DNA of 55,278 nucleotides from Candidatus Bathyarchaeota archaeon B26-2 (GCA_001593935.1 LUCE01000007.1:1-55278); one strand, 5' to 3'. Counted from the first letter of the stretch, positions 1-55,278 are shown. Numbers and translations: made by a program. Notes: generated from the letters alone by a model not told the origin.

Positions 1-186
1 ATGATGTGTATAATAGAACTGGATTTTTAATCTGTAGTCTAAAACAACGATAAATGGTGTTAACCGCCTTTATGCGACGTATGCTGTTATGGGCGATTCC
101 TTCTTTTCAAAGGGCGCCTTGTTTTGTTTCTCCAGCGATCGTAAAATTTAAATAGTTGAACAGTTTAACATTTAAACTGAACGGAG

Positions 187-450
187 ATGAGCCGAAAAAG
201 ATCAAGACTCGAGATATACCTAGACATACTCCACGTCCTCAAGAAGGGGGAGAACAAGCCGACCCGCATCATGTACAGAACGAACCTCTCATGGACACCA
301 CTACAAAAGATACTGAACTCCATGGTCTCTCAGGGACTCATCGTAAAGAGAGAGAACAAAAGTAAGAAGATATACTTGATCACCGAAAAAGGACTGAACG
401 TACTAAGATACTTTGACAAAATAAAAGAGATGATAACGATCGAGCCGTAA
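187..450 (+). CDS. small winged-helix DNA-binding protein (COG3432-like archaeal regulator)
   Basis: 87-aa ORF. The pattern RSRLEIYLDIL..NKPTRIMYRTNLSW..GLI..YLITEKG is typical of small archaeal wHTH regulators. A TATA-like taaaatttaaatag lies at ~142-155, about 30 nt upstream. Confidence 0.6.
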   Translation: MSRKRSRLEIYLDILHVLKKGENKPTRIMYRTNLSWTPLQKILNSMVSQGLIVKRENKSKKIYLITEKGLNVLRYFDKIKEMITIEP

Positions 451-596
451 GCAGGGTAACATTCTCCAAACCCACTAACTTTTCTGCAGTAGCCCAAACC
501 TATTTTTAGCCGAACCTGAAGTGTAGGATTCTCTTTTTAACCAGAAGGTTTATATTTAACTTGAACGTTTTTTCATATGAAAAATTCGTTAGGTGA

Positions 597-842
597 ACCG
601 CTCTGACCCTGAATCTAAAACCCTACAGAACTCTAGACTGCATTGGACTTCGATGTCCAGAACCAGTCCTTAAAACCCGAGTGGAACTCGATAAGATCGA
701 CAGAGGAGAGATACTGGAGGTTATTGCCGACGACCCAGCTGCCGAAGAGGACATAAAGAGCTTAGTTAAGAGGCTTGGAGAAGAGTTACTACATATCCAG
801 AGAGAGGGGACGTATCTCCGCCTTTTGATAAAGAAATCATGA
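597..842 (+). CDS. tusA: TusA/SirA-like sulfur carrier protein; start codon unresolved (possible frameshift, see findings)
   Basis: The frame open from 597 reads ..YRTLDCIGLRCPEPVLKTRVELDKIDRGEILEVIADDPAAEEDIKSLVKRLGEELLHIQREGTYLRLLIKKS*. It carries the conserved LD-x-x-G-L-x-CP-x-P motif of TusA and lies directly upstream of a DsrE-like gene. It is absent from the ORF track because it has no in-frame ATG. Confidence 0.6.
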   Translation, partial: TALTLNLKPYRTLDCIGLRCPEPVLKTRVELDKIDRGEILEVIADDPAAEEDIKSLVKRLGEELLHIQREGTYLRLLIKKS

Positions 843-857
843 GGAGAGGGAGAGAAG

Positions 858-1223
858 ATGACGAAAAAGAAGATTTTATACATCCAGACCAGCGGGATAG
901 ATACGCCTGAACGGTTATACGCTCCCTTCATCTTAGGGACGACGGCCGTTGCAATGGGCATCGACGCAACAATTTACTTCCTGATAAAGGGAGTTACAGT
1001 AGTCAAGAAGGGAGAGGCTGAGAAGATAAAACTCGGAGACTTTCCATCACTCAAGGAGGTCATCGACCAAGCGGTCAAGGCCGGTGTAAAGCTTAGAGTC
1101 TGCGAACGGAGCTGTCAGCTGCTAGGCATCGGACGCGGCGACTTCATCGAAGGGGCAAAGATTGTGGGAGCCGCAACCCTCAACGACCTTGTACTGGACG
1201 CAGACGCCGTGATATGCTTCTAG
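858..1223 (+). CDS. DsrE/DsrF-like sulfur relay family protein (COG2210/DsrE3-like)
   Basis: 121 aa. The sequence KKILYIQTSG..PFILGTTAVAMGIDATIYF..VCERSCQLLGI..IVGAATL resembles DsrE3-type proteins. Pairing with TusA is a known arrangement. Confidence 0.7.
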   Translation: MTKKKILYIQTSGIDTPERLYAPFILGTTAVAMGIDATIYFLIKGVTVVKKGEAEKIKLGDFPSLKEVIDQAVKAGVKLRVCERSCQLLGIGRGDFIEGAKIVGAATLNDLVLDADAVICF

Positions 1224-1251
1224 AACCATGTAAGGAGGATGTAGACAACAG

Positions 1252-2361
1252 ATGAGCGTTTATGAAAGTAGAACCAGAAGGCTGCAGAACCTCTTACGGA
1301 GAAACGGGGTTGACGCGGCCGTCATATTGAGTTTGGGAAGCTACCTCTACTTCACCGGAGACGTCAGGAAACAGCCCAGAGTTGTGATACCAAGCGAAGG
1401 AGAACCCTTCCTTATAGTCTTCGAGAGTGAAGAGGAAGAAGCGAAGAACAACACCTGGATAAGAGATGTCAGGACTTACCGAAGCCTACACCAGATGATG
1501 GCCGCCATAATGACAGCTGCGAAGGAACAGAAGTGGAAGAAGGTTGGGTTTGAATTCGACTTCTTTCTCCCGGCCTTCCTCAACGAACGGTTCAAGATGG
1601 CCGTACCAACGGTTGAGGTCGTCGACATCCACGAACTCGTTACCTCACTCAAGATGATAAAGGATGAACAAGAGATAGGGCTGATCAGGAAGGCTGCGGA
1701 GATAGCCGTTGAAGGGATGAAGACCGCCATAGAGTACGTGGAGGAGGGAGTCACGGAGAACGAGGTTGCAGCTGAGGCTGAGTACGCGATGAGGAAGCTG
1801 GGGGCCGAAGGAACGGCCTTTCCAACGTTTGTAAACTCGGGTCCCCGTTCACTCTGGCTTCACGGACTCGTTACTCACCGGAAGATAGAGGAGGGCGACT
1901 TGGTCATAATCGACCTTGGACCCGTGTACCACGGCTACGCCGCGAACATGTGTCGAACTATCAACGTCGGCTCCGCGTCCGAAGGTAAACGGCGCCTCTA
2001 CAACGTTTACCTTACTATGCAGAGAACTGTTATAAACAACGTTAAGCCCGGGGTTAAGGTTCTGGACCTCGAAAACCTAGCCTTCAAAATTGTTCGGGAC
2101 GCTGGCTACGGGGAGTACTATGTCCGCGGGATAGGCCATGGTATAGGTTTAACCTTTGAGGAGACCCCTATGCCGACCATCTTTCCACAGGACGTGCTCG
2201 TCGAACTACGTCCAAAGATGGTATTCACCGTGGGGCATCCGGTTCTCTCCGTTCCGGGAATTGGAGGTGTCAGGATAGAAGACACACTATTGGTAACCGA
2301 GGATGGAAACGAGAAGCTCACAGAATATCCTGACACTCTCATAGGGAGGGTAAATGGGTAG
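1252..2361 (+). CDS. M24 family metallopeptidase (Xaa-Pro dipeptidase/aminopeptidase-like)
   Basis: 369 aa with a creatinase-like N-domain and the pita-bread motifs DLGPVYHGY, HGIGLTFEE and VRIEDTLLVT. Confidence 0.8.
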   Translation: MSVYESRTRRLQNLLRRNGVDAAVILSLGSYLYFTGDVRKQPRVVIPSEGEPFLIVFESEEEEAKNNTWIRDVRTYRSLHQMMAAIMTAAKEQKWKKVGFEFDFFLPAFLNERFKMAVPTVEVVDIHELVTSLKMIKDEQEIGLIRKAAEIAVEGMKTAIEYVEEGVTENEVAAEAEYAMRKLGAEGTAFPTFVNSGPRSLWLHGLVTHRKIEEGDLVIIDLGPVYHGYAANMCRTINVGSASEGKRRLYNVYLTMQRTVINNVKPGVKVLDLENLAFKIVRDAGYGEYYVRGIGHGIGLTFEETPMPTIFPQDVLVELRPKMVFTVGHPVLSVPGIGGVRIEDTLLVTEDGNEKLTEYPDTLIGRVNG

Positions 2362-2372
2362 GAGGTGAAAAT

Positions 2373-2684
2373 ATGGTTGAGGTAAACGGTCTTTCCGAGG
2401 TTGAGAGAGAACTTTACGAGAGACTGAAAGAGGTTGTCGACCCAGAGTTCGGCTTCTCAATCGTGGAACGGGGTTTAATAGACGAAATTGAGGTTAAGGG
2501 AGACAAAGCCAAGATTGTCTATCATCTGACGGTGCCCTTCTGTCCACCTGTCTTCGCTTTACATATCGGCAGAGAGATCAAGAGGAAGGCGTTGAGCATC
2601 TCAGGAGTGAAAGAAGTCGAGGTCAGAGTTCAAGGACATATCCAAGAAGAGGAGATAAATAAGGCCTTAAAAGAGGGAGAATAA
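2373..2684 (+). CDS. DUF59/MIP18-family Fe-S cluster assembly factor-like protein
   Basis: 103 aa. VVDPEFGFSIVERGLI and TVPFCP are characteristic of the DUF59 domain. Confidence 0.7.
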   Translation: MVEVNGLSEVERELYERLKEVVDPEFGFSIVERGLIDEIEVKGDKAKIVYHLTVPFCPPVFALHIGREIKRKALSISGVKEVEVRVQGHIQEEEINKALKEGE

Positions 2685-2686
2685 AA

Positions 2687-3031
2687 ATGGCGGCAAAAAA
2701 GATAGTTCTCAGGGAAGTTGAAGGCAGAGAGAAGGAAGACGTCAAATTCCATCCCCTGATCACTCCTTGGACTGTAGGTTCAAAACATCTGATGATGGCG
2801 GAGCTCGAGATAAGACCTAAAGGGACCCTTCTTAGGCATAATCACGGAAGTTCCGAGGTTGCAGTATACTTCATCAGTGGGGAAGGAGAAGTCGAGATAG
2901 ACGGAGAGAGGTTTTACGGAAGCTCTGATACTTGCTTCTTTGTCCCCGCGGGTTCAGAGGTCGAGATCAGAAATACAGGGAAAGAGGCGTTACGTGTTCT
3001 GGTTAGTAGAGCTCCCCCACCAAAAGAATGA
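2687..3031 (+). CDS. cupin domain protein
   Basis: 114 aa with a cupin-like HNHGSSEVAVYFISGEG..FVPAG beta-barrel signature. It starts 3 nt after the preceding stop. Confidence 0.6.
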   Translation: MAAKKIVLREVEGREKEDVKFHPLITPWTVGSKHLMMAELEIRPKGTLLRHNHGSSEVAVYFISGEGEVEIDGERFYGSSDTCFFVPAGSEVEIRNTGKEALRVLVSRAPPPKE

Positions 3032-3069
3032 ATCAAGATCATGTCTTCTCCGTCGGGAGAGAGTGAGCC

Positions 3070-3537
3070 GTGGCTGAAACAGAAGTTGAGATACCTATCG
3101 AAGCCCCCATATCAGCCGTATGGAGACTCTTGACCGATCTTGAGGCTCTAGGGCTATGTCTGCCTTTCGTCGAGAAGACGGAGAGGTTAAAGGATGAAGG
3201 AAGCCGCTGGTTCATAAAGTCTCCTATGTGTTCTATCACAAGGACCCCTCACTTGGATACTGCAATAGAATCTAAGGTTCCAGAGGCTCAGCTCTCGATC
3301 TCCGGAGAAGGAAGCAACCTCAAAATTATGCTCAGATTCCTCTTAAACGCCGTCTCAAAGAGAGAGACCATGTTGACACTTGAAGGGGAGATAAACGCCA
3401 AAGGACTGTTAAGTAGGATTTTATCCCCTATGATCTCGACTCAGGTCGATGTTCAAATGGAGGCGTTCGTCCAGAAGATTAAAGAGAAGATCGAGATAGA
3501 GACCTTGAAGAGAGACAAGTTATTAGAGAGGCCTTAA
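3070..3537 (+). CDS. SRPBCC/CoxG-like ligand-binding protein
   Basis: 155 aa with a GTG start. The N-terminus EVEIPIEAPISAVWRLLTDLEALGLCLPFVE resembles the CoxG/SRPBCC fold family. Confidence 0.45.
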   Translation: MAETEVEIPIEAPISAVWRLLTDLEALGLCLPFVEKTERLKDEGSRWFIKSPMCSITRTPHLDTAIESKVPEAQLSISGEGSNLKIMLRFLLNAVSKRETMLTLEGEINAKGLLSRILSPMISTQVDVQMEAFVQKIKEKIEIETLKRDKLLERP

Positions 3538-3538
3538 T

Positions 3539-4087
3539 ATGGAACATAAGGATGCACATCACAACTTTGCCTCGAGGATAAACTTAGAGGAGTCACCCAA
3601 TCTAGTTAGATTGTTTGACCTTGCAAAACCGTACCTAGAGGGGAACGACCTCGGTGTAGGTCACACGGAAAGGGTTTTGGAGATAGCTGAAAGGCATTTC
3701 CAGATTCCTCCTCAGATAAAAGAACTGGTTTTGGCCACCATAATTCTACACGATATCGGTGGAAAGTCCATAAAAGAACAGTACGAGAAAGGACCGCAGA
3801 TTGCAACTGAACTTCTAAAGGGTTTAGGGTATGAAAGAGAGTTCATCGAAGAGGTCTGCAACATCATAAGAACCCATCACGATAGACCGAAAACACCCTC
3901 AGAAGCCTTCAAGGTACTATACGACTCTGACCAGCTCGTGAAGTTCTCCGAAGAAGAATTTAGATACTACAACTCGCAACGAGACTTCAGATGGGACGAA
4001 GTGATAAGAAATCTCTACTACGAACATTCTAAGAGATTAGCAATCGAGATGTTGAAGAGGCGTTTAGCCGAGGTTAAGGCAACGTAG
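3539..4087 (+). CDS. HD domain phosphohydrolase
   Basis: 182 aa with the HD-superfamily residues GHTERV ... IILHDIGG ... RTHHD. It starts 2 nt after the previous stop. Confidence 0.7.
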   Translation: MEHKDAHHNFASRINLEESPNLVRLFDLAKPYLEGNDLGVGHTERVLEIAERHFQIPPQIKELVLATIILHDIGGKSIKEQYEKGPQIATELLKGLGYEREFIEEVCNIIRTHHDRPKTPSEAFKVLYDSDQLVKFSEEEFRYYNSQRDFRWDEVIRNLYYEHSKRLAIEMLKRRLAEVKAT

Positions 4088-4220
4088 CGTGACTGAGGGA
4101 ACGTTATCTGTTAAGCTGTTAGTCAACACCTTTATTAGATGAAAATTATAACAGCGTTATATTTAAATATGAGCGGTATTTACTTTCTTATCCAGAGGGC
4201 GAGAAAGCGGTGGCACCCAA

Positions 4221-5138
4221 TTGTTCGGTCAGTTCCTCTTAGCCTTCAGGGAGACTTTAGAGGCCGCTTTTGTGACGTCGATAATACTGGCTTATCTGGC
4301 TAGAACTGAGAGAAGAACGTTAATACGTTACGCTTGGCGTGGAGTCTATCTGGCAGTCTTGACGAGCTTAATCTTCGGGGCGTTCATCTGGTTCCTGTAC
4401 GGAGGTCTAAGCGGACCGGTCAAGATGTTGTTTGAGGGAACAGCAGCTCTTTTGGCGGTTATGGTCTTGTCATCCATGATCTATTGGATGGCGTCTAAGG
4501 GAAGACGCATCAAGACTGATGTGGAGAAACGATTAAAAGAGATAGTGACCCGAGAGGCAACCCTCACCTTGACTTTCTTCTCCTTCATCGTTGTCTTCCG
4601 AGAGGGGCTTGAGAGCGTACTCTTCTTAACTCCCTTCCTGCTAGAAGACTTCACGGGCACCCTCGTCGGAGTCCTTCTCGGAGTAGCGTCCTCGCTGACC
4701 TTCGCCTACGTGACGTTCGTCGCCGGCATGAAGATCAACATACGAAGGTTCTTCTACACCACAAGCATTTTACTCGTCCTTCTAGCCGGAGGCCTAGCCG
4801 GCTACGGAGTACACGAACTCGCAGAATACTCCGAGGAGACCAACGTAGACTTAGGATGGCTAGGCGAACAAGCCTATAACCTAGGGATTCCAGAAGGCAG
4901 TCCTCTACACCATAAAGGCGTAGCAGGCTCAGTACTAGCAGTGATGTTTGGATATACCGTGGAAGCCGAATGGATCAGGGTGATCGTCCACGTTGCGTAC
5001 CTGGTCATAGCTCTACCTATGGTAATCTGGGTTTACAGGAAACGGACGGACACAAAGCCCATACATCAAAAGAGAGAAGCGGCTCACGATCACTCATCAC
5101 CAGAAACCTCAAGCAAAGACCACTCAGTACGCCTATAA
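4221..5138 (+). CDS. FTR1/EfeU-family high-affinity iron permease
   Basis: 305 aa, multi-TM, with two REXLE motifs (FRETLEAAF and FREGLESVLF) diagnostic of FTR1 permeases. TTG start. Confidence 0.75.
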   Translation: MFGQFLLAFRETLEAAFVTSIILAYLARTERRTLIRYAWRGVYLAVLTSLIFGAFIWFLYGGLSGPVKMLFEGTAALLAVMVLSSMIYWMASKGRRIKTDVEKRLKEIVTREATLTLTFFSFIVVFREGLESVLFLTPFLLEDFTGTLVGVLLGVASSLTFAYVTFVAGMKINIRRFFYTTSILLVLLAGGLAGYGVHELAEYSEETNVDLGWLGEQAYNLGIPEGSPLHHKGVAGSVLAVMFGYTVEAEWIRVIVHVAYLVIALPMVIWVYRKRTDTKPIHQKREAAHDHSSPETSSKDHSVRL

Positions 5139-5238
5139 CCCCTCGATCACTAATAAAGACGAAACTTCAAACCAGGAGGTAAAATCATACAAAAAGCAAA
5201 AATAAGCCTAAAAAATTGCCCAAAACACGGGCTTTAGA

Positions 5239-5328
5239 TGGAGCCTCGGGCGGGATTTGAACCCGCGACAACCGCCTCTTCAGACTCTTTACCAAGGCGG
5301 TGCCCTAACCCGGCTGGGCCACCGAGGC
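5239..5328 (-). tRNA. tRNA-Thr(GGU) with a 12-nt canonical (37/38) intron and encoded CCA
   Basis: The minus strand reads GCCTCGG-TG-GCCC-AGCCGGGTTA-GGGC-A-CCGCC-TTGGTA[AAGAGTCTGAAG]A-GGCGG-TTGTC-GCGGG-TTCAAAT-CCCGC-CCGAGGC-T-CCA. The acceptor, D, anticodon and T stems are perfect, the discriminator is U73, and oligo-T runs lie downstream. Confidence 0.8.
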
Positions 5329-5441
5329 CTAGAAAAATTTAGGGTTTAGGGCTGATTTTAAGTTTTTGTTTTCTGGTTGCTGGGCTTCAGAAAACATCTT
5401 ATTGTAGGTTCGTGTAGGGTATATGCGGGACGGTCTCCGCC

Positions 5442-6560
5442 TTGAGTCGCACTGAGGTTATGATAGGTGTTGGAACTAGGCCTGAGATAATTAAGATGGC
5501 GCCTGTGATGAGGGCCTTCGATAGATGCGGGTTTCCTTACACGTTCGTCCATAGTGGCCAGCATCACGACTACAACCTCTCTCTCCAGTTCATAGAGGAG
5601 CTGGGCCTCCGTAAACCCGACTACAACCTTAGGGTTAGAGAGCGGGCGCCCGGGAGGCAGACAGGCCGCATCCTGATAGGCTTCGAGAGGGCGATAAAGA
5701 TGTTTAAGCCCAGCCTCCTGCTCGTCGAGGGAGACACCAACTCCGTCTTGGCTGCAGCCCTAGCCGCGAACAAGAACGGTGTCGCTGTTGGCCACGTGGA
5801 GGCCGGCTTGAGGAGCTTCGACCTACGTATGCCAGAGGAACATAATAGACGTTTAGTCGACCACATTGCAAGTTATCTCTTCGCTCCAACCGAGAATGCT
5901 AAGAGGAACCTCACACGCGAGAACGTTTGGGGCCGGATATACGTCACAGGGAACACCGTCATCGACGCGTGTATAGAGAACATCCCCATAGCCGAGAGAA
6001 CCTCTAAGATCATGAGCTCCCTCAACCTGGGAGAGTATATACTCGCTACAGTTCACAGGGCAGAGAACGTAGACAACCCGAAGGTCTTGAGGAACTTCGT
6101 GGAAGCCTTCGAGGAGGCCCCCATACCGGTCGTGGTTCCCCTCCACCCCAGAACAGTTAAGAGGCTGAAGAGGCTTCAACTCTGGAAGCGAGTAAATAAT
6201 TCCAGAAACATAAGGGTCCTACCTCCAGTAGGATACTTCGACTTCCTCCTCCTAATGAAGAACTGTAAGCTCATAATGACCGATTCAGGCGGGATTCAGG
6301 AGGAAGCCACAGCTCCGCCGATAAGGAAGTTCGTCCTCATCTTGAGGATCTCAACAGAGAGACCGGAAGCCGTCGAAGCCGGCTTCGCCAAGATCGTAGG
6401 GGTTGAGAAGGAGAGTATACTGAAGGCTCTAGACGAAGCCCTAAGAAGCGAAACGGCTCTTCCAGAGAGGTCACCCTTCGGTGACGGAACATCCGGAAAG
6501 AGGATAGCAAATCTCATAATTGAAGAGATAATCCCGGAACTGAAGAAACAGGCCTCTTAG
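5442..6560 (+). CDS. wecB: UDP-N-acetylglucosamine 2-epimerase (non-hydrolysing)
   Basis: 372 aa with the motifs GTRPEIIKMAPV, HVEAGLRS and DSGGIQEEA. Confidence 0.85.
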   Translation: MSRTEVMIGVGTRPEIIKMAPVMRAFDRCGFPYTFVHSGQHHDYNLSLQFIEELGLRKPDYNLRVRERAPGRQTGRILIGFERAIKMFKPSLLLVEGDTNSVLAAALAANKNGVAVGHVEAGLRSFDLRMPEEHNRRLVDHIASYLFAPTENAKRNLTRENVWGRIYVTGNTVIDACIENIPIAERTSKIMSSLNLGEYILATVHRAENVDNPKVLRNFVEAFEEAPIPVVVPLHPRTVKRLKRLQLWKRVNNSRNIRVLPPVGYFDFLLLMKNCKLIMTDSGGIQEEATAPPIRKFVLILRISTERPEAVEAGFAKIVGVEKESILKALDEALRSETALPERSPFGDGTSGKRIANLIIEEIIPELKKQAS

Positions 6561-6601
6561 ACAGCCTCTGCAAAGGTCTTCCAGAAAGTTAATCATTATT
6601 A

Positions 6602-7984
6602 GTGAGGATCGATCATCTTCTTTTCAGTATGGGACGATTGAAGAGTAAAGGGAAGAAGTTCGTAAAGAAAGTTAGAAAGAGGATACCCTGGGTAGAGCAT
6701 ATCATAAGTGATGTAGAGGCTGCGGGAGACCTAAATCCTGAAGGAGCCGTCGAAGTTAAGGCTCGTGAAGGGAGCCTCTGTCTGGTTTGCAGAGGAGGTA
6801 GGAGGCTCTGTGGTAAGCCTAGGTGCCCAGCCGTGGTTAAGCTCAGGTCCTTCTTAAACGTGAGGAAAGCCGTAGACTCAACCGAGATGGTTGGTTCCTC
6901 TCCTCCCGGAGTCTTTGTCGGACGTATAGGATACCCTTATGTCTATGCTGGGCCTCTGGTTCCCCCAGTCCTCGGCGACACCTCGCTTCTAGATGCTCCT
7001 GAGAAGTGGGTCGGCAAGGATTTAGACGAGATCGTTGGTTTTAGGACCTCTCTCGTCAGGAGCAGGTTCAGGGTTAACGTGAAGAAGCCTGAGAAGGCTG
7101 AGAGGCTTATGGACCGGACCTTGGAGTTAGCCCTCTCGGAGAAGCCAGTCGACGCCGACGTCGTCTTCAAGAAGAGGCCTTCAGGGGTCTTTCTCTTCGA
7201 TGGCGAGGTTCAACCTATGGGTCCCTCAGCCCCCCTTAAGGAGATCGAGGTTGGGAGTGCGAGAGCGGATCGTAGGATCGAAAAAGCCTATTCGGACACT
7301 GACCTTAAGGCTGAGGAGGCTGCGTTGAGCCTATACTTGGACGGCGTTCCCGTCTCGAGGATTCAGAGAGCCTTCAGCGTTGGGGCGTTCGGCGTTGCGA
7401 GGCAGAGGAGGCTCGTTCCAACGAGGTGGAGCATAACCGCTGTGGACTCAACGATCTCGAGAAGGCTGATAGAGGAGATGGTCAAGGGGAGGGAGACCAT
7501 AAACGAGTATAGGGTCTACGAGTTCAGTTACTTAGGGAACCGGTTCGTCGTTCTCTTGATGCCTGGGAGCTGGAGTTACGAGTGGATAGAGGCTTGGCAT
7601 CCCAGAACCGTCTTCAACCCTTCCACCACGAGTATAGCGATGGGTGGAGAGGGCTATAGGGGCAGGACCACCTACGCCTCCATAGGTGGATGCTACTACG
7701 CCGTCAGACTCGCGGTTGCTGAACATCTGGCAAGGGAGAGGAGACAAGCGACCGTCCTAGCGATGAGAGAGATAAGCCCAGGCTTCATAACCCCCCTAGG
7801 AGTCTGGATAAACAGGGAATCCGTCCGCGAAGCCTTGAGAAGGAGCTACCGAAAATTTAACACCCTCGAGGACGCCTTGAAGTACGTAAACACCAGATTC
7901 ACAATCAATATTGAGGAATGGGCGAAGATGAGCGTCCTCATCCAGAACGCCCTACACCAAGAGAAAATCACAAAGTACTTTTAG
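6602..7984 (+). CDS. nre: Nre-family archaeal DNA repair protein (DUF650/DUF651) with C-terminal PIP box
   Basis: 460 aa with an N-terminal Cys cluster, CLVCRGGRRLCGKPRCP. The C-terminus QEKITKYF* fits the PCNA-interaction consensus QxxIxxYF. The true start may be the internal MGRLKSKG. Confidence 0.6.
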   Translation: MRIDHLLFSMGRLKSKGKKFVKKVRKRIPWVEHIISDVEAAGDLNPEGAVEVKAREGSLCLVCRGGRRLCGKPRCPAVVKLRSFLNVRKAVDSTEMVGSSPPGVFVGRIGYPYVYAGPLVPPVLGDTSLLDAPEKWVGKDLDEIVGFRTSLVRSRFRVNVKKPEKAERLMDRTLELALSEKPVDADVVFKKRPSGVFLFDGEVQPMGPSAPLKEIEVGSARADRRIEKAYSDTDLKAEEAALSLYLDGVPVSRIQRAFSVGAFGVARQRRLVPTRWSITAVDSTISRRLIEEMVKGRETINEYRVYEFSYLGNRFVVLLMPGSWSYEWIEAWHPRTVFNPSTTSIAMGGEGYRGRTTYASIGGCYYAVRLAVAEHLARERRQATVLAMREISPGFITPLGVWINRESVREALRRSYRKFNTLEDALKYVNTRFTINIEEWAKMSVLIQNALHQEKITKYF

Positions 7985-8026
7985 GGCGCCTCTTTATTGT
8001 TATCTTTAGTATTATGAGCCCTGCGC

Positions 8027-9094
8027 CTAGAGCCCTCTCATAGTTTTCAGTAGACTGGTTGCCAGTTTGTCGTCCGTCTCCTCGCAGACGGAGGCTGCTA
8101 AGTCCACCTTTACGCTTCGAGGTTCCGCTCCCCAGAGCCTCCTGAAGTTAGTTGAGTATATCTTCTTCAAGACGTGGTTGGGGAGGTTCAACCCTCTGAA
8201 GGGTTCACTATACCTTGTGAGCAGCCAATCAGCCGTCGACGGCGTGTAGAACTCCTCATCTGACTCGAGAAAGTTCCTTATCAGCCATACGCGGTCCAGA
8301 TGCTGCTGGAGGGTCCGGCTTACTCCTATATCAGTTCCGAAGAGTATTCTATCACAGTACCTAATGAAGAAGGTTCTCCAGTCGTCTCTACGCTTCGAGA
8401 TGTTGTGGATGAGTTCGATTCCGAGGGCTAAGTCTAAATTCGCGTTCTTGTGGCTGTCAAGGAATCTGGAGAGACCCTCTAGGTTAGCTGACATGAAGTA
8501 GAAGTGGCATAGGACTATCTTGAGTTTCGGATGGTCATCGAGGACATTCTCCATCTCGCTGTAGAGCTCCTCTTTACTTGGGTAGTCGTCTCCATAATAG
8601 GCCCAGCCCCTCTCCTTAGCCCAATTGGGAATAAGCCTCTCATCCCAGAACTCCTCCGGGTCGGCTACGTGGCAGAGAACGGCGTAGCCGCGAGACTCAC
8701 ATGTGGACCAGAGGCCCTCATAGTATGGATCGTCTAGGGGAACCCTCTCACCTCTGGGAGCGGGCTTCGAGACGATCTCTCCAACCCCGTCGAACCCAGC
8801 CTCCATCATAAGATTGAGATACCGGTTCCAATTCACCTTCTTGGAGGTCTCTGGGTTTGGCAAGGGGCATCCGGCATAGAAGAGTCCGGGATACTTGATC
8901 TTCAAGTATAGGCCCAAGGCGCCTGCTGAGATGTAAATCTGGGTTAAGTATCCTCCCTTGATTAGTTCCTTTAGGGTCTCAGCCTCATCCTCTAGGTCGT
9001 CTTCACTGCTGATCCTCGATGGATGTATGTGGACGTGACAGTCTACGATCGGTAAATCGGCGAACTCTGAGAACTTCAATCTTGAAGCCTCCAA
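8027..9094 (-). CDS. amidohydrolase-family metal-dependent hydrolase (TIM barrel)
   Basis: 355 aa with an N-terminal VDCHVHIHP metal-binding motif and later HV/HF/D residues. Confidence 0.6.
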   Translation of the reverse strand: MEASRLKFSEFADLPIVDCHVHIHPSRISSEDDLEDEAETLKELIKGGYLTQIYISAGALGLYLKIKYPGLFYAGCPLPNPETSKKVNWNRYLNLMMEAGFDGVGEIVSKPAPRGERVPLDDPYYEGLWSTCESRGYAVLCHVADPEEFWDERLIPNWAKERGWAYYGDDYPSKEELYSEMENVLDDHPKLKIVLCHFYFMSANLEGLSRFLDSHKNANLDLALGIELIHNISKRRDDWRTFFIRYCDRILFGTDIGVSRTLQQHLDRVWLIRNFLESDEEFYTPSTADWLLTRYSEPFRGLNLPNHVLKKIYSTNFRRLWGAEPRSVKVDLAASVCEETDDKLATSLLKTMRGL

Positions 9095-9218
9095 CCTTCC
9101 TCTCTAAGCCGCTCCATTCTATTTAATGGCTAAAGGGCGAGGTTGTATTAAGCTTTCACCCTCAATCATACCGTGTGCCTTGAGCGTTTTTCAAGGCTAA
9201 ACTCTTTCTTTACTCGAT

Positions 9219-9497
9219 TCAGATTTTAGACTTTTTCTCAAGTCCGCATTCGCATGTTCCATGGCGAGCGATCTCTTCTCTGTGGCTTCGACATGGGCAG
9301 ATGTTGTCCCGGTCGTTCTCTGGAGCCCCTTTTACTTCTCGGCAGGGACAGTAGGCATAACCGTATTTCATCTTGTTCCTTGCTAACCCGACGATTATGT
9401 TCTCTACCACAACCTTGTCGTCGCGGGAACTGACCCTGTCACCGTAGACGCAGTTGGCGCCGCGGTGATGGGTATACCTCCAAGCACCGTTAAACAC
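9219..9497 (-). CDS. ferredoxin:thioredoxin reductase catalytic-subunit-like protein
   Basis: The segment VVENIIVGLARNK..GYAYCPCR..NICPCRSHREE..GTCECGL matches the FTR-beta CPC..CPC..CxC pattern. The N-terminal ~28 codons of the ATG-started ORF are antisense to a DUF362 remnant. An alternative GTG start at 9410 would give 63 aa. Confidence 0.55.
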   Translation of the reverse strand: MFNGAWRYTHHRGANCVYGDRVSSRDDKVVVENIIVGLARNKMKYGYAYCPCREVKGAPENDRDNICPCRSHREEIARHGTCECGLEKKSKI

Positions 9498-9632
9498 TTG
9501 CGCCTAGCGGAAGAGAGGAACCTCGGAACATGCGACTTGAACAAGATAGAGGTGGTAGGCGAACCCATAGAGAAGGTGAGAAGGAAGTTTAAAACTTCAT
9601 TCCTCTCGAAGATTCTTAGTCACCTAGGCTAG
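9387..9632 (+). pseudogene. 5'-truncated remnant of a DUF362-family gene (C-terminal ~75 codons only)
   Basis: The open frame reads ..NLVVAGTDPVTVDAVGAAVMGIPPSTVKHLRLAEERNLGTCDLNKIEVVGEPIEKVRRKF..*. This closely resembles the conserved C-terminus of DUF362 proteins. There is no start codon or N-terminal part, and upstream space is occupied by the opposite-strand gene. Confidence 0.4.
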
Positions 9633-9648
9633 TGTCATCATAGACGTA

Positions 9649-11547
9649 TCACATGAAGTCGGCTAAGTCTCTATGCATAGGCTTGTCGAAGGCTATACCC
9701 ATAGGTTTGAAGGTCTGGTTTAGGGCTGAGATTAGATTCTTAACGTAGTCGTCCACGTTCACTTCATGGAAACCTCTTACGAGGATGGTCGGCTTAACCG
9801 TGAAGGTCTTTCCCCTATACTTAAAGGGTTTAACCTTGACGAAGCGCACCTCCTCTCCTACCTTGACCCTCAACCCTGAGTCGATGAGTTGAACCGCGCA
9901 CTGATATGGTTGGTGGAGCGTCTCCGCCTCGACCCCCTTCTCGTAAGGGTCGAAGTGAAGCCTCACAGAGTATTCTAAGTCCTCTAAAGGGAGACGGCCG
10001 GCCTTCAAGTCGTTTATGGCTTCCCTCACTATCCTCCGGATTCTCTCCTTCGCCATCTCGAACTCAGCCCAGTTCCGGACATCCGTGAGCTCCCTGACGC
10101 ACCTCGTGAAGACCTTCTGGACGAGCTGGGGCGAGTTCGACTTTAAGGCTGTTAATCCCTTTATGTCGGGCGTCCCGTCGCTCTTTACGCCGAAGTAGGC
10201 CTTCATAGCCCTCGGTAAGACGCAGACTGAGTATCGTTTGTCCACGGCTAGGTCGAGGCGGAGCTCGTTCTTAACCTTCTTTATCAGAAAGTTCACAGCT
10301 TCCTCCGAAGGGTTGTCTAGGAAGAGGGAGTCCGTGTCTCCATAGAGCGGGTGAAGCCCCATCTCCGTCGCCATCCTCCAAGCCTCCTTGAGGGAGTACC
10401 TCCCATAGGCTGTTATCGATTCGGCTAGAGCAGGCTGAGCTAAGCCGCGTATCCTAACCGTTACGCCGTAACTCGCGACGAGTATGAGCTTGAGAAGCCT
10501 AGCCGCAGCCTCCGCCAATCTTCTCTCAGACTCCGATATCGAAGGGTCCCTGGAGAGAGGCTTGAACCATCTGATCCGTAGGTCCTTTAAGGCTCCTATC
10601 AGGACTGAATAGACTCCTCTCCTCCTTTTACAGACGTGGTGTTCTGTTCCCGGAACCTTGTTGTTCATGCATTCTGGGTGTCCGCAGTCCACGGTCTCGT
10701 ATGAGAGGTTGTAGGCGTCGATTAGGCTGGGGTATAGGCTCTCGAAGTCCACCACAACCGTGTTGAAGTACACTCCGCTCTCTGGAGGCATGGTTAGGCC
10801 TCCCTTAACCCTGTGGACTTCTTCTCCACGCCTCAGCTCTTCAGACCTCGGGATTAGGATGTTCTTCCTTCTTAGGAACGCGTGAAGCATCGATCTTATC
10901 CACGTGCTTACCCTTCTACTTGTGCTCGCAACCGGTATGGGAAGACTCGCAACCCTAGCCAACATGAAGGCCAAGTATAGGTCCTCTCGACTGATCTCTC
11001 CAGCTATACCGAGTTTGGCTGGAGACGCCTCAGGGATCGGCTGAGAACAGAGGGAGAACAATCTCTCGATTAGACCGTGCTTTTCGGGGTCTCTAGCCTT
11101 AACTTCCCTGAACCTCTCTTCGAAGAGGGGTTTAAGTTCGCGGGGAATCTCGTACGCAGGCGTTATCGAGTCTCCTCCGACCTTGTATGGCGCCCCGAAG
11201 GATAGATTATGGTCGTACGCGTATCCGAGCGGCGGGGGAACATCTCCCTCCCAAGACCTTTTGAAGCGCCTTGAGAGCCTCTGAACGGCTGAAGGGTCTT
11301 CCACCTCAACCTTCGTCAAGAGCCTAGAAGCCTCTGTGAAGAGATCCCTCTTCTCAGTAACTTGTGTTCTTCCACCCATAGACTCGATCGACGCCCTCGC
11401 TTCAGGGGTTAGAGGGTGCGGCAGGTAAAAGTAAGGCTTATACTCCTCATCTAAGACCTCTTTCACGGCGTCCTCTGAAGGGTCATAGAGGATCAGCCTC
11501 ACACCCTTAGAGGCGGCTTCGATGTCGGTGAGATAGCACACAGCCAA
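9649..11547 (-). CDS. polB: family B DNA polymerase, compact exonuclease-less form (PolB2/Dpo2-like)
   Basis: 632 aa with a TTG start. It has a PolB N-terminal signature (YLTDIEA..VRLILYD..KPYFYLPHP), motif A DFESLYPSLI, motif B variant KLILVASYGV and motif C YGDTDSLF. I found no ExoI/II/III motifs. Confidence 0.85.
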   Translation of the reverse strand: MAVCYLTDIEAASKGVRLILYDPSEDAVKEVLDEEYKPYFYLPHPLTPEARASIESMGGRTQVTEKRDLFTEASRLLTKVEVEDPSAVQRLSRRFKRSWEGDVPPPLGYAYDHNLSFGAPYKVGGDSITPAYEIPRELKPLFEERFREVKARDPEKHGLIERLFSLCSQPIPEASPAKLGIAGEISREDLYLAFMLARVASLPIPVASTSRRVSTWIRSMLHAFLRRKNILIPRSEELRRGEEVHRVKGGLTMPPESGVYFNTVVVDFESLYPSLIDAYNLSYETVDCGHPECMNNKVPGTEHHVCKRRRGVYSVLIGALKDLRIRWFKPLSRDPSISESERRLAEAAARLLKLILVASYGVTVRIRGLAQPALAESITAYGRYSLKEAWRMATEMGLHPLYGDTDSLFLDNPSEEAVNFLIKKVKNELRLDLAVDKRYSVCVLPRAMKAYFGVKSDGTPDIKGLTALKSNSPQLVQKVFTRCVRELTDVRNWAEFEMAKERIRRIVREAINDLKAGRLPLEDLEYSVRLHFDPYEKGVEAETLHQPYQCAVQLIDSGLRVKVGEEVRFVKVKPFKYRGKTFTVKPTILVRGFHEVNVDDYVKNLISALNQTFKPMGIAFDKPMHRDLADFM

Positions 11548-11677
11548 CCCAGACGCCCTTCCACATTAGTATAGATGCGTATCCAAGATAATTTGGTTTC
11601 CGTTGATCCGATTTAAACTCGCCTCAAAGTGAGGAAGCTTATAAGTTGGTTGGTGCGAATCTTTCTCTCGATGGGTT

Positions 11678-13096
11678 ATGGTTGAGCGGATCGGCATACT
11701 CGTTGTCTCGTACGGCTCTAGAGCCGCTGCCATGGTCGACGCCTTCTCTAGAAGCCAAGAATATGAGGCCGAACTTTACGTGGCCGACAAGCAGAGGAAC
11801 CCCTTCAACCTCAAGATGGCGAAGGAACACGTCGTCATCCCAAGCCTCGACTCCAAAGAGATCTTCAAGTTTGCCAAGAGACATAAGGAAGACTTGGACT
11901 TCGGGATAGTTGGGCCGGAGAAACCCATAATCGCGGGTGTTAGGGACCTGATTGAGGACGAACTGGGCATACCTATGATCTGTCCGACGAAGAGGTACGC
12001 CATCGAGGGAAGTAAGGTTGCCCAACGTCTCCTATTTGAAGAGGTTGCGCCGGAGGTTAATCCTAGGTTCAGAGTCTTCGACCCTAAGGATTACCGTAGC
12101 CTAGAGGATGTTAAACGCGACCTCTACAAGTGGCTCGACGAACTTGGGAACATGGTCGCCGTAAAACCTGACGCTCCGGCAGCTGGAAAGGGTGTAGGTG
12201 TCTGGGGTGACCACTTCAGGAGTAGAGAGGAACTGCTTGACCACTTCATGGCGAACTTCGAGGCTGGACCTGTCATAGTTGAGGAGAAACTCGAGGGTGA
12301 AGAGTCGAGCTTCCAAGCCCTTTGCGACGGGAAGCATCTAGTTCCTCTACCTGACACCCGAGATTATAAGAGAGCCTTTGACGGAGACCACGGCCCGAAC
12401 ACCGGAGGGATGGGCTCATACAAGGACAGAGGCGACACACTCCCCTTCATGAACGAGGTCGACAGAGAGAAGGAGAAACAAATCGTCGAGAGAATCTTCA
12501 CCAAGCTCAGAGGTGATGGGTATAATCCCGAACTGAGGGGCATACCCTTCTATGAGGCCTTCATACATACTGCTAAAGGTCCTATGATACTCGAGAACAA
12601 CAGTAGGCCTGGAGACCCAGAGATACAGAACATACTCCCAATCTTGAAGGATGACTTCATCGAGGTCTGTCTCCGCATGGTCGAGGGAACCCTAACCAGC
12701 GTCGAGGTTGAGAGGAAGGCGACGGTTGTGACGTATAAGGTTCCTCCGAACTACGGAGGGTACGCTGACACTTTCCCAGATAAGGTTAAGAAAGGAGAGG
12801 TTGGAACCCCTGTGGTCTTAACTGAAGCCGAGAACCTCAAAGCCAAGTATGGAGACGATATCCGTATCTATCCGGGCTCGATGGAGCTGAGAAACGGCGA
12901 GACGTACGCCTTGAGTTCTAGAACTGTCTGCGTCGTGGGAGTAGCCGAGACTATAGAGGATGCTAGGAACATCTCGCTGGAGGGCATAAGAGCCATAAAG
13001 GGCGGAGCGCTCTGGTATAGGACCGACATAGCCTCGAGGGAACACATCGAACAGAGCATAAGACACATGGAGAATCTGAGGAAAAAGAACCTCTAG
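11678..13096 (+). CDS. purD: phosphoribosylamine--glycine ligase
   Basis: 472 aa with the GARS N-domain and ATP-grasp signatures VKPDAPAAGKGV, NTGGMGSY and LENNSRPGDPE. Confidence 0.9.
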   Translation: MVERIGILVVSYGSRAAAMVDAFSRSQEYEAELYVADKQRNPFNLKMAKEHVVIPSLDSKEIFKFAKRHKEDLDFGIVGPEKPIIAGVRDLIEDELGIPMICPTKRYAIEGSKVAQRLLFEEVAPEVNPRFRVFDPKDYRSLEDVKRDLYKWLDELGNMVAVKPDAPAAGKGVGVWGDHFRSREELLDHFMANFEAGPVIVEEKLEGEESSFQALCDGKHLVPLPDTRDYKRAFDGDHGPNTGGMGSYKDRGDTLPFMNEVDREKEKQIVERIFTKLRGDGYNPELRGIPFYEAFIHTAKGPMILENNSRPGDPEIQNILPILKDDFIEVCLRMVEGTLTSVEVERKATVVTYKVPPNYGGYADTFPDKVKKGEVGTPVVLTEAENLKAKYGDDIRIYPGSMELRNGETYALSSRTVCVVGVAETIEDARNISLEGIRAIKGGALWYRTDIASREHIEQSIRHMENLRKKNL

Positions 13097-13151
13097 ACCT
13101 CTCCTAGAGTACACTGAGGATAACACTACCGTAGACACGTACCGAAGAGCC

Positions 13152-13454
13152 TCACTTTCCCTTTATCCGACGGCACCTGAAGATGACTGTTCCGCCCCCC
13201 GTGTAGGGTTCACCCGGGTCCACGCATTGTATGTAGGCTTCGTCAGGCGTCTTTGAGAGACCTAGCCCTCGAGGGTCCACACCCCGGTCTAAGGCGACTA
13301 CGTAATGGAGCAGAGGTGCTAAGGCATGGATGCAGACGGCGTCCGTCTTTTCGAGTACAATCTTCGGACCGTCGATCACGATCTTGTCTCCGACCTTAAA
13401 GACTGGACACTTCCCCCTTACCTCGTGAACCTCAATCTCGAACATCCTAGGCAC
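13152..13454 (-). CDS. small conserved protein, TIGR04076-like
   Basis: 100 aa. The pattern GKCPVFKVGD..CIHALAPLL..CVDPG..GGTVIFRCRR is reminiscent of the TIGR04076 family. Function unknown. Confidence 0.45.
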   Translation of the reverse strand: MPRMFEIEVHEVRGKCPVFKVGDKIVIDGPKIVLEKTDAVCIHALAPLLHYVVALDRGVDPRGLGLSKTPDEAYIQCVDPGEPYTGGGTVIFRCRRIKGK

Positions 13455-13572
13455 TTACTCCCAAAAGGAAGTTTACCCGTAACCGAAAAACCTCTTAGAC
13501 TCTTCTCCATCATATACTTTATGGAACCCTCGATTTAGCCCATCTGTCTCGGCTCGCGGGGAATGAGACCGT

Positions 13573-14211
13573 ATGATCGTCAAGAGGTTTACCGTTGGAC
13601 CCTTGGGGACAAACTGTTACATCGTTATCTGCGAAGACTCCAAGGAAGCGATAGTCATAGACCCGGGAATCCACGAAGACGAGTATGAGACCGTGTTGGA
13701 CAGGGTGATCAGAGATGTAAAGGTAAGGTATATCGTCAACACGCATGGCCACTTCGACCACATAATGGGTAACCGCGTCCTCAAGGAGAAGACAGGCGCA
13801 TCGATCATGATCCATCGTGCGGACCGCGCTATGTTGACCGACCCCTCACTGAACCTCTCGTGGATGCTCGGTCTCAGAATCGTCTCGCCCCCAACCGACA
13901 TCTTTCTGGAGGATGGAACAACCTTCGCGGTTGGAGATTATAGGTTTAAGGTTATACATACCCCGGGGCACAGTAGGGGAAGCATCTCGATCCTCGGCGA
14001 CGGTATAGTCTTCACCGGCGACACTTTATTCGCTGGATCAATCGGGAGAACAGACCTACCTGGTTCTTCCTTCAACGACTTGATACGGTCTCTCCTAGAT
14101 AGGTTGATGAGGTTGCCCGACGAGACCAAGGTCTACCCTGGACATGGACCCCAGTCACTGATAGGTGTGGAGAAACAGAACAACCCTTACATAAGGGCTG
14201 CTAGAATCTAG
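13573..14211 (+). CDS. MBL-fold metallo-hydrolase (glyoxalase II-like)
   Basis: 212 aa with the motifs NTHGHFDH, HTPGHS, GDTLF and PGHG. Confidence 0.8.
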   Translation: MIVKRFTVGPLGTNCYIVICEDSKEAIVIDPGIHEDEYETVLDRVIRDVKVRYIVNTHGHFDHIMGNRVLKEKTGASIMIHRADRAMLTDPSLNLSWMLGLRIVSPPTDIFLEDGTTFAVGDYRFKVIHTPGHSRGSISILGDGIVFTGDTLFAGSIGRTDLPGSSFNDLIRSLLDRLMRLPDETKVYPGHGPQSLIGVEKQNNPYIRAARI

Positions 14212-14270
14212 CAACAAAATTTTTAGGGTAAAGAACCTCTGAGTAATCACGAAGAGAGGCGATCCTCGAG

Positions 14271-15095
14271 ATGGAGATGACGAGAGAACTTCTCAAGATC
14301 GACTTTAAGGAGGAGACGGAGAGAATTCTGGAGTTCATAAAGAAGGTAGTGAAGGATGCTGGAGCCCGAGGAGTCGTCTTGGGACTGAGCGGAGGAGTCG
14401 ACAGCAGCCTGACGGCTGCCCTCTGCGTTAAGGCTTTAGGCAAGGACAAGGTTCTAGGCATACTCATGCCCACGAACTTCACGCCTAAAGAGGACGTTGA
14501 GGACGCCCTTGAACTCGCCAAGATGCTGGGAATCCGCACAGAGACCGTCAAAATCGACGGGATAAGTGAGGCGTTCTTCAAGCATCTGAAGATCGACCCG
14601 TGCGACCCGAAGATGAGGATGCCGATGGCCAACATACGAGCGAGGATAAGGATGGTAATCCTCTACTACTACGCAAACCTGAATAACTACCTCGTCGCGG
14701 GAACAGGAGATAGAAGCGAATCCCTGATTGGATACTTCACGAAGTATGGGGATGGAGGCGTCGACTTCCTACCAATCTGCCACCTGTATAAGACTCAGGT
14801 TAGGGAGCTCGCCAGACACCTAGGCGTGCCAGAGAAGATAGCCTACAAACCGAGCAGCCCCCAGCTTTATCCAGGCCATAAGGCTACAGACGAGATACCG
14901 ATAGACTACGATAAGCTCGACCTCGTGCTGGTTGGGCTCTTCGACCTAAAGATGAAGCCAGAAGAGGTTAGCAGAGCCGTCGGCGTCCCTCTAAAAGTAG
15001 TTAGGGATGTTCTACACCGCTTCGAAAGGACCATGCATAAGCGTGCATTTCCGCCCAAAATCGAGTTGACAGATGTTGCGACTTCATCATCTTGA
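14271..15095 (+). CDS. nadE: NH3-dependent NAD+ synthetase
   Basis: 274 aa with the PP-loop GLSGGVDSS, and also GTGDRSE and YFTKYGDGG. Confidence 0.85.
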   Translation: MEMTRELLKIDFKEETERILEFIKKVVKDAGARGVVLGLSGGVDSSLTAALCVKALGKDKVLGILMPTNFTPKEDVEDALELAKMLGIRTETVKIDGISEAFFKHLKIDPCDPKMRMPMANIRARIRMVILYYYANLNNYLVAGTGDRSESLIGYFTKYGDGGVDFLPICHLYKTQVRELARHLGVPEKIAYKPSSPQLYPGHKATDEIPIDYDKLDLVLVGLFDLKMKPEEVSRAVGVPLKVVRDVLHRFERTMHKRAFPPKIELTDVATSSS

Positions 15096-15101
15096 GACGG
15101 A

Positions 15102-16298
15102 CTATTGGACCTGTATCATCCGCCACTCTCTGTAGTCCGTTATGACCTTTAAGTAGCCTCTAAGCATCTCGTCGACATCCGGGTCCCCCGTATCGACCCT
15201 CAAGACCCCTCCCTCGATATTCTGTATCTTTCCCTTGGTCGCTAAGACAATTATCCGCTCTTTTCCGACAGCCTTGATAACGTTGGGGCTTATCTGCTGG
15301 TTTCCACGCCCAAAGAGCATACCTTGACGCCCTATCGGCGAGACCACTATCCAAACCTTCTTGACGCCCTTGATCTCCCGGAGTATTGTCCTCTCATCTA
15401 CATCCTTGAGGACTGAGCCTCCTCGGTACAAGTCGACTCCTAGAACGGTCTTGTCGACCCCGAGTAGGTCGGCAACCTTCTTGACGGTTGTTCCAGGCCC
15501 GAGCACATATACGCCTTCGGGGTCCATCTCCTCTACCACAAACCTAGCTATCGCCAGCTGGTTCTCAGACTCCTCTAGGGTCTCAGGGGTAGCCTGCTTA
15601 CTTCCGACGAGGCGCATCGGGACGAAGGGGCCTCTCAAGAACCCGTAGAGCCTTATGGAGAGCCTGTCCCTCCTGAAAGCGTCTTCGTCGATGTCCATCA
15701 CCTCGAAGTCCATCATGTCAGCTTGACGTTTTATTACGGCATCAACGATGTCAGCCGCGTCTGAAGGGCTTGCCGCGAAGACCCCACTGTACATCTTGAC
15801 GCCCGAGGGAACCCCCAAGACGGGTATACTGTCCATTTTCCGCATCGCGTCGAGGATGTCTCTAGCTGTTCCGTCTCCGCCGACGAAGACCAATAGGTCT
15901 ACCGCCAGCTCGACCATAAGCCTAACAGCCGCCTTCGTGTCCTCCGCAGTCGTCTTAGCCTTCACCTCCATGGGCAGAACCTCAGCTGAGAAACCGGCTG
16001 ACGCCGTCTCGTATTCACCCATGAGCCCTGGGCACGTCACGACCTCAACCGAGGGCTCCAACCCTAGACTTCGAAGCCTCCTCAGAAACTCGACGGCTCT
16101 CCTCGGCGAGACCGGTTCAGCCCCTCTAGCTATGGCCTCTTCTAGAGCGTCTCCGTCCGTCCCTTTAAGCCCAACTCTCCCACCCATGCCAGCTATCGGA
16201 TTCACCACGAAGCCAAGCCTCAACATAACCGGTACCAGCTGCTGAGACCCCTCATCAATCGTATGGAGAGTTAGGTAGCTCTTATATATCTCACACAA
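15102..16298 (-). CDS. ATP-NAD kinase family protein (COG3199-like)
   Basis: Contains GFVVNPIAGMGGRVGLKGTDG and the GGDGT motif. The probable true start is the internal MLRLGF at 16226. Confidence 0.7.
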   Translation of the reverse strand: MCEIYKSYLTLHTIDEGSQQLVPVMLRLGFVVNPIAGMGGRVGLKGTDGDALEEAIARGAEPVSPRRAVEFLRRLRSLGLEPSVEVVTCPGLMGEYETASAGFSAEVLPMEVKAKTTAEDTKAAVRLMVELAVDLLVFVGGDGTARDILDAMRKMDSIPVLGVPSGVKMYSGVFAASPSDAADIVDAVIKRQADMMDFEVMDIDEDAFRRDRLSIRLYGFLRGPFVPMRLVGSKQATPETLEESENQLAIARFVVEEMDPEGVYVLGPGTTVKKVADLLGVDKTVLGVDLYRGGSVLKDVDERTILREIKGVKKVWIVVSPIGRQGMLFGRGNQQISPNVIKAVGKERIIVLATKGKIQNIEGGVLRVDTGDPDVDEMLRGYLKVITDYREWRMIQVQ

Positions 16299-16321
16299 CT
16301 TCCAGCTTCTCGAGGTTAGGT

Positions 16322-17392
16322 TTGATGTATGCCGTTGTCAAGGGGTGGAGGGGACCTGGAGCCGAGATAAGGTCTGTAGAGACCCCTAAGATCGGTAGAG
16401 ACGAGGTCTTGGTTGAGGTTAAGGCTTTATCGATCTGCGGAACGGACGTCCACATATGGAATTGGGATAGTTGGGCTAGGAACCGCGTTAAGAAGATTCC
16501 TCTGATATTTGGCCACGAGTTCGCCGGGAAGGTCGTCGAGGTCGGCTCCGACGTTACGACGGTTGAGGTCGGGGACATGGTCTCGGCTGAGACCCACATC
16601 GTGGATGGAACATGCTACCAGTGCAGGACCGACCGCATGCACGTCTGCCGAGACATGAAGATTTTAGGCGTTGATACTGACGGCGTCTTCGCCGAGTACG
16701 TAGCCGTCCCAAAGAGGAACATCTGGAAGAACGACCCCAAACTTGACCCTTTTCTGATGGCTCTTCAAGAACCCCTGGGAAACGCCGTCCAGACCGTTCT
16801 CCCGAAAGACCACGTCGAGGATGTAGCCGGCAAGAACGTAGCCGTCCTAGGATGTGGACCAACCGGCCTCATGGCCATAGCCATCTTGAGGGAGATCGGG
16901 GCGGCGAAGGTCTTCGCGACGGCTGGCGGCCTCAATAAGGTTCGTCTGGAGTTGGCTAAGAAGATGGGAGCCGACCTCGTCCTAAGCGCGGCGGAAGAGG
17001 GCGAAAAGATCGTGAAGACAATTCTAGACGAGACCGATGGGAACGGGGTTGATGTCGTGCTGGAGATGTCCGGCAGCCCAACAGCCCTTAAGCAGGCGTT
17101 TGAGATACTGACTCCGGGCGGGAGAATCTCCCTCCTCGGAATCTTTAAGGGTCCAGTGACGCTCGATGTGACGAACGGCATAGTCTTCAAGGCCGCAACC
17201 GTTTATGGGATAACCGGACGTCGGATGTTCCAGACGTGGTACCAGGTGAGAGGCCTCCTTTCTAGACCTGGGTTCAGGGAGAAGCTCGCCTCGATAATAA
17301 CTCATAAGGTTCCGGTGAGAGATATAGCCAGAGGCATAGACCTCCTCAACAATAAGGAGGCAGCGAAGGTCGCCCTCGACCCGAAGTGGTAA
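16322..17392 (+). CDS. tdh: L-threonine 3-dehydrogenase (Zn-dependent)
   Basis: 356 aa, a medium-chain Zn-ADH with CGTDVH and GHEFAG. It lies directly upstream of kbl. Confidence 0.85.
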   Translation: MMYAVVKGWRGPGAEIRSVETPKIGRDEVLVEVKALSICGTDVHIWNWDSWARNRVKKIPLIFGHEFAGKVVEVGSDVTTVEVGDMVSAETHIVDGTCYQCRTDRMHVCRDMKILGVDTDGVFAEYVAVPKRNIWKNDPKLDPFLMALQEPLGNAVQTVLPKDHVEDVAGKNVAVLGCGPTGLMAIAILREIGAAKVFATAGGLNKVRLELAKKMGADLVLSAAEEGEKIVKTILDETDGNGVDVVLEMSGSPTALKQAFEILTPGGRISLLGIFKGPVTLDVTNGIVFKAATVYGITGRRMFQTWYQVRGLLSRPGFREKLASIITHKVPVRDIARGIDLLNNKEAAKVALDPKW

Positions 17393-17407
17393 AATTAAAA
17401 GAGGGCT

Positions 17408-18631
17408 TTGAAGAAATTAGAGGTTGTGATCCGTATGAAGAGGAATCCGACTGCTTTCTTGAGGGAGGAGTACGAGAAACTTGTCGAAGAGGGTTTGGAG
17501 TGGAGACTTAAGGTCTTACAGTCAGCCAGCCAGCCTTGGTGCATAGTGGACGGGAAGAGGGTTCTGATGCTCTGCTCGAACAACTACCTCAGCCTATGCA
17601 ACCATCCGGAGGTTAAGAGAGCGGCGATAGAGGCCGTAGAGAAATACGGGGCAGGAGCGGGCTCCGACAGGTCTATAGCCGGCAACCTGGACCTCCACCG
17701 TGAACTCGAGAGGAAGCTCGCCGAGTTCAAACGGGCCCCCGCTTCCCTAGTATACCAGACGGGTTTCATGGCTAACGAGGGGCTTATCCCCCAGCTCGTC
17801 GGCAGAGGAGACCTCATCGTCAGCGACGAACTCAACCACGGCTCGATCATCGACGGTGTTAGGCTCTCACGCGCCGACAGAGCCATATACAAACACTGTG
17901 ACATGGAGGACTTGGAGCGAATCCTAGACGAGGCTGAGAAACACGACCCTCCGTATAGGCGCATCTTGATAATCACGGACGGCGTCTTCTCGATGGACGG
18001 GGATATAGCCCCGCTGGACGAGATATCTAAGCTCGGAGCTGAGCACGGGGCCATGGTGTACGTCGATGACGCCCACGGGGAGGGCGTCTTGGGGGAGGGC
18101 GGACGAGGAATAGTCTCCCACTTCAACCTGAGCCGCGATGAGGTTCACGTAGAGATGGGAACCTTCTCAAAGGCTTACGGCGTCATAGGCGGACATATAA
18201 CTGGGAGCGAGGACCTCTACAAGTTCGCCTACAACAAGTCGAGGACATGGCTCCTCTCAGCATCGAACACTCCCGCGGACACAGCTGCTTGTATAGCGGC
18301 GATAGAGGTTATGGAGAAGGAGCCTCAAAGGGTTCAGAGGCTCTGGAAGAACACGGAGTACTTCAAGAAGGCTGTGCAGGACTTAGGGTTCAATACCGGT
18401 AAGACCCAGACCCCGATAATTCCAGTTATAGTCGGTGAGAACATGTTGGCGAAGAGGCTTAGCGACGAACTCTTCGAGAGGGGAATCTTCGTCTTCCCAA
18501 TAACCTACCCGATGGTTCCCAGAGGGACGGCGCGCGTCAGGATACAGATGAACGCCGAGCTGAGCAGGGAGGACCTAGACTTCGCGATAGAGAACCTTGA
18601 AACCGTCGGTAAGGAACTGGGCATAATCTAA
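17408..18631 (+). CDS. kbl: 2-amino-3-ketobutyrate CoA ligase (glycine C-acetyltransferase)
   Basis: 407 aa, a PLP-dependent alpha-oxoamine synthase with DDAHG and TFSKA. Adjacency to tdh favours Kbl over BioF. Confidence 0.8.
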   Translation: MKKLEVVIRMKRNPTAFLREEYEKLVEEGLEWRLKVLQSASQPWCIVDGKRVLMLCSNNYLSLCNHPEVKRAAIEAVEKYGAGAGSDRSIAGNLDLHRELERKLAEFKRAPASLVYQTGFMANEGLIPQLVGRGDLIVSDELNHGSIIDGVRLSRADRAIYKHCDMEDLERILDEAEKHDPPYRRILIITDGVFSMDGDIAPLDEISKLGAEHGAMVYVDDAHGEGVLGEGGRGIVSHFNLSRDEVHVEMGTFSKAYGVIGGHITGSEDLYKFAYNKSRTWLLSASNTPADTAACIAAIEVMEKEPQRVQRLWKNTEYFKKAVQDLGFNTGKTQTPIIPVIVGENMLAKRLSDELFERGIFVFPITYPMVPRGTARVRIQMNAELSREDLDFAIENLETVGKELGII

Positions 18632-18649
18632 AAGGGCACACAGGAGCAA

Positions 18650-18681
18650 GAGGGGCAAGACCCCTCCCTCTCCCAATTTTT
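18650..18681 (+). terminator. hairpin plus T5 tract after kbl
   Basis: The stem gAGGGG-caaga-CCCCTc (18650-18666) is followed by a pyrimidine-rich run and TTTTT (18677-18681). Confidence 0.35.
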
Positions 18682-18737
18682 AAGGAAAATAATTTTAAGT
18701 GAAGCTGACGACTTAAAGGTTGAGAGGGTGAGTTTGG

Positions 18738-19007
18738 ATGTCTGAGAGGGAGCTGAAAGAAGTCGGGGTTATAACCCACTATTTCACGAGGATCAGCGTC
18801 GCCGTGGTCGAACTGAAGGACACGCTCAGCGTAGGCGATAAGATACTTATAAGCGGCGCAACCACGAACTTCGAGCAGACCGTTGAGTCGATGCAGATAC
18901 AACACAAGAACGTGGAAACCGCGACGAGCGGCCAGAGCGTAGGTTTAAAGGTTAAAGAGAGAGTTAGAGAAGGAGACAGAGTATATAAGATCGTCTCGAA
19001 AGATTAA
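18738..19007 (+). CDS. translation elongation factor-like small protein (EF-Tu domain-2-like beta barrel)
   Basis: 89 aa. The sequence VITHYFTRISVAVVEL..LSVGDKILISG..TNFEQTVESMQIQHKNVE..GQSVGLKV..REGDRVYK matches this small conserved family. Confidence 0.6.
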   Translation: MSERELKEVGVITHYFTRISVAVVELKDTLSVGDKILISGATTNFEQTVESMQIQHKNVETATSGQSVGLKVKERVREGDRVYKIVSKD

Positions 19008-19184
19008 GAAGGATTCATCCAACGCTTAACCCCGAAATCCCCTTTCCACCAAGATTGGTGTACCATTATCAGTATAGCCATCTCTAACCAGCGCCAAATT
19101 CTTCTAAACATACTTACAAGATGCTAAAAGAAGGAACCCTCCACCCTAAAATAGGGGAACCTCACTAAGAGTAAGAGGTTACAT

Positions 19185-20531
19185 GTGGTGGTTACGTTGG
19201 GCGGTAACCATGATCTTCCAAGTCTCCCCGGCTACAAGGGTGAAGCCTTGAAGATTCTCAGAGAAGCCGAAGCCCAAGCCGGGGACTTGATCCGGATATT
19301 CAAGGATGGAACCTCCTACGAGGGGGTTCTCATGCCTAGATCGGAGTACGGGGATGAGAGGCACATAGTGATCAAGATAAGGTCGGGTTACAACATAGGT
19401 GTGAGGGTGACCGCTGACACCCGGGTTGAGAAGGTTGGAGCCGGGGCTAAGGTCACCTTCAAGCCGCCTCCGCCTCCCAAGCAGAGGCCTAACCTGCCGA
19501 GGGTGTCCATACTCAGCACGGGTGGAACGATAGCTAGCCGCGTCGATTATAGAACCGGAGCCGTCCGCCCAGCAATCTCCGCTGAAGACCTGTACAGCAT
19601 AGTTCCAGAGCTCTCAGACATCGCGGTGATAGAGACCGAGGTCATCTTCAGCCTCTTCAGCGAGGACCTAACACCGAAACACTGGACTAGGATAGCTGAG
19701 ACAGTAGCCAAACGTATAGGAGAAGGTGTTGACGGAGTCGTCATAACCCACGGAACCGACACGATGGCTTATACGGCGGCAGCTCTGAGCTTCGCGTTGC
19801 AGGACCTACCCGTCCCAGTCGTCCTCGTCGGGGCTCAACGCTCAGAGGATCGGCCGAGCTCCGATGCGGCGTTGAACCTTATCGGCGCGGTCTCAGCTGC
19901 TGCTGAGGCGCCCTTCGCCGAGGTTGTGGTTGCGATGCATGAGACCGTCTCGGATAACGCCGTTGCCTTCCACAGAGGGACGAAGGTAAGGAAGTGCCAC
20001 ACAAGCCGCCGGGACGCCTTCAAGTCGGTCAATGTGAATCCCTTAGCCCGCTTGGCGGATGGTCAACTCACCATGCTGACCGAGGATTACAGGAAGAGAG
20101 ACCATGATCGGGAGCTGACCCTAAAACCAAACTTTGACGAAAGGGTTGCCCTCATCAAGTTCTATCCTGGAATGAACCCGCGCCTCATCGACCTCTACGT
20201 CGACCTCGGTTATAGGGGACTTATACTCGAAGGGACGGGCCTAGGCCACGTCGGGAGAAAGTGTTTTCCCTCCATTCGGAAAGCCGTGGAACGCGGCCTA
20301 ATAGTTGCGATGGCCTCACAGTGCATCTGGGGCCGAGTCAACATGAACGTTTACACAAACGGGAGAGACCTCTTGGCGTTGGGTGTAATCCCCCTCGGAG
20401 ATATGCTCGCTGAGACGGCTCTTGTCAAGTTGATGTGGGCTCTAGGGGAGACCGACGACCCTGAAGAGGCAAAGGCCCTCCTGAGGACGAATATGGCAGG
20501 AGAAGTCTCAGCTAGGAGCATCTACATCTGA
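19185..20531 (+). CDS. gatD: Glu-tRNA(Gln) amidotransferase subunit D
   Basis: 448 aa with an N-terminal GatD-specific domain and an asparaginase domain (ILSTGGTIAS, THGTDTM). GTG start. Confidence 0.9.
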   Translation: MVVTLGGNHDLPSLPGYKGEALKILREAEAQAGDLIRIFKDGTSYEGVLMPRSEYGDERHIVIKIRSGYNIGVRVTADTRVEKVGAGAKVTFKPPPPPKQRPNLPRVSILSTGGTIASRVDYRTGAVRPAISAEDLYSIVPELSDIAVIETEVIFSLFSEDLTPKHWTRIAETVAKRIGEGVDGVVITHGTDTMAYTAAALSFALQDLPVPVVLVGAQRSEDRPSSDAALNLIGAVSAAAEAPFAEVVVAMHETVSDNAVAFHRGTKVRKCHTSRRDAFKSVNVNPLARLADGQLTMLTEDYRKRDHDRELTLKPNFDERVALIKFYPGMNPRLIDLYVDLGYRGLILEGTGLGHVGRKCFPSIRKAVERGLIVAMASQCIWGRVNMNVYTNGRDLLALGVIPLGDMLAETALVKLMWALGETDDPEEAKALLRTNMAGEVSARSIYI

Positions 20532-20539
20532 AGAGAAAG

Positions 20540-22462
20540 GTGAACACTATGTCTAAACAGTTAAATTACTCCAAGATCGGGCTTCTCGTCGGGCTTGAGT
20601 GCCACCAGCAGCTCGCCACGCGGACGAAACTCTTCTGCTCATGCAAGCCGAGACTCTTCAAGGGCGAACCCAAGGTAACATTCCTCAGGAGGCTGAGGCC
20701 GACTCAGAGCGAACTCGGCCAAGTCGACCCAGCTGCGTACTTCGAGTTCAAGAAGGGCGTAAGGATACTCTACGAGGCAGACAATGAGACCTCTTGCCTC
20801 GTGGAGATGGATGAGGAACCTCCTCATCCCTTGAACCCGGAGGCCCTCGAGGTTGCGTTGACCGTAGCCCTGATGATGAATGCCAAACCTGTCGATGAGA
20901 TTCATGTTATGCGTAAGACCGTTATAGACGGCTCCAACACCACGGGTTTCCAGAGGACGTGTGTCGTGGCCCTAAACGGTTCCATAGAGGTCGAGGGTAA
21001 GGCTGTCCCCATAGAGCACATAAGCCTAGAGGAGGACGCTGCTAGGAAGACAGGGGCTGAGGGCTTCGAGATACGTTATAGGATAGATAGGCTCGGGATA
21101 CCCCTCATAGAGGTTACGACGGGCCCGGTCATCCAGTCTCCCAGAGAAGCCCAGAGGGTAGCCCTCGCCATCGGAAGAATCTTGAGGGCGACGAAGAAGG
21201 TGAGGAGGGGCATAGGAACTATCCGCCAAGACCTAAACATATCTATCCGGGACGGCGCCCTCATAGAGATAAAAGGCGTCCAAGAACTCGAGCTCATCTC
21301 AAAGGTCGTCGAATACGAGGCTAAAAGGCAGCTCGGCCTCCTCGAGATAAGGGACGAACTGAAGAAGAGAGGGGTCACAGAGGACGAAATCCGCGGAGAG
21401 TTCCACAACGCCACGGAGCTCTTCAAGAAGACGAAGTGCCGCGTTCTCCGGAAAGCCATAAACCAAGGAAAACGCGTCTTGGCTGTTAAGCTACCCAAAT
21501 TCTCCGGGCTCTTGGGTCGAGAGATCGCGCCGGGCATGAGGCTTGGGAGGGAGATGGCGGATAGAGCTCGGTTCTGGGGCAGGGTTGGGGGAATCTTCCA
21601 CACCGATGAGCTCCCTGCGTACGGCGTGACGGAGGGCGAGGTTGACCGGCTTAAACGGCTACTGAAGGCCGGGCCTGAAGACGCTGTTGTCTTCGTCGCC
21701 GACACCTTGGAGAACGCGGCCGACGCCTTGAGAGCCGTTGTGGAGAGAGCGAAAGAGGCCTTAAGAGGCGTCCCAGAGGAGACGCGTGCCGCCAACCCGG
21801 ACGGAACCACACGTTACATGAGGCCGAGGCCTGGAGCCGCCCGAATGTATCCGGAGACGGATATACCCCCAATACAGATCACGGAGGAGTACCTCCAAGA
21901 ATTGGCTTCTAGGCTTCCCGAGCTCCCAGAAGAGGCTGTGAAACGCCTCATGGTGGAGTACGACCTCAACGAGAAACTCGCGAAGCAGCTCGTGGACTCA
22001 GAGTATCTAGGCCTCTTTGAGGATACCGTTAGAAAGGCTCAAAGGGTCTCTCCAACGGTTGTGGCAGCAACCCTCACCGAGACCTTGAAGGCCTTGAGGA
22101 GGGACGGTGTTGATGTCGAGGAGGTCTCGGACGAGCAGATTCTAGAGGTCTTTAGACTGGTCGACTCCGGTAGGACAACAAAAGAAGCCATACCGGAGAT
22201 CATAACTTGGCTGGCTGAGCATAAGGATGGAACCGTGGAGGAAGCAGTGAAAGAGTTGGGGTTAACCGTGATCTCTGGAGATGAACTTCGGTCCTTGGTG
22301 GATCGGGTCGTTTATGAGAACGAAGCCGTTGTTAAGGAGAGGGGTGAGGGTGCCTTCGGCTTCCTGATGGGAGTGATCATGAAGAGGTATAGGGGGCGCT
22401 TGGACGCTAAGGTTGTGAGCGAACTTCTTAAAGAGAGGCTGAAGAGTCTGTACAGAGGGTGA
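20540..22462 (+). CDS. gatE: Glu-tRNA(Gln) amidotransferase subunit E
   Basis: 640 aa containing GLECHQQL..KLFCSC. It is GatB-like with the archaeal insertion and sits immediately after gatD. Confidence 0.9.
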   Translation: MNTMSKQLNYSKIGLLVGLECHQQLATRTKLFCSCKPRLFKGEPKVTFLRRLRPTQSELGQVDPAAYFEFKKGVRILYEADNETSCLVEMDEEPPHPLNPEALEVALTVALMMNAKPVDEIHVMRKTVIDGSNTTGFQRTCVVALNGSIEVEGKAVPIEHISLEEDAARKTGAEGFEIRYRIDRLGIPLIEVTTGPVIQSPREAQRVALAIGRILRATKKVRRGIGTIRQDLNISIRDGALIEIKGVQELELISKVVEYEAKRQLGLLEIRDELKKRGVTEDEIRGEFHNATELFKKTKCRVLRKAINQGKRVLAVKLPKFSGLLGREIAPGMRLGREMADRARFWGRVGGIFHTDELPAYGVTEGEVDRLKRLLKAGPEDAVVFVADTLENAADALRAVVERAKEALRGVPEETRAANPDGTTRYMRPRPGAARMYPETDIPPIQITEEYLQELASRLPELPEEAVKRLMVEYDLNEKLAKQLVDSEYLGLFEDTVRKAQRVSPTVVAATLTETLKALRRDGVDVEEVSDEQILEVFRLVDSGRTTKEAIPEIITWLAEHKDGTVEEAVKELGLTVISGDELRSLVDRVVYENEAVVKERGEGAFGFLMGVIMKRYRGRLDAKVVSELLKERLKSLYRG

Positions 22463-22586
22463 TTTTGGCGAGAAGCCTTTGGGGAACATTTATCCTGCCA
22501 AGCCAAAGTAAACCTAAAAGTGTAAAGACGATTACGTTACTGTAGCCTAATTTCACGTACCGTTTGAGGCTTGGGGAGAACGCGAG

Positions 22587-23045
22587 GTGACTAAACGGTT
22601 ACTGATCGTATATTATACCGGGAGTGGTAACACGAAGAGGATGGCTGAAGAGATCAGTAGAGGCGCCGAGCAGCTTGGAGTCGCCGTTGAGGTCAAAAGG
22701 GTTGAGGAGTGTACTCTTGAAGATTTGGCTGGAGCCGATGGGATCGTGATAGGTTCTCCCACATACTTCAGCAACGTTGCTTGGCAGGTGAAGAAGCTCA
22801 TCGACGAGTCGATAACCCTCTACAGAGGGCGTCAACTAAAGGGTAAGATTGGCGGATGCTTCACATCTTCGGGAACGCGCAGAGACGGCGAAGACTGCGT
22901 TAGGATGCTTGAGTTAGCGTTCGGCTTCCATCACGGAGTGAAGATTGTTCCCGGAATAGTGAGAACGTCGAGAGATGGGGAGAAAGAAGTCTCCGAGATG
23001 TGTCAGCGGTACGGAATGGAGATCGCCAAGGAACTTCTGTCATAA
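22587..23045 (+). CDS. flavodoxin-like fold protein (WrbA/NAD(P)H dehydrogenase-like)
   Basis: 152 aa with LIVYYTGSGNTKRMAE and GSPTYF. GTG start. Confidence 0.7.
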   Translation: MTKRLLIVYYTGSGNTKRMAEEISRGAEQLGVAVEVKRVEECTLEDLAGADGIVIGSPTYFSNVAWQVKKLIDESITLYRGRQLKGKIGGCFTSSGTRRDGEDCVRMLELAFGFHHGVKIVPGIVRTSRDGEKEVSEMCQRYGMEIAKELLS

Positions 23046-23231
23046 GGGTAATGCTTGTTAACTCATGGAACATGCTTCCTTGTTGAAACAACCATGTGGC
23101 AACGGTCACCGTGACATAAATCAAAAATAACGGCGGGCCTAATATACTTATAAACTGTTAGGTAGAAAAGATATTACTGCTATGTGGATGGTGGACAAGC
23201 CATCCTTCTGTAACGCAGGAGAACCTAGTGT

Positions 23232-23711
23232 ATGGGGAGCATCAGAGCCCAGATCAAGACGTCTTTCGGCGAGATCGTGGTTGAAGGAGAGACCGCTGAG
23301 GAGGTTCTCACGATTCTAAAGACCTTGCCGAAGGAGTTTGTGAGCGAGATTGAGACATTGGTGTCCGTGAAGGTCTCCCTCTCGAGAGGAGCTAACCTCG
23401 TAGGCGTGATCGAGTATACTGAGGACGGCCCCATAATAACCTCGGGGATAACGTCGAAGGCTAAACTCACCCACTACGAGGCTATCGGCCTAATTCTCTA
23501 CGCGTCTGAGATGCGGGTCAACACTTCTACTAAGATAAGGAGGCTGCTGGAACACAGCGGGATAAGGTCCCAAGTCTCATCCCGGCTAAACGAGATGTCG
23601 AAGCGAGGCCTCGTCTATAAGCCAAACCTCTCCGGATCGGACTGGAGGCTGACGGCTGAAGGGGAGAGATGGATAAGAGAGAAAGTTCTCCCCAAGTTGA
23701 CGGAGAGTTAA
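23232..23711 (+). CDS. uncharacterised paralog 1 of a four-member family (N-terminal beta-beta-alpha module + EGPxIT + C-terminal winged helix)
   Basis: 159 aa. IKTSFGEIVVEGETAEEVL, EDGPIIT, EAIGLILY, RLNEMSKRGLV and WRLTAEGERW all align with ORFs 24548, 25036 and 25553. Confidence 0.7.
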   Translation: MGSIRAQIKTSFGEIVVEGETAEEVLTILKTLPKEFVSEIETLVSVKVSLSRGANLVGVIEYTEDGPIITSGITSKAKLTHYEAIGLILYASEMRVNTSTKIRRLLEHSGIRSQVSSRLNEMSKRGLVYKPNLSGSDWRLTAEGERWIREKVLPKLTES

Positions 23712-23726
23712 CGGTCCTCACACTCT

Positions 23727-24419
23727 CTAATCCTTCTCTTCACTATACTCGTCGTAAGCCTTGAGAACGGCCTTTATATACTCCTTCAGCCTCTCCGGGG
23801 GGGTTTCGGGGCTTATAGCCAGATTTATGGAGAGGCTGAGCCCTGTAGTCGGCCTCTCAATCAGCTTAGCCACGGTCTTCCTCCGAGCTCTCTCGCCGGG
23901 TTTAGCCCTCCTCACGGGGGCGGTAGCCCTCGGCTTAACGGTGATCTCTTCGAGCTTGAAGGCGTAGGCGAGCATATCCAAGAAGGCGTTGAGCCCAACC
24001 TTGTCAGCCCTCAAGTCTCCGAGGGTTCCGGGCAACTCAACGAGGAGCGCTCTTCTGTCCATACCTTCACGGTTAATCCGCTCCACGAGCCTCGTGATAA
24101 CCTCTTCCTTCTCGAGTATTCTCCTCAGCAGCTGTCTCGTGTGGTCTCCATTTGGGTCTATCCGGTAGGCTGAGGCGAACTCCGCGGCCTCCGGGGTCAG
24201 CCGGTACTTCCCAGATTCCTTCTCACTCTCCTCCACGAACCCCCAGCTCTTGAAGAAGTTGTTGTTCCGACTTATGTTGTGGAGAGTTACCTCCGTCTTA
24301 TCCGTGACCTCACTCAAGCCAACGTAGTTCCGTTCGGCACCAGCATTCAAGTAGGCGACGAGCACACTACATATCTTCGAGAAGCTCAGACGCCTAGGGA
24401 AGAACTTGGCCTCGCTCAT
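23727..24419 (-). CDS. uncharacterised wHTH-like protein with a basic linker and acidic C-terminus, divergent from the paralog operon
   Basis: 230 aa. It has an N-terminal wH-like segment (GLSEVTDKTEVTLHNISRNNNFFKSWGFVEE..GKYRLTPEA) and a basic stretch (RRAKPGERARRKTVAK). It shares the repeat-bearing intergenic region with 24548. Confidence 0.65.
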   Translation of the reverse strand: MSEAKFFPRRLSFSKICSVLVAYLNAGAERNYVGLSEVTDKTEVTLHNISRNNNFFKSWGFVEESEKESGKYRLTPEAAEFASAYRIDPNGDHTRQLLRRILEKEEVITRLVERINREGMDRRALLVELPGTLGDLRADKVGLNAFLDMLAYAFKLEEITVKPRATAPVRRAKPGERARRKTVAKLIERPTTGLSLSINLAISPETPPERLKEYIKAVLKAYDEYSEEKD

Positions 24420-24457
24420 ACCCCAAACTTCCTTCAGAGTAAACTATGACCGCTTCG

Positions 24458-24473
24458 CTTATTAATTTATTTT
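24458..24473 (-). promoter_or_regulatory. TATA-like element for the 23727..24419 gene
   Basis: The minus strand reads aaaataaattaataag, about 40 nt upstream of the ATG at 24419. Confidence 0.35.
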
Positions 24474-24502
24474 ACGTCAAATTTACGTAAAATTTACGTA
24501 AA
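24470..24502. promoter_or_regulatory. candidate operator: three direct repeats phased at 11 bp, each with a (near-)palindromic TTACGTAA core
   Basis: The units are TTTTACGTCAA / ATTTACGTAAA / ATTTACGTAAA, with TTTACGT starting at 24471, 24482 and 24493. They lie between the two divergent TATA-like boxes. Confidence 0.55.
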
Positions 24503-24520
24503 AGTTTTAAGGAGACCGAC

Positions 24521-24533
24521 GCATATTATAAGG
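24521..24533 (+). promoter_or_regulatory. TATA-like element for the 24548-26053 operon (near-leaderless)
   Basis: gcatattataagg ends 15 nt before the ATG at 24548. Confidence 0.4.
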
Positions 24534-24547
24534 CTGAGCGTATCTTC

Positions 24548-25021
24548 ATGAAGGTCCGCGTCGTCATCAAGAGGCCCTTCGGGAACATTGAGCTAGAAGG
24601 TGAGAGCCTCGACGAGATCGTTGAAGGCTTACAGTCTTTCCCAGAGTGGCTTGATGTGATCGACCGGCTTGTCCTCAGCGCTACACCTCAAGAGGAGACC
24701 TCAAGCGTTGAAGAGCTCCTGCGTGGAGTAGTTGTGATCTCGAAAGAGGGGCCCCTAATAACGCTTTCGAGGGAGAAGATCAGCGACAAGGAGGCGATAG
24801 GATTAATCCTCTACGTTGGGGAGCCTAAGGCTTTTGAACCTAAGGAGGTTGGGAGGCTCCTAGAGTTGAGTGGGAGGCCTTCAAGTGGCTTCGGAGCCCG
24901 GTTAAGCGAGATGAGGAGGGAGGGCCTAGTGATAAAGGAGGACGGCGCCTACAGACTCTCAATAATTGGAAGAAGATGGGTTGAGGACCTTGTGAAGAGG
25001 CTGAGGAAAAGTGAAGTTTAG
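24548..25021 (+). CDS. uncharacterised paralog 2 (same family as 23232)
   Basis: 157 aa with IKRPFGNIELEGESLDEIV, KEGPLIT, EAIGLILY, RLSEMRREGLV and YRLSIIGRRW. Confidence 0.7.
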   Translation: MKVRVVIKRPFGNIELEGESLDEIVEGLQSFPEWLDVIDRLVLSATPQEETSSVEELLRGVVVISKEGPLITLSREKISDKEAIGLILYVGEPKAFEPKEVGRLLELSGRPSSGFGARLSEMRREGLVIKEDGAYRLSIIGRRWVEDLVKRLRKSEV

Positions 25022-25035
25022 GAGGGAATTAAGCC

Positions 25036-25533
25036 GTGGAAGAGGATGGACTTGAACTCTCAGTTAGATATAAGGACATGGAGGTTAAGTTTTCAGGAAC
25101 CCCAGAAGACGTCATACGCTCCCTCTTCAGCTTCCTGAGCAAGATTCTGCCGGCCTACGACCTCGCATCCAACCTCGTCTTAACGGTAGACTTAGAGAAG
25201 CTGCTGAGGAGCGTCACAGGCATAATAGCCCTAACACCGGAGGGACCCGTGATAACTGTACCGAGGGAGAAGCTCGGCGGGGAGAAGAACGTCATAATTC
25301 TACACCTATTGAAGGCCTATATTGGATACCAGACTGGTAGGCTTGAGAAGGAATCGCTCTCGACAGCCGAGATACTCTCCTTGACGGGTGGTAAGGCAGG
25401 CACTGTCGCAGCTCGCCTCAGCGAACTAACAAGCCTAGGCTGGGTTGAGAGGGTTGGTAGGGGCGAATACAGGATAACCACGCTTGGAGTTAACTCCTTC
25501 CTGGAGGATGTTCTTCCGAAAATAAAGCCTTAA
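25036..25533 (+). CDS. uncharacterised paralog 3 (same family, sub-pair with 25553)
   Basis: 165 aa with a GTG start preceded by GGAGGG. Contains MEVKFSGTPEDVI, GIIALTPEGPVIT, RLSELTSLGWVER and YRITTLG. Confidence 0.7.
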   Translation: MEEDGLELSVRYKDMEVKFSGTPEDVIRSLFSFLSKILPAYDLASNLVLTVDLEKLLRSVTGIIALTPEGPVITVPREKLGGEKNVIILHLLKAYIGYQTGRLEKESLSTAEILSLTGGKAGTVAARLSELTSLGWVERVGRGEYRITTLGVNSFLEDVLPKIKP

Positions 25534-25552
25534 ACATCGAGAGGAGTGTTTT

Positions 25553-26053
25553 ATGAGCGGCGTAAGCGGTGAGAAGAGGCTGAGGGTTCAGCTAGAATTT
25601 GGGGATGCCAAGGCGACTTTCGAGGGAGACGCCGACGAAGTCTTCAAGGCTTTAACCAGATTCTTAACCCAGATCTACCCGAACCTAGAAGTCGCCATGA
25701 AGATCACTTACATCCCTGACCTCACGAGGCTAGCCGAGGGGCTCGCCGGCATAATAGAGTTGACGCCAGATGGGCCCATATTCACCTCTGACATTCAACT
25801 CTCGGCTAAAGAGAAGATATGTTTAGCCCTTCTAGGCGCCCATGTCGGCGAGAGGCTAGGCAAGCTGAGTAAGGGTTCACTCTCCCCGAGTGAACTCTCG
25901 AGAATCACGGGAAAGGCTAGGAAGACTATCTCGAACGAACTACCCAAGCTCGTTGCTGGAGGGCTCGTCGAGAGGACCTCTGAAGGTGAATGCCAGATAA
26001 CAATCCTTGGAATCAGGGAGACCGAGAACATAATAAAGGAGTATAAAGGCTGA
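25553..26053 (+). CDS. uncharacterised paralog 4 (same family, sub-pair with 25036)
   Basis: 166 aa preceded by GAGGAG. Contains AKATFEGDADEVF, GIIELTPDGPIFT, LPKLVAGGLVER and CQITILG. Confidence 0.7.
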   Translation: MSGVSGEKRLRVQLEFGDAKATFEGDADEVFKALTRFLTQIYPNLEVAMKITYIPDLTRLAEGLAGIIELTPDGPIFTSDIQLSAKEKICLALLGAHVGERLGKLSKGSLSPSELSRITGKARKTISNELPKLVAGGLVERTSEGECQITILGIRETENIIKEYKG

Positions 26054-26218
26054 GAGACTGTCCGTTCAAGTTCTCCCACAGTCTTCCATATGATTCGCTA
26101 CCTATTTTTTGGAGAAACATCAGCTTAGATTTTAGACGTATGGAATAAAATTATTAGTGAAACTGTTAGGGACAATGACGTAGACTTTCCGACAGTTGCG
26201 AATCTCGCTCCTAAGAAT

Positions 26219-27721
26219 CTAACTTAATGTAGGTGTGCTGGAGAATAGGAGGGATAGTGCTCCAGCCATTATTAGATACAGGAGGGATGTGAACACATTC
26301 CTCCTTATGAGTGTTCCTTCCTCGCCTTTCATATCTAGGGAAGCGACTATGACTATTGCGTTTAGGGGGCTCAGCACCTCGCCGGCCATGCTCCCTACGT
26401 TCTGTGTAGCAGCCATCACTCTCTTGGAGATTCCAAGTCTCTCGGCAACCTCTACTTGGAAGGCTCCGAAGAAGATGTTTGATGCACTTGTGCTTCCCGT
26501 AACTACGCATCCCAACATCCCAACCACCGGCGAGACCAGCGGATAGTAGGTTCCCGCCAAGAACGCTACAGCCTCAGCCATGGTTGAGGTCATACCGAAG
26601 GTCTTCATAACCTCCGCCATCGCCACAAAGGAGGATGTCGAGATCAGCAAAGGTATTATCTGTCCTGCAGACAACTTTAGAACCTCCTTCATAAGGCTGA
26701 GTTGAACATTTAAGATGAGCGCGCAGATTATTGTAGCCACGATCATCAAGGTTCCGGGACTGTAAAGATACTGGAAGGTAACCCTCTGACCCGTTGGGAA
26801 GTAGAGTTTGATTGAGAGTTGCTGTGAGGTCAGAAGGCTCCTCAACGGAGGGGTTAACCTTGTCGTTAGGATCAGCGCAGCCATCACTAGGAACGGGAGG
26901 ACCGCCTCAGCGTTTATGTTGAAGGATCTGCCCTCCTTCAGTCGCATCCATAAGGCACAGGGTATTATGGCTGCCGCACCGGCCAGCAGGTTTGGCAACT
27001 CCGGACCGAGGTAGGTTGCCACCAAGATCGCCACCGTCCCATAGGTTAAACCTGTTAGGAGGGCGGGGACCACGACTTGGAGAGGCCTCCTCCTATCGTA
27101 TAGGAGTACCATCCACAGAGGAGCCGTAATGACGAAAGGAAACATCATCAGAGCCGTGGTTCCTGATATGGAGGAGAGTTCTAAACCCGTCACGTAAGAT
27201 ATTGAGTAAATCGAGATTCCTAAGAGCCCGTAGGGCGACTGAATGCCGTTCCCAAACATCCCAACCACAGAGGCTGAAGCCGGATCTACTCCGGCGGCTA
27301 TGAGAATCGAGCTTGAGATGGCGAAGTTTGAGCCTCCGGGGGCTATAGTCCCTAATAAGAGGGCGAAGGAGAACCCGACGAGGATTATGTCAAGCCTCTT
27401 GTCGCCTCCCTTCCCAACGAACATTCCTTTCACATGCTCCATAATCTTCGAGACTTTTAGGAAGTTCAGAAAGAAGAAGGCTCCAAAGATGCTCCAACAG
27501 AAGACGACGACGACCCACGCCACCCCAGCTAAACTTGCACTCAATAAACCGTCAATAGGAGCGTTCCAGAATAGATGAGCAAGCGTCAAACCCGCAATTA
27601 ACCCTATAGGACCCATCTGCTTTCCAGGCCTCTTCAGACCAGCCAAACCGACAAATATTATCATAAGCGGAACCGTTGCAACTAGGGCCCTAGCAAACAC
27701 ATCGAACATCTCAGCCATCAC
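26219..27721 (-). CDS. L-lactate permease (LctP family)
   Basis: 500 aa, polytopic. The C-terminal region ..PVVGMLGCVVTGSTSASNIFFGAFQ..AATQNVGSMAGEVLSPLNI.. parallels E. coli LldP (GWLGVFLTGSDTSSNALF..ANTTGGVTGKMISPQSI). Confidence 0.7.
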   Translation of the reverse strand: MMAEMFDVFARALVATVPLMIIFVGLAGLKRPGKQMGPIGLIAGLTLAHLFWNAPIDGLLSASLAGVAWVVVVFCWSIFGAFFFLNFLKVSKIMEHVKGMFVGKGGDKRLDIILVGFSFALLLGTIAPGGSNFAISSSILIAAGVDPASASVVGMFGNGIQSPYGLLGISIYSISYVTGLELSSISGTTALMMFPFVITAPLWMVLLYDRRRPLQVVVPALLTGLTYGTVAILVATYLGPELPNLLAGAAAIIPCALWMRLKEGRSFNINAEAVLPFLVMAALILTTRLTPPLRSLLTSQQLSIKLYFPTGQRVTFQYLYSPGTLMIVATIICALILNVQLSLMKEVLKLSAGQIIPLLISTSSFVAMAEVMKTFGMTSTMAEAVAFLAGTYYPLVSPVVGMLGCVVTGSTSASNIFFGAFQVEVAERLGISKRVMAATQNVGSMAGEVLSPLNAIVIVASLDMKGEEGTLIRRNVFTSLLYLIMAGALSLLFSSTPTLS

Positions 27722-27847
27722 CGAGAAGATGCTATACCAGTAACCAGAATTGAGACATTAAACTTTCGGCAGCCCATCTGTTCTATTGAGTTCGGTTCAC
27801 CTAGAAGGCTGCGCTCTTCTAATGGATAAATAGGGAGCCGTCCATGA

Positions 27848-30478
27848 CTATTCAAGGTAGATTCCAGGCCTTTTAGGTCGCGCTCTCTTAGCTCGGTTCG
27901 CCGGGTCATACCTTTCCTCATCACTCGCTCGGAATACATTCACCTCAGTGAAGCCGAGCTCTTCGCTTAGAAACTCTTTAGCCGCAGTGAAGTGACCGAA
28001 TTCCTCCTCGGAGACAGTGTAAATGCACAGTTTCTCCCGGCATCCAGTTAACTGAGACAGTTGTTTTACGTCGTCCATCGTCTTCTTCAGAATTTCTTCC
28101 AGCTCAATCAACCTCATATCCACCCCTTCTTTTCTAATTTTAGGCCAACTTGCAGTAGAGATGAATGGTCTTTCACCAAGCATGTACCAGATTTCCTCGC
28201 ATATGTGCGGGATGAAGGGTGCTAACAGTTTAAGCCACTTTTTAACGTATCTTATCTTTACGCCTCTGTTGCTTGTTCTTCTTCGATACCAATCGATGTC
28301 GTTCCATACCCTAAAGAACGCTGTATCGATGGCTCTCCGTATCTCTCCTTTCTCCAAGAAGCATGTCACCTCCTGTACTCTCATGTTGAATATCGACTCC
28401 AGCCATGTGTCCATCAATCTATCTTCAGCGCTTTCTGCTTTCATCATCTCTCTTATCAGGTTTCGGAACCGCTCTAGATGCTTTTGGTATACACGACATT
28501 CCTCGTCTCTCCAGTCGAAGTCCCGCCACTGATTAGAACCGTGTAGAAGGTAGAACCTAATGGTGTCCACGCCCCACTTGTCCAGCGCCTCGTCGAGGAA
28601 GATAACGTTTCCAAGATGCTTAGACATCTTCTGTCCGTAGGCTACTAGATGCCAATTTACGAATATGCTTTTAGGCCAATATTTCTCCGGGAAGATGGCC
28701 ACATGGTTGAAGATGAAGAAGGGAAAGTGGACGGTCTTATGCTCCTTACCGCCAGCATTCAGGTCTAACGGATACCAGTAATCAAACTCCCTCCTAATCT
28801 TTCTCAACATCTCTTCTGTGATTCTTGTTTTCGCTGATACATCATCGATGGAGCCGTGGCCCAAGAAGATGAAGTCGAAGAACTCGTCGGTCAGTTGATC
28901 CTCTTGGATTAATCCCGCATTAAGATACTTTGTGATTATGAAAAAAGCCATATAGATTGTGGAGTCGGATAAAGGCTCAATTATCCATCCCTCTTCCAGC
29001 GGGAAGGGGGTTCCTAGCCCTCTCCTCCTGACACATGGGCGTTCAGCCAACCAATCGATTATCTCAAGAAGATTCCGCTTATAGGTGGGAGGAAAGGTCT
29101 CCATCCTCTCTATGCATCTCTTCGCTTTCTTCTTCCAGTTTGGATCAGCGTAGTCTATGAACCATTGTCCCTTTATCACCTTAATTTTTATTTCAGCCCC
29201 GCACCGACAATAGATAGGCTTCACAGATAACTCAAAGAATTTATCAGACGCGTTAAGGTCTACCAAAAGTTTCTTGACGGCCTCTCGGGCTTTAATGGTT
29301 TTCATGCCACCAAACCTTTCGATTGAAGAAACGATTGAGCCTCGATCTTCCTTTTTATATAACTCCTTGACGGCGTCCTTGAGCCTCGGGTCCCCTATTC
29401 CCTCGATTCCCAGTTTTTCAATTATGTACTCAGCTGGAGTTCGGTCTATCCCCTCTACCTCAATAACCTGAATCGGTTCAACAATTTTGTGGTAGTTGGA
29501 TTTACTATAAAGGTAGTCATAGGGGTCGTGGGCTGGAACTGACATAACAACACCCGTAGCTTCATCCGGATTGACGAAGTCAGCAACCAAGACCGGTATG
29601 AATCTGCCTGTCACTGGATTGACGACCTTTAATCCTTCTAAGATTGACGCTGAAAGTTCTTCGAGTGTCTTTACATGTTTCCCTTGGTCATGCAGCTTCT
29701 GGCATGACGATTTAGAGATTATCCATATCTCCTTGTTGACCTTTACTTTAACATAATCTGTTTGCGGGTTCAACCAGAGGTTCGTTACACCGTACACCGT
29801 TTCAGGTCTTAACGTCGATGCTGGAAAGATTCTCCCTTCCTCATCCTTGAACTTGATAACCGTATATTCTTTGACTGCGGCGCCCCTCCATTCGGAGACA
29901 TCGGCCTCGGCCGCATCAAGACTGACAGGATGGCCGCATCGAGGACACCAAGGTAGATGATAATCCCTCTTAACCAGATGCCCCAACATGTGCAACTTCC
30001 GGAACTGCCATTGGACAAACCTATTGTATGGTGAGTCTATCGTTGAGGCTTTAGGTCTGAAGTCGAGCGATAAACCGAGCCTCCGTAAAGACTCTTCTAT
30101 GGCCGCTTCAAGGTATCTTTCTACATCAACCGGTGAACCCAGCTTAGCAGCATCTTCTACGGGGATACCGTATCTTACGCCGTTCTCGGGGTCTTCCCTT
30201 ATTCTCTCATAGATCGTTAAGCAGTCTATTCCAGTAGCGTGAAACCCTAACGGAAAGAACACATTGAAGCCCAGCATCCTCTTGAAGCGGGCGATGGCAT
30301 CCGGTATAACGTACGACCTCGCGTGGCCTATATGGAGCGCTCCAGAAATCGTTGGATATGCGAAGAGCATGTAAAACTTTGGCTTGTTAGGGTTCGGTTC
30401 TGCTTCAAAGATGTGTGAGTCTCTCCACTGCTGTTGCCACTTTGATTCTTCAAACCTAGCACTGGAGAACCAAATCAC
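27848..30478 (-). CDS. leuS: leucyl-tRNA synthetase (archaeal type)
   Basis: 876 aa with a GTG start. Contains a HIGH-like motif (ALHIGHARSY), KMSKHLGN (KMSKS) and a CP1 editing domain. Confidence 0.9.
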   Translation of the reverse strand: MIWFSSARFEESKWQQQWRDSHIFEAEPNPNKPKFYMLFAYPTISGALHIGHARSYVIPDAIARFKRMLGFNVFFPLGFHATGIDCLTIYERIREDPENGVRYGIPVEDAAKLGSPVDVERYLEAAIEESLRRLGLSLDFRPKASTIDSPYNRFVQWQFRKLHMLGHLVKRDYHLPWCPRCGHPVSLDAAEADVSEWRGAAVKEYTVIKFKDEEGRIFPASTLRPETVYGVTNLWLNPQTDYVKVKVNKEIWIISKSSCQKLHDQGKHVKTLEELSASILEGLKVVNPVTGRFIPVLVADFVNPDEATGVVMSVPAHDPYDYLYSKSNYHKIVEPIQVIEVEGIDRTPAEYIIEKLGIEGIGDPRLKDAVKELYKKEDRGSIVSSIERFGGMKTIKAREAVKKLLVDLNASDKFFELSVKPIYCRCGAEIKIKVIKGQWFIDYADPNWKKKAKRCIERMETFPPTYKRNLLEIIDWLAERPCVRRRGLGTPFPLEEGWIIEPLSDSTIYMAFFIITKYLNAGLIQEDQLTDEFFDFIFLGHGSIDDVSAKTRITEEMLRKIRREFDYWYPLDLNAGGKEHKTVHFPFFIFNHVAIFPEKYWPKSIFVNWHLVAYGQKMSKHLGNVIFLDEALDKWGVDTIRFYLLHGSNQWRDFDWRDEECRVYQKHLERFRNLIREMMKAESAEDRLMDTWLESIFNMRVQEVTCFLEKGEIRRAIDTAFFRVWNDIDWYRRRTSNRGVKIRYVKKWLKLLAPFIPHICEEIWYMLGERPFISTASWPKIRKEGVDMRLIELEEILKKTMDDVKQLSQLTGCREKLCIYTVSEEEFGHFTAAKEFLSEELGFTEVNVFRASDEERYDPANRAKRARPKRPGIYLE

Positions 30479-30573
30479 TCACCGTTGTTATATCCTTTGT
30501 TAACGGAATATTTAAGGTTATACGGGGAAAATCTGCTTCGAAGTTGAAGGTCCGCCCATCTCGCTCTGATAAC

Positions 30574-31425
30574 CTAGAGTCCGAGCTGGGCTTGCAGAGC
30601 TGCAGCCTCTATGTGCGCCTTCCTTATGAGGTCTGTTATGGACTCCGGCGTTATTATGGACGCGTTTATGGCTAGGCTGTAAGCCTCCCGGTAGGCCTTC
30701 TGGATGAGGAGTTGGATGTTCTCCGGGGTTGGATAGGCCACGCCGATTGAGAGGCTTAGGGCCTCCGTGTAGGCTTCTGTTATGCTCTTCTTGAAGCCTT
30801 CGAGGTCTAGTTTGAGGTCCTCTCCGGCTATGATCAGCCCGTCATCATATATGACTTTCATGGAGAGTCCAGCCTCAACAGCCTTTATCCCGAGTTTAGA
30901 GAGTACCGCTGCCAGTCTCTCCGAGATGACTTCGCCCTTCTTCACTACGAGCGTGTCCCGGTTTATCCAGACGCTTCCACCCTCTATCCTAGTGGGTAGG
31001 CCGACGGCGTTGAACTGGCTGATTATCGGGCCGGGCGGTAAACCTGTATTCCCAGCCGGGACTACTATGTCTTTAGTGGCTACGTCACCAGCCTTCGCTA
31101 TGATCTCGACCTTGCTCTCCTCGAGCAGTAGGGCTAGCTTAAAGGGGTTAAGGTTTGTGAATAGGAAGATGTTTGAGCCCTTTAAGTAGTCTCTTAACTT
31201 CTCTAGGTCGGGTCTATCCTTACATTCAGAGATCGCTCTAAGCATCAGGTTGTTCTTGAAGACCCGCATGTAGACTTCTTCTTTGAGCTTCTTCCTAAGC
31301 CCTTGGAGTTGAGCCGCCCTAACCTTATGTATGTCCGCAACCCCTATGGCCCTATACTTCTCGATGAGACTTATGATCTCCTTAACCTCTTCAGCCTTCT
31401 TGACCAAGACTTGACGCTGCAACAT
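30574..31425 (-). CDS. rpl10: 50S ribosomal protein uL10 (P0), short form lacking the acidic C-terminal tail
   Basis: 283 aa with the uL10 N-domain and repeated P1-binding helices (YPTPENIQLLIQKAYREAYSLAI / IITPESITDLIRKAHIEAAAL). It ends ..LQAQLGL* and follows rpl1. Confidence 0.85.
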   Translation of the reverse strand: MLQRQVLVKKAEEVKEIISLIEKYRAIGVADIHKVRAAQLQGLRKKLKEEVYMRVFKNNLMLRAISECKDRPDLEKLRDYLKGSNIFLFTNLNPFKLALLLEESKVEIIAKAGDVATKDIVVPAGNTGLPPGPIISQFNAVGLPTRIEGGSVWINRDTLVVKKGEVISERLAAVLSKLGIKAVEAGLSMKVIYDDGLIIAGEDLKLDLEGFKKSITEAYTEALSLSIGVAYPTPENIQLLIQKAYREAYSLAINASIITPESITDLIRKAHIEAAALQAQLGL

Positions 31426-31449
31426 GAGGCTTCCACCACCTGCTCCCTA

Positions 31450-32094
31450 TCACATCTTCACCTTGACAGCCTTTCCCATGGTCGTTTTGAGGTAGACCGA
31501 CTTAATGTTCTTAGCTCCCCTCTTCAGTCTGCTCTCGATTCTCCTCAAAACGGCTAGAGCGTTCTCAGCGATCTGCTCGTCAGACATATCCTCGGTTCCA
31601 ATTTTACAGTGAATCACTGGTTGACCTCGTGTTCTGACGAAGACCATCTTTCGGGACCTCTCCACCTCGCGTTCTATATCAGCTGTCGGCGGGATCGGTC
31701 TAGGCATCTTGCCTCTAGGCCCAAGTATCGAGCCGAAAACCCGGCCGACCAGAGGCATGAGGGGAGCCTCCGCAATGAAGAAGTCTATCTCCTTAGCGAT
31801 CTGTCTCTGCCTCTTCTTGTTATTTAGGAGGCTCTCGATCTCCTCCCTCTCCAAGACGAGGTCGACCCCGCTCCTCCTCGCCCTCAGGGCTAAGTCGCCG
31901 GTCGCAAAGACGCCGACCGTCTTATCTACCGGATGTGGCAGCTCTATGGTCTCCTGTATCCTGCTCTCAGGCCTCCGCATATCAATATCTGTAAGGTTTA
32001 TGATCAGCTCTACCGACTGGTTGAAGTTCCTCTTCTTGGATACGCTACGCATCTCCTTCAGGGCTTCTCGAAGCCTCTCGATCTCTCCCGGCAT
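31450..32094 (-). CDS. rpl1: 50S ribosomal protein uL1
   Basis: 214 aa in the canonical position between L11 and L10. Contains NFNQSVELIINL and GPRGKMP. Confidence 0.9.
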   Translation of the reverse strand: MPGEIERLREALKEMRSVSKKRNFNQSVELIINLTDIDMRRPESRIQETIELPHPVDKTVGVFATGDLALRARRSGVDLVLEREEIESLLNNKKRQRQIAKEIDFFIAEAPLMPLVGRVFGSILGPRGKMPRPIPPTADIEREVERSRKMVFVRTRGQPVIHCKIGTEDMSDEQIAENALAVLRRIESRLKRGAKNIKSVYLKTTMGKAVKVKM

Positions 32095-32139
32095 CCCTCT
32101 TCAGACCTCAAGCCATGAAACCTAAATCCTTTAAAAAGG

Positions 32140-32634
32140 TTACTTCTCACCAGCCTTAAGAACCTCGTCGTATACTCCTTCCTCGAGTTCCTTCTGAACC
32201 TCTCTCGGGTCTTTACCTTCAACAGTCACACCGATACTGACGCAGCTCCCAAGAATCTCCTTAACCGCAGCCTTCAAGCTGCTGGCCAGCAGGACTGGAC
32301 TCTTGATCTTAGCAATCTTTATAACCTGTTCCATCGTCAGGTTTCCAACCTTCTCGCTGTTGGGGGCTCCGGACCCTTTCTCGATCTGCGCCTCCTTCAC
32401 GATTAGCGCTGAGGTTGTGGGTATCCCCACGCTCACCTCGAACTCCTTCGTCTCCGGGTCCACGGTGACCGTGACGGGGACCTTCATGCCGGAGTATTCC
32501 TTTGTAACCTCGTTGATCTTGTTGACTATCATCAGAACGTTTACGCCTAAAGGACCCAAGATCGGTCCTATCGGCGGTCCCGCCGTTGCCTTTCCACCAT
32601 CCACTAGGAGTTCAACGACCTTCTTTTCAGCCAT
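32140..32634 (-). CDS. rpl11: 50S ribosomal protein uL11
   Basis: Starts [33 protein letters not shown] chose the second Met at 32634; the track ORF extends to 32658 and would overlap spt5. Confidence 0.9.
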
Positions 32635-32641
32635 GTCACCA

Positions 32642-33118
32642 TCACCTCGCTTTCTCAACGAGTTTGACGTAGTCTGCGTGAACTGTTATCGGGAGGGTGA
32701 ATGACGCTTCTAGGAGCTCTATAGTCACCTCCTCCTTAGCCCGTTCAACCCTCGTGATTCTGGCCCTCATCCCCTTGAACGGTCCACCCACAATCTCAAC
32801 GATGTCGCCGGTGTCGAGTTCTTCTATAACGGGTTTGATCACGACGTACCTCTCAACCTCGGAGAAAGAGACAACCCCCTTAACCCTAGATCGGACATGT
32901 TTTATTCCAGCTATAGCCTCCTCAACGAAGTGGGGGCCGTCGGCCTCGACGAAGATGTATCCCTTCAAGACCTCGGGGACGAGTATAGCCTTTATGGGAA
33001 GGTTATTAGCCTCAACTCTGTTCGCGATCAGGTTGGCCACATTCTTCTCTTGACCAGCCGTTGTACGTATAGCGAAGACGGATGTTGAAGGTGTAGGTTT
33101 CTTTTCTTCACTGCTCAT
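32642..33118 (-). CDS. spt5: transcription elongation factor Spt5 (NusG)
   Basis: Has an NGN domain ([22 protein letters not shown]) and a KOW motif ([18 protein letters not shown]). I chose the internal Met at 33118, just after the secE stop. Confidence 0.85.
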
Positions 33119-33122
33119 CCAC

Positions 33123-33305
33123 TTATCCTCCAAAGAACCCTGCTGCAAGCATGAGTGAGAGAACCTTTATTATGAAACCTATAACACCGATGAGGGAGAC
33201 TCCAATAAAACATATCTTGATCGAGAGCCAGAGCTCATCCTTCCCAGGCTTCTTCGCAAGGCGTAAGAGCCGACCGCAGGACTCAAGGAAAGACCTAAAC
33301 CCCAA
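33123..33305 (-). CDS. secE: protein translocase subunit SecE (Sec61 gamma)
   Basis: 60 aa with a basic N-terminus and a single C-terminal TM helix. It occupies the conserved position upstream of spt5. Confidence 0.75.
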   Translation of the reverse strand: MGFRSFLESCGRLLRLAKKPGKDELWLSIKICFIGVSLIGVIGFIIKVLSLMLAAGFFGG

Positions 33306-33420
33306 CTGACTCAGCCTCTACAATCCTCAAAGGAGAACTAAACGCCCATATAAAAATGTAGTGAACACTTTATATAAGTGGCTGAGTGACCGGCAGCTCC
33401 GTTTAGGTGTGCTGCCAACT

Positions 33421-35031
33421 TCAAGCTCTCAACAGAGGCTTGAGCACTCGAACTGATATCGGTAGCACCGTTCTCCTACCAGACCTGAAGTCTCTAATCA
33501 TCGCTTGGAGATCATAGCTGTACTCCCTCTCGCATATCTTGAGAAGTTCACGCGTCCTCTTCGCGCCGTATGACAGAACTCGGGTTAGGCCGTACCTAAG
33601 GAACCTGTTCTTTATAGCCATCTTAGACCACTCCTTGAGCAGGACCGGGAGCCACTCGAGGTTATGTTCCCAACACTTAACTAGAAGCTCACAGTGTTTA
33701 GGTGTCACCTCATCCAATGTGAAGGACTCGGCTTTACTCCTCAGTCCACCAACCGCCACAAAGAAGAGCGGAACTATCAGGCTCTTGAAGGGTCTAAGCT
33801 CCTCAACGAGCGAGAGAGTTAGGTCGATGTCGACTTGGGTCTCTCCTGGAAGCCCCATGATCAAGGTGCAGCATGGAACCCAGTGGTTCTCCGAGAGTAT
33901 CTCGAAGGCCTCGACGACGACTCTAGGCCAGTCCTCCGGCTTGAATGGCCTACACTTCCCAGCCATATGCATACGCATAAGGCGTGGACTACCCGTCTCG
34001 ATTCCTGTCTGACCGCTCATCCAACGTTCCTCGTCGGCCCCAACTATGGTGGAGATCTCCTCAACGACCTCGGGGGCATCCACAACGGATGAGAGCGCGA
34101 AGTGGCTGATGTTTATATTCTCGACGCCGTCGCATTCCTTCACTGCTCTAAAGAGCTTGGTTACGGCCTTCTGGTTGACCTTTATTCCTTTTGCTCCGTA
34201 TCTGAGGACGTCTTCGGCGTGGAGGAGAGGCTGCCTTCCAGCCTTGAGGTTGACCTTTACCTCCTTAAGGATGTGGTCTATGGGGAGACATCGGTAACGG
34301 AGCATGGTTGGGACGCAGAAGGCGCATCCACGGCCGCAGCCCCGCGCTATCTCGACTATTCCGCTGACGGTTGCGCCTCTGATCACCGGAATCTCATCTA
34401 TGTCAACTATCTCTCCGTAGACGACCTCGGGAAGCATATCGCCGTTGAGAGCTTTCTCGAAGAGGGGGCCGACAACACGCTCACCCTCACCGATGACGAC
34501 ACAGTCTATCCCAAGCATCCTTCGGACATCAGAGGCTTCGAGCTGCCAAGCCCCAGGGCCGCCCACGATGATCTTTGGCTTGAACCTCTTCACTGCTGGA
34601 TGGTTTATGATCTCCCTAAACTTTACGGTCATGTAGGACTCTCCGCCGAGTATGTGCGTGAAGGTCGATGTGGCTGGACCTATTCCTAGGGGGTCGTTCT
34701 CTGTTATGCCTAGAACCTTTGTTCTCGGACCGACCGCCTTCTCTAGGTGGTCGGGATGGGCGACGAATACGTCTTTCTCGTCGAGCCCGTACTCGATTAA
34801 TGCGGCTTCCACCTTCCGGGTTCCGCATGGAGCCACAACGGGAGAGCCATCTTCATTAACGTCCACTGAGGGACAGAACAAGGAGAAGTATAATCCGTCG
34901 CGTATCAGACCTCTCGGCACGCAAGCGCTGAACCCTAAGAAGATTCCGCCGCCATACTCACTCATAAGTGTTCGGTCGGCGGTTAGGACGATGGGGTATC
35001 CTTCATCATCCCGCGCCATCTCATCCTTCAT
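33421..35031 (-). CDS. B12-binding-domain radical SAM protein
   Basis: 536 aa with the CX3CX2C motif (ARGCGRGCAFC) and an N-terminal Rossmann-like B12-binding region. Confidence 0.75.
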   Translation of the reverse strand: MKDEMARDDEGYPIVLTADRTLMSEYGGGIFLGFSACVPRGLIRDGLYFSLFCPSVDVNEDGSPVVAPCGTRKVEAALIEYGLDEKDVFVAHPDHLEKAVGPRTKVLGITENDPLGIGPATSTFTHILGGESYMTVKFREIINHPAVKRFKPKIIVGGPGAWQLEASDVRRMLGIDCVVIGEGERVVGPLFEKALNGDMLPEVVYGEIVDIDEIPVIRGATVSGIVEIARGCGRGCAFCVPTMLRYRCLPIDHILKEVKVNLKAGRQPLLHAEDVLRYGAKGIKVNQKAVTKLFRAVKECDGVENINISHFALSSVVDAPEVVEEISTIVGADEERWMSGQTGIETGSPRLMRMHMAGKCRPFKPEDWPRVVVEAFEILSENHWVPCCTLIMGLPGETQVDIDLTLSLVEELRPFKSLIVPLFFVAVGGLRSKAESFTLDEVTPKHCELLVKCWEHNLEWLPVLLKEWSKMAIKNRFLRYGLTRVLSYGAKRTRELLKICEREYSYDLQAMIRDFRSGRRTVLPISVRVLKPLLRA

Positions 35032-35229
35032 CTCCGGATAATTTACTAATTGTAGGGAGGAGCTCTCGCTAATAAATATTACGAATTTTAAAACATTTAA
35101 AAATAGATATAAATTTTAGGGTTAGGCTGAAAGACTCCGACCGAGCGAGATATATTATGTTTCACAAAACATTTAAATTTTAAAATATTTTACTTGATGA
35201 GTTGCAGCAATCTGGGGGCTGTTATAGGG

Positions 35230-35469
35230 ATGGCAGAGGCCCTCATAATCCTTCAGAGGGATACCTCTTGGAAATGTGGAAGATTGGAGCGTTTAGCCCT
35301 AACCTATTTAAGGAGGCAGCTCAAACTCCATGGAAGAACGAAGGTTCCACTGAAGGAAATGATACTTCACTTCAAGCTGGAAGGGAGGAGGAAGTCAGAG
35401 TTCATAGATGCGGTGAAGAGGCTGGAACAACGTAACATAATCAACATAATTAGAGTGAAAGACGTATAG
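35230..35469 (+). CDS. small conserved protein, WKCGR-motif family (paralog of 50491..50721)
   Basis: The sequence MAEALIILQRDTSWKCGRLERLALTYLRRQLKLHG..MILHFKLEGRRKSEFIDAVKRLEQRNIINI aligns along its length with the 50.5-kb ORF. The start was chosen at the Met that aligns in both copies; the track ORF starts at 35194. Confidence 0.55.
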   Translation: MAEALIILQRDTSWKCGRLERLALTYLRRQLKLHGRTKVPLKEMILHFKLEGRRKSEFIDAVKRLEQRNIINIIRVKDV

Positions 35470-35502
35470 AGCATACAGGATATGAGGGGGAGGGGATGAT
35501 GT

Positions 35503-35616
35503 ATGGAGAGAGCTATCCTGATCTTCGTCGGAATGAGCCTCATCTTCATCCTCTTCCTAGTAGCCTTCTTTAGATATCTGAAGTGGGTGAACGATACACA
35601 ACAATACCAGAGTTAA
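35503..35616 (+). CDS. possible 37-aa single-TM micro-protein
   Basis: MERAILIFVGMSLIFILFLVAFFRYLKWVNDTQQYQS*, preceded by the GAGGGGGAGGGG SD-like run. There is no homology evidence. Confidence 0.25.
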   Translation: MERAILIFVGMSLIFILFLVAFFRYLKWVNDTQQYQS

Positions 35617-35650
35617 GTCACGTTGGAGAAGGCCTAAACCCCTTAAGGGT

Positions 35651-35983
35651 TCAGGAGGACTCCTCCGAGAGAAAGTCGTTTAGAACCTCACTCAAACGGT
35701 TGTGGAAGAGGTAGCGGATCCTTTTGAGGAGTGCTTCACCCTTCTTTGTGAGTGAGTAATATCTTCTACTCCGTCCTTCATGTCTAACCCATATGCTCTC
35801 CACTAGGTCGTTCTCTTCTAAACGGTGAAGGAACGGATATACTATGCTTGGTCCGAGGTTCCTCCCGGTTAGTCTACTCAACTCTTTCATCAAGCCGTAC
35901 CCATGTAGGGGAGCCTGACGTAGGAGCCACAGAATTATAGGTCCGTGGAGCCCTTGTAGAAGAGACTCAATCACACGGATCAT
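35651..35983 (-). CDS. PadR family transcriptional regulator
   Basis: 110 aa with ILWLLRQAPLHGYGLMKEL..IVYPFLHRLEENDLVE. Confidence 0.8.
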   Translation of the reverse strand: MIRVIESLLQGLHGPIILWLLRQAPLHGYGLMKELSRLTGRNLGPSIVYPFLHRLEENDLVESIWVRHEGRSRRYYSLTKKGEALLKRIRYLFHNRLSEVLNDFLSEESS

Positions 35984-36150
35984 GAAGGCTCACAGTTTAA
36001 AACATTTAGGTTCTGACATATCAATCTTTCGAGACTCCACGGGTATCGAGGAAAATTAAAATTCAAAGCACATCTATATAAACGAGCGGTTAAATAAAGT
36101 TGGAGAAGTTGAGAGCTTCCCTACAAACGTCACAAGAGAGGCGGTTATAG

Positions 36151-36495
36151 TTGAGCGAGACGAGCGAAGAAAACCTTATCAGAGCGACTCTCAGAGGCCT
36201 AAGCCGAGCCATAATACTCTGGCTGCTCAGCAAGAGACCCATGTCAGGCTACAAGATAACCAAGGAAATAACGAGGTTGACCGAGAGAAAGTTCACTTCT
36301 GGAGTGGTCTACCCACTCCTCTACGAACTCGAAGAAAAAGGCTTCATAGCCGGTAAATGGTTACAGAAAGGGCGAAGGAGAATCAAATACTACTCCATAA
36401 CAGAGGAAGGAGAAGAGATACTCAGAAACATCCGGAAACTCTTCGAGAAGCCCCTGAGAGAAGTTCTCCAGAGTCTTCTGGGAGAAGAAACATAA
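36151..36495 (+). CDS. PadR family transcriptional regulator
   Basis: 114 aa with ILWLLSKRPMSGYKITKEI..VVYPLLYELEEKGFIAGKW. TTG start; divergent from its paralog. Confidence 0.8.
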   Translation: MSETSEENLIRATLRGLSRAIILWLLSKRPMSGYKITKEITRLTERKFTSGVVYPLLYELEEKGFIAGKWLQKGRRRIKYYSITEEGEEILRNIRKLFEKPLREVLQSLLGEET

Positions 36496-36509
36496 ACCAA
36501 AACTTTCGG

Positions 36510-37328
36510 TCAGACCTTCTCTATGGGCAGGCCGATCTCGTTCAGGTTCTCCATCAACCTAGCCTTGTCAGAGCCCCTAATCCCCTTCCAGTCCAGAACT
36601 ACCTTCTCAACGGTTTCAACTGTTCTCTCGATGCAGTGCCTTAAAACCCATAAGTCGACAAGATGGACGGCATACTTCGGTATAATGTGGCCGAAGGCGA
36701 TCTCGCCGGCGAGGGCCATCTTAGTGAACTTCCGGTTGTAGTGGAGCCCCCCGATTCCCAGCGCTGTTGGGTACCTCTTCTCGGAGGCGGCGGCTGCCAT
36801 GGCAGCTTCGGCCACAGCCTTGGCGGCTTTTAGGTCTCTCCACTGAGTCGTGGAGCTGCCCAACTCGACGAAGATCGTCGGCACATCTAGTGAGGGCCCA
36901 TGGTGTGTGCATTCGTAGGAAACCTCATAGTTGAGGTTCAGCCTCTCCTTGTTAAGGGCGAGCTCCTTTAAGGCGTCCTTCATGGCACTGGCTGGAGCGA
37001 TTGAGACCTTCCTTGGGATTCCACCCATCTTGGCTGGGCCTATGTTCCCCGGCACATGAACTGAGAGGGTCGGTATCCCACTCTCGCTCTTATGCCTAGA
37101 TACGAAGATAAGAAGTCTAGGCTTGAAGAAGTCCGTTATAAACTGGGCCTCTATGGCGGGTTTCCCGATGAAGACGAGTCGGAGTTCCTCCCCGCCTCTC
37201 AACGTCCTAGTATAGATGGGGCTCCCATGGAAAGATTCAGGCGCCTCCTCAAACCCGTGGTCAGTCAGCAGGTGGCTCGCTATATTTACGGCGGCAATAT
37301 CCTCCTTGGAGGCCACGATCAAGATCAA
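36510..37328 (-). CDS. dtdA: D-aminoacyl-tRNA deacylase, archaeal type
   Basis: 272 aa. The sequence MILIVASKEDIAAVNIASHL..HVPGN..ECTHHGP is consistent with the DtdA family. Confidence 0.75.
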   Translation of the reverse strand: MILIVASKEDIAAVNIASHLLTDHGFEEAPESFHGSPIYTRTLRGGEELRLVFIGKPAIEAQFITDFFKPRLLIFVSRHKSESGIPTLSVHVPGNIGPAKMGGIPRKVSIAPASAMKDALKELALNKERLNLNYEVSYECTHHGPSLDVPTIFVELGSSTTQWRDLKAAKAVAEAAMAAAASEKRYPTALGIGGLHYNRKFTKMALAGEIAFGHIIPKYAVHLVDLWVLRHCIERTVETVEKVVLDWKGIRGSDKARLMENLNEIGLPIEKV

Positions 37329-37346
37329 AGACGCCGCGCTCCGACC

Positions 37347-38267
37347 TTAAATTATGAGGGCCAAGACAGCTTTAGCTGTATGAAGACGGTTCTCCGCTTG
37401 GTCCCAGACGATGGATCGGGGTCCATCGATCACCTCGTCGGTTACCTCCTCACCTCGGCGGGCTGGAAGACAATGCATAAAGACGGCGTCTTCAGCCGCA
37501 TGCTGAAAGAGCTCAGGTCTCACTTGGTACTTTGGTATGAAGGCCTTAAGCCTCTCCTCGCGTTCAGCCTCGGCGCCGATCGATACAAAGGTGTCTGTGT
37601 AGATTACGTTAGCCCCCTTAACGGCCTCTACGGGGTTCTCGACGATCTCGACTGACGAGCCGGATTCTTCAGCGTTCTCTTGGGCCCATTTCAACGCTTT
37701 CTCGTACGGCCGGTATTTGGGTGGACACGCAACCGAGATGTCGACCCCGAGCTTGCTACACCCCACGAGTAAGGAGTTGCAGACGTTGTTTCCATCCCCG
37801 ACGTATGCAACCTTTAAACCCTTCAGGGTTCCCCATCTCTCCCACATGGTGTAGAGGTCTGCGACTATTTGACATGGGTGGAAGAGGTCTGAGAGGGCGT
37901 TTATGACCGGTATGGAAGCGTGCTTCGCCATCTCCTCTAGGTTAACTTGACGGTAGACCCTTGCAACCACTCCGTTGACGTATCGGCTTAAAACGCGTGC
38001 GGTGTCAGCGATAGTCTCACCCCTCCCTAGCTGAGCCTCAGTCCAACCCAAACATAATGGTTGGCCTCCCAACTGATGGACGGCTACCTCAAAGGAGACT
38101 CTTGTCCTCGTCGAAGGTTTCTGGAAGAGGAGGAGCACACTCTTACCCTTGAGAACGTCGCCCAAAGGTTTCGAGGAACCGTTCTTCAATTCACGAGTTG
38201 TTCTGAGGAGCTGCCAAATCTCCTCGCTCGAGAACGACTGTAGAGTTAAGAGGTCTCTACCACGCAA
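37347..38267 (-). CDS. argF: ornithine carbamoyltransferase
   Basis: 306 aa with STRTRVSFE, HPCQ, DGNNV and HCLPA. Confidence 0.9.
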   Translation of the reverse strand: MRGRDLLTLQSFSSEEIWQLLRTTRELKNGSSKPLGDVLKGKSVLLLFQKPSTRTRVSFEVAVHQLGGQPLCLGWTEAQLGRGETIADTARVLSRYVNGVVARVYRQVNLEEMAKHASIPVINALSDLFHPCQIVADLYTMWERWGTLKGLKVAYVGDGNNVCNSLLVGCSKLGVDISVACPPKYRPYEKALKWAQENAEESGSSVEIVENPVEAVKGANVIYTDTFVSIGAEAEREERLKAFIPKYQVRPELFQHAAEDAVFMHCLPARRGEEVTDEVIDGPRSIVWDQAENRLHTAKAVLALII

Positions 38268-38547
38268 AGGTCACACCGAGAGAAGAGAATCCGGGATTCA
38301 TTAAAGTTTTTTGGTTACTCCAATTTTTCCATATCTATTCCGTCACCGCCATCCTTCTCCCTTCCAGACGACATAACCTAGGCTGAGGGAAAGAGAAGCG
38401 AAAGGCAAAAACCAAGGCCTTCTTGTCATGGACGGTTTAGGAGTTAATCTACAGAACATATCCACATTCCCAACCGTCTGGATCGATCTTATGTTCCCTT
38501 CGCACCTGCTCAAAGCGCCTTGGGAATGGTAGCGTTTCTTATGATTC

Positions 38548-39414
38548 TCATAGCCTTCGGATGATTTCCAATGCCTTCTGTTCGTAAATCTTTTGCCATT
38601 CGAGAGCCAGCAAACATTCTGTCGCTTCATATCCTCCTTTACTATATTCTGTTTCGGGAGGACCGTAGTGCAGATAGCCGTTGGAACAGGACACCACGAA
38701 GGTGTGTTTGTAGGGCGAGGCCCTCTTGATGTTCAGACCCACTTCGACAAGCAATTCCGCCGGAGAGGTGATAAGCACACAGTCTCCAATTCTTATACCC
38801 TGCACCTCAGCTGAAATTGTTGGGATACCTGCTTCCTCGTTGATTGTCTGATGCTTCCTCAGCGTGGCGATGTCGTCCTGAATCTTTGCCAACTTTTCCA
38901 TGGTGTAGATGTTCTGGAGGTATCTCTTAATGTTCCTTCGGTTGAAGTCATCCATCGCGCGAAATTCGTCACTACCCCTTTTTTCCGTTTGCAAATATCT
39001 GTAAGAATTGTCTAAAGGATGTTCAGGATAAAGAGCGTACCGCAGGTATAATGACAGAAAGGTCTTGAAGTTCAAGGCGGTGAATCTTAACGATTTCAGT
39101 AACTCCGCCTGCTCCTTCTGTAACTCGGCAATACGCTCCCGCAGTCTTGGCAAAAACTCTTCCCCCACATCGTCGAGTATCCTTTGACTGATTCTTCTAC
39201 TGCCGATGGCTGTGACATCCATAGCGATTATGACCACCTGCGTTGTATCATCGTCTAAAACCAAGGCTTTGGCATATAGTCGATCACGAATCTTCACTCC
39301 CTTTTCATCAGTGGTGATATCGCTCTTAGCCACACCGGCACGCAAGCGCGGCGTGGAATCAAACCCAGTTTCCTCTACGCTTACTAAAGACAGTGTTTTC
39401 CTTTCAGTATCCAT
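38548..39414 (-). CDS. degenerate neutral-ceramidase-like paralog (catalytic core replaced), low GC
   Basis: 288 aa. The N-terminus (LRAGVAKSDIT..DRLYAKALVLDDD..VVIIAMDV) and C-terminus (LLVEVGLNIKRASPYKHTFVVSCSNGYLHYGPP..GGYEA) align with ORF 39636. The middle lacks the CTHTHTGP region. Confidence 0.5.
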   Translation of the reverse strand: MDTERKTLSLVSVEETGFDSTPRLRAGVAKSDITTDEKGVKIRDRLYAKALVLDDDTTQVVIIAMDVTAIGSRRISQRILDDVGEEFLPRLRERIAELQKEQAELLKSLRFTALNFKTFLSLYLRYALYPEHPLDNSYRYLQTEKRGSDEFRAMDDFNRRNIKRYLQNIYTMEKLAKIQDDIATLRKHQTINEEAGIPTISAEVQGIRIGDCVLITSPAELLVEVGLNIKRASPYKHTFVVSCSNGYLHYGPPETEYSKGGYEATECLLALEWQKIYEQKALEIIRRL

Positions 39415-39635
39415 CGAAAACTTCCCTCTACAATTTCATAATCTGAATGTTTGTCATTAGAAAATAGGGAAAGATCTTTTAAGACCTTCCTAAATTATTC
39501 CTAAAACCCTCTAGTATTTGATTTTCGTTCTGAGTCTTTAACACTTCTATCCCAAATTTAGACTACAAATTTAATAACTGTTATGGATAAGAAGGAACGA
39601 AGGTTTGTGAGGACTGAAAAGAGGGGAATGCTCGA

Positions 39636-40961
39636 ATGTTAAGGGCTGGAGCCGCATCTGTGAATATCACCCCTCCGCTGGGGATCGGTATGAGGGGATA
39701 CTTCACTCCTAGAACGGCCAAGGATATCCACGATGACTTATATGCCAAGGCCCTCGTCCTAGACGACGGGGAGACCAAACTCGCCATAGTCGTCTGCGAC
39801 CTCATAGGGGTTGAGAGACACTATCTGGATAAGGCGAAGCACCTGATCCTTAAGAGGGTCGGGATACCGCCCTCAAACGTGCTTATATCTTGTACACACA
39901 CCCATACCGGACCGGTCATAAGCGATATGGACTACGGCGAATTCCTAGCTCAGAAGGTTGCCGACAGCGTACAACTAGCTAACAATAGGCTTAGAGAAGC
40001 CAGAATAGGGTTCGAGAGAGAGGAGGAACCCAAACCTTTGGGGAACAGGAGGTTCTGGATGAAGGATGGAACCGTGAGAACGAACCCGGGTGTACTGAAC
40101 CCGGATATAGTAAAGCCCGCCGGCCCAATCGACCCTGAGGTCGGAGTTATGTGCGTGGAGGAACCCGGAGGCAAGACCATAGCGTTGCTCGTGAACTACG
40201 CTATGCATTATGCGGGTTTAAGTCCGACCGAGAAACGGGAGGACTACTACATGATCTCAGCCGACTACTTCGGAATCTTCTCTAAGATCATCCAGAGAAT
40301 AAAGGGGGAGAACTTCGTAGCGATCCTAGCAAACGGGGCGTGCGCAGACGTAATAATGTTTGACGCCATGAAACCACACAAGAGAGTTAACAAGCTCTTC
40401 GGACACGCGGAGCGTATAGCAGCCCTCGTTGCCGCGAAGGCTTTATGGGCATGGAACCAGATGAAGTTTCACAACTCAGTGAGGCTAGCGTCACTGATGG
40501 AGGAGCTGACGATCCAGAGGAGAATGCCGACCGATGAGGAGATCGAGATGGCTGAGAGGCTTATGAGCGGAGAGATTCCAGCTCGAACCATGAGGGAAAA
40601 CGCCCTAAAGAACTTCTTCGGTCCCAAAATCAAAGAGTTCCTCCAAGCCCCAAGAGAGGTTAGGACCTGGGTTCAAGTCTTGGCCATCGGTAGGCTGGCA
40701 GCCATAGTGGGTCTACCCGGCGAGATCTTCGTTGAGCTCGGCTTGAAGATAAAGGAGAACTCGCCTTTTGAGTACACGTTTGTTGTAGAGTTGGCCAACG
40801 ATTGGGTGGGCTACGTGCCGACTCTCGAAGCCTTCAGACAGAAGGGAGGATACGAGACCACGATAGGCCCCAACAAGCTTGTCCCAGAGGCTGGAGAGAT
40901 GATGGTCGATGCGGCCGTTAGGATGTTGAAGAGTCTATATCAGGATGCAGGGAGAGATTAG
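39636..40961 (+). CDS. neutral/alkaline ceramidase-like hydrolase family protein
   Basis: 441 aa with LRAGAASVNITPPLG..GY, DDLYAKALVLDD, SCTHTHTGP and GGYE. Confidence 0.6.
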   Translation: MLRAGAASVNITPPLGIGMRGYFTPRTAKDIHDDLYAKALVLDDGETKLAIVVCDLIGVERHYLDKAKHLILKRVGIPPSNVLISCTHTHTGPVISDMDYGEFLAQKVADSVQLANNRLREARIGFEREEEPKPLGNRRFWMKDGTVRTNPGVLNPDIVKPAGPIDPEVGVMCVEEPGGKTIALLVNYAMHYAGLSPTEKREDYYMISADYFGIFSKIIQRIKGENFVAILANGACADVIMFDAMKPHKRVNKLFGHAERIAALVAAKALWAWNQMKFHNSVRLASLMEELTIQRRMPTDEEIEMAERLMSGEIPARTMRENALKNFFGPKIKEFLQAPREVRTWVQVLAIGRLAAIVGLPGEIFVELGLKIKENSPFEYTFVVELANDWVGYVPTLEAFRQKGGYETTIGPNKLVPEAGEMMVDAAVRMLKSLYQDAGRD

Positions 40962-40998
40962 AGGGAAAACATTCTAGAAGGCCTTTAAACGAGGGTTC

Positions 40999-41331
40999 TC
41001 ATCGGAAGGTCAGCCACAGTGCCATGTACAGGATGTTTCTGACCACCAAGAAGAGGTTTGTGCCTATGATTAGGTAATAACAGAAGAGAACGGTCTGAGT
41101 GTGGCGGGAATACATTCTAACTAGGATGTATATGTTTACAGCTATGATTAGAAGGCCTACCAACATTAACGCGGGATGGACGCTTATCAAGTACGCCATG
41201 AACGGGTTTCCTTCAAACCCCATACCCTTTGATAGAGCTAAGTAACTCGTTAGGTAATCTAAAGACTTTAGGGAGAACGGTATCTTCAACGCTTCAAGAA
41301 AATCGCTTAAGTTTATCTTCACGCCGCCCAC
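40999..41331 (-). CDS. membrane protein, DUF5658-like
   Basis: 110 aa with a GTG start, a D..LT..L....G..EGNP motif and 3 predicted TM helices. An upstream overlapping 46-aa TM ORF (41294..41434) may belong to the same gene. Confidence 0.5.
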   Translation of the reverse strand: MGGVKINLSDFLEALKIPFSLKSLDYLTSYLALSKGMGFEGNPFMAYLISVHPALMLVGLLIIAVNIYILVRMYSRHTQTVLFCYYLIIGTNLFLVVRNILYMALWLTFR

Positions 41332-41624
41332 CGATCCAGTAGAGGGACCACCCGATGAACCACAGGAAGACGATCGCTGGGAGACAGAAGAGGATAGCCG
41401 ACCTACGTATCCAGTCTCCTCTGGAGGCGCCCATCCACTTCCCTACCTTTCAATAACTCTCCGGTAGGAGGGATAATAAAGTGAGATTTATGTTCTATAT
41501 TAAAGTTATGGAGTAATTAATGAAATCTTCTATTTTTTATAAACACATCTAATGTAAACCAGATGACACAACTACATAGTTTTGCTTCACAAATATTTTT
41601 AGAACGAACCCTAACATCCTCGAT

Positions 41625-41696
41625 GAGGGTCTGAGATTTCTAGTCTTGTGGCCGTCGTCGGAACGGCCTTAAATCTCAGACCTCTTCCTCTTTTTT
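41625..41696 (+). ncRNA. candidate small RNA: long interrupted hairpin followed by a T6 tract
   Basis: GGTCTGAGATTT (41629-41640 region) pairs perfectly with AAATCTCAGACC (41671-41682). An inner stem GGCCGT/ACGGCC (41650-55/41663-68) and a 10-nt internal loop CTAGTCTTGT are present. TTTTTT lies at ~41690-41696 and a TATA-like aaatatttttag at 41591-41602. Confidence 0.3.
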
Positions 41697-41825
41697 GACA
41701 TCCTTCACATTTAACGGAAAAGAGATTATTACGGAACCGCCTTTAGGCCCTCAATTATTCATGGGTTTATAACATAGGTTTCAGCTTCAAAACCTTTAAA
41801 GGCTTAGCCAAAGAGCATACTTAAA

Positions 41826-41921
41826 GGGGGTGGAAGTCGCCGGACGCCGCTTCGGGTCTAGGATCACCACCGGGAAGTCGCGCAGAAGACCCTTTTCATG
41901 TTTGGGGGTGACTCCGCCCCC
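41826..41921. ncRNA. candidate structured RNA (GC-rich ~96-nt element closed by a 12-bp stem), class unknown
   Basis: GGGGGTGGAAGTC (41826-38) pairs with GACTCCGCCCCC (41910-21), with one bulge and one G-U pair. An inner stem GGGTCT/AGACCC and a duplicated GGAAGTCGC are present. It is a GC-rich island in an AT-rich 650-bp spacer. Strand undetermined. Confidence 0.3.
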
Positions 41922-41992
41922 TCCAAGTTCGCTATAATTCTGTTAGTAACATACTTTGGTTTAGACAGCTCATCTCCCTTAAGTAACGCCTT

Positions 41993-43696
41993 TTAGAGCT
42001 TAGCCTTCTTCTCGAACTGTTTCTCGTAGATTCTCCGAACCTTCTGGATTGTGTCGGCTTCTTCAGGAGACTTGTCATCGCGAATCCTCGTTATACGGGC
42101 GAAGCGTAGGGCCATGCCGCATTTATACTTTGGACTTTTCTGAATCTCGTTATAAGCAACCTCGACGACGATTCGAGGTTTAACCACGACCCTGTGGCCC
42201 TCCTCCCTTACGGCAAGCCTCTTAAGCCGCTCAGTCATCTCGATTATCTCCTGGTCCGTTAACCCCTTGAAGGTCTTACCTACAACTAGGAGCTCACCGG
42301 TTTCTTCATCTCTAGCCGCCAGATAATAGTCTGAGAGCCATCCGTGTCGACGGCCGTAACCGTACTCGGCAGCCGTAATAACCAGGTCTAGAGGCTCAAG
42401 AGGCTCCTTGATCTTGAACCAATGTTTACCCCTGACGCCTGGCTTGTAGGGACTGTCAAGCCTCTTAGCCATCAGACCCTCATGTCCCATCTCTATAGCC
42501 CTCTTAAGGAACTCCTCGGCCTCTGCAGGGTTGCCGGTCACGAGCTGCTCCGTGAGAGGTATACCTTCCACAACCTTCGAGAGCCTATTTCTACGTTTCA
42601 AGTATGGTTCATCGATGAGGCTCTCACCATCTACATAGAGGAGGTCGAAGAGGTAAAGCTTAACAGGAATCTCTTGAACCATCCTATCGACTTCGTAGAC
42701 CCTGCGGAAGCGGCGCATTAAATGTTGGAACGGCAGTGGGTGACCGTCTCCTCCAACGGCTATAACTTCGCCCTCAAGGACGGCGTCATGAACTTTGACG
42801 CCTTCCCGAACCGCTTGAACGATCTCGGGGAGACTCTCAGTGACGTCTGTGAGCCTACGGCTGAATATTTTAACTTCCTCACCGACCTTATGTATCTGGA
42901 TTCGGGCGCCGTCCAGCTTATACTCGAAGGCTGTCTTGCCTCCATGCTCCCTTATCGCTTCGTCAGGGCTTTCAGCCATCTGGGCGAGCATCGGCTTCAA
43001 AGGCCTCATTAAACGGAATCCTATCCTCGAGAGAGCCTCCTCGCCATATTCTCTGAGGAGGCTTGCAACCTCGCCGACATCTCCCGTCAGCATGCTGGCC
43101 TTCTGGACGGCTTCCAGCGGGGTCGAGAACGCCTTCGAGACGGCGAGCTCCATTAATCCTTCTTGGAATCCCGTTCTCATCTCGCCGATCATAATCTTGA
43201 CGAGGTACTTCGCCTCTATGGGGCTGGCTCTACCTAGGAGGCTCTCGACGAGGCGGTCCTTCCTCTCTCTAGACCCTTGGCCGGACGCCTCTGCAATCGC
43301 CTCTAAGATTCTCCTAACCTCGAGTATGGAGAGGGGTCTCTCGAAGAGTACGGCTTGTCTCCCAACCTTACTTGACTCGAAGATCGACTTGACTGTCGAC
43401 CCCAAGTCTCCGGTATCCCTAAAGACCTTAGAGAATCGCCTCCAATCGACATCCGTTAAGCGTTTAATCACGTTACTTAAGGTCGCCCAGCTTATGTCTA
43501 GGGTTCTCGGGTCCCACCTTGGGAAGGCCCTCCCGAGGATCATCGAGACGGCGGGCTCAACCTCTTCACTGTCTAGACGCTTCAAGAACTCGGCAGCCAT
43601 CTCAACTTTAACGTTACGTTTCGTCGTCGACGAGAGCCGTTCACAGAGCTCAGAGAGAACCCTAAACTCCACCTTCGGCAAGGCCTCCCATAACAC
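41993..43696 (-). CDS. lig: ATP-dependent DNA ligase
   Basis: 567 aa with the adenylation motif EYKLDGARIQIH, plus EGLMAK and an OB-fold C-terminus. Confidence 0.9.
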   Translation of the reverse strand: MLWEALPKVEFRVLSELCERLSSTTKRNVKVEMAAEFLKRLDSEEVEPAVSMILGRAFPRWDPRTLDISWATLSNVIKRLTDVDWRRFSKVFRDTGDLGSTVKSIFESSKVGRQAVLFERPLSILEVRRILEAIAEASGQGSRERKDRLVESLLGRASPIEAKYLVKIMIGEMRTGFQEGLMELAVSKAFSTPLEAVQKASMLTGDVGEVASLLREYGEEALSRIGFRLMRPLKPMLAQMAESPDEAIREHGGKTAFEYKLDGARIQIHKVGEEVKIFSRRLTDVTESLPEIVQAVREGVKVHDAVLEGEVIAVGGDGHPLPFQHLMRRFRRVYEVDRMVQEIPVKLYLFDLLYVDGESLIDEPYLKRRNRLSKVVEGIPLTEQLVTGNPAEAEEFLKRAIEMGHEGLMAKRLDSPYKPGVRGKHWFKIKEPLEPLDLVITAAEYGYGRRHGWLSDYYLAARDEETGELLVVGKTFKGLTDQEIIEMTERLKRLAVREEGHRVVVKPRIVVEVAYNEIQKSPKYKCGMALRFARITRIRDDKSPEEADTIQKVRRIYEKQFEKKAKL

Positions 43697-43766
43697 AGCA
43701 GTTGAGAAACCTCAAGCGGGGCCTCAGAGAAGAAGTTAAGGGGAACCGGAGAAACCTCACCCTTTG

Positions 43767-44711
43767 TTAGGGCACACCCCAGATTCTATCTATCTCCTCT
43801 TGAATCTCCCTCTTCTTCCGCTCGTACTCTTCGATCGATATTTCGCTTACTCTGTAGCGTGCGTGGAGGGCCTCGAGCTGCTCTCTGAGTTGGCGTTCCC
43901 TCTCTTTGCGTTTCCCAATTATCGAGTCGAGGAAGGTGAGGGCTTCCTCTATGTCCGGCCTTATCTTTTCCGCGGATTCTCTGGAGAGTCTCCCTTCACT
44001 TATGAACTTCTCTAGGGATTCGTGGAAGGATTTGATCTTCATCTCTAGGTTGAGAATCTCTCGGGGGGACTTATCGGCGAAGACTCTCTCCAGATGCTCT
44101 ATGTTAGCCTTGAGGCCCTTCATCTCGGATTCAAGCCTTGTTACTTCAGCCTTTAAACCTCTAGACCTCTCCTCGAACGTCACGGCGTCTATCTCACCGA
44201 CCTTATGTCGAGCTTCAAGCTCCTCAAGGCTGAACCGGAGCTCCTCGAGGCGTTTACTCCTCTCCCCGAGCTGAGCTCTCAGCTCCTCAAGCTTACTGAC
44301 ACGCCGGTTCAACATCTCATTCAACTTGCCGCTATACTCGGTGTAGAGCTTCACAAAGACCCTTTCCGAGACCCCTCCGGACTGAAAGAGGTCGAGAAGG
44401 GCGGCTCTCCTATCCTGATAAACCGAGATTCTAGACATTAAGTCACGTACCTCGGCTGCGACCCCGGTTGGAGCCAGAGTAGGAGCCGGCGCTGCTGGAG
44501 GCGCGGTAACAGGGGTTGGAACCCTCGACGGGGCTCTGGGCGGAGCCTTAGGAGTTATTCGAGGTGGAGCCCTAGGTGCAGCCGGAGGGAAAGCCGGAGG
44601 TGCGGATGGTCTCCGAAGTCGTGCGCCACAATATATACAATAAACCATGGCTGGGACGGAACGGCCGCACCTTGGACACGTGATTCTATGCTCTTCTTGG
44701 GCAGACAACAT
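43767..44711 (-). CDS. zinc-ribbon protein with a Pro-rich linker and coiled-coil/SHOCT-like repeats
   Basis: 314 aa with CPRCG..CIYCG, a ~50-aa P/A-rich segment, then heptad-rich sequence containing four G-x-(I/V/L)-S/D-xxx-(F/Y/A) SHOCT-like motifs. Confidence 0.55.
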   Translation of the reverse strand: MLSAQEEHRITCPRCGRSVPAMVYCIYCGARLRRPSAPPAFPPAAPRAPPRITPKAPPRAPSRVPTPVTAPPAAPAPTLAPTGVAAEVRDLMSRISVYQDRRAALLDLFQSGGVSERVFVKLYTEYSGKLNEMLNRRVSKLEELRAQLGERSKRLEELRFSLEELEARHKVGEIDAVTFEERSRGLKAEVTRLESEMKGLKANIEHLERVFADKSPREILNLEMKIKSFHESLEKFISEGRLSRESAEKIRPDIEEALTFLDSIIGKRKERERQLREQLEALHARYRVSEISIEEYERKKREIQEEIDRIWGVP

Positions 44712-44954
44712 ATCAGCCTCTAAACCGTTTTAGATAAGGATGTTCCCAACATACTTATACACGACCGGTTTATAAAAATAATTGCCTACTGAGAGAGGTA
44801 CCCCTCTCCTCTTCATAACGAGGCTCTACTTCCTCTTTAGGAGATTGAAGACCTTCTATGCTAATAGCTAGCGCAGTGAGCTCGACTTACTGGAGACCGT
44901 GAAAGCCTATATGAGCAAAATCCAGATACTTGTTAGAGCTTTGGAGGAAGGAAA

Positions 44955-47006
44955 GTGAGGGAAACGGATCCTAAGAGATCATCTAAATCGAAGATGCCTT
45001 GGTTTTTCAGCTCCAAAGAAGGCATAAGTGGGGATGTTCTCCCTCCCTGGACACCTTTAAGAGTGGAGTGGAAGACCAACTCCGCGGATGTTTATCCTTG
45101 GGGAAGAAAGTACACCCTTGGCCCAACAATCTTTCCCAGCAAGATCCTATCAAAGGACCGATCCATCCTATCGAGGCCGATCCAGGTGGTAGCTCGAGTT
45201 GAAGGAGAGGAAGTACAATGGGAAGGAACCCCCATCTCATTGGAGGAGGAGACTCCATCTAGAGTCGCCTTCTTCCAGAAGGCTGTGAGTGACACTCTCT
45301 TTCTATCTGCTCGAACAGAGGTTGAATATGATGGGATGATCCGGATCGACTGGAAGATTGAGCCGCGCCGCCGAACGAGTCTGGATGAGCTGACCTTTGA
45401 GATGGCTTTGAAGAGGGAACATGCCCGATACCTCTACCACTTTCCCGGAGGCTGGGGCACCGCCTACAACGCCGGGGCCTTACCCGAGGAAGGGTTCGTT
45501 GATGGTTTTCGTCCCTTCATATGGTTGGGGGATGAGGAAAGGGGGCTAGCCTGGTTCAGTGAGTCTGATAAGAACTGGTATAACAAGGATGGTGAGAACG
45601 TTACCGAGATTATCCCTGAAGGCGATAATGTTGTTCTGAGACTCCGTTTGGTGAGCGTCCCCCTCGAACTCTCCCCGGGAGGAAAGGTTAGTGAAGATGA
45701 GAAGATGGTTCCTCTCGAGGAAGGACCCCTAGGAGGCCTCGCCTACACCTTCGGGTTTCAAGCCACTCCGGTTAAACCCGTCACGAAAGACGTTTGGGAT
45801 TATAGGATCTTCCACATCAGTCAGAAGACGTTCGGTGTTAAGACACGGCTTAATGTTCCAGAGTGGGCCCTTGACCGTTTAGCCGAGTTAGGGGTTAAGA
45901 CCATAGCCTTCCATGAACATTGGACTGATGTTGAAGCCTATTTTGACACAGCGTACGGCGAGGACTTGAAGAGGTTGGTCAAGGCTTGCCATGAGCGGGG
46001 CATTCAGTTACTCTTGTATTTTGGGTTTTTAATCTCGGACTTGGCTCCCGAATGGCCCCTTCTAGGCGAGGAGTGCGTAGTTCTCCCTAAGGGCGGGTAT
46101 ACACCTTACAACTATCCGCCGCAACCGATCCAGAACGCCTATAGGGTCTGCTACAAAAGCGTTTGGCAGGATGCCGTAGTCGCAGGAATAGCTCGTCTGA
46201 TCGATGAATATGGGATCGATGGGGTGTATCTCGACGGAACAGAATATCCTTGGCCGTGTTCTAACCGAGCTCATGGCTGTGGATATATTCGGCCTGACGG
46301 ATCGGTGGCTTCCACGTATCCCATCTTCGCTGTACGTAACTTAATGCGGAGGATCTACACAGTTGTGAAGAAGCGAAGACCGGAAGGCCAAATAAACGTT
46401 CACAACTCCACATGCATGACTATTCCCACCTTAGAATGGGCAACAAGCTACTGGGATGGAGAACAGTTTGGGAGTATAGAACCGGGTCCACACGCTTTAG
46501 AAGTCCTTCCATTGGATGCTTTCAGAACGGAGTTCATGGGTCACCAGTGGGGTGTTCCAGCGGAGTTTCTCTGTTACGATCGACCTTTCACTTGGCAGGA
46601 GGCTTACGCATTCACCTTGCTTCACGACATCCTGATTCGCTCAAGTAATCTCGACGAACGGCTCGAGCTCGAGTCCCAGCTCTGGAGGCTGAACGACGAG
46701 TTTGGCAGAAAGGAGGCTCTTTGGCTCCCCTACTGGAAGAACGCTGAGTACGTCACCGTCAAACCAACAGGAGCCTACACAAGTCTTTATTGGCACCCGA
46801 AGAACGGCGTTCTAGCTGTGATCTCCAACTTGACTGGTCAGAAGACAAGAGTCGAGGTTAAATTTAACCTCGACAAACTGAACCTAAGTGGCAAGGAGAT
46901 CTCTGGCCAAGACGCATTGACGGGCGAGAGTATAAAGGTAAGAGATGGAAAGGTCCAGCTGGTTCTGCCATCAATGGGATGGAGACTTGTCTGGCTGAAG
47001 CATTAA
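44955..47006 (+). CDS. large hypothetical protein, possibly a glycoside-hydrolase-like TIM barrel (GH123/DUF4091-like)
   Basis: 683 aa with a GTG start. The N-terminus VLPPWTPL..VYPWGRKY and the central W/Y/D/E-rich barrel-like region are reminiscent of that family. This is recall-level similarity only. Confidence 0.4.
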   Translation: MRETDPKRSSKSKMPWFFSSKEGISGDVLPPWTPLRVEWKTNSADVYPWGRKYTLGPTIFPSKILSKDRSILSRPIQVVARVEGEEVQWEGTPISLEEETPSRVAFFQKAVSDTLFLSARTEVEYDGMIRIDWKIEPRRRTSLDELTFEMALKREHARYLYHFPGGWGTAYNAGALPEEGFVDGFRPFIWLGDEERGLAWFSESDKNWYNKDGENVTEIIPEGDNVVLRLRLVSVPLELSPGGKVSEDEKMVPLEEGPLGGLAYTFGFQATPVKPVTKDVWDYRIFHISQKTFGVKTRLNVPEWALDRLAELGVKTIAFHEHWTDVEAYFDTAYGEDLKRLVKACHERGIQLLLYFGFLISDLAPEWPLLGEECVVLPKGGYTPYNYPPQPIQNAYRVCYKSVWQDAVVAGIARLIDEYGIDGVYLDGTEYPWPCSNRAHGCGYIRPDGSVASTYPIFAVRNLMRRIYTVVKKRRPEGQINVHNSTCMTIPTLEWATSYWDGEQFGSIEPGPHALEVLPLDAFRTEFMGHQWGVPAEFLCYDRPFTWQEAYAFTLLHDILIRSSNLDERLELESQLWRLNDEFGRKEALWLPYWKNAEYVTVKPTGAYTSLYWHPKNGVLAVISNLTGQKTRVEVKFNLDKLNLSGKEISGQDALTGESIKVRDGKVQLVLPSMGWRLVWLKH

Positions 47007-47277
47007 AACAGAAAACTGAGATAAAGAAAAGAGGGGTGCAAACCCCCGCCAATTCTGACGGAAGAAACGCGTATTCTTAGCCTGACGAACACGCGTGGAT
47101 TATCTGATACTCTTAGGACTTGAAGAGGCGAGGCATGGCAGCTTTGGCTAAAGAATTAGGCATCCATAAGTAGCATTTCAGCTCAGACCTTCTCATGAGA
47201 CTCTTCACCGTTAAAACCTTTATAGGTGGTGGCTTCGCTCTTAAATCCTAGTCGTTAAAAGAGCCTTAGGGATTAAT

Positions 47278-48420
47278 ATGCTGAGGCTCTTTGCTACGGT
47301 TGCTAATGGCTTGGAGGATGTTGCAGCCTCGGAGATAGAGAGGATAACCGGAAGGTCCGTAGCCATAGGCGTTGGTAAAGTCTTCTTTTGTGGTGACGAA
47401 GAAACCATCTTCAAGGTGAACATGCTCTCCAGAACCGTGAATAGGGTTATGATACTCCTCCACCATGATAGGCTCGATGACATAAGCCTAGACAAAATAT
47501 ACTCAGCAGCCAAATTACTGAATTATAGGGGAATTATAGATCCGAACCAATCCTTCGCCGTTAGGGCGAGAAGGGTAGGAACCCACAACTTCACATCGGT
47601 TGATGTCGCATCCCAGGTAGGTCAAGCAATCATAGACAGCTACCTCAAAGAACGTGGTTACAGACTTAGAGTGAACCTCGACAATCCAGATATCGAGTTC
47701 ATCGCGATCGTTAGGAATGACGAGTTCATACTGGGATTAAACACAACCGGGGAGTCGCTTCATAAACGGCATTATAGAGTCTATAACCATCCAGCGGCAC
47801 TTAACACAACGATCGCCTCAGCCATGATCATGATTAGCGGCTGGAGACCTGATGAGAGCATGCTTGATCCGATGTGCGGTGGGGGAACAATCCCGATAGA
47901 GGCAGCCCTAACCGCGAGGACGGTTCCGCCAGGATACTTTAGGATGAAGGATTTTGCATTCCTAAAGTTTAGGTTCATAAACCTAAAGGCATTTGATGAG
48001 GTTGTTTCCAGAACGATCTCTGCGATGAATCATGAGTATTCTCCGATTTATGGCATGGATGAGAATGGGAGGTACCTTGAGGGAGCTATTATGAATGCTG
48101 AATCAGCTGGTGTTAGAGATACAATCTCCTTCATGTTGGGTGACGCTACGAGGCTGAGGAATCATCTCGATTTTTCCCCAAGATATGTTGTGACAAATCC
48201 ACCTTACGGGATAAGGATGAGGAAGGGTAGAATGGAGCCATTCTATAGAGGGTTCCTAGAATCCCTAAAGGAGGTTGCTGAGGGTTCAACCTTAACCCTA
48301 ATAACGGCACTCAGGAAGAAGTTCTTAAGAGCTGCTGAGGCTGCTGAGATCTCGATCGTCGAGAAGAGAGAGGTCCTCCACGGAGAGATTAGGACAACTA
48401 TATTCAAATGCATAATTTAG
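47278..48420 (+). CDS. THUMP-domain tRNA (guanine-N2)-methyltransferase (Trm14/TrmG-like)
   Basis: 380 aa with an N-terminal THUMP domain, the SAM motif DPMCGGGTIPIEAA and the catalytic NPPYG. Confidence 0.8.
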   Translation: MLRLFATVANGLEDVAASEIERITGRSVAIGVGKVFFCGDEETIFKVNMLSRTVNRVMILLHHDRLDDISLDKIYSAAKLLNYRGIIDPNQSFAVRARRVGTHNFTSVDVASQVGQAIIDSYLKERGYRLRVNLDNPDIEFIAIVRNDEFILGLNTTGESLHKRHYRVYNHPAALNTTIASAMIMISGWRPDESMLDPMCGGGTIPIEAALTARTVPPGYFRMKDFAFLKFRFINLKAFDEVVSRTISAMNHEYSPIYGMDENGRYLEGAIMNAESAGVRDTISFMLGDATRLRNHLDFSPRYVVTNPPYGIRMRKGRMEPFYRGFLESLKEVAEGSTLTLITALRKKFLRAAEAAEISIVEKREVLHGEIRTTIFKCII

Positions 48421-48483
48421 TTTAGTCAGCTGAGATCGTGCAGCACTCCTTATTTAAGCGCCTACTTCCATCTAATTGTTCAG

Positions 48484-49032
48484 TTGGAGAGAGCCAAGCT
48501 CTCCGGGATGCTCATCGGGGGTTGGGGGAGGACGAGTCGACGCTTAGATCGGTTAGGGGATAAGTCTTCTCCCAAGAGAGGAACCTACACCCTAATCATA
48601 TTTTTGCCTGTTGAGAGGTGTGTGGAGGTTGGGAGATTGGGGATATTTAGGCTTCAGAGGGGTTACTACCTCTACACCGGCTCAGCTTTGGGGAGGGGAG
48701 CACTAAGCCTAGATGGTAGAGTGGCCAGACATTTAAGGAGGTCGAAACGGTTGAAGTGGCATATAGATCATCTCCTCTCCCTAGATGATGTCCAGGTGAA
48801 AGCGGTCGTAACGGCTGAGACCGAGGGCCATATGGAATGCGAGATCAACAGGTACCTCAAAGAGAGCATGGACGCGGAGATCCCCATACCGGGCTTCGGC
48901 TCATCCGACTGTCATGAAGGGTGTGGAAGCCACCTACTCTTCCTCCGAGACAGAGAAGACCCCTCATACACGGTGGCCCAACTCTACCACGAGAAGACCG
49001 GTAGGATACCCACCTGTAGGAAGATACGGTAG
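48484..49032 (+). CDS. GIY-YIG/Uri superfamily nuclease-like protein (DUF123)
   Basis: Contains GTYTLIIFL..VEVGRLG..GYYLYTGSA..RVARHLR..KWHIDHLL. The start is uncertain. Confidence 0.6.
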   Translation: MERAKLSGMLIGGWGRTSRRLDRLGDKSSPKRGTYTLIIFLPVERCVEVGRLGIFRLQRGYYLYTGSALGRGALSLDGRVARHLRRSKRLKWHIDHLLSLDDVQVKAVVTAETEGHMECEINRYLKESMDAEIPIPGFGSSDCHEGCGSHLLFLRDREDPSYTVAQLYHEKTGRIPTCRKIR

Positions 49033-49058
49033 AAACCGTTTATGAGGAGACGGCGCTC

Positions 49059-49529
49059 TTGACCGATCTCTCAATCCGCCGGGCGTCAGCCGAGGACTTG
49101 GAGACCATCCATAAGATTGAGAAGGAATGCTTCCTCTCTGAAGCCTTCACCAAGGAACAGATAGAATACTTCCTCGCGGCACCCAACGTCATAAACCTGA
49201 TTGCGGAATTGAACGGGAAGCCAGTCGGCTTCGTAACAGGATCCTTAGAGAAATATGAAGGAGAGGTTGTAGGCCACATATACTCCGTAGATGTCTTGGA
49301 GAAGTATCGGAGGAGGGGAGTCGCCTCTAGGCTCATAGAGGAGCTGGAGAAGGCCTTCGCCCAAGAAGGGGTTAGAACATGCTATCTGGAGGTGAAGGTT
49401 GACAACATAGCTGCCCGAAGCCTCTACGAGAAGCTCGGGTATAGAGCCTTTGAGGTTCTGCTAAACTACTATGGGATTGGAGCCCACGGGATCCGCCTCC
49501 GGAAAAGACTGAGCAACCCCAGCCCTTAG
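49059..49529 (+). CDS. rimI: GNAT N-acetyltransferase (RimI-like)
   Basis: 156 aa with a TTG start. Contains IRRASAEDLETIHKIE and the acetyl-CoA motif RRRGVASRL. Confidence 0.7.
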   Translation: MTDLSIRRASAEDLETIHKIEKECFLSEAFTKEQIEYFLAAPNVINLIAELNGKPVGFVTGSLEKYEGEVVGHIYSVDVLEKYRRRGVASRLIEELEKAFAQEGVRTCYLEVKVDNIAARSLYEKLGYRAFEVLLNYYGIGAHGIRLRKRLSNPSP

Positions 49530-50188
49530 AGAGACTCTATCTCTTCTAGGGCCACAGCCCTGATCCAAGAGGAGTCTAGGCCTCTAACCTTTAACGGCAA
49601 GCCTATGTAGAAGACTCTGTCACCCTTTATCTGGTCCAGGTTAACGAGGCCCTCAACGATCGGTATATCGTTCTTTAAGAGGTTATCATGAGTCGCTAAG
49701 AAGTTTAGAGATGACTCAACCCTAACGTTCTCAACCCCGAGCATCTTTATCCTCTTCTCGGCAAGCGACCTCGCGGCTAGGGGAGAGATATATGGAGCCT
49801 CGTCTCCCTTGTAAGGGCTCCACATGAGGACGATTTCACCCTTCTTGACTCTCTTCAGGTGGAACGGCCTTATCGGTTGGCCCTTTCCGTCGATCGGCTT
49901 GAGATCGGCGAACCTCAACACAACAGCCTCTCCGATGAAAGTCTCTAGGGGCATCTCGGACGCCGACTTGCCGCCGTCTACATAATGAGCAGACATCTCA
50001 ACATGGGTCCCTACATGGGTCTCGCTCTCAATCCAATGCATGAACGTCCCGTCTGGAGAGTATCTGAACTGTCGGAGCTCGAATCTCCGAAATTCGCGTC
50101 CATGGAGATACTCACCATTCACCTTGAGAACTCCAGGAAGAACCTCCCGAGTAAGGTCGATAATTCTGAACCTCTTCAGATCGAGCAT
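49526..50188 (-). CDS. cyclase family protein (kynurenine formamidase-like)
   Basis: 220 aa with HVGTHVEMSAH, resembling the HxGTHxDxPxH motif. Confidence 0.7.
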   Translation of the reverse strand: MLDLKRFRIIDLTREVLPGVLKVNGEYLHGREFRRFELRQFRYSPDGTFMHWIESETHVGTHVEMSAHYVDGGKSASEMPLETFIGEAVVLRFADLKPIDGKGQPIRPFHLKRVKKGEIVLMWSPYKGDEAPYISPLAARSLAEKRIKMLGVENVRVESSLNFLATHDNLLKNDIPIVEGLVNLDQIKGDRVFYIGLPLKVRGLDSSWIRAVALEEIESL

Positions 50189-50490
50189 TCTAATGGCTCA
50201 CCCTTTTCTAGAGGGTCTCTTCAACGAAGTATTTAGTTCTTGCTATGCTCTCTTCTCATTAAAAGACGGGTTGAATATCCATAGATAGATATGTGATCGC
50301 TCTTTTGTCAGTTTGATCCTGGGATGCGTCTATCGGGTTTTCTCTAGAAGAGGAAGGTGAATTACGAAAATCGTCTAAACAGAGCTAATTCTCAGAAGAA
50401 TTATATAAATATCAGAGTTTTTATAAGGGTAAGTAAAGACCTTTCGGGGATGTGGTGTTGGCGAGACGTTCTGGTAAAGAGGCCCAGAGG

Positions 50491-50721
50491 ATGTTGAAGG
50501 CCATCGCGGTTCTCGTCCGAAATACTACGTGGAAGTGTGGCCGTGTGGAGCGACTGATAATTAATTATCTCCGAAGCCACCTCCGAATTCACGGTGTCCC
50601 TCGGACAACGGTAAACGATATGCTACAACATTTTAAGCTTAGAGGAAAGGCCAAGAGCGAGTTCTTCGACGCTCTGAGACGTTTGGAGCGACGGCACATA
50701 ATAAGGATCGATATGCCTTAG
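50491..50721 (+). CDS. small conserved protein, WKCGR-motif family (paralog of 35230..35469)
   Basis: MLKAIAVLVRNTTWKCGRVERLIINYLRSHLRIHG..MLQHFKLRGKAKSEFFDALRRLERRHIIRI. The track ORF starts at 50452. A TATA-like attatataaatat lies at ~50400. Confidence 0.55.
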   Translation: MLKAIAVLVRNTTWKCGRVERLIINYLRSHLRIHGVPRTTVNDMLQHFKLRGKAKSEFFDALRRLERRHIIRIDMP

Positions 50722-50746
50722 GGATGGCTCATAAATAAATGAGAGA

Positions 50747-50764
50747 GCGGTTTGAGAAAACCGC
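50747..50764. terminator. 7-bp hairpin with a GAGA loop between convergent genes
   Basis: GCGGTTT-GAGA-AAACCGC. It is flanked by a TTTGAGAAA direct duplication at 50751-59 and 50766-74. Confidence 0.3.
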
Positions 50765-50775
50765 CTTTGAGAAAT

Positions 50776-51270
50776 TTAGCCTAGGGTTTTTATGGCTTCC
50801 TGGAAGAGCCTCTTCACAACAGTTATACGAGCCTTCTGCGCTAGGATGTCTTTGCTCACGAAGTCTAGGGCTTCTTCGGGGCACCACTCAACGCATTTGG
50901 GTTCGCCGTCGCATAGGTCGCAGGTGAAGACTACCTTCTTGTTTGGATGTAGCATTATGGCTCCATAGTCGCAGGCTTCGATGCACCATCCACACCCGTT
51001 GCATTTGTCCTCGTCGACCAAGATTATTCCGGTCTCCTCAGACTGTGTCAGAGCGTCTCTTGGACACGCCGCCACGCACGGAGCGTCCTCGCAGAGCCTA
51101 CATGCTACAGCTAGGTTTATCACCGAATCTAAGCGGACAACCCTTATCCTAGACTTGAGCGGGTTGAAGGCCTTCTCCTTCTCGAAGGCACAGATGTATT
51201 CGCAGACTCCGCAGCCCACGCACTTCTCAGGGTCGGCTGTAATGAACTTCCGGGTATGTATAGTAGCCAT
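50776..51270 (-). CDS. 4Fe-4S polyferredoxin (four Cys clusters), AOR partner subunit
   Basis: 164 aa with CVGCGVCEYIC, CRLCEDAPCVAACP, CNGCGWCIEAC and CDLCDG..CVEWCP. Its start is 1 nt from the aor stop. Confidence 0.8.
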   Translation of the reverse strand: MATIHTRKFITADPEKCVGCGVCEYICAFEKEKAFNPLKSRIRVVRLDSVINLAVACRLCEDAPCVAACPRDALTQSEETGIILVDEDKCNGCGWCIEACDYGAIMLHPNKKVVFTCDLCDGEPKCVEWCPEEALDFVSKDILAQKARITVVKRLFQEAIKTLG

Positions 51271-51271
51271 T

Positions 51272-53161
51272 CTAATTAACCTCCTTCTTTCTCTTTCCAG
51301 ACTCCTTCTTAAGTTTATTTTTCACAATGTAAGCTAAATCTTCTAAACCTAGCTCCTTCAGCTTCTCTAGGGTTGGGACGCCTTCCCTCGTCCATCCGCG
51401 CGCCGCGTAGTAATCGTCGAGCATTAAGTCGAGTTCCTCTTGAGTTATATAGCTGCCCTTTGAAACTGTGTCGTCCGGTATCGGCGTGCTCATAACCTTC
51501 GGTGGGAGATGGTCGTCTTTCCTAGTGAAGCCCTCCCTTATGTTGAAGAGTCTACCCAGGTTGTTTATTCTCTCTCCTGCAAGCCTTAGCTCCTCTGCGG
51601 TCATCGGCATCCCCGTTGCGAGCGTGTAATATTTAGCGAGGTCTTCGAAGCCATCGTAGTACGTTCCTCTGGAGAACTTGCAGATGATTAGGGAGTCGAT
51701 GATCGTGTAGAGGTTCTCTATATCTATAACGAGTTTAGCCCTTCCCTTCTCAACCTTGAAGCGGTCAACGGTGCCTTTTAGGTCGAGGCCGTAGGCTCCA
51801 TGTCTGTTGTGATCGGCTCCTCTGAAGGAGACTGCGTAGCCGATTGCGGCCGTCTTCAAGCCCCGGATGTCGTATCCGGTCATCTCTAAGCCCTTAATGT
51901 GGTTTGCAAATTTCTCGGCGCCCTTACCGATCTTCTCGGCGGCTCTCTTGACACCCTCAGCCAACACGTCGCCTAAGCCCTCTCTCCTACCTATCATGTG
52001 GACAAGTTTGACTACGGCGTCTGCGTTCCCGAAGTTGAGCTCTAAGCCGTCAGTATCCTTCTTCGTTAGGATTCCGTGTTCATAACAATCCATGGCGAAG
52101 CCGACTATGTTCCCGGTTGAGAGGGAGTCTAACCCGTAGTAGTTGCAGAGTTCCATGGCCTTTAGAATAGCGTCCATGCGGTCGACTCCGCAGTGAGGTC
52201 CAAACGCCCAGAGAGGTTCATACTCAACCCTGACTGTTGTTCCTTTATATGGGCCTTCCGGGACAACCGCGATATGTTCACAACGCATTGCACAGGACGA
52301 GCAGCCGACTATCCTCACAACGAAATGTTCGTTTAGGTATTCTCCGCTAACCTTCTCGGCGCCCTCGAACGTGGCGTTTGTGAAGTTCCTAGTTGGGAGA
52401 GCTCCAAGCGCGTTATGGACGAGAACGTTGAGCGGGGTTCCAAGCGTCCTATACTTGGTTGTTGCTGGTCCTTTCATCCGTTCGTGGAGCATCTTCACGA
52501 ACTCTAAGAACTCGTCCGGTTGAGCCACGTTCACGTCCTTCGTTCCCCGGACGGCGATTGCCTTGAGGTTCTTGGAACCCATTACGGTTCCCATGCCAGT
52601 CCGGCCTGCAGCCCTCGTCCGATCGTTCATGATGCACGCTATTCTCGAGAGCTTCTCTCCAGCCAAGCCGATGGCTGCCACCCTTATGTAATAGTCGCCG
52701 AGCTCCTCCCTTATGAGGGCCTCAGTCTCTTGGGGAGACTTACCCCAAAGGTGTTTAGCGTCCATGAACTGAACGTTGTCGTCGTCGATCCAGATGTATA
52801 CGGGCTTTTCAGCTCTGTTCTCAAAGATCACAGCGTCGTATCCGGCTCTCTTCATCTCGGACCCGAAGAATCCATGGGACTTCGCTTCGCCAACTCCGCC
52901 GGTTAACGGGGACTTCGCCACGAAAGCGTGGCCGTTCCCGCCCGTTGGCGCTATAGTTCCGCTTAGGGGGCCAGTCGTAAGTATTAAGGGGTTTTCGGGG
53001 CTGAGAGGGTCTACGCCAGCCTTAGAGTTGTCGATGAGCAACCGCATCCCAAGGCCGATGCCGCCGATATACTTCTTGGCAAACTCCTCCCTTAAGGGTT
53101 CAGTCCTCACTCTACCACTCGATAGATTAATACGGAGAATTCTTCCAGCGTACCCGAACAA
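51272..53161 (-). CDS. aor: tungsten-type aldehyde:ferredoxin oxidoreductase family protein
   Basis: Starts (TTG)FGYAGRILRINLSSG, a typical AOR N-terminus, with GGAGGA 8 nt upstream. The track ORF (to 53350) over-extends across the promoter and into the tRNA gene. Confidence 0.85.
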   Translation of the reverse strand: MFGYAGRILRINLSSGRVRTEPLREEFAKKYIGGIGLGMRLLIDNSKAGVDPLSPENPLILTTGPLSGTIAPTGGNGHAFVAKSPLTGGVGEAKSHGFFGSEMKRAGYDAVIFENRAEKPVYIWIDDDNVQFMDAKHLWGKSPQETEALIREELGDYYIRVAAIGLAGEKLSRIACIMNDRTRAAGRTGMGTVMGSKNLKAIAVRGTKDVNVAQPDEFLEFVKMLHERMKGPATTKYRTLGTPLNVLVHNALGALPTRNFTNATFEGAEKVSGEYLNEHFVVRIVGCSSCAMRCEHIAVVPEGPYKGTTVRVEYEPLWAFGPHCGVDRMDAILKAMELCNYYGLDSLSTGNIVGFAMDCYEHGILTKKDTDGLELNFGNADAVVKLVHMIGRREGLGDVLAEGVKRAAEKIGKGAEKFANHIKGLEMTGYDIRGLKTAAIGYAVSFRGADHNRHGAYGLDLKGTVDRFKVEKGRAKLVIDIENLYTIIDSLIICKFSRGTYYDGFEDLAKYYTLATGMPMTAEELRLAGERINNLGRLFNIREGFTRKDDHLPPKVMSTPIPDDTVSKGSYITQEELDLMLDDYYAARGWTREGVPTLEKLKELGLEDLAYIVKNKLKKESGKRKKEVN

Positions 53162-53258
53162 TCTCGCTCCTCCTCGAAGGATGTCTGTAAGAATAGAATA
53201 AACTGCCAAATAAATATTTAAAGTTGTCTGGATTAAAAAAGGGAGCAGCACACAAAAC

Positions 53259-53270
53259 GATATTTTTAAG
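53259..53270 (+). promoter_or_regulatory. TATA box for tRNA-Val
   Basis: gatatttttaag ends 24 nt upstream of the tRNA 5' end. Confidence 0.5.
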
Positions 53271-53293
53271 AGTGCCAGAGGAGTAGTATCTCT

Positions 53294-53421
53294 GGGCCCG
53301 TGGTCTAGCTTGGTAGGACAGGGACAACCGAACCCTAAAGCCGCCCTCACAGACGATTAGGAGAGCCATATAACGTTGAGAACGGCGGAGGTCGCCGGTC
53401 CGAGTCCGGCCGGGCCCACCA
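53294..53421 (+). tRNA. tRNA-Val(CAC) with two introns (20 nt at about 26/27; 31 nt at 37/38) and encoded CCA
   Basis: Reads GGGCCCG-TG-GTCT-AGCTTGGTA-GGAC-A-[GGGACAACCGAACCCTAAAG]-CCGCC-CTCACA[31 nt]C-GGCGG-AGGTC-GCCGG-TCCGAGT-CCGGC-CGGGCCC-A-CCA. The anticodon intron forms a textbook bulge-helix-bulge: CTCA/TGAG helix, with CAG and AAC bulges. Confidence 0.8.
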
Positions 53422-53577
53422 AAACCTCTTCTTAAAACGCTTTAAGCAAATGTTAGAGGAAAATATAGCCATTCACCTCGTGAAAGAAATTGCTGGCTTA
53501 TCTTGCAAGAATCTACCATCTATGCCGTCCATAAATCGTGTTCAGCAGAATCTCAAAGGGGCTTGGCGTGGTTAGTC

Positions 53578-54582
53578 TCATGTGCTCTTGCTGAGTCTGG
53601 GCATAGTTAGGTCGGCTATGTCGACGCTGTGGTCGTATACACGGTTTATCAGAGAAGCGACTGAGAGGAGGAGCCGAGCTATCTCAGCTGGCTGAGTGCT
53701 GGCTACGGACTCCACTTCGTCATATAGGGCTTCGATCTTTGCTTGTCGATCTCGAACGGAGTTGGCTACAGAGATGTTTCTCAACAAGAAGGCGTTCACA
53801 GCATCTTCGTAGGCCTCATGCACAGCTAGGTGGAGGTTCAGTAGGCTCTGCGAAACCTCTCCCGCCAGTTCTATGTCTCCCACTTGAACCGCTTGTTCAG
53901 CTATCTGTGTTGATTGGTCGCCGACAGATTCCACTAGACTCGCCACGAGGCGGTAGTCGAGACAGTCTATCGGGTGAACCTCCAACCTCTCGCTCAGCCC
54001 CGGATTCTGGATTATGGTCCTCAATATTCTTACCAAGAGGAAGTAGAGGCGGTCGACCTCGTTGTCTCTGGCAATTACGCTCCTAGCCATCTGAGAGTCG
54101 CCCTCAATAAGCGCCGTAACCGCATCCCTATGCATACTCGAGGTTATAGAATGTTCACGCCTGAGAACCTTCTCAGGAGGGAGGGCTGACGGCTCCAAGA
54201 GGCACTGCATAACGATCCTAGAGTAGTCCTCCTCGATTATCTCTAGGCCGATGAGCTTGCTTGATGATCTCTTGATCCTGTCCCTATACTCTAGGCTGAT
54301 CCTGTCTTCAGCCTCTATCCGGATTATATCGTAGCCTAGCAGATACTTCCCTATGATCTCCCGGTCGATGTATGGGCCAGGCTCTATGGTGGCGACCGCT
54401 GGAGCCCTCTCCACATCGTACTTTGGATCAAGTATCAGACGCCCATCAGCCGTCTCTGAAGCAGCGATTAAGGAGCCTCGGGTAAGCCCGTTCCGTAACG
54501 CCCAATCCTTGGGAAGGGTGATGAAGAACGTCCCACCTCGTGTCACTTGGGTTCTCCGGAGGTCCATGCTACTCATCTCCAA
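53578..54582 (-). CDS. phoU: AbrB/SpoVT-domain plus PhoU-domain phosphate-signalling regulator
   Basis: 334 aa. The N-terminus GGTFFITLPKDWALRNGL is an AbrB-like swapped hairpin, followed by two PhoU-like helical repeats (D.EVD..Y). Confidence 0.7.
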   Translation of the reverse strand: MEMSSMDLRRTQVTRGGTFFITLPKDWALRNGLTRGSLIAASETADGRLILDPKYDVERAPAVATIEPGPYIDREIIGKYLLGYDIIRIEAEDRISLEYRDRIKRSSSKLIGLEIIEEDYSRIVMQCLLEPSALPPEKVLRREHSITSSMHRDAVTALIEGDSQMARSVIARDNEVDRLYFLLVRILRTIIQNPGLSERLEVHPIDCLDYRLVASLVESVGDQSTQIAEQAVQVGDIELAGEVSQSLLNLHLAVHEAYEDAVNAFLLRNISVANSVRDRQAKIEALYDEVESVASTQPAEIARLLLSVASLINRVYDHSVDIADLTMPRLSKST

Positions 54583-54748
54583 GAATGAAAAATTAGATTT
54601 AGTATAAAAAATTATTGTAAAGTATAATCTTGAAGCGATTAGTTTAGAGTTTTCCCTAGCTCTTTGTGTAGAAAAGACATAAAGGCGGGAATTGAGAGAG
54701 AGTCAGTGAGGTTGCGGCCGACAGGGTGGACGAGCAGGTTAACTCTCT

Positions 54749-55278
54749 TTGTTGGAAGGGGATACCTTGCGTGGAAGCGAGGGTGAAGACCTCCAGAAGA
54801 TAGTCTCCATAATGATTAAAGCGGGATACCAGATCGATGAGGAGGCTTTCCAATTATTAAGAGAGATCTCTGAAAATAGAGTCATAGAAGGTTTAGAGGA
54901 TGTTATGAGGGAGGTTATAAAGGAGATCGACGCCCTTCCGGAGAGGCCTCTCTTTATCAGCCGCGACCTTATTGAGGAGAGACTGAGACAGAGACTCCCA
55001 GAACTGAGGGAGACTGGAGAGCCTCTCATTGAGACGGGAAAGGGGCATCCTAAGGTTTATGCGAGAGAGATTGAGACCGATCTAGAGGTGGTAGAGGACC
55101 CGACGGACACTATTACCTCAACCGGTTCTTTGAGAGATTACATAGAGTATTTCCAAGACAGGTTCAAAAGGATGAGGAGGCTTCTTAGGCAGAGGATGGA
55201 CGTGAAGGATTCAACATCACTCTCGGATGCCCTGAAGGCACCTCACGGATCCAAGGTGAAGTTCGTGTGCATGATCAC
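54749..55278 (+). CDS. DNA polymerase II (PolD) small subunit DP1, N-terminal part (runs off the window)
   Basis: The sequence ..LQKIVSIMIKAGYQIDEEAFQLLREI..SLRDYIEYFQDRFKRMRRLLRQR..KVKFVCMI matches the DP1 N-terminal and linker regions. The frame opens at 54743. Start candidates are TTG 54749, 54752 and 54767, and ATG 54812. Confidence 0.65.
   Translation, partial: MLEGDTLRGSEGEDLQKIVSIMIKAGYQIDEEAFQLLREISENRVIEGLEDVMREVIKEIDALPERPLFISRDLIEERLRQRLPELRETGEPLIETGKGHPKVYAREIETDLEVVEDPTDTITSTGSLRDYIEYFQDRFKRMRRLLRQRMDVKDSTSLSDALKAPHGSKVKFVCMI

Follow-up and report, generated by a model that had tools for sequence, protein, structure and literature searches.

The 55,278-nt stretch of DNA from Candidatus Bathyarchaeota archaeon B26-2 analysed here, referred to as the window, carries a block of five ORFs that were found at the coordinates and lengths reported in a first-pass annotation. 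P1 (23232–23711, + strand, 159 aa) combines an acidic N-domain of ~80 aa with a basic C-terminal wHTH and converges on D (23727–24419, − strand, 230 aa), their stop codons lying 15 nt apart. D, which contains a winged helix (wH), a five-helix domain, a basic linker, and a strand with an amphipathic helix, is transcribed divergently from P2, P3, and P4 across a repeat-bearing promoter. P2 (24548–25021, + strand, 157 aa) is a lineage-specific paralog that is nearest to P1 by BLASTP, P3 (25036–25533, + strand, 165 aa) starts with GTG and is the best conserved of the paralogs, and P4 (25553–26053, + strand, 166 aa) is a paralog of P3. The convergence of P1 on D and the tight spacing of P2-P3-P4 had both been noticed earlier, and both are real; the P2-P3 and P3-P4 gaps in the window measure 14 and 19 nt, with AGGAGGG before the P3 start and AGAGGAG before the P4 start. 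BLASTP found no further P copy in the window. The genes gatD and gatE (19185–22462, + strand) are syntenic neighbours included as context, and we claim no functional link between them and the block.

An alignment of P1–P4 spans the whole length of all four proteins. BLASTP scored P3/P4 at 4e-25 (36% identity over 150 aa) and P1/P2 at 1e-18 (36% identity over 154 aa), followed by P2/P3 at 1e-7 and by P1/P4 and P2/P4 at ~1e-4 to 1e-3, while P1/P3 was the weakest pair at 0.8. D showed no BLAST similarity to P1–P4. These comparisons indicate that the P proteins are true paralogs forming two sub-pairs, P1/P2 and P3/P4, as the first-pass annotation had described.

The AlphaFold2 model of P3 (mean pLDDT 86) disclosed an N-domain made of a hairpin (residues 6–21), two helices (23–46 and 53–59), and a second hairpin (64–73), followed by a wH (83–147) and a C-terminal helix (149–163). 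The winged-helix topology α1-β1-α2-α3-β2-β3 is present in the models of both P3 (83–147) and D (12–73). Foldseek matched these wH regions to AspA, MarR, ArsR, Sso10a, and TubR with a probability of ~1.0 and an rmsd of 2.2–3.5 Å over ~80 residues, and the PDB profile matches were wH regulators. Pfam wHTH matches were weak but consistent: HVO_A0261_N was matched by 62 of the 67 family members, every one under its cut-off, and the matches of P3 also fell below threshold. P4 was the sole one of the five proteins above a curated wHTH threshold (24.1 bits for HTH_5, whose cut-off is 22), and it matched a Csa3-type wHTH model at 1e-6; P1, P2, and D had no Pfam wHTH match. P3-type proteins accounted for 113 of the best 120 family matches.

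The recognition helices have a common type of sequence, xSxRLxEMxxxGLVxK or similar, and differ by ortholog group; in the alignment, no recognition-helix residue is invariant across the four paralogs. The wH domains are basic (pI 9.1–10.2) and the N-domains acidic (pI ~4.5), as exemplified by P1, with a pI of 4.5 for its N-domain and 10.2 for its C-domain. AlphaFold2, Foldseek, and profile searches matched the ~80-aa N-domain to no known family.

In the AlphaFold2 model of D (mean pLDDT 83), the wH (12–73) is followed by a helical domain of five helices (75–159), a disordered basic linker (161–196), and a C-terminal module (~197–228) in which a conserved strand and an amphipathic helix lead to an acidic end, in agreement with the earlier description of a 230-aa protein with a wH-like N-terminus, a basic linker, and an acidic tail. 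The net charge of the linker is +9 (median +7 in 64 orthologs), 42 columns are invariant in 64 sequences, and the orthologs among those listed are 55–88% identical. Foldseek and PDB profiles matched the wH only, and no known family was found for the helical domain or the C-terminal module. By these searches none of the five proteins belongs to a named family, generic wHTH apart, which upholds the original impression. What is demonstrably new is a family of wHTH proteins, and wHTH proteins are themselves a very common kind.

Conservation was surveyed in 80 metagenomic loci holding D, 55 of them informative for the P genes and 33 with enough flank for gatE. P3, mostly accompanied by P4, was divergent from D in 41 of the 55 informative loci and P1 adjoined D in 23; P2 was found in only four, always with an array of TTTACGT repeats. 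These counts indicate that the conserved core is D, P3, and P4, often with P1. With P2 limited to a sub-lineage, what is conserved across loci is not a "2+2" set; of the duplicated pair of duplicates proposed by the first-pass annotation, the two sub-pairs are real, but P2 is a sub-lineage addition that arrived with the TTTACGT array. In 14/55 loci D lacks adjacent P3/P4, and in some of these it stands alone beside gatE, so the partnership is not obligatorily cis-encoded. Among 40 distinct loci with a P3-P4 junction, the two genes overlap or are separated by no more than 4 nt in 37.

The genes flanking the block had been considered unrelated to it. This holds for the flavodoxin and lactate permease genes, which differ among lineages, but not for all flanks, because gatD and gatE accompany the block more constantly than any other genes, gatE being found no more than 5 kb downstream of D in 31/33 loci with enough flank. 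Other neighbours are housekeeping genes, for example, those for LeuRS, L10/L1/L11, Spt5, and SecE. Median ortholog identity is 59% for D, 71% for P3, 68% for GatE, and 71% for GatD, which puts D and P3 at a level similar to GatDE. The conservation of D and P3 and the synteny of the block are unusually high for ordinary transcription factors. Judged from these loci, most Bathyarchaeia keep the block beside gatDE, and it is vertically inherited and Bathyarchaeia-specific. With named families absent and co-occurrence of the genes conserved in other genomes, the earlier proposal of an undescribed system therefore stands.

The promoter region from which D and P2 are transcribed in opposite directions (24420–24547) was compared with 48 distinct orthologous intergenic regions, comprising eight P2-first and 40 P3-first loci. 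It contains three tandem 11-nt units, TTTACGTAAAA (24471–24503), a candidate operator that TRF reports as 3.0 copies with 95% matches, in agreement with a second repeat finder and with the repeats noted earlier. Every unit holds the perfect palindrome TTTACGTAAA, and a search for this 10-mer with one mismatch allowed returned only these three matches in the 55 kb window. A TTTACGT array, scored where two or more copies recur at intervals of 10, 11, or 22 bp, occurs in 8/8 P2-first loci compared with 0/40 P3-first loci. The A+T-rich box CTTATTAATTTA (24458–24469, − strand) is a putative TATA-like element for D, and CGTAAAAGTTTTAAGG (24497–24512, + strand), which overlaps the last repeat, is a putative BRE/TATA-like element for the P2-P3-P4 operon. 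For the D element, a CTTATT(A/T)(A/T)T box occupies a constant place in the P2-first loci shown (the window, L025, L007, L026, and L024). CGTAAAAGTTTTAAGG aligns with the box GCGAAAAATCTTTAA, which is conserved with ≤3 mismatches in 25 of the 40 P3-first loci, about 41–120 nt (177 nt in one locus) from where the extracted intergenic region ends, near the P3 start. These alignments indicate that the repeat-bearing promoter is real and carries a phylogenetic footprint. Since the repeats overlap the BRE-like sequence, they could be promoter duplications instead of an operator.

The reading that we favour, at about an even chance, is that the block encodes a lineage-specific, partly heteromeric, self-regulating wHTH DNA-binding module. 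Sequence-specific DNA binding is predicted from the basic wH domains together with the palindromic array at the block's own promoter. A P3/P4 hetero-oligomer is plausible because the two genes are translationally coupled at 37/40 junctions. The coupled genes would supply P3 and P4 in equal amounts; the two proteins most likely act as a hetero-oligomer, which D and P1 may join. The acidic, family-specific N-domain of the P proteins could provide oligomerisation or ligand sensing, and D joins a DtxR/AspA-like wH and a helical domain to the basic disordered linker and the short conserved strand-helix module. The wH domains would contact DNA and thereby regulate, at a minimum, the divergent promoter of the block itself. 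In the window's sub-lineage, P2, a duplicate probably derived from P1, would have been inserted ahead of P3, accompanied by an array in which a TTTACGT(A)AAA palindrome recurs two or three times at a phase of one helical turn. A dimeric wHTH protein, with P2 itself the prime candidate, probably uses this array, situated between the TATA-like boxes of D and P2, as its operator. Weighing against the favoured reading are the unusual conservation and synteny described above, the loci in which D lacks adjacent P3/P4, and the absence of an invariant recognition-helix residue across the four paralogs.

It is possible, although unlikely, that each P protein is instead an independent homodimeric one-component transcription factor whose N-domain senses a small molecule, with the clustering resulting from tandem duplication and D being an unrelated regulator. 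The arrangement of a sensor-like N-domain ahead of a C-terminal wHTH, known from Crp/Fnr and Csa3, would fit such factors, as would a separate recognition helix for each ortholog group, the best PADLOC/NCBIfam matches to the Csa3/CasR wHTH region, and the genomes in which D occurs without adjacent P genes. However, P3 and P4 have overlapping start and stop codons in most lineages, an arrangement more usual among genes for subunits that share a complex, and the P1-D-P3-P4 order is held class-wide with conservation like that of housekeeping enzymes. The one borderline N-domain profile match, to MJ1052/UPF0045 (E 0.005), could point to a sensor; Pfam did not repeat this link, with one of 25 N-domains matching at E 0.2.

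Winged-helix domains serve too as protein-protein or RNA-binding modules. The block could thus encode a non-transcriptional complex in which the basic linker and C-terminal strand-helix of D scaffold the wH subunits P1, P3, and P4, similar to eukaryote-type wH assemblies (ESCRT-II, kite/kleisin, or PCI) or organising the nucleoid, and possibly coupled to GatDE or translation. Housekeeping-like conservation, housekeeping neighbours, and the very tight link to gatDE (31/33) agree with this scenario, as do several non-redundant paralogs whose acidic N-domains could dock on the basic linker of D. The Foldseek matches include proteins of chromatin and segregation (Sso10a, AspA, and TubR), and weak SMC_Nse1 matches occur in 9/67 members (best E 0.021). 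We nevertheless consider such a complex improbable, given the single wH of each P protein compared with the tandem wH of kite and ESCRT-II subunits, and the lack of Pfam matches to ScpA/ScpB, EAP30, Vps25, or PCI. SMC, ESCRT-III/Vps4, and proteasome genes were not found in the neighbourhoods, the convergence of D with gatE argues against their co-transcription, and the palindromic array points toward ordinary site-specific DNA binding.

In four unrelated contigs, the gene for a distant D-like protein (profile E 1e-11 to 1e-15) precedes one for a conserved Mrr_cat-like protein of 282–298 aa, in one case beside an integrase gene and in another beside TIR and AAA genes. D-like or P-like genes also adjoin a 234–241-aa JAB protease in L019, L020, and L104. 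By analogy with these pairs of a D-like protein and an Mrr-like nuclease or JAB protease, the block might be a defence or mobile-element module, which we regard as very improbable: no nuclease, JAB, or integrase gene lies within the block in the window or in the 80 orthologous loci, its chromosomal site next to gatDE is fixed, it evolves like core genes, and the JAB family is scarce, amounting to four clusters among 5.8 billion proteins. The block was also rejected as a member of the anti-phage defence systems in PADLOC or the phage families in PHROGs, the matches covering the wHTH portion alone.

The first-pass annotation had compared the P N-terminus to a ubiquitin-like β-grasp; extended to a module that a JAB protease might release or process at the 'KLGG' of P3, this is a proposal suggested by the strand-turn-strand-helix opening, by K(L/I/M)GG(E/D) at ~residue 80 in most P3 orthologs, and by JAB proteases beside distant relatives, but one that is hardly credible for a modelled N-domain of hairpin, long helix, short helix, and hairpin rather than a five-stranded β-grasp, with no match to ubiquitin, SAMP, ThiS, or MoaD in PDB profiles, Pfam, or Foldseek and no JAB, E1, or E2 in the window. 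The GG is not strictly conserved in P3 orthologs, where it caps the N-terminus of the first wH helix, and it is lacking in P1, P2, and P4.

Compared with known systems, the putative wHTH DNA-binding module resembles parts of several families. The wH domains of MarR/ArsR/PadR-type regulators and of the PadR-like centromere-binding protein AspA of pNOB8 (PDB: 4rs8, 5k5q) superpose with an rmsd of 2.2–3.5 Å on P3 over its C-terminal 80 residues and on D over its N-terminal 75; a helix comes after the wing, as it does in PadR/AspA, and P4 exceeds the ArsR-type HTH_5 threshold. In contrast, the P proteins' acidic N-domain of 80 aa and the helical domain, basic linker, and strand-helix of D are unshared, and no Foldseek match extends to a whole chain (query-normalised TM ≤0.4). 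Kite/kleisin proteins (ScpB/ScpA, MukE/MukF, Nse1-3/Nse4) and ESCRT-II (EAP30/Vps22, Vps25, Vps36) were rejected as relatives on the single wH, the absence of SMC_ScpA, SMC_ScpB, and EAP30/ESCRT-II Pfam matches, and neighbourhoods in which no SMC or ESCRT gene was found.

For D, the best regulator matches of the superfamily wH are in the DtxR/MntR/ScaR group (ScaR 4e-4, SloR and a related metal-dependent regulator 4e-3), and one distant D-like protein is named 'Mn-dependent DtxR family transcriptional regulator' in its source database. The wH alone aligns (profile positions 19–84), leaving the metal-binding/dimerisation domain unmatched, and DtxR does not have the basic disordered linker and strand-helix tail found in D. 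DtxR/MntR membership was rejected, as Pfam gave no Fe_dep_repr_C or Fe_dep_repress match.

The sole profile match of the P N-domain below E 0.1 is the MTH1187/YkoF-like UPF0045 protein MJ1052 (PDB: 2eky; E 0.0048, positions 8–60), a member of a ligand-binding ferredoxin-like (βαββαβ) family. The match spans the hairpin, helix, and next strand, about half of the domain, and is borderline; PF01910 was the Pfam family matched by a single N-domain. We treat this similarity as a lead rather than an assignment.

Csa3/CasR (CARF plus wHTH) and Crp/Fnr share with the P proteins the order of an N-terminal non-DNA-binding domain and a C-terminal wHTH, and the wHTH part of Csa3/CasR is the best PADLOC/NCBIfam model match for P3 and P4 (1e-6 to 1e-3). 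They differ in that the ~80-aa P N-domain has no match to CARF or cNMP-binding domains, and Crp-family structures align poorly (rmsd ~16 Å). Csa3/CARF-wHTH membership was rejected because the N-terminal 60 residues of P3 and P4 are outside any match and the N-domain alone has no Pfam match; the annotated ±10 kb around the block contains no CRISPR-cas genes.

LrpA gave a weak wH match to the D-superfamily profile (E 0.03). Membership of the P proteins in Lrp/AsnC was rejected, since the wHTH is N-terminal in Lrp and C-terminal in the P proteins and no AsnC_trans_reg/RAM match was found. Lrp/AsnC regulators, which are small proteins of archaea, combine a wHTH with an α/β domain for oligomerisation or ligands; their several paralogs can hetero-oligomerise and autoregulate through phased sites, and the likeness of the P proteins to them is one of functional analogy only.

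The block comprises five ORFs, all present in the window as the first-pass annotation had listed them: P1 (23232-23711, +, 159 aa), D (23727-24419, -, 230 aa), P2 (24548-25021, +, 157 aa), P3 (25036-25533, +, 165 aa, with a GTG start), and P4 (25553-26053, +, 166 aa). As expected from their earlier description as full-length paralogs, P1-P4 align end to end, and BLASTP recovered the proposed sub-pairs, P1/P2 (1e-18) and P3/P4 (4e-25), with a P2/P3 match (1e-7) as the bridge between them. D displayed no BLAST similarity to the P proteins, and BLASTP found no additional copy in the 55 kb window. The tight spacing of P2, P3, and P4 was likewise confirmed, with gaps of 14 nt (P2-P3) and 19 nt (P3-P4) and an SD-like purine run at each. 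A terminator-like hairpin with a T-rich tail, the sole one within 22900-26400, lies at 23688-23707 (-), inside the 3' end of P1 and just past the D stop codon; the D transcript could terminate there, inside the converging P1.

Searches of Pfam, NCBIfam, PADLOC, and PHROGs placed none of P1-P4 or D in a curated family, in agreement with the initial impression that no named family was recognisable, and returned only weak, generic wHTH matches, which in the P proteins cover the C-terminal third and in D the N-terminal third. In these databases P2 gave no informative match, P4 alone rose above a threshold (HTH_5, 24.1 versus 22 bits), and HVO_A0261_N was matched by 62 of 67 family members, below the cut-off every time. 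We found no paper on these proteins in the literature.

The AlphaFold2 model of P3 (67-sequence alignment, mean pLDDT 86) opens with a β-hairpin (6-21) followed by a long and a short helix (23-46 and 53-59, respectively) and a second hairpin (64-73), on which the conserved (E/D)GP motif is predicted to sit; a canonical winged helix (wH; 83-147) and a C-terminal helix (149-163) come next. This predicted hairpin-helix-helix-hairpin N-domain does not agree with the β-grasp/ubiquitin-like N-terminus suggested previously, which no search supported. In the model of D (mean pLDDT 83), a wH (12-73) leads into a five-helix domain (75-159); a disordered stretch (162-194) comes next, then a conserved hydrophobic strand and, at 207-228, a C-terminal helix. 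Foldseek on AlphaFold models, a check the annotation had proposed, identified the wH of both P3 and D and nothing beyond it. For P3, compared with the PDB and viral models, the wH alone was matched (AspA, MarR, ArsR, Sso10a, TubR), with no whole-chain match and a query-normalised TM of at most 0.4; for D, neither Foldseek nor profile searching of the PDB gave a match outside the wH. Profile searches against PDB sequences with D, the D superfamily, the P family, and the P N-domain disclosed wH proteins only, apart from one borderline match of the N-domain profile to MJ1052/UPF0045 (E 0.0048), which had no Pfam corroboration (1 of 25 N-domains, E 0.2). Homology between the C-terminal strand-helix of D and the N-terminal hairpin-helix of the P proteins was considered and discarded, hhalign giving nothing significant. 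Kite/kleisin (ScpAB-like) and ESCRT-II assemblies, raised from the protein sizes and wH content, were also rejected: each P protein has a single wH, there were no family-model matches, and no SMC or ESCRT genes are neighbours.

The window is itself Bathyarchaeia DNA, and nearly all homologs, which carry the annotation hypothetical, belong to 'Candidatus Bathyarchaeota/Bathyarchaeia'. The P-family profile retrieved 798 clusters, 113 of the 120 best being P3 orthologs with 59-100% identity, while the D search gave 185 clusters, with 55-100% identity among the matches listed. Close relatives share the order gatD-gatE-flavodoxin-P1> <D P2>P3>P4>, and distant ones have gatD-gatE-P1> <D P3>P4>, or the same without P1; in some relatives a lone D converges on gatE. 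We surveyed 80 metagenomic loci with D, counting P genes on the 55 with enough flank and gatE on 33. Of the 55, 41 have P3 divergently oriented to D, 39 of these with P4 alongside, and 23 have P1 adjoining D; gatE lies at most 5 kb from D in 31 of 33. The genes past P4 and past gatD (gatDE, 19185-22462, + in the window) vary between lineages, and the conserved block is therefore gatDE-(P1)-D-P3-P4. Its core is D, P3, and P4, often with P1, in tight synteny with gatDE. The block represents class-specific, vertically inherited wH proteins of two families that have no curated description. Conserved co-occurrence of the 2+2 set of paralogs with D, which the annotation had raised as a question, stood in part, in that D, P3, and P4 (often with P1) are kept together, but P2 was found in 4 of 55 loci, within a sub-lineage only, and an obligatory 2+2 hetero-oligomer was not borne out. 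P2 is a duplicate particular to that sub-lineage, and P1 is its closest paralog.

Two further features were observed outside the block. Directly upstream of gatD, several Bathyarchaeia lineages conserve an 88-89-aa ORF (loci L106, 15414-15683; L004, 1752-2021; L013, 855-1121) with weak EF-Tu domain-2 and Peptidase_U32_C matches, and its window counterpart is expected by synteny just upstream of gatD, at about 18.7-19.1 kb. The sole tRNA in the window (5239-5328, -; Rfam 56.6 bits) has a gene length of 87-90 nt; ARAGORN left its type undetermined, giving it an 'anticodon' of 4 bases (gtaa), and the gene probably harbours an archaeal intron.

The divergent D-P2 promoter does carry repeats, as first described: in the intergenic region the 11-nt unit TTTACGTAAAA is repeated in tandem, with 3.0 copies (24471-24503), each enclosing the perfect palindrome TTTACGTAAA, a 10-mer that with one mismatch allowed has no window matches besides the three in the array. 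Comparison of 48 distinct D-P intergenic regions (8 P2-first, 40 P3-first) revealed at least two TTTACGT-type units at 10, 11, or 22 bp spacing in all eight P2-first regions, whereas two such units occurred in none of the 40 P3-first regions; the array is therefore a conserved cis-element acquired along with P2 as a joint sub-lineage addition. In P2-first regions the units are flanked by an A+T-rich box towards D and a BRE/TATA-like box towards P2, and the last repeat unit seems to serve also as the BRE-like portion of the P2 promoter. A nearly identical box, GCGAAAAATCTTTAA, is present in 25 of the 40 P3-first regions, about 41-120 nt (177 nt in one) before the end of the extracted region, near the P3 start; by inspection, we take it to be a BRE plus TATA. 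Loci with this box include L056, L064, L012, and L034, and the window counterpart is at 24497-24512. It is unusually strongly conserved for a non-coding element, the proteins of those loci being only about 60-70% identical.

Of 40 distinct P3-P4 junctions, 17 show an overlap of at least 4 nt (mostly 4 or 8 nt) and 20 a separation of 0-4 nt, the 19-21 nt gap being restricted to the window's own lineage. P3 and P4 are translationally coupled, an arrangement typically seen where two proteins are produced in equal amounts. In all four P proteins the N-domain is acidic (pI about 4.5) and the wH domain basic (pI 9.1-10.2); the D linker has a net charge of +9 (median +7 in 64 orthologs). We consider that a DNA-binding, autoregulatory module with a P3/P4 hetero-oligomer has about an even chance of being the correct overall reading. 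DNA would be bound via the basic wH domains with their regulator-like recognition helices, P3 and P4 would act as a hetero-oligomer that D and P1 may join, and the module would control its own divergent promoter. In the window lineage, a dimeric wHTH protein could bind the TTTACGTAAAA array on one helix face, P2 being the prime candidate. The conserved recognition helix differs per ortholog group, each having its own, and it is conceivable, if rather unlikely, that the proteins are independent one-component regulators; the overlapping P3-P4 junctions speak against that account.

Median identities to the queries were 59% for D, 71% for P3, 56% for P4, and 62% for P1, against 68% for GatE and 71% for GatD; the pace of evolution of D and P3 is therefore about as slow as that of an essential enzyme. 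In our estimation, a wH scaffold or chromatin complex with a non-transcriptional role, possibly connected with GatDE, is improbable. A bolder proposal, which we regard as a long shot, is a class-wide housekeeping hetero-oligomeric wH complex of D, P3, and P4 (with P1) of an undescribed kind, in which the basic linker and strand-helix tail of D would scaffold the acidic P N-domains. Such a complex would be a Bathyarchaeia-specific component of chromatin, chromosome organisation, or basal gene expression, genetically coupled to gatDE and distinct from ordinary regulators, its distant relatives having been recruited into nuclease/JAB modules.

In the search for such relatives, the D profile retrieved only 81 clusters from 1.84 billion representatives, about 60 of them full-length D-like proteins with a common wH/helical/linker/strand-helix plan. 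On four unrelated contigs a D-like gene (231-258 aa) is directly followed by an Mrr-like gene (L016, 8001-9668; L021, 6001-7652; L022, 6001-7560; L023, 3929-5523). The 282-298-aa partners are mutually homologous (28-44% identity) with a weak Mrr_cat restriction-endonuclease signature; PADLOC reported no significant system for the pair, with one weak PDC-S28 match (E 7e-4, the L016 partner). The L021 pair adjoins a phage-type integrase, and the L023 pair adjoins TIR and AAA genes. On the L016 contig (GCA_964534025.1) the remaining genes, among them those for ribosomal protein bL19 (PF01245) and RNase HII, have a bacterial appearance, so the D superfamily may extend beyond archaea; the flanking translated ORFs look G+C-rich by inspection, and the locus has a masked run read as X. 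A second group of contigs (L020, 4649-7253; L019, 4725-6786; L104, 815-4216) encodes a JAB/MPN metalloprotease of 234-241 aa, whose HxH...S..D motif is intact by inspection, beside D-like and/or P-like wH genes; L104 also holds a 302-aa protein that is REase-like by inspection. The D-like/Mrr-like pair may be an undescribed defence or mobile module, but no Mrr-like or JAB partner occurs in the window or the 80 orthologous loci, and a defence or mobile role for the block itself is very improbable. The PCI/MPN or Ubl-JAB relationship prompted by the JAB genes is equally hard to credit, as this JAB family is rare (4 clusters in 5.8 billion proteins), it has a different, HTH_24 protein of about 205 aa as its constant neighbour, and the window lacks it. 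We assign the nuclease and JAB pairings to the wider superfamily and not to the window block.

Bathyarchaeia are abundant, and to our knowledge almost nothing is known experimentally of their gene regulation or chromatin. The block offers a clean target of five small soluble proteins, with a defined candidate operator in the three copies of TTTACGTAAAA, a highly conserved promoter, and clear comparative predictions in the P3-P4 coupling and the linkage of P2 to the repeat array. Its housekeeping-level conservation, gatDE synteny, and testable predictions merit experiment. Should the proteins assemble into a heteromeric complex with conservation at that level, they would constitute a lineage-specific core DNA-binding machine and define new domain families, two in number; should they prove to be ordinary regulators, two uncharacterised families and their cis-element would still have been named.

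The fold of the P proteins and D is a winged helix of the MarR/ArsR/PadR/DtxR kind, the P domain order of a sensor domain followed by a wHTH resembles Csa3 or Crp, and the lifestyle resembles Lrp-type paralog sets, but in each case membership breaks down at the non-wH domain. Nothing in the evidence demands a new principle; what is new is the protein families and their conserved multi-paralog arrangement, and what is known is the very common DNA-binding fold beneath them.
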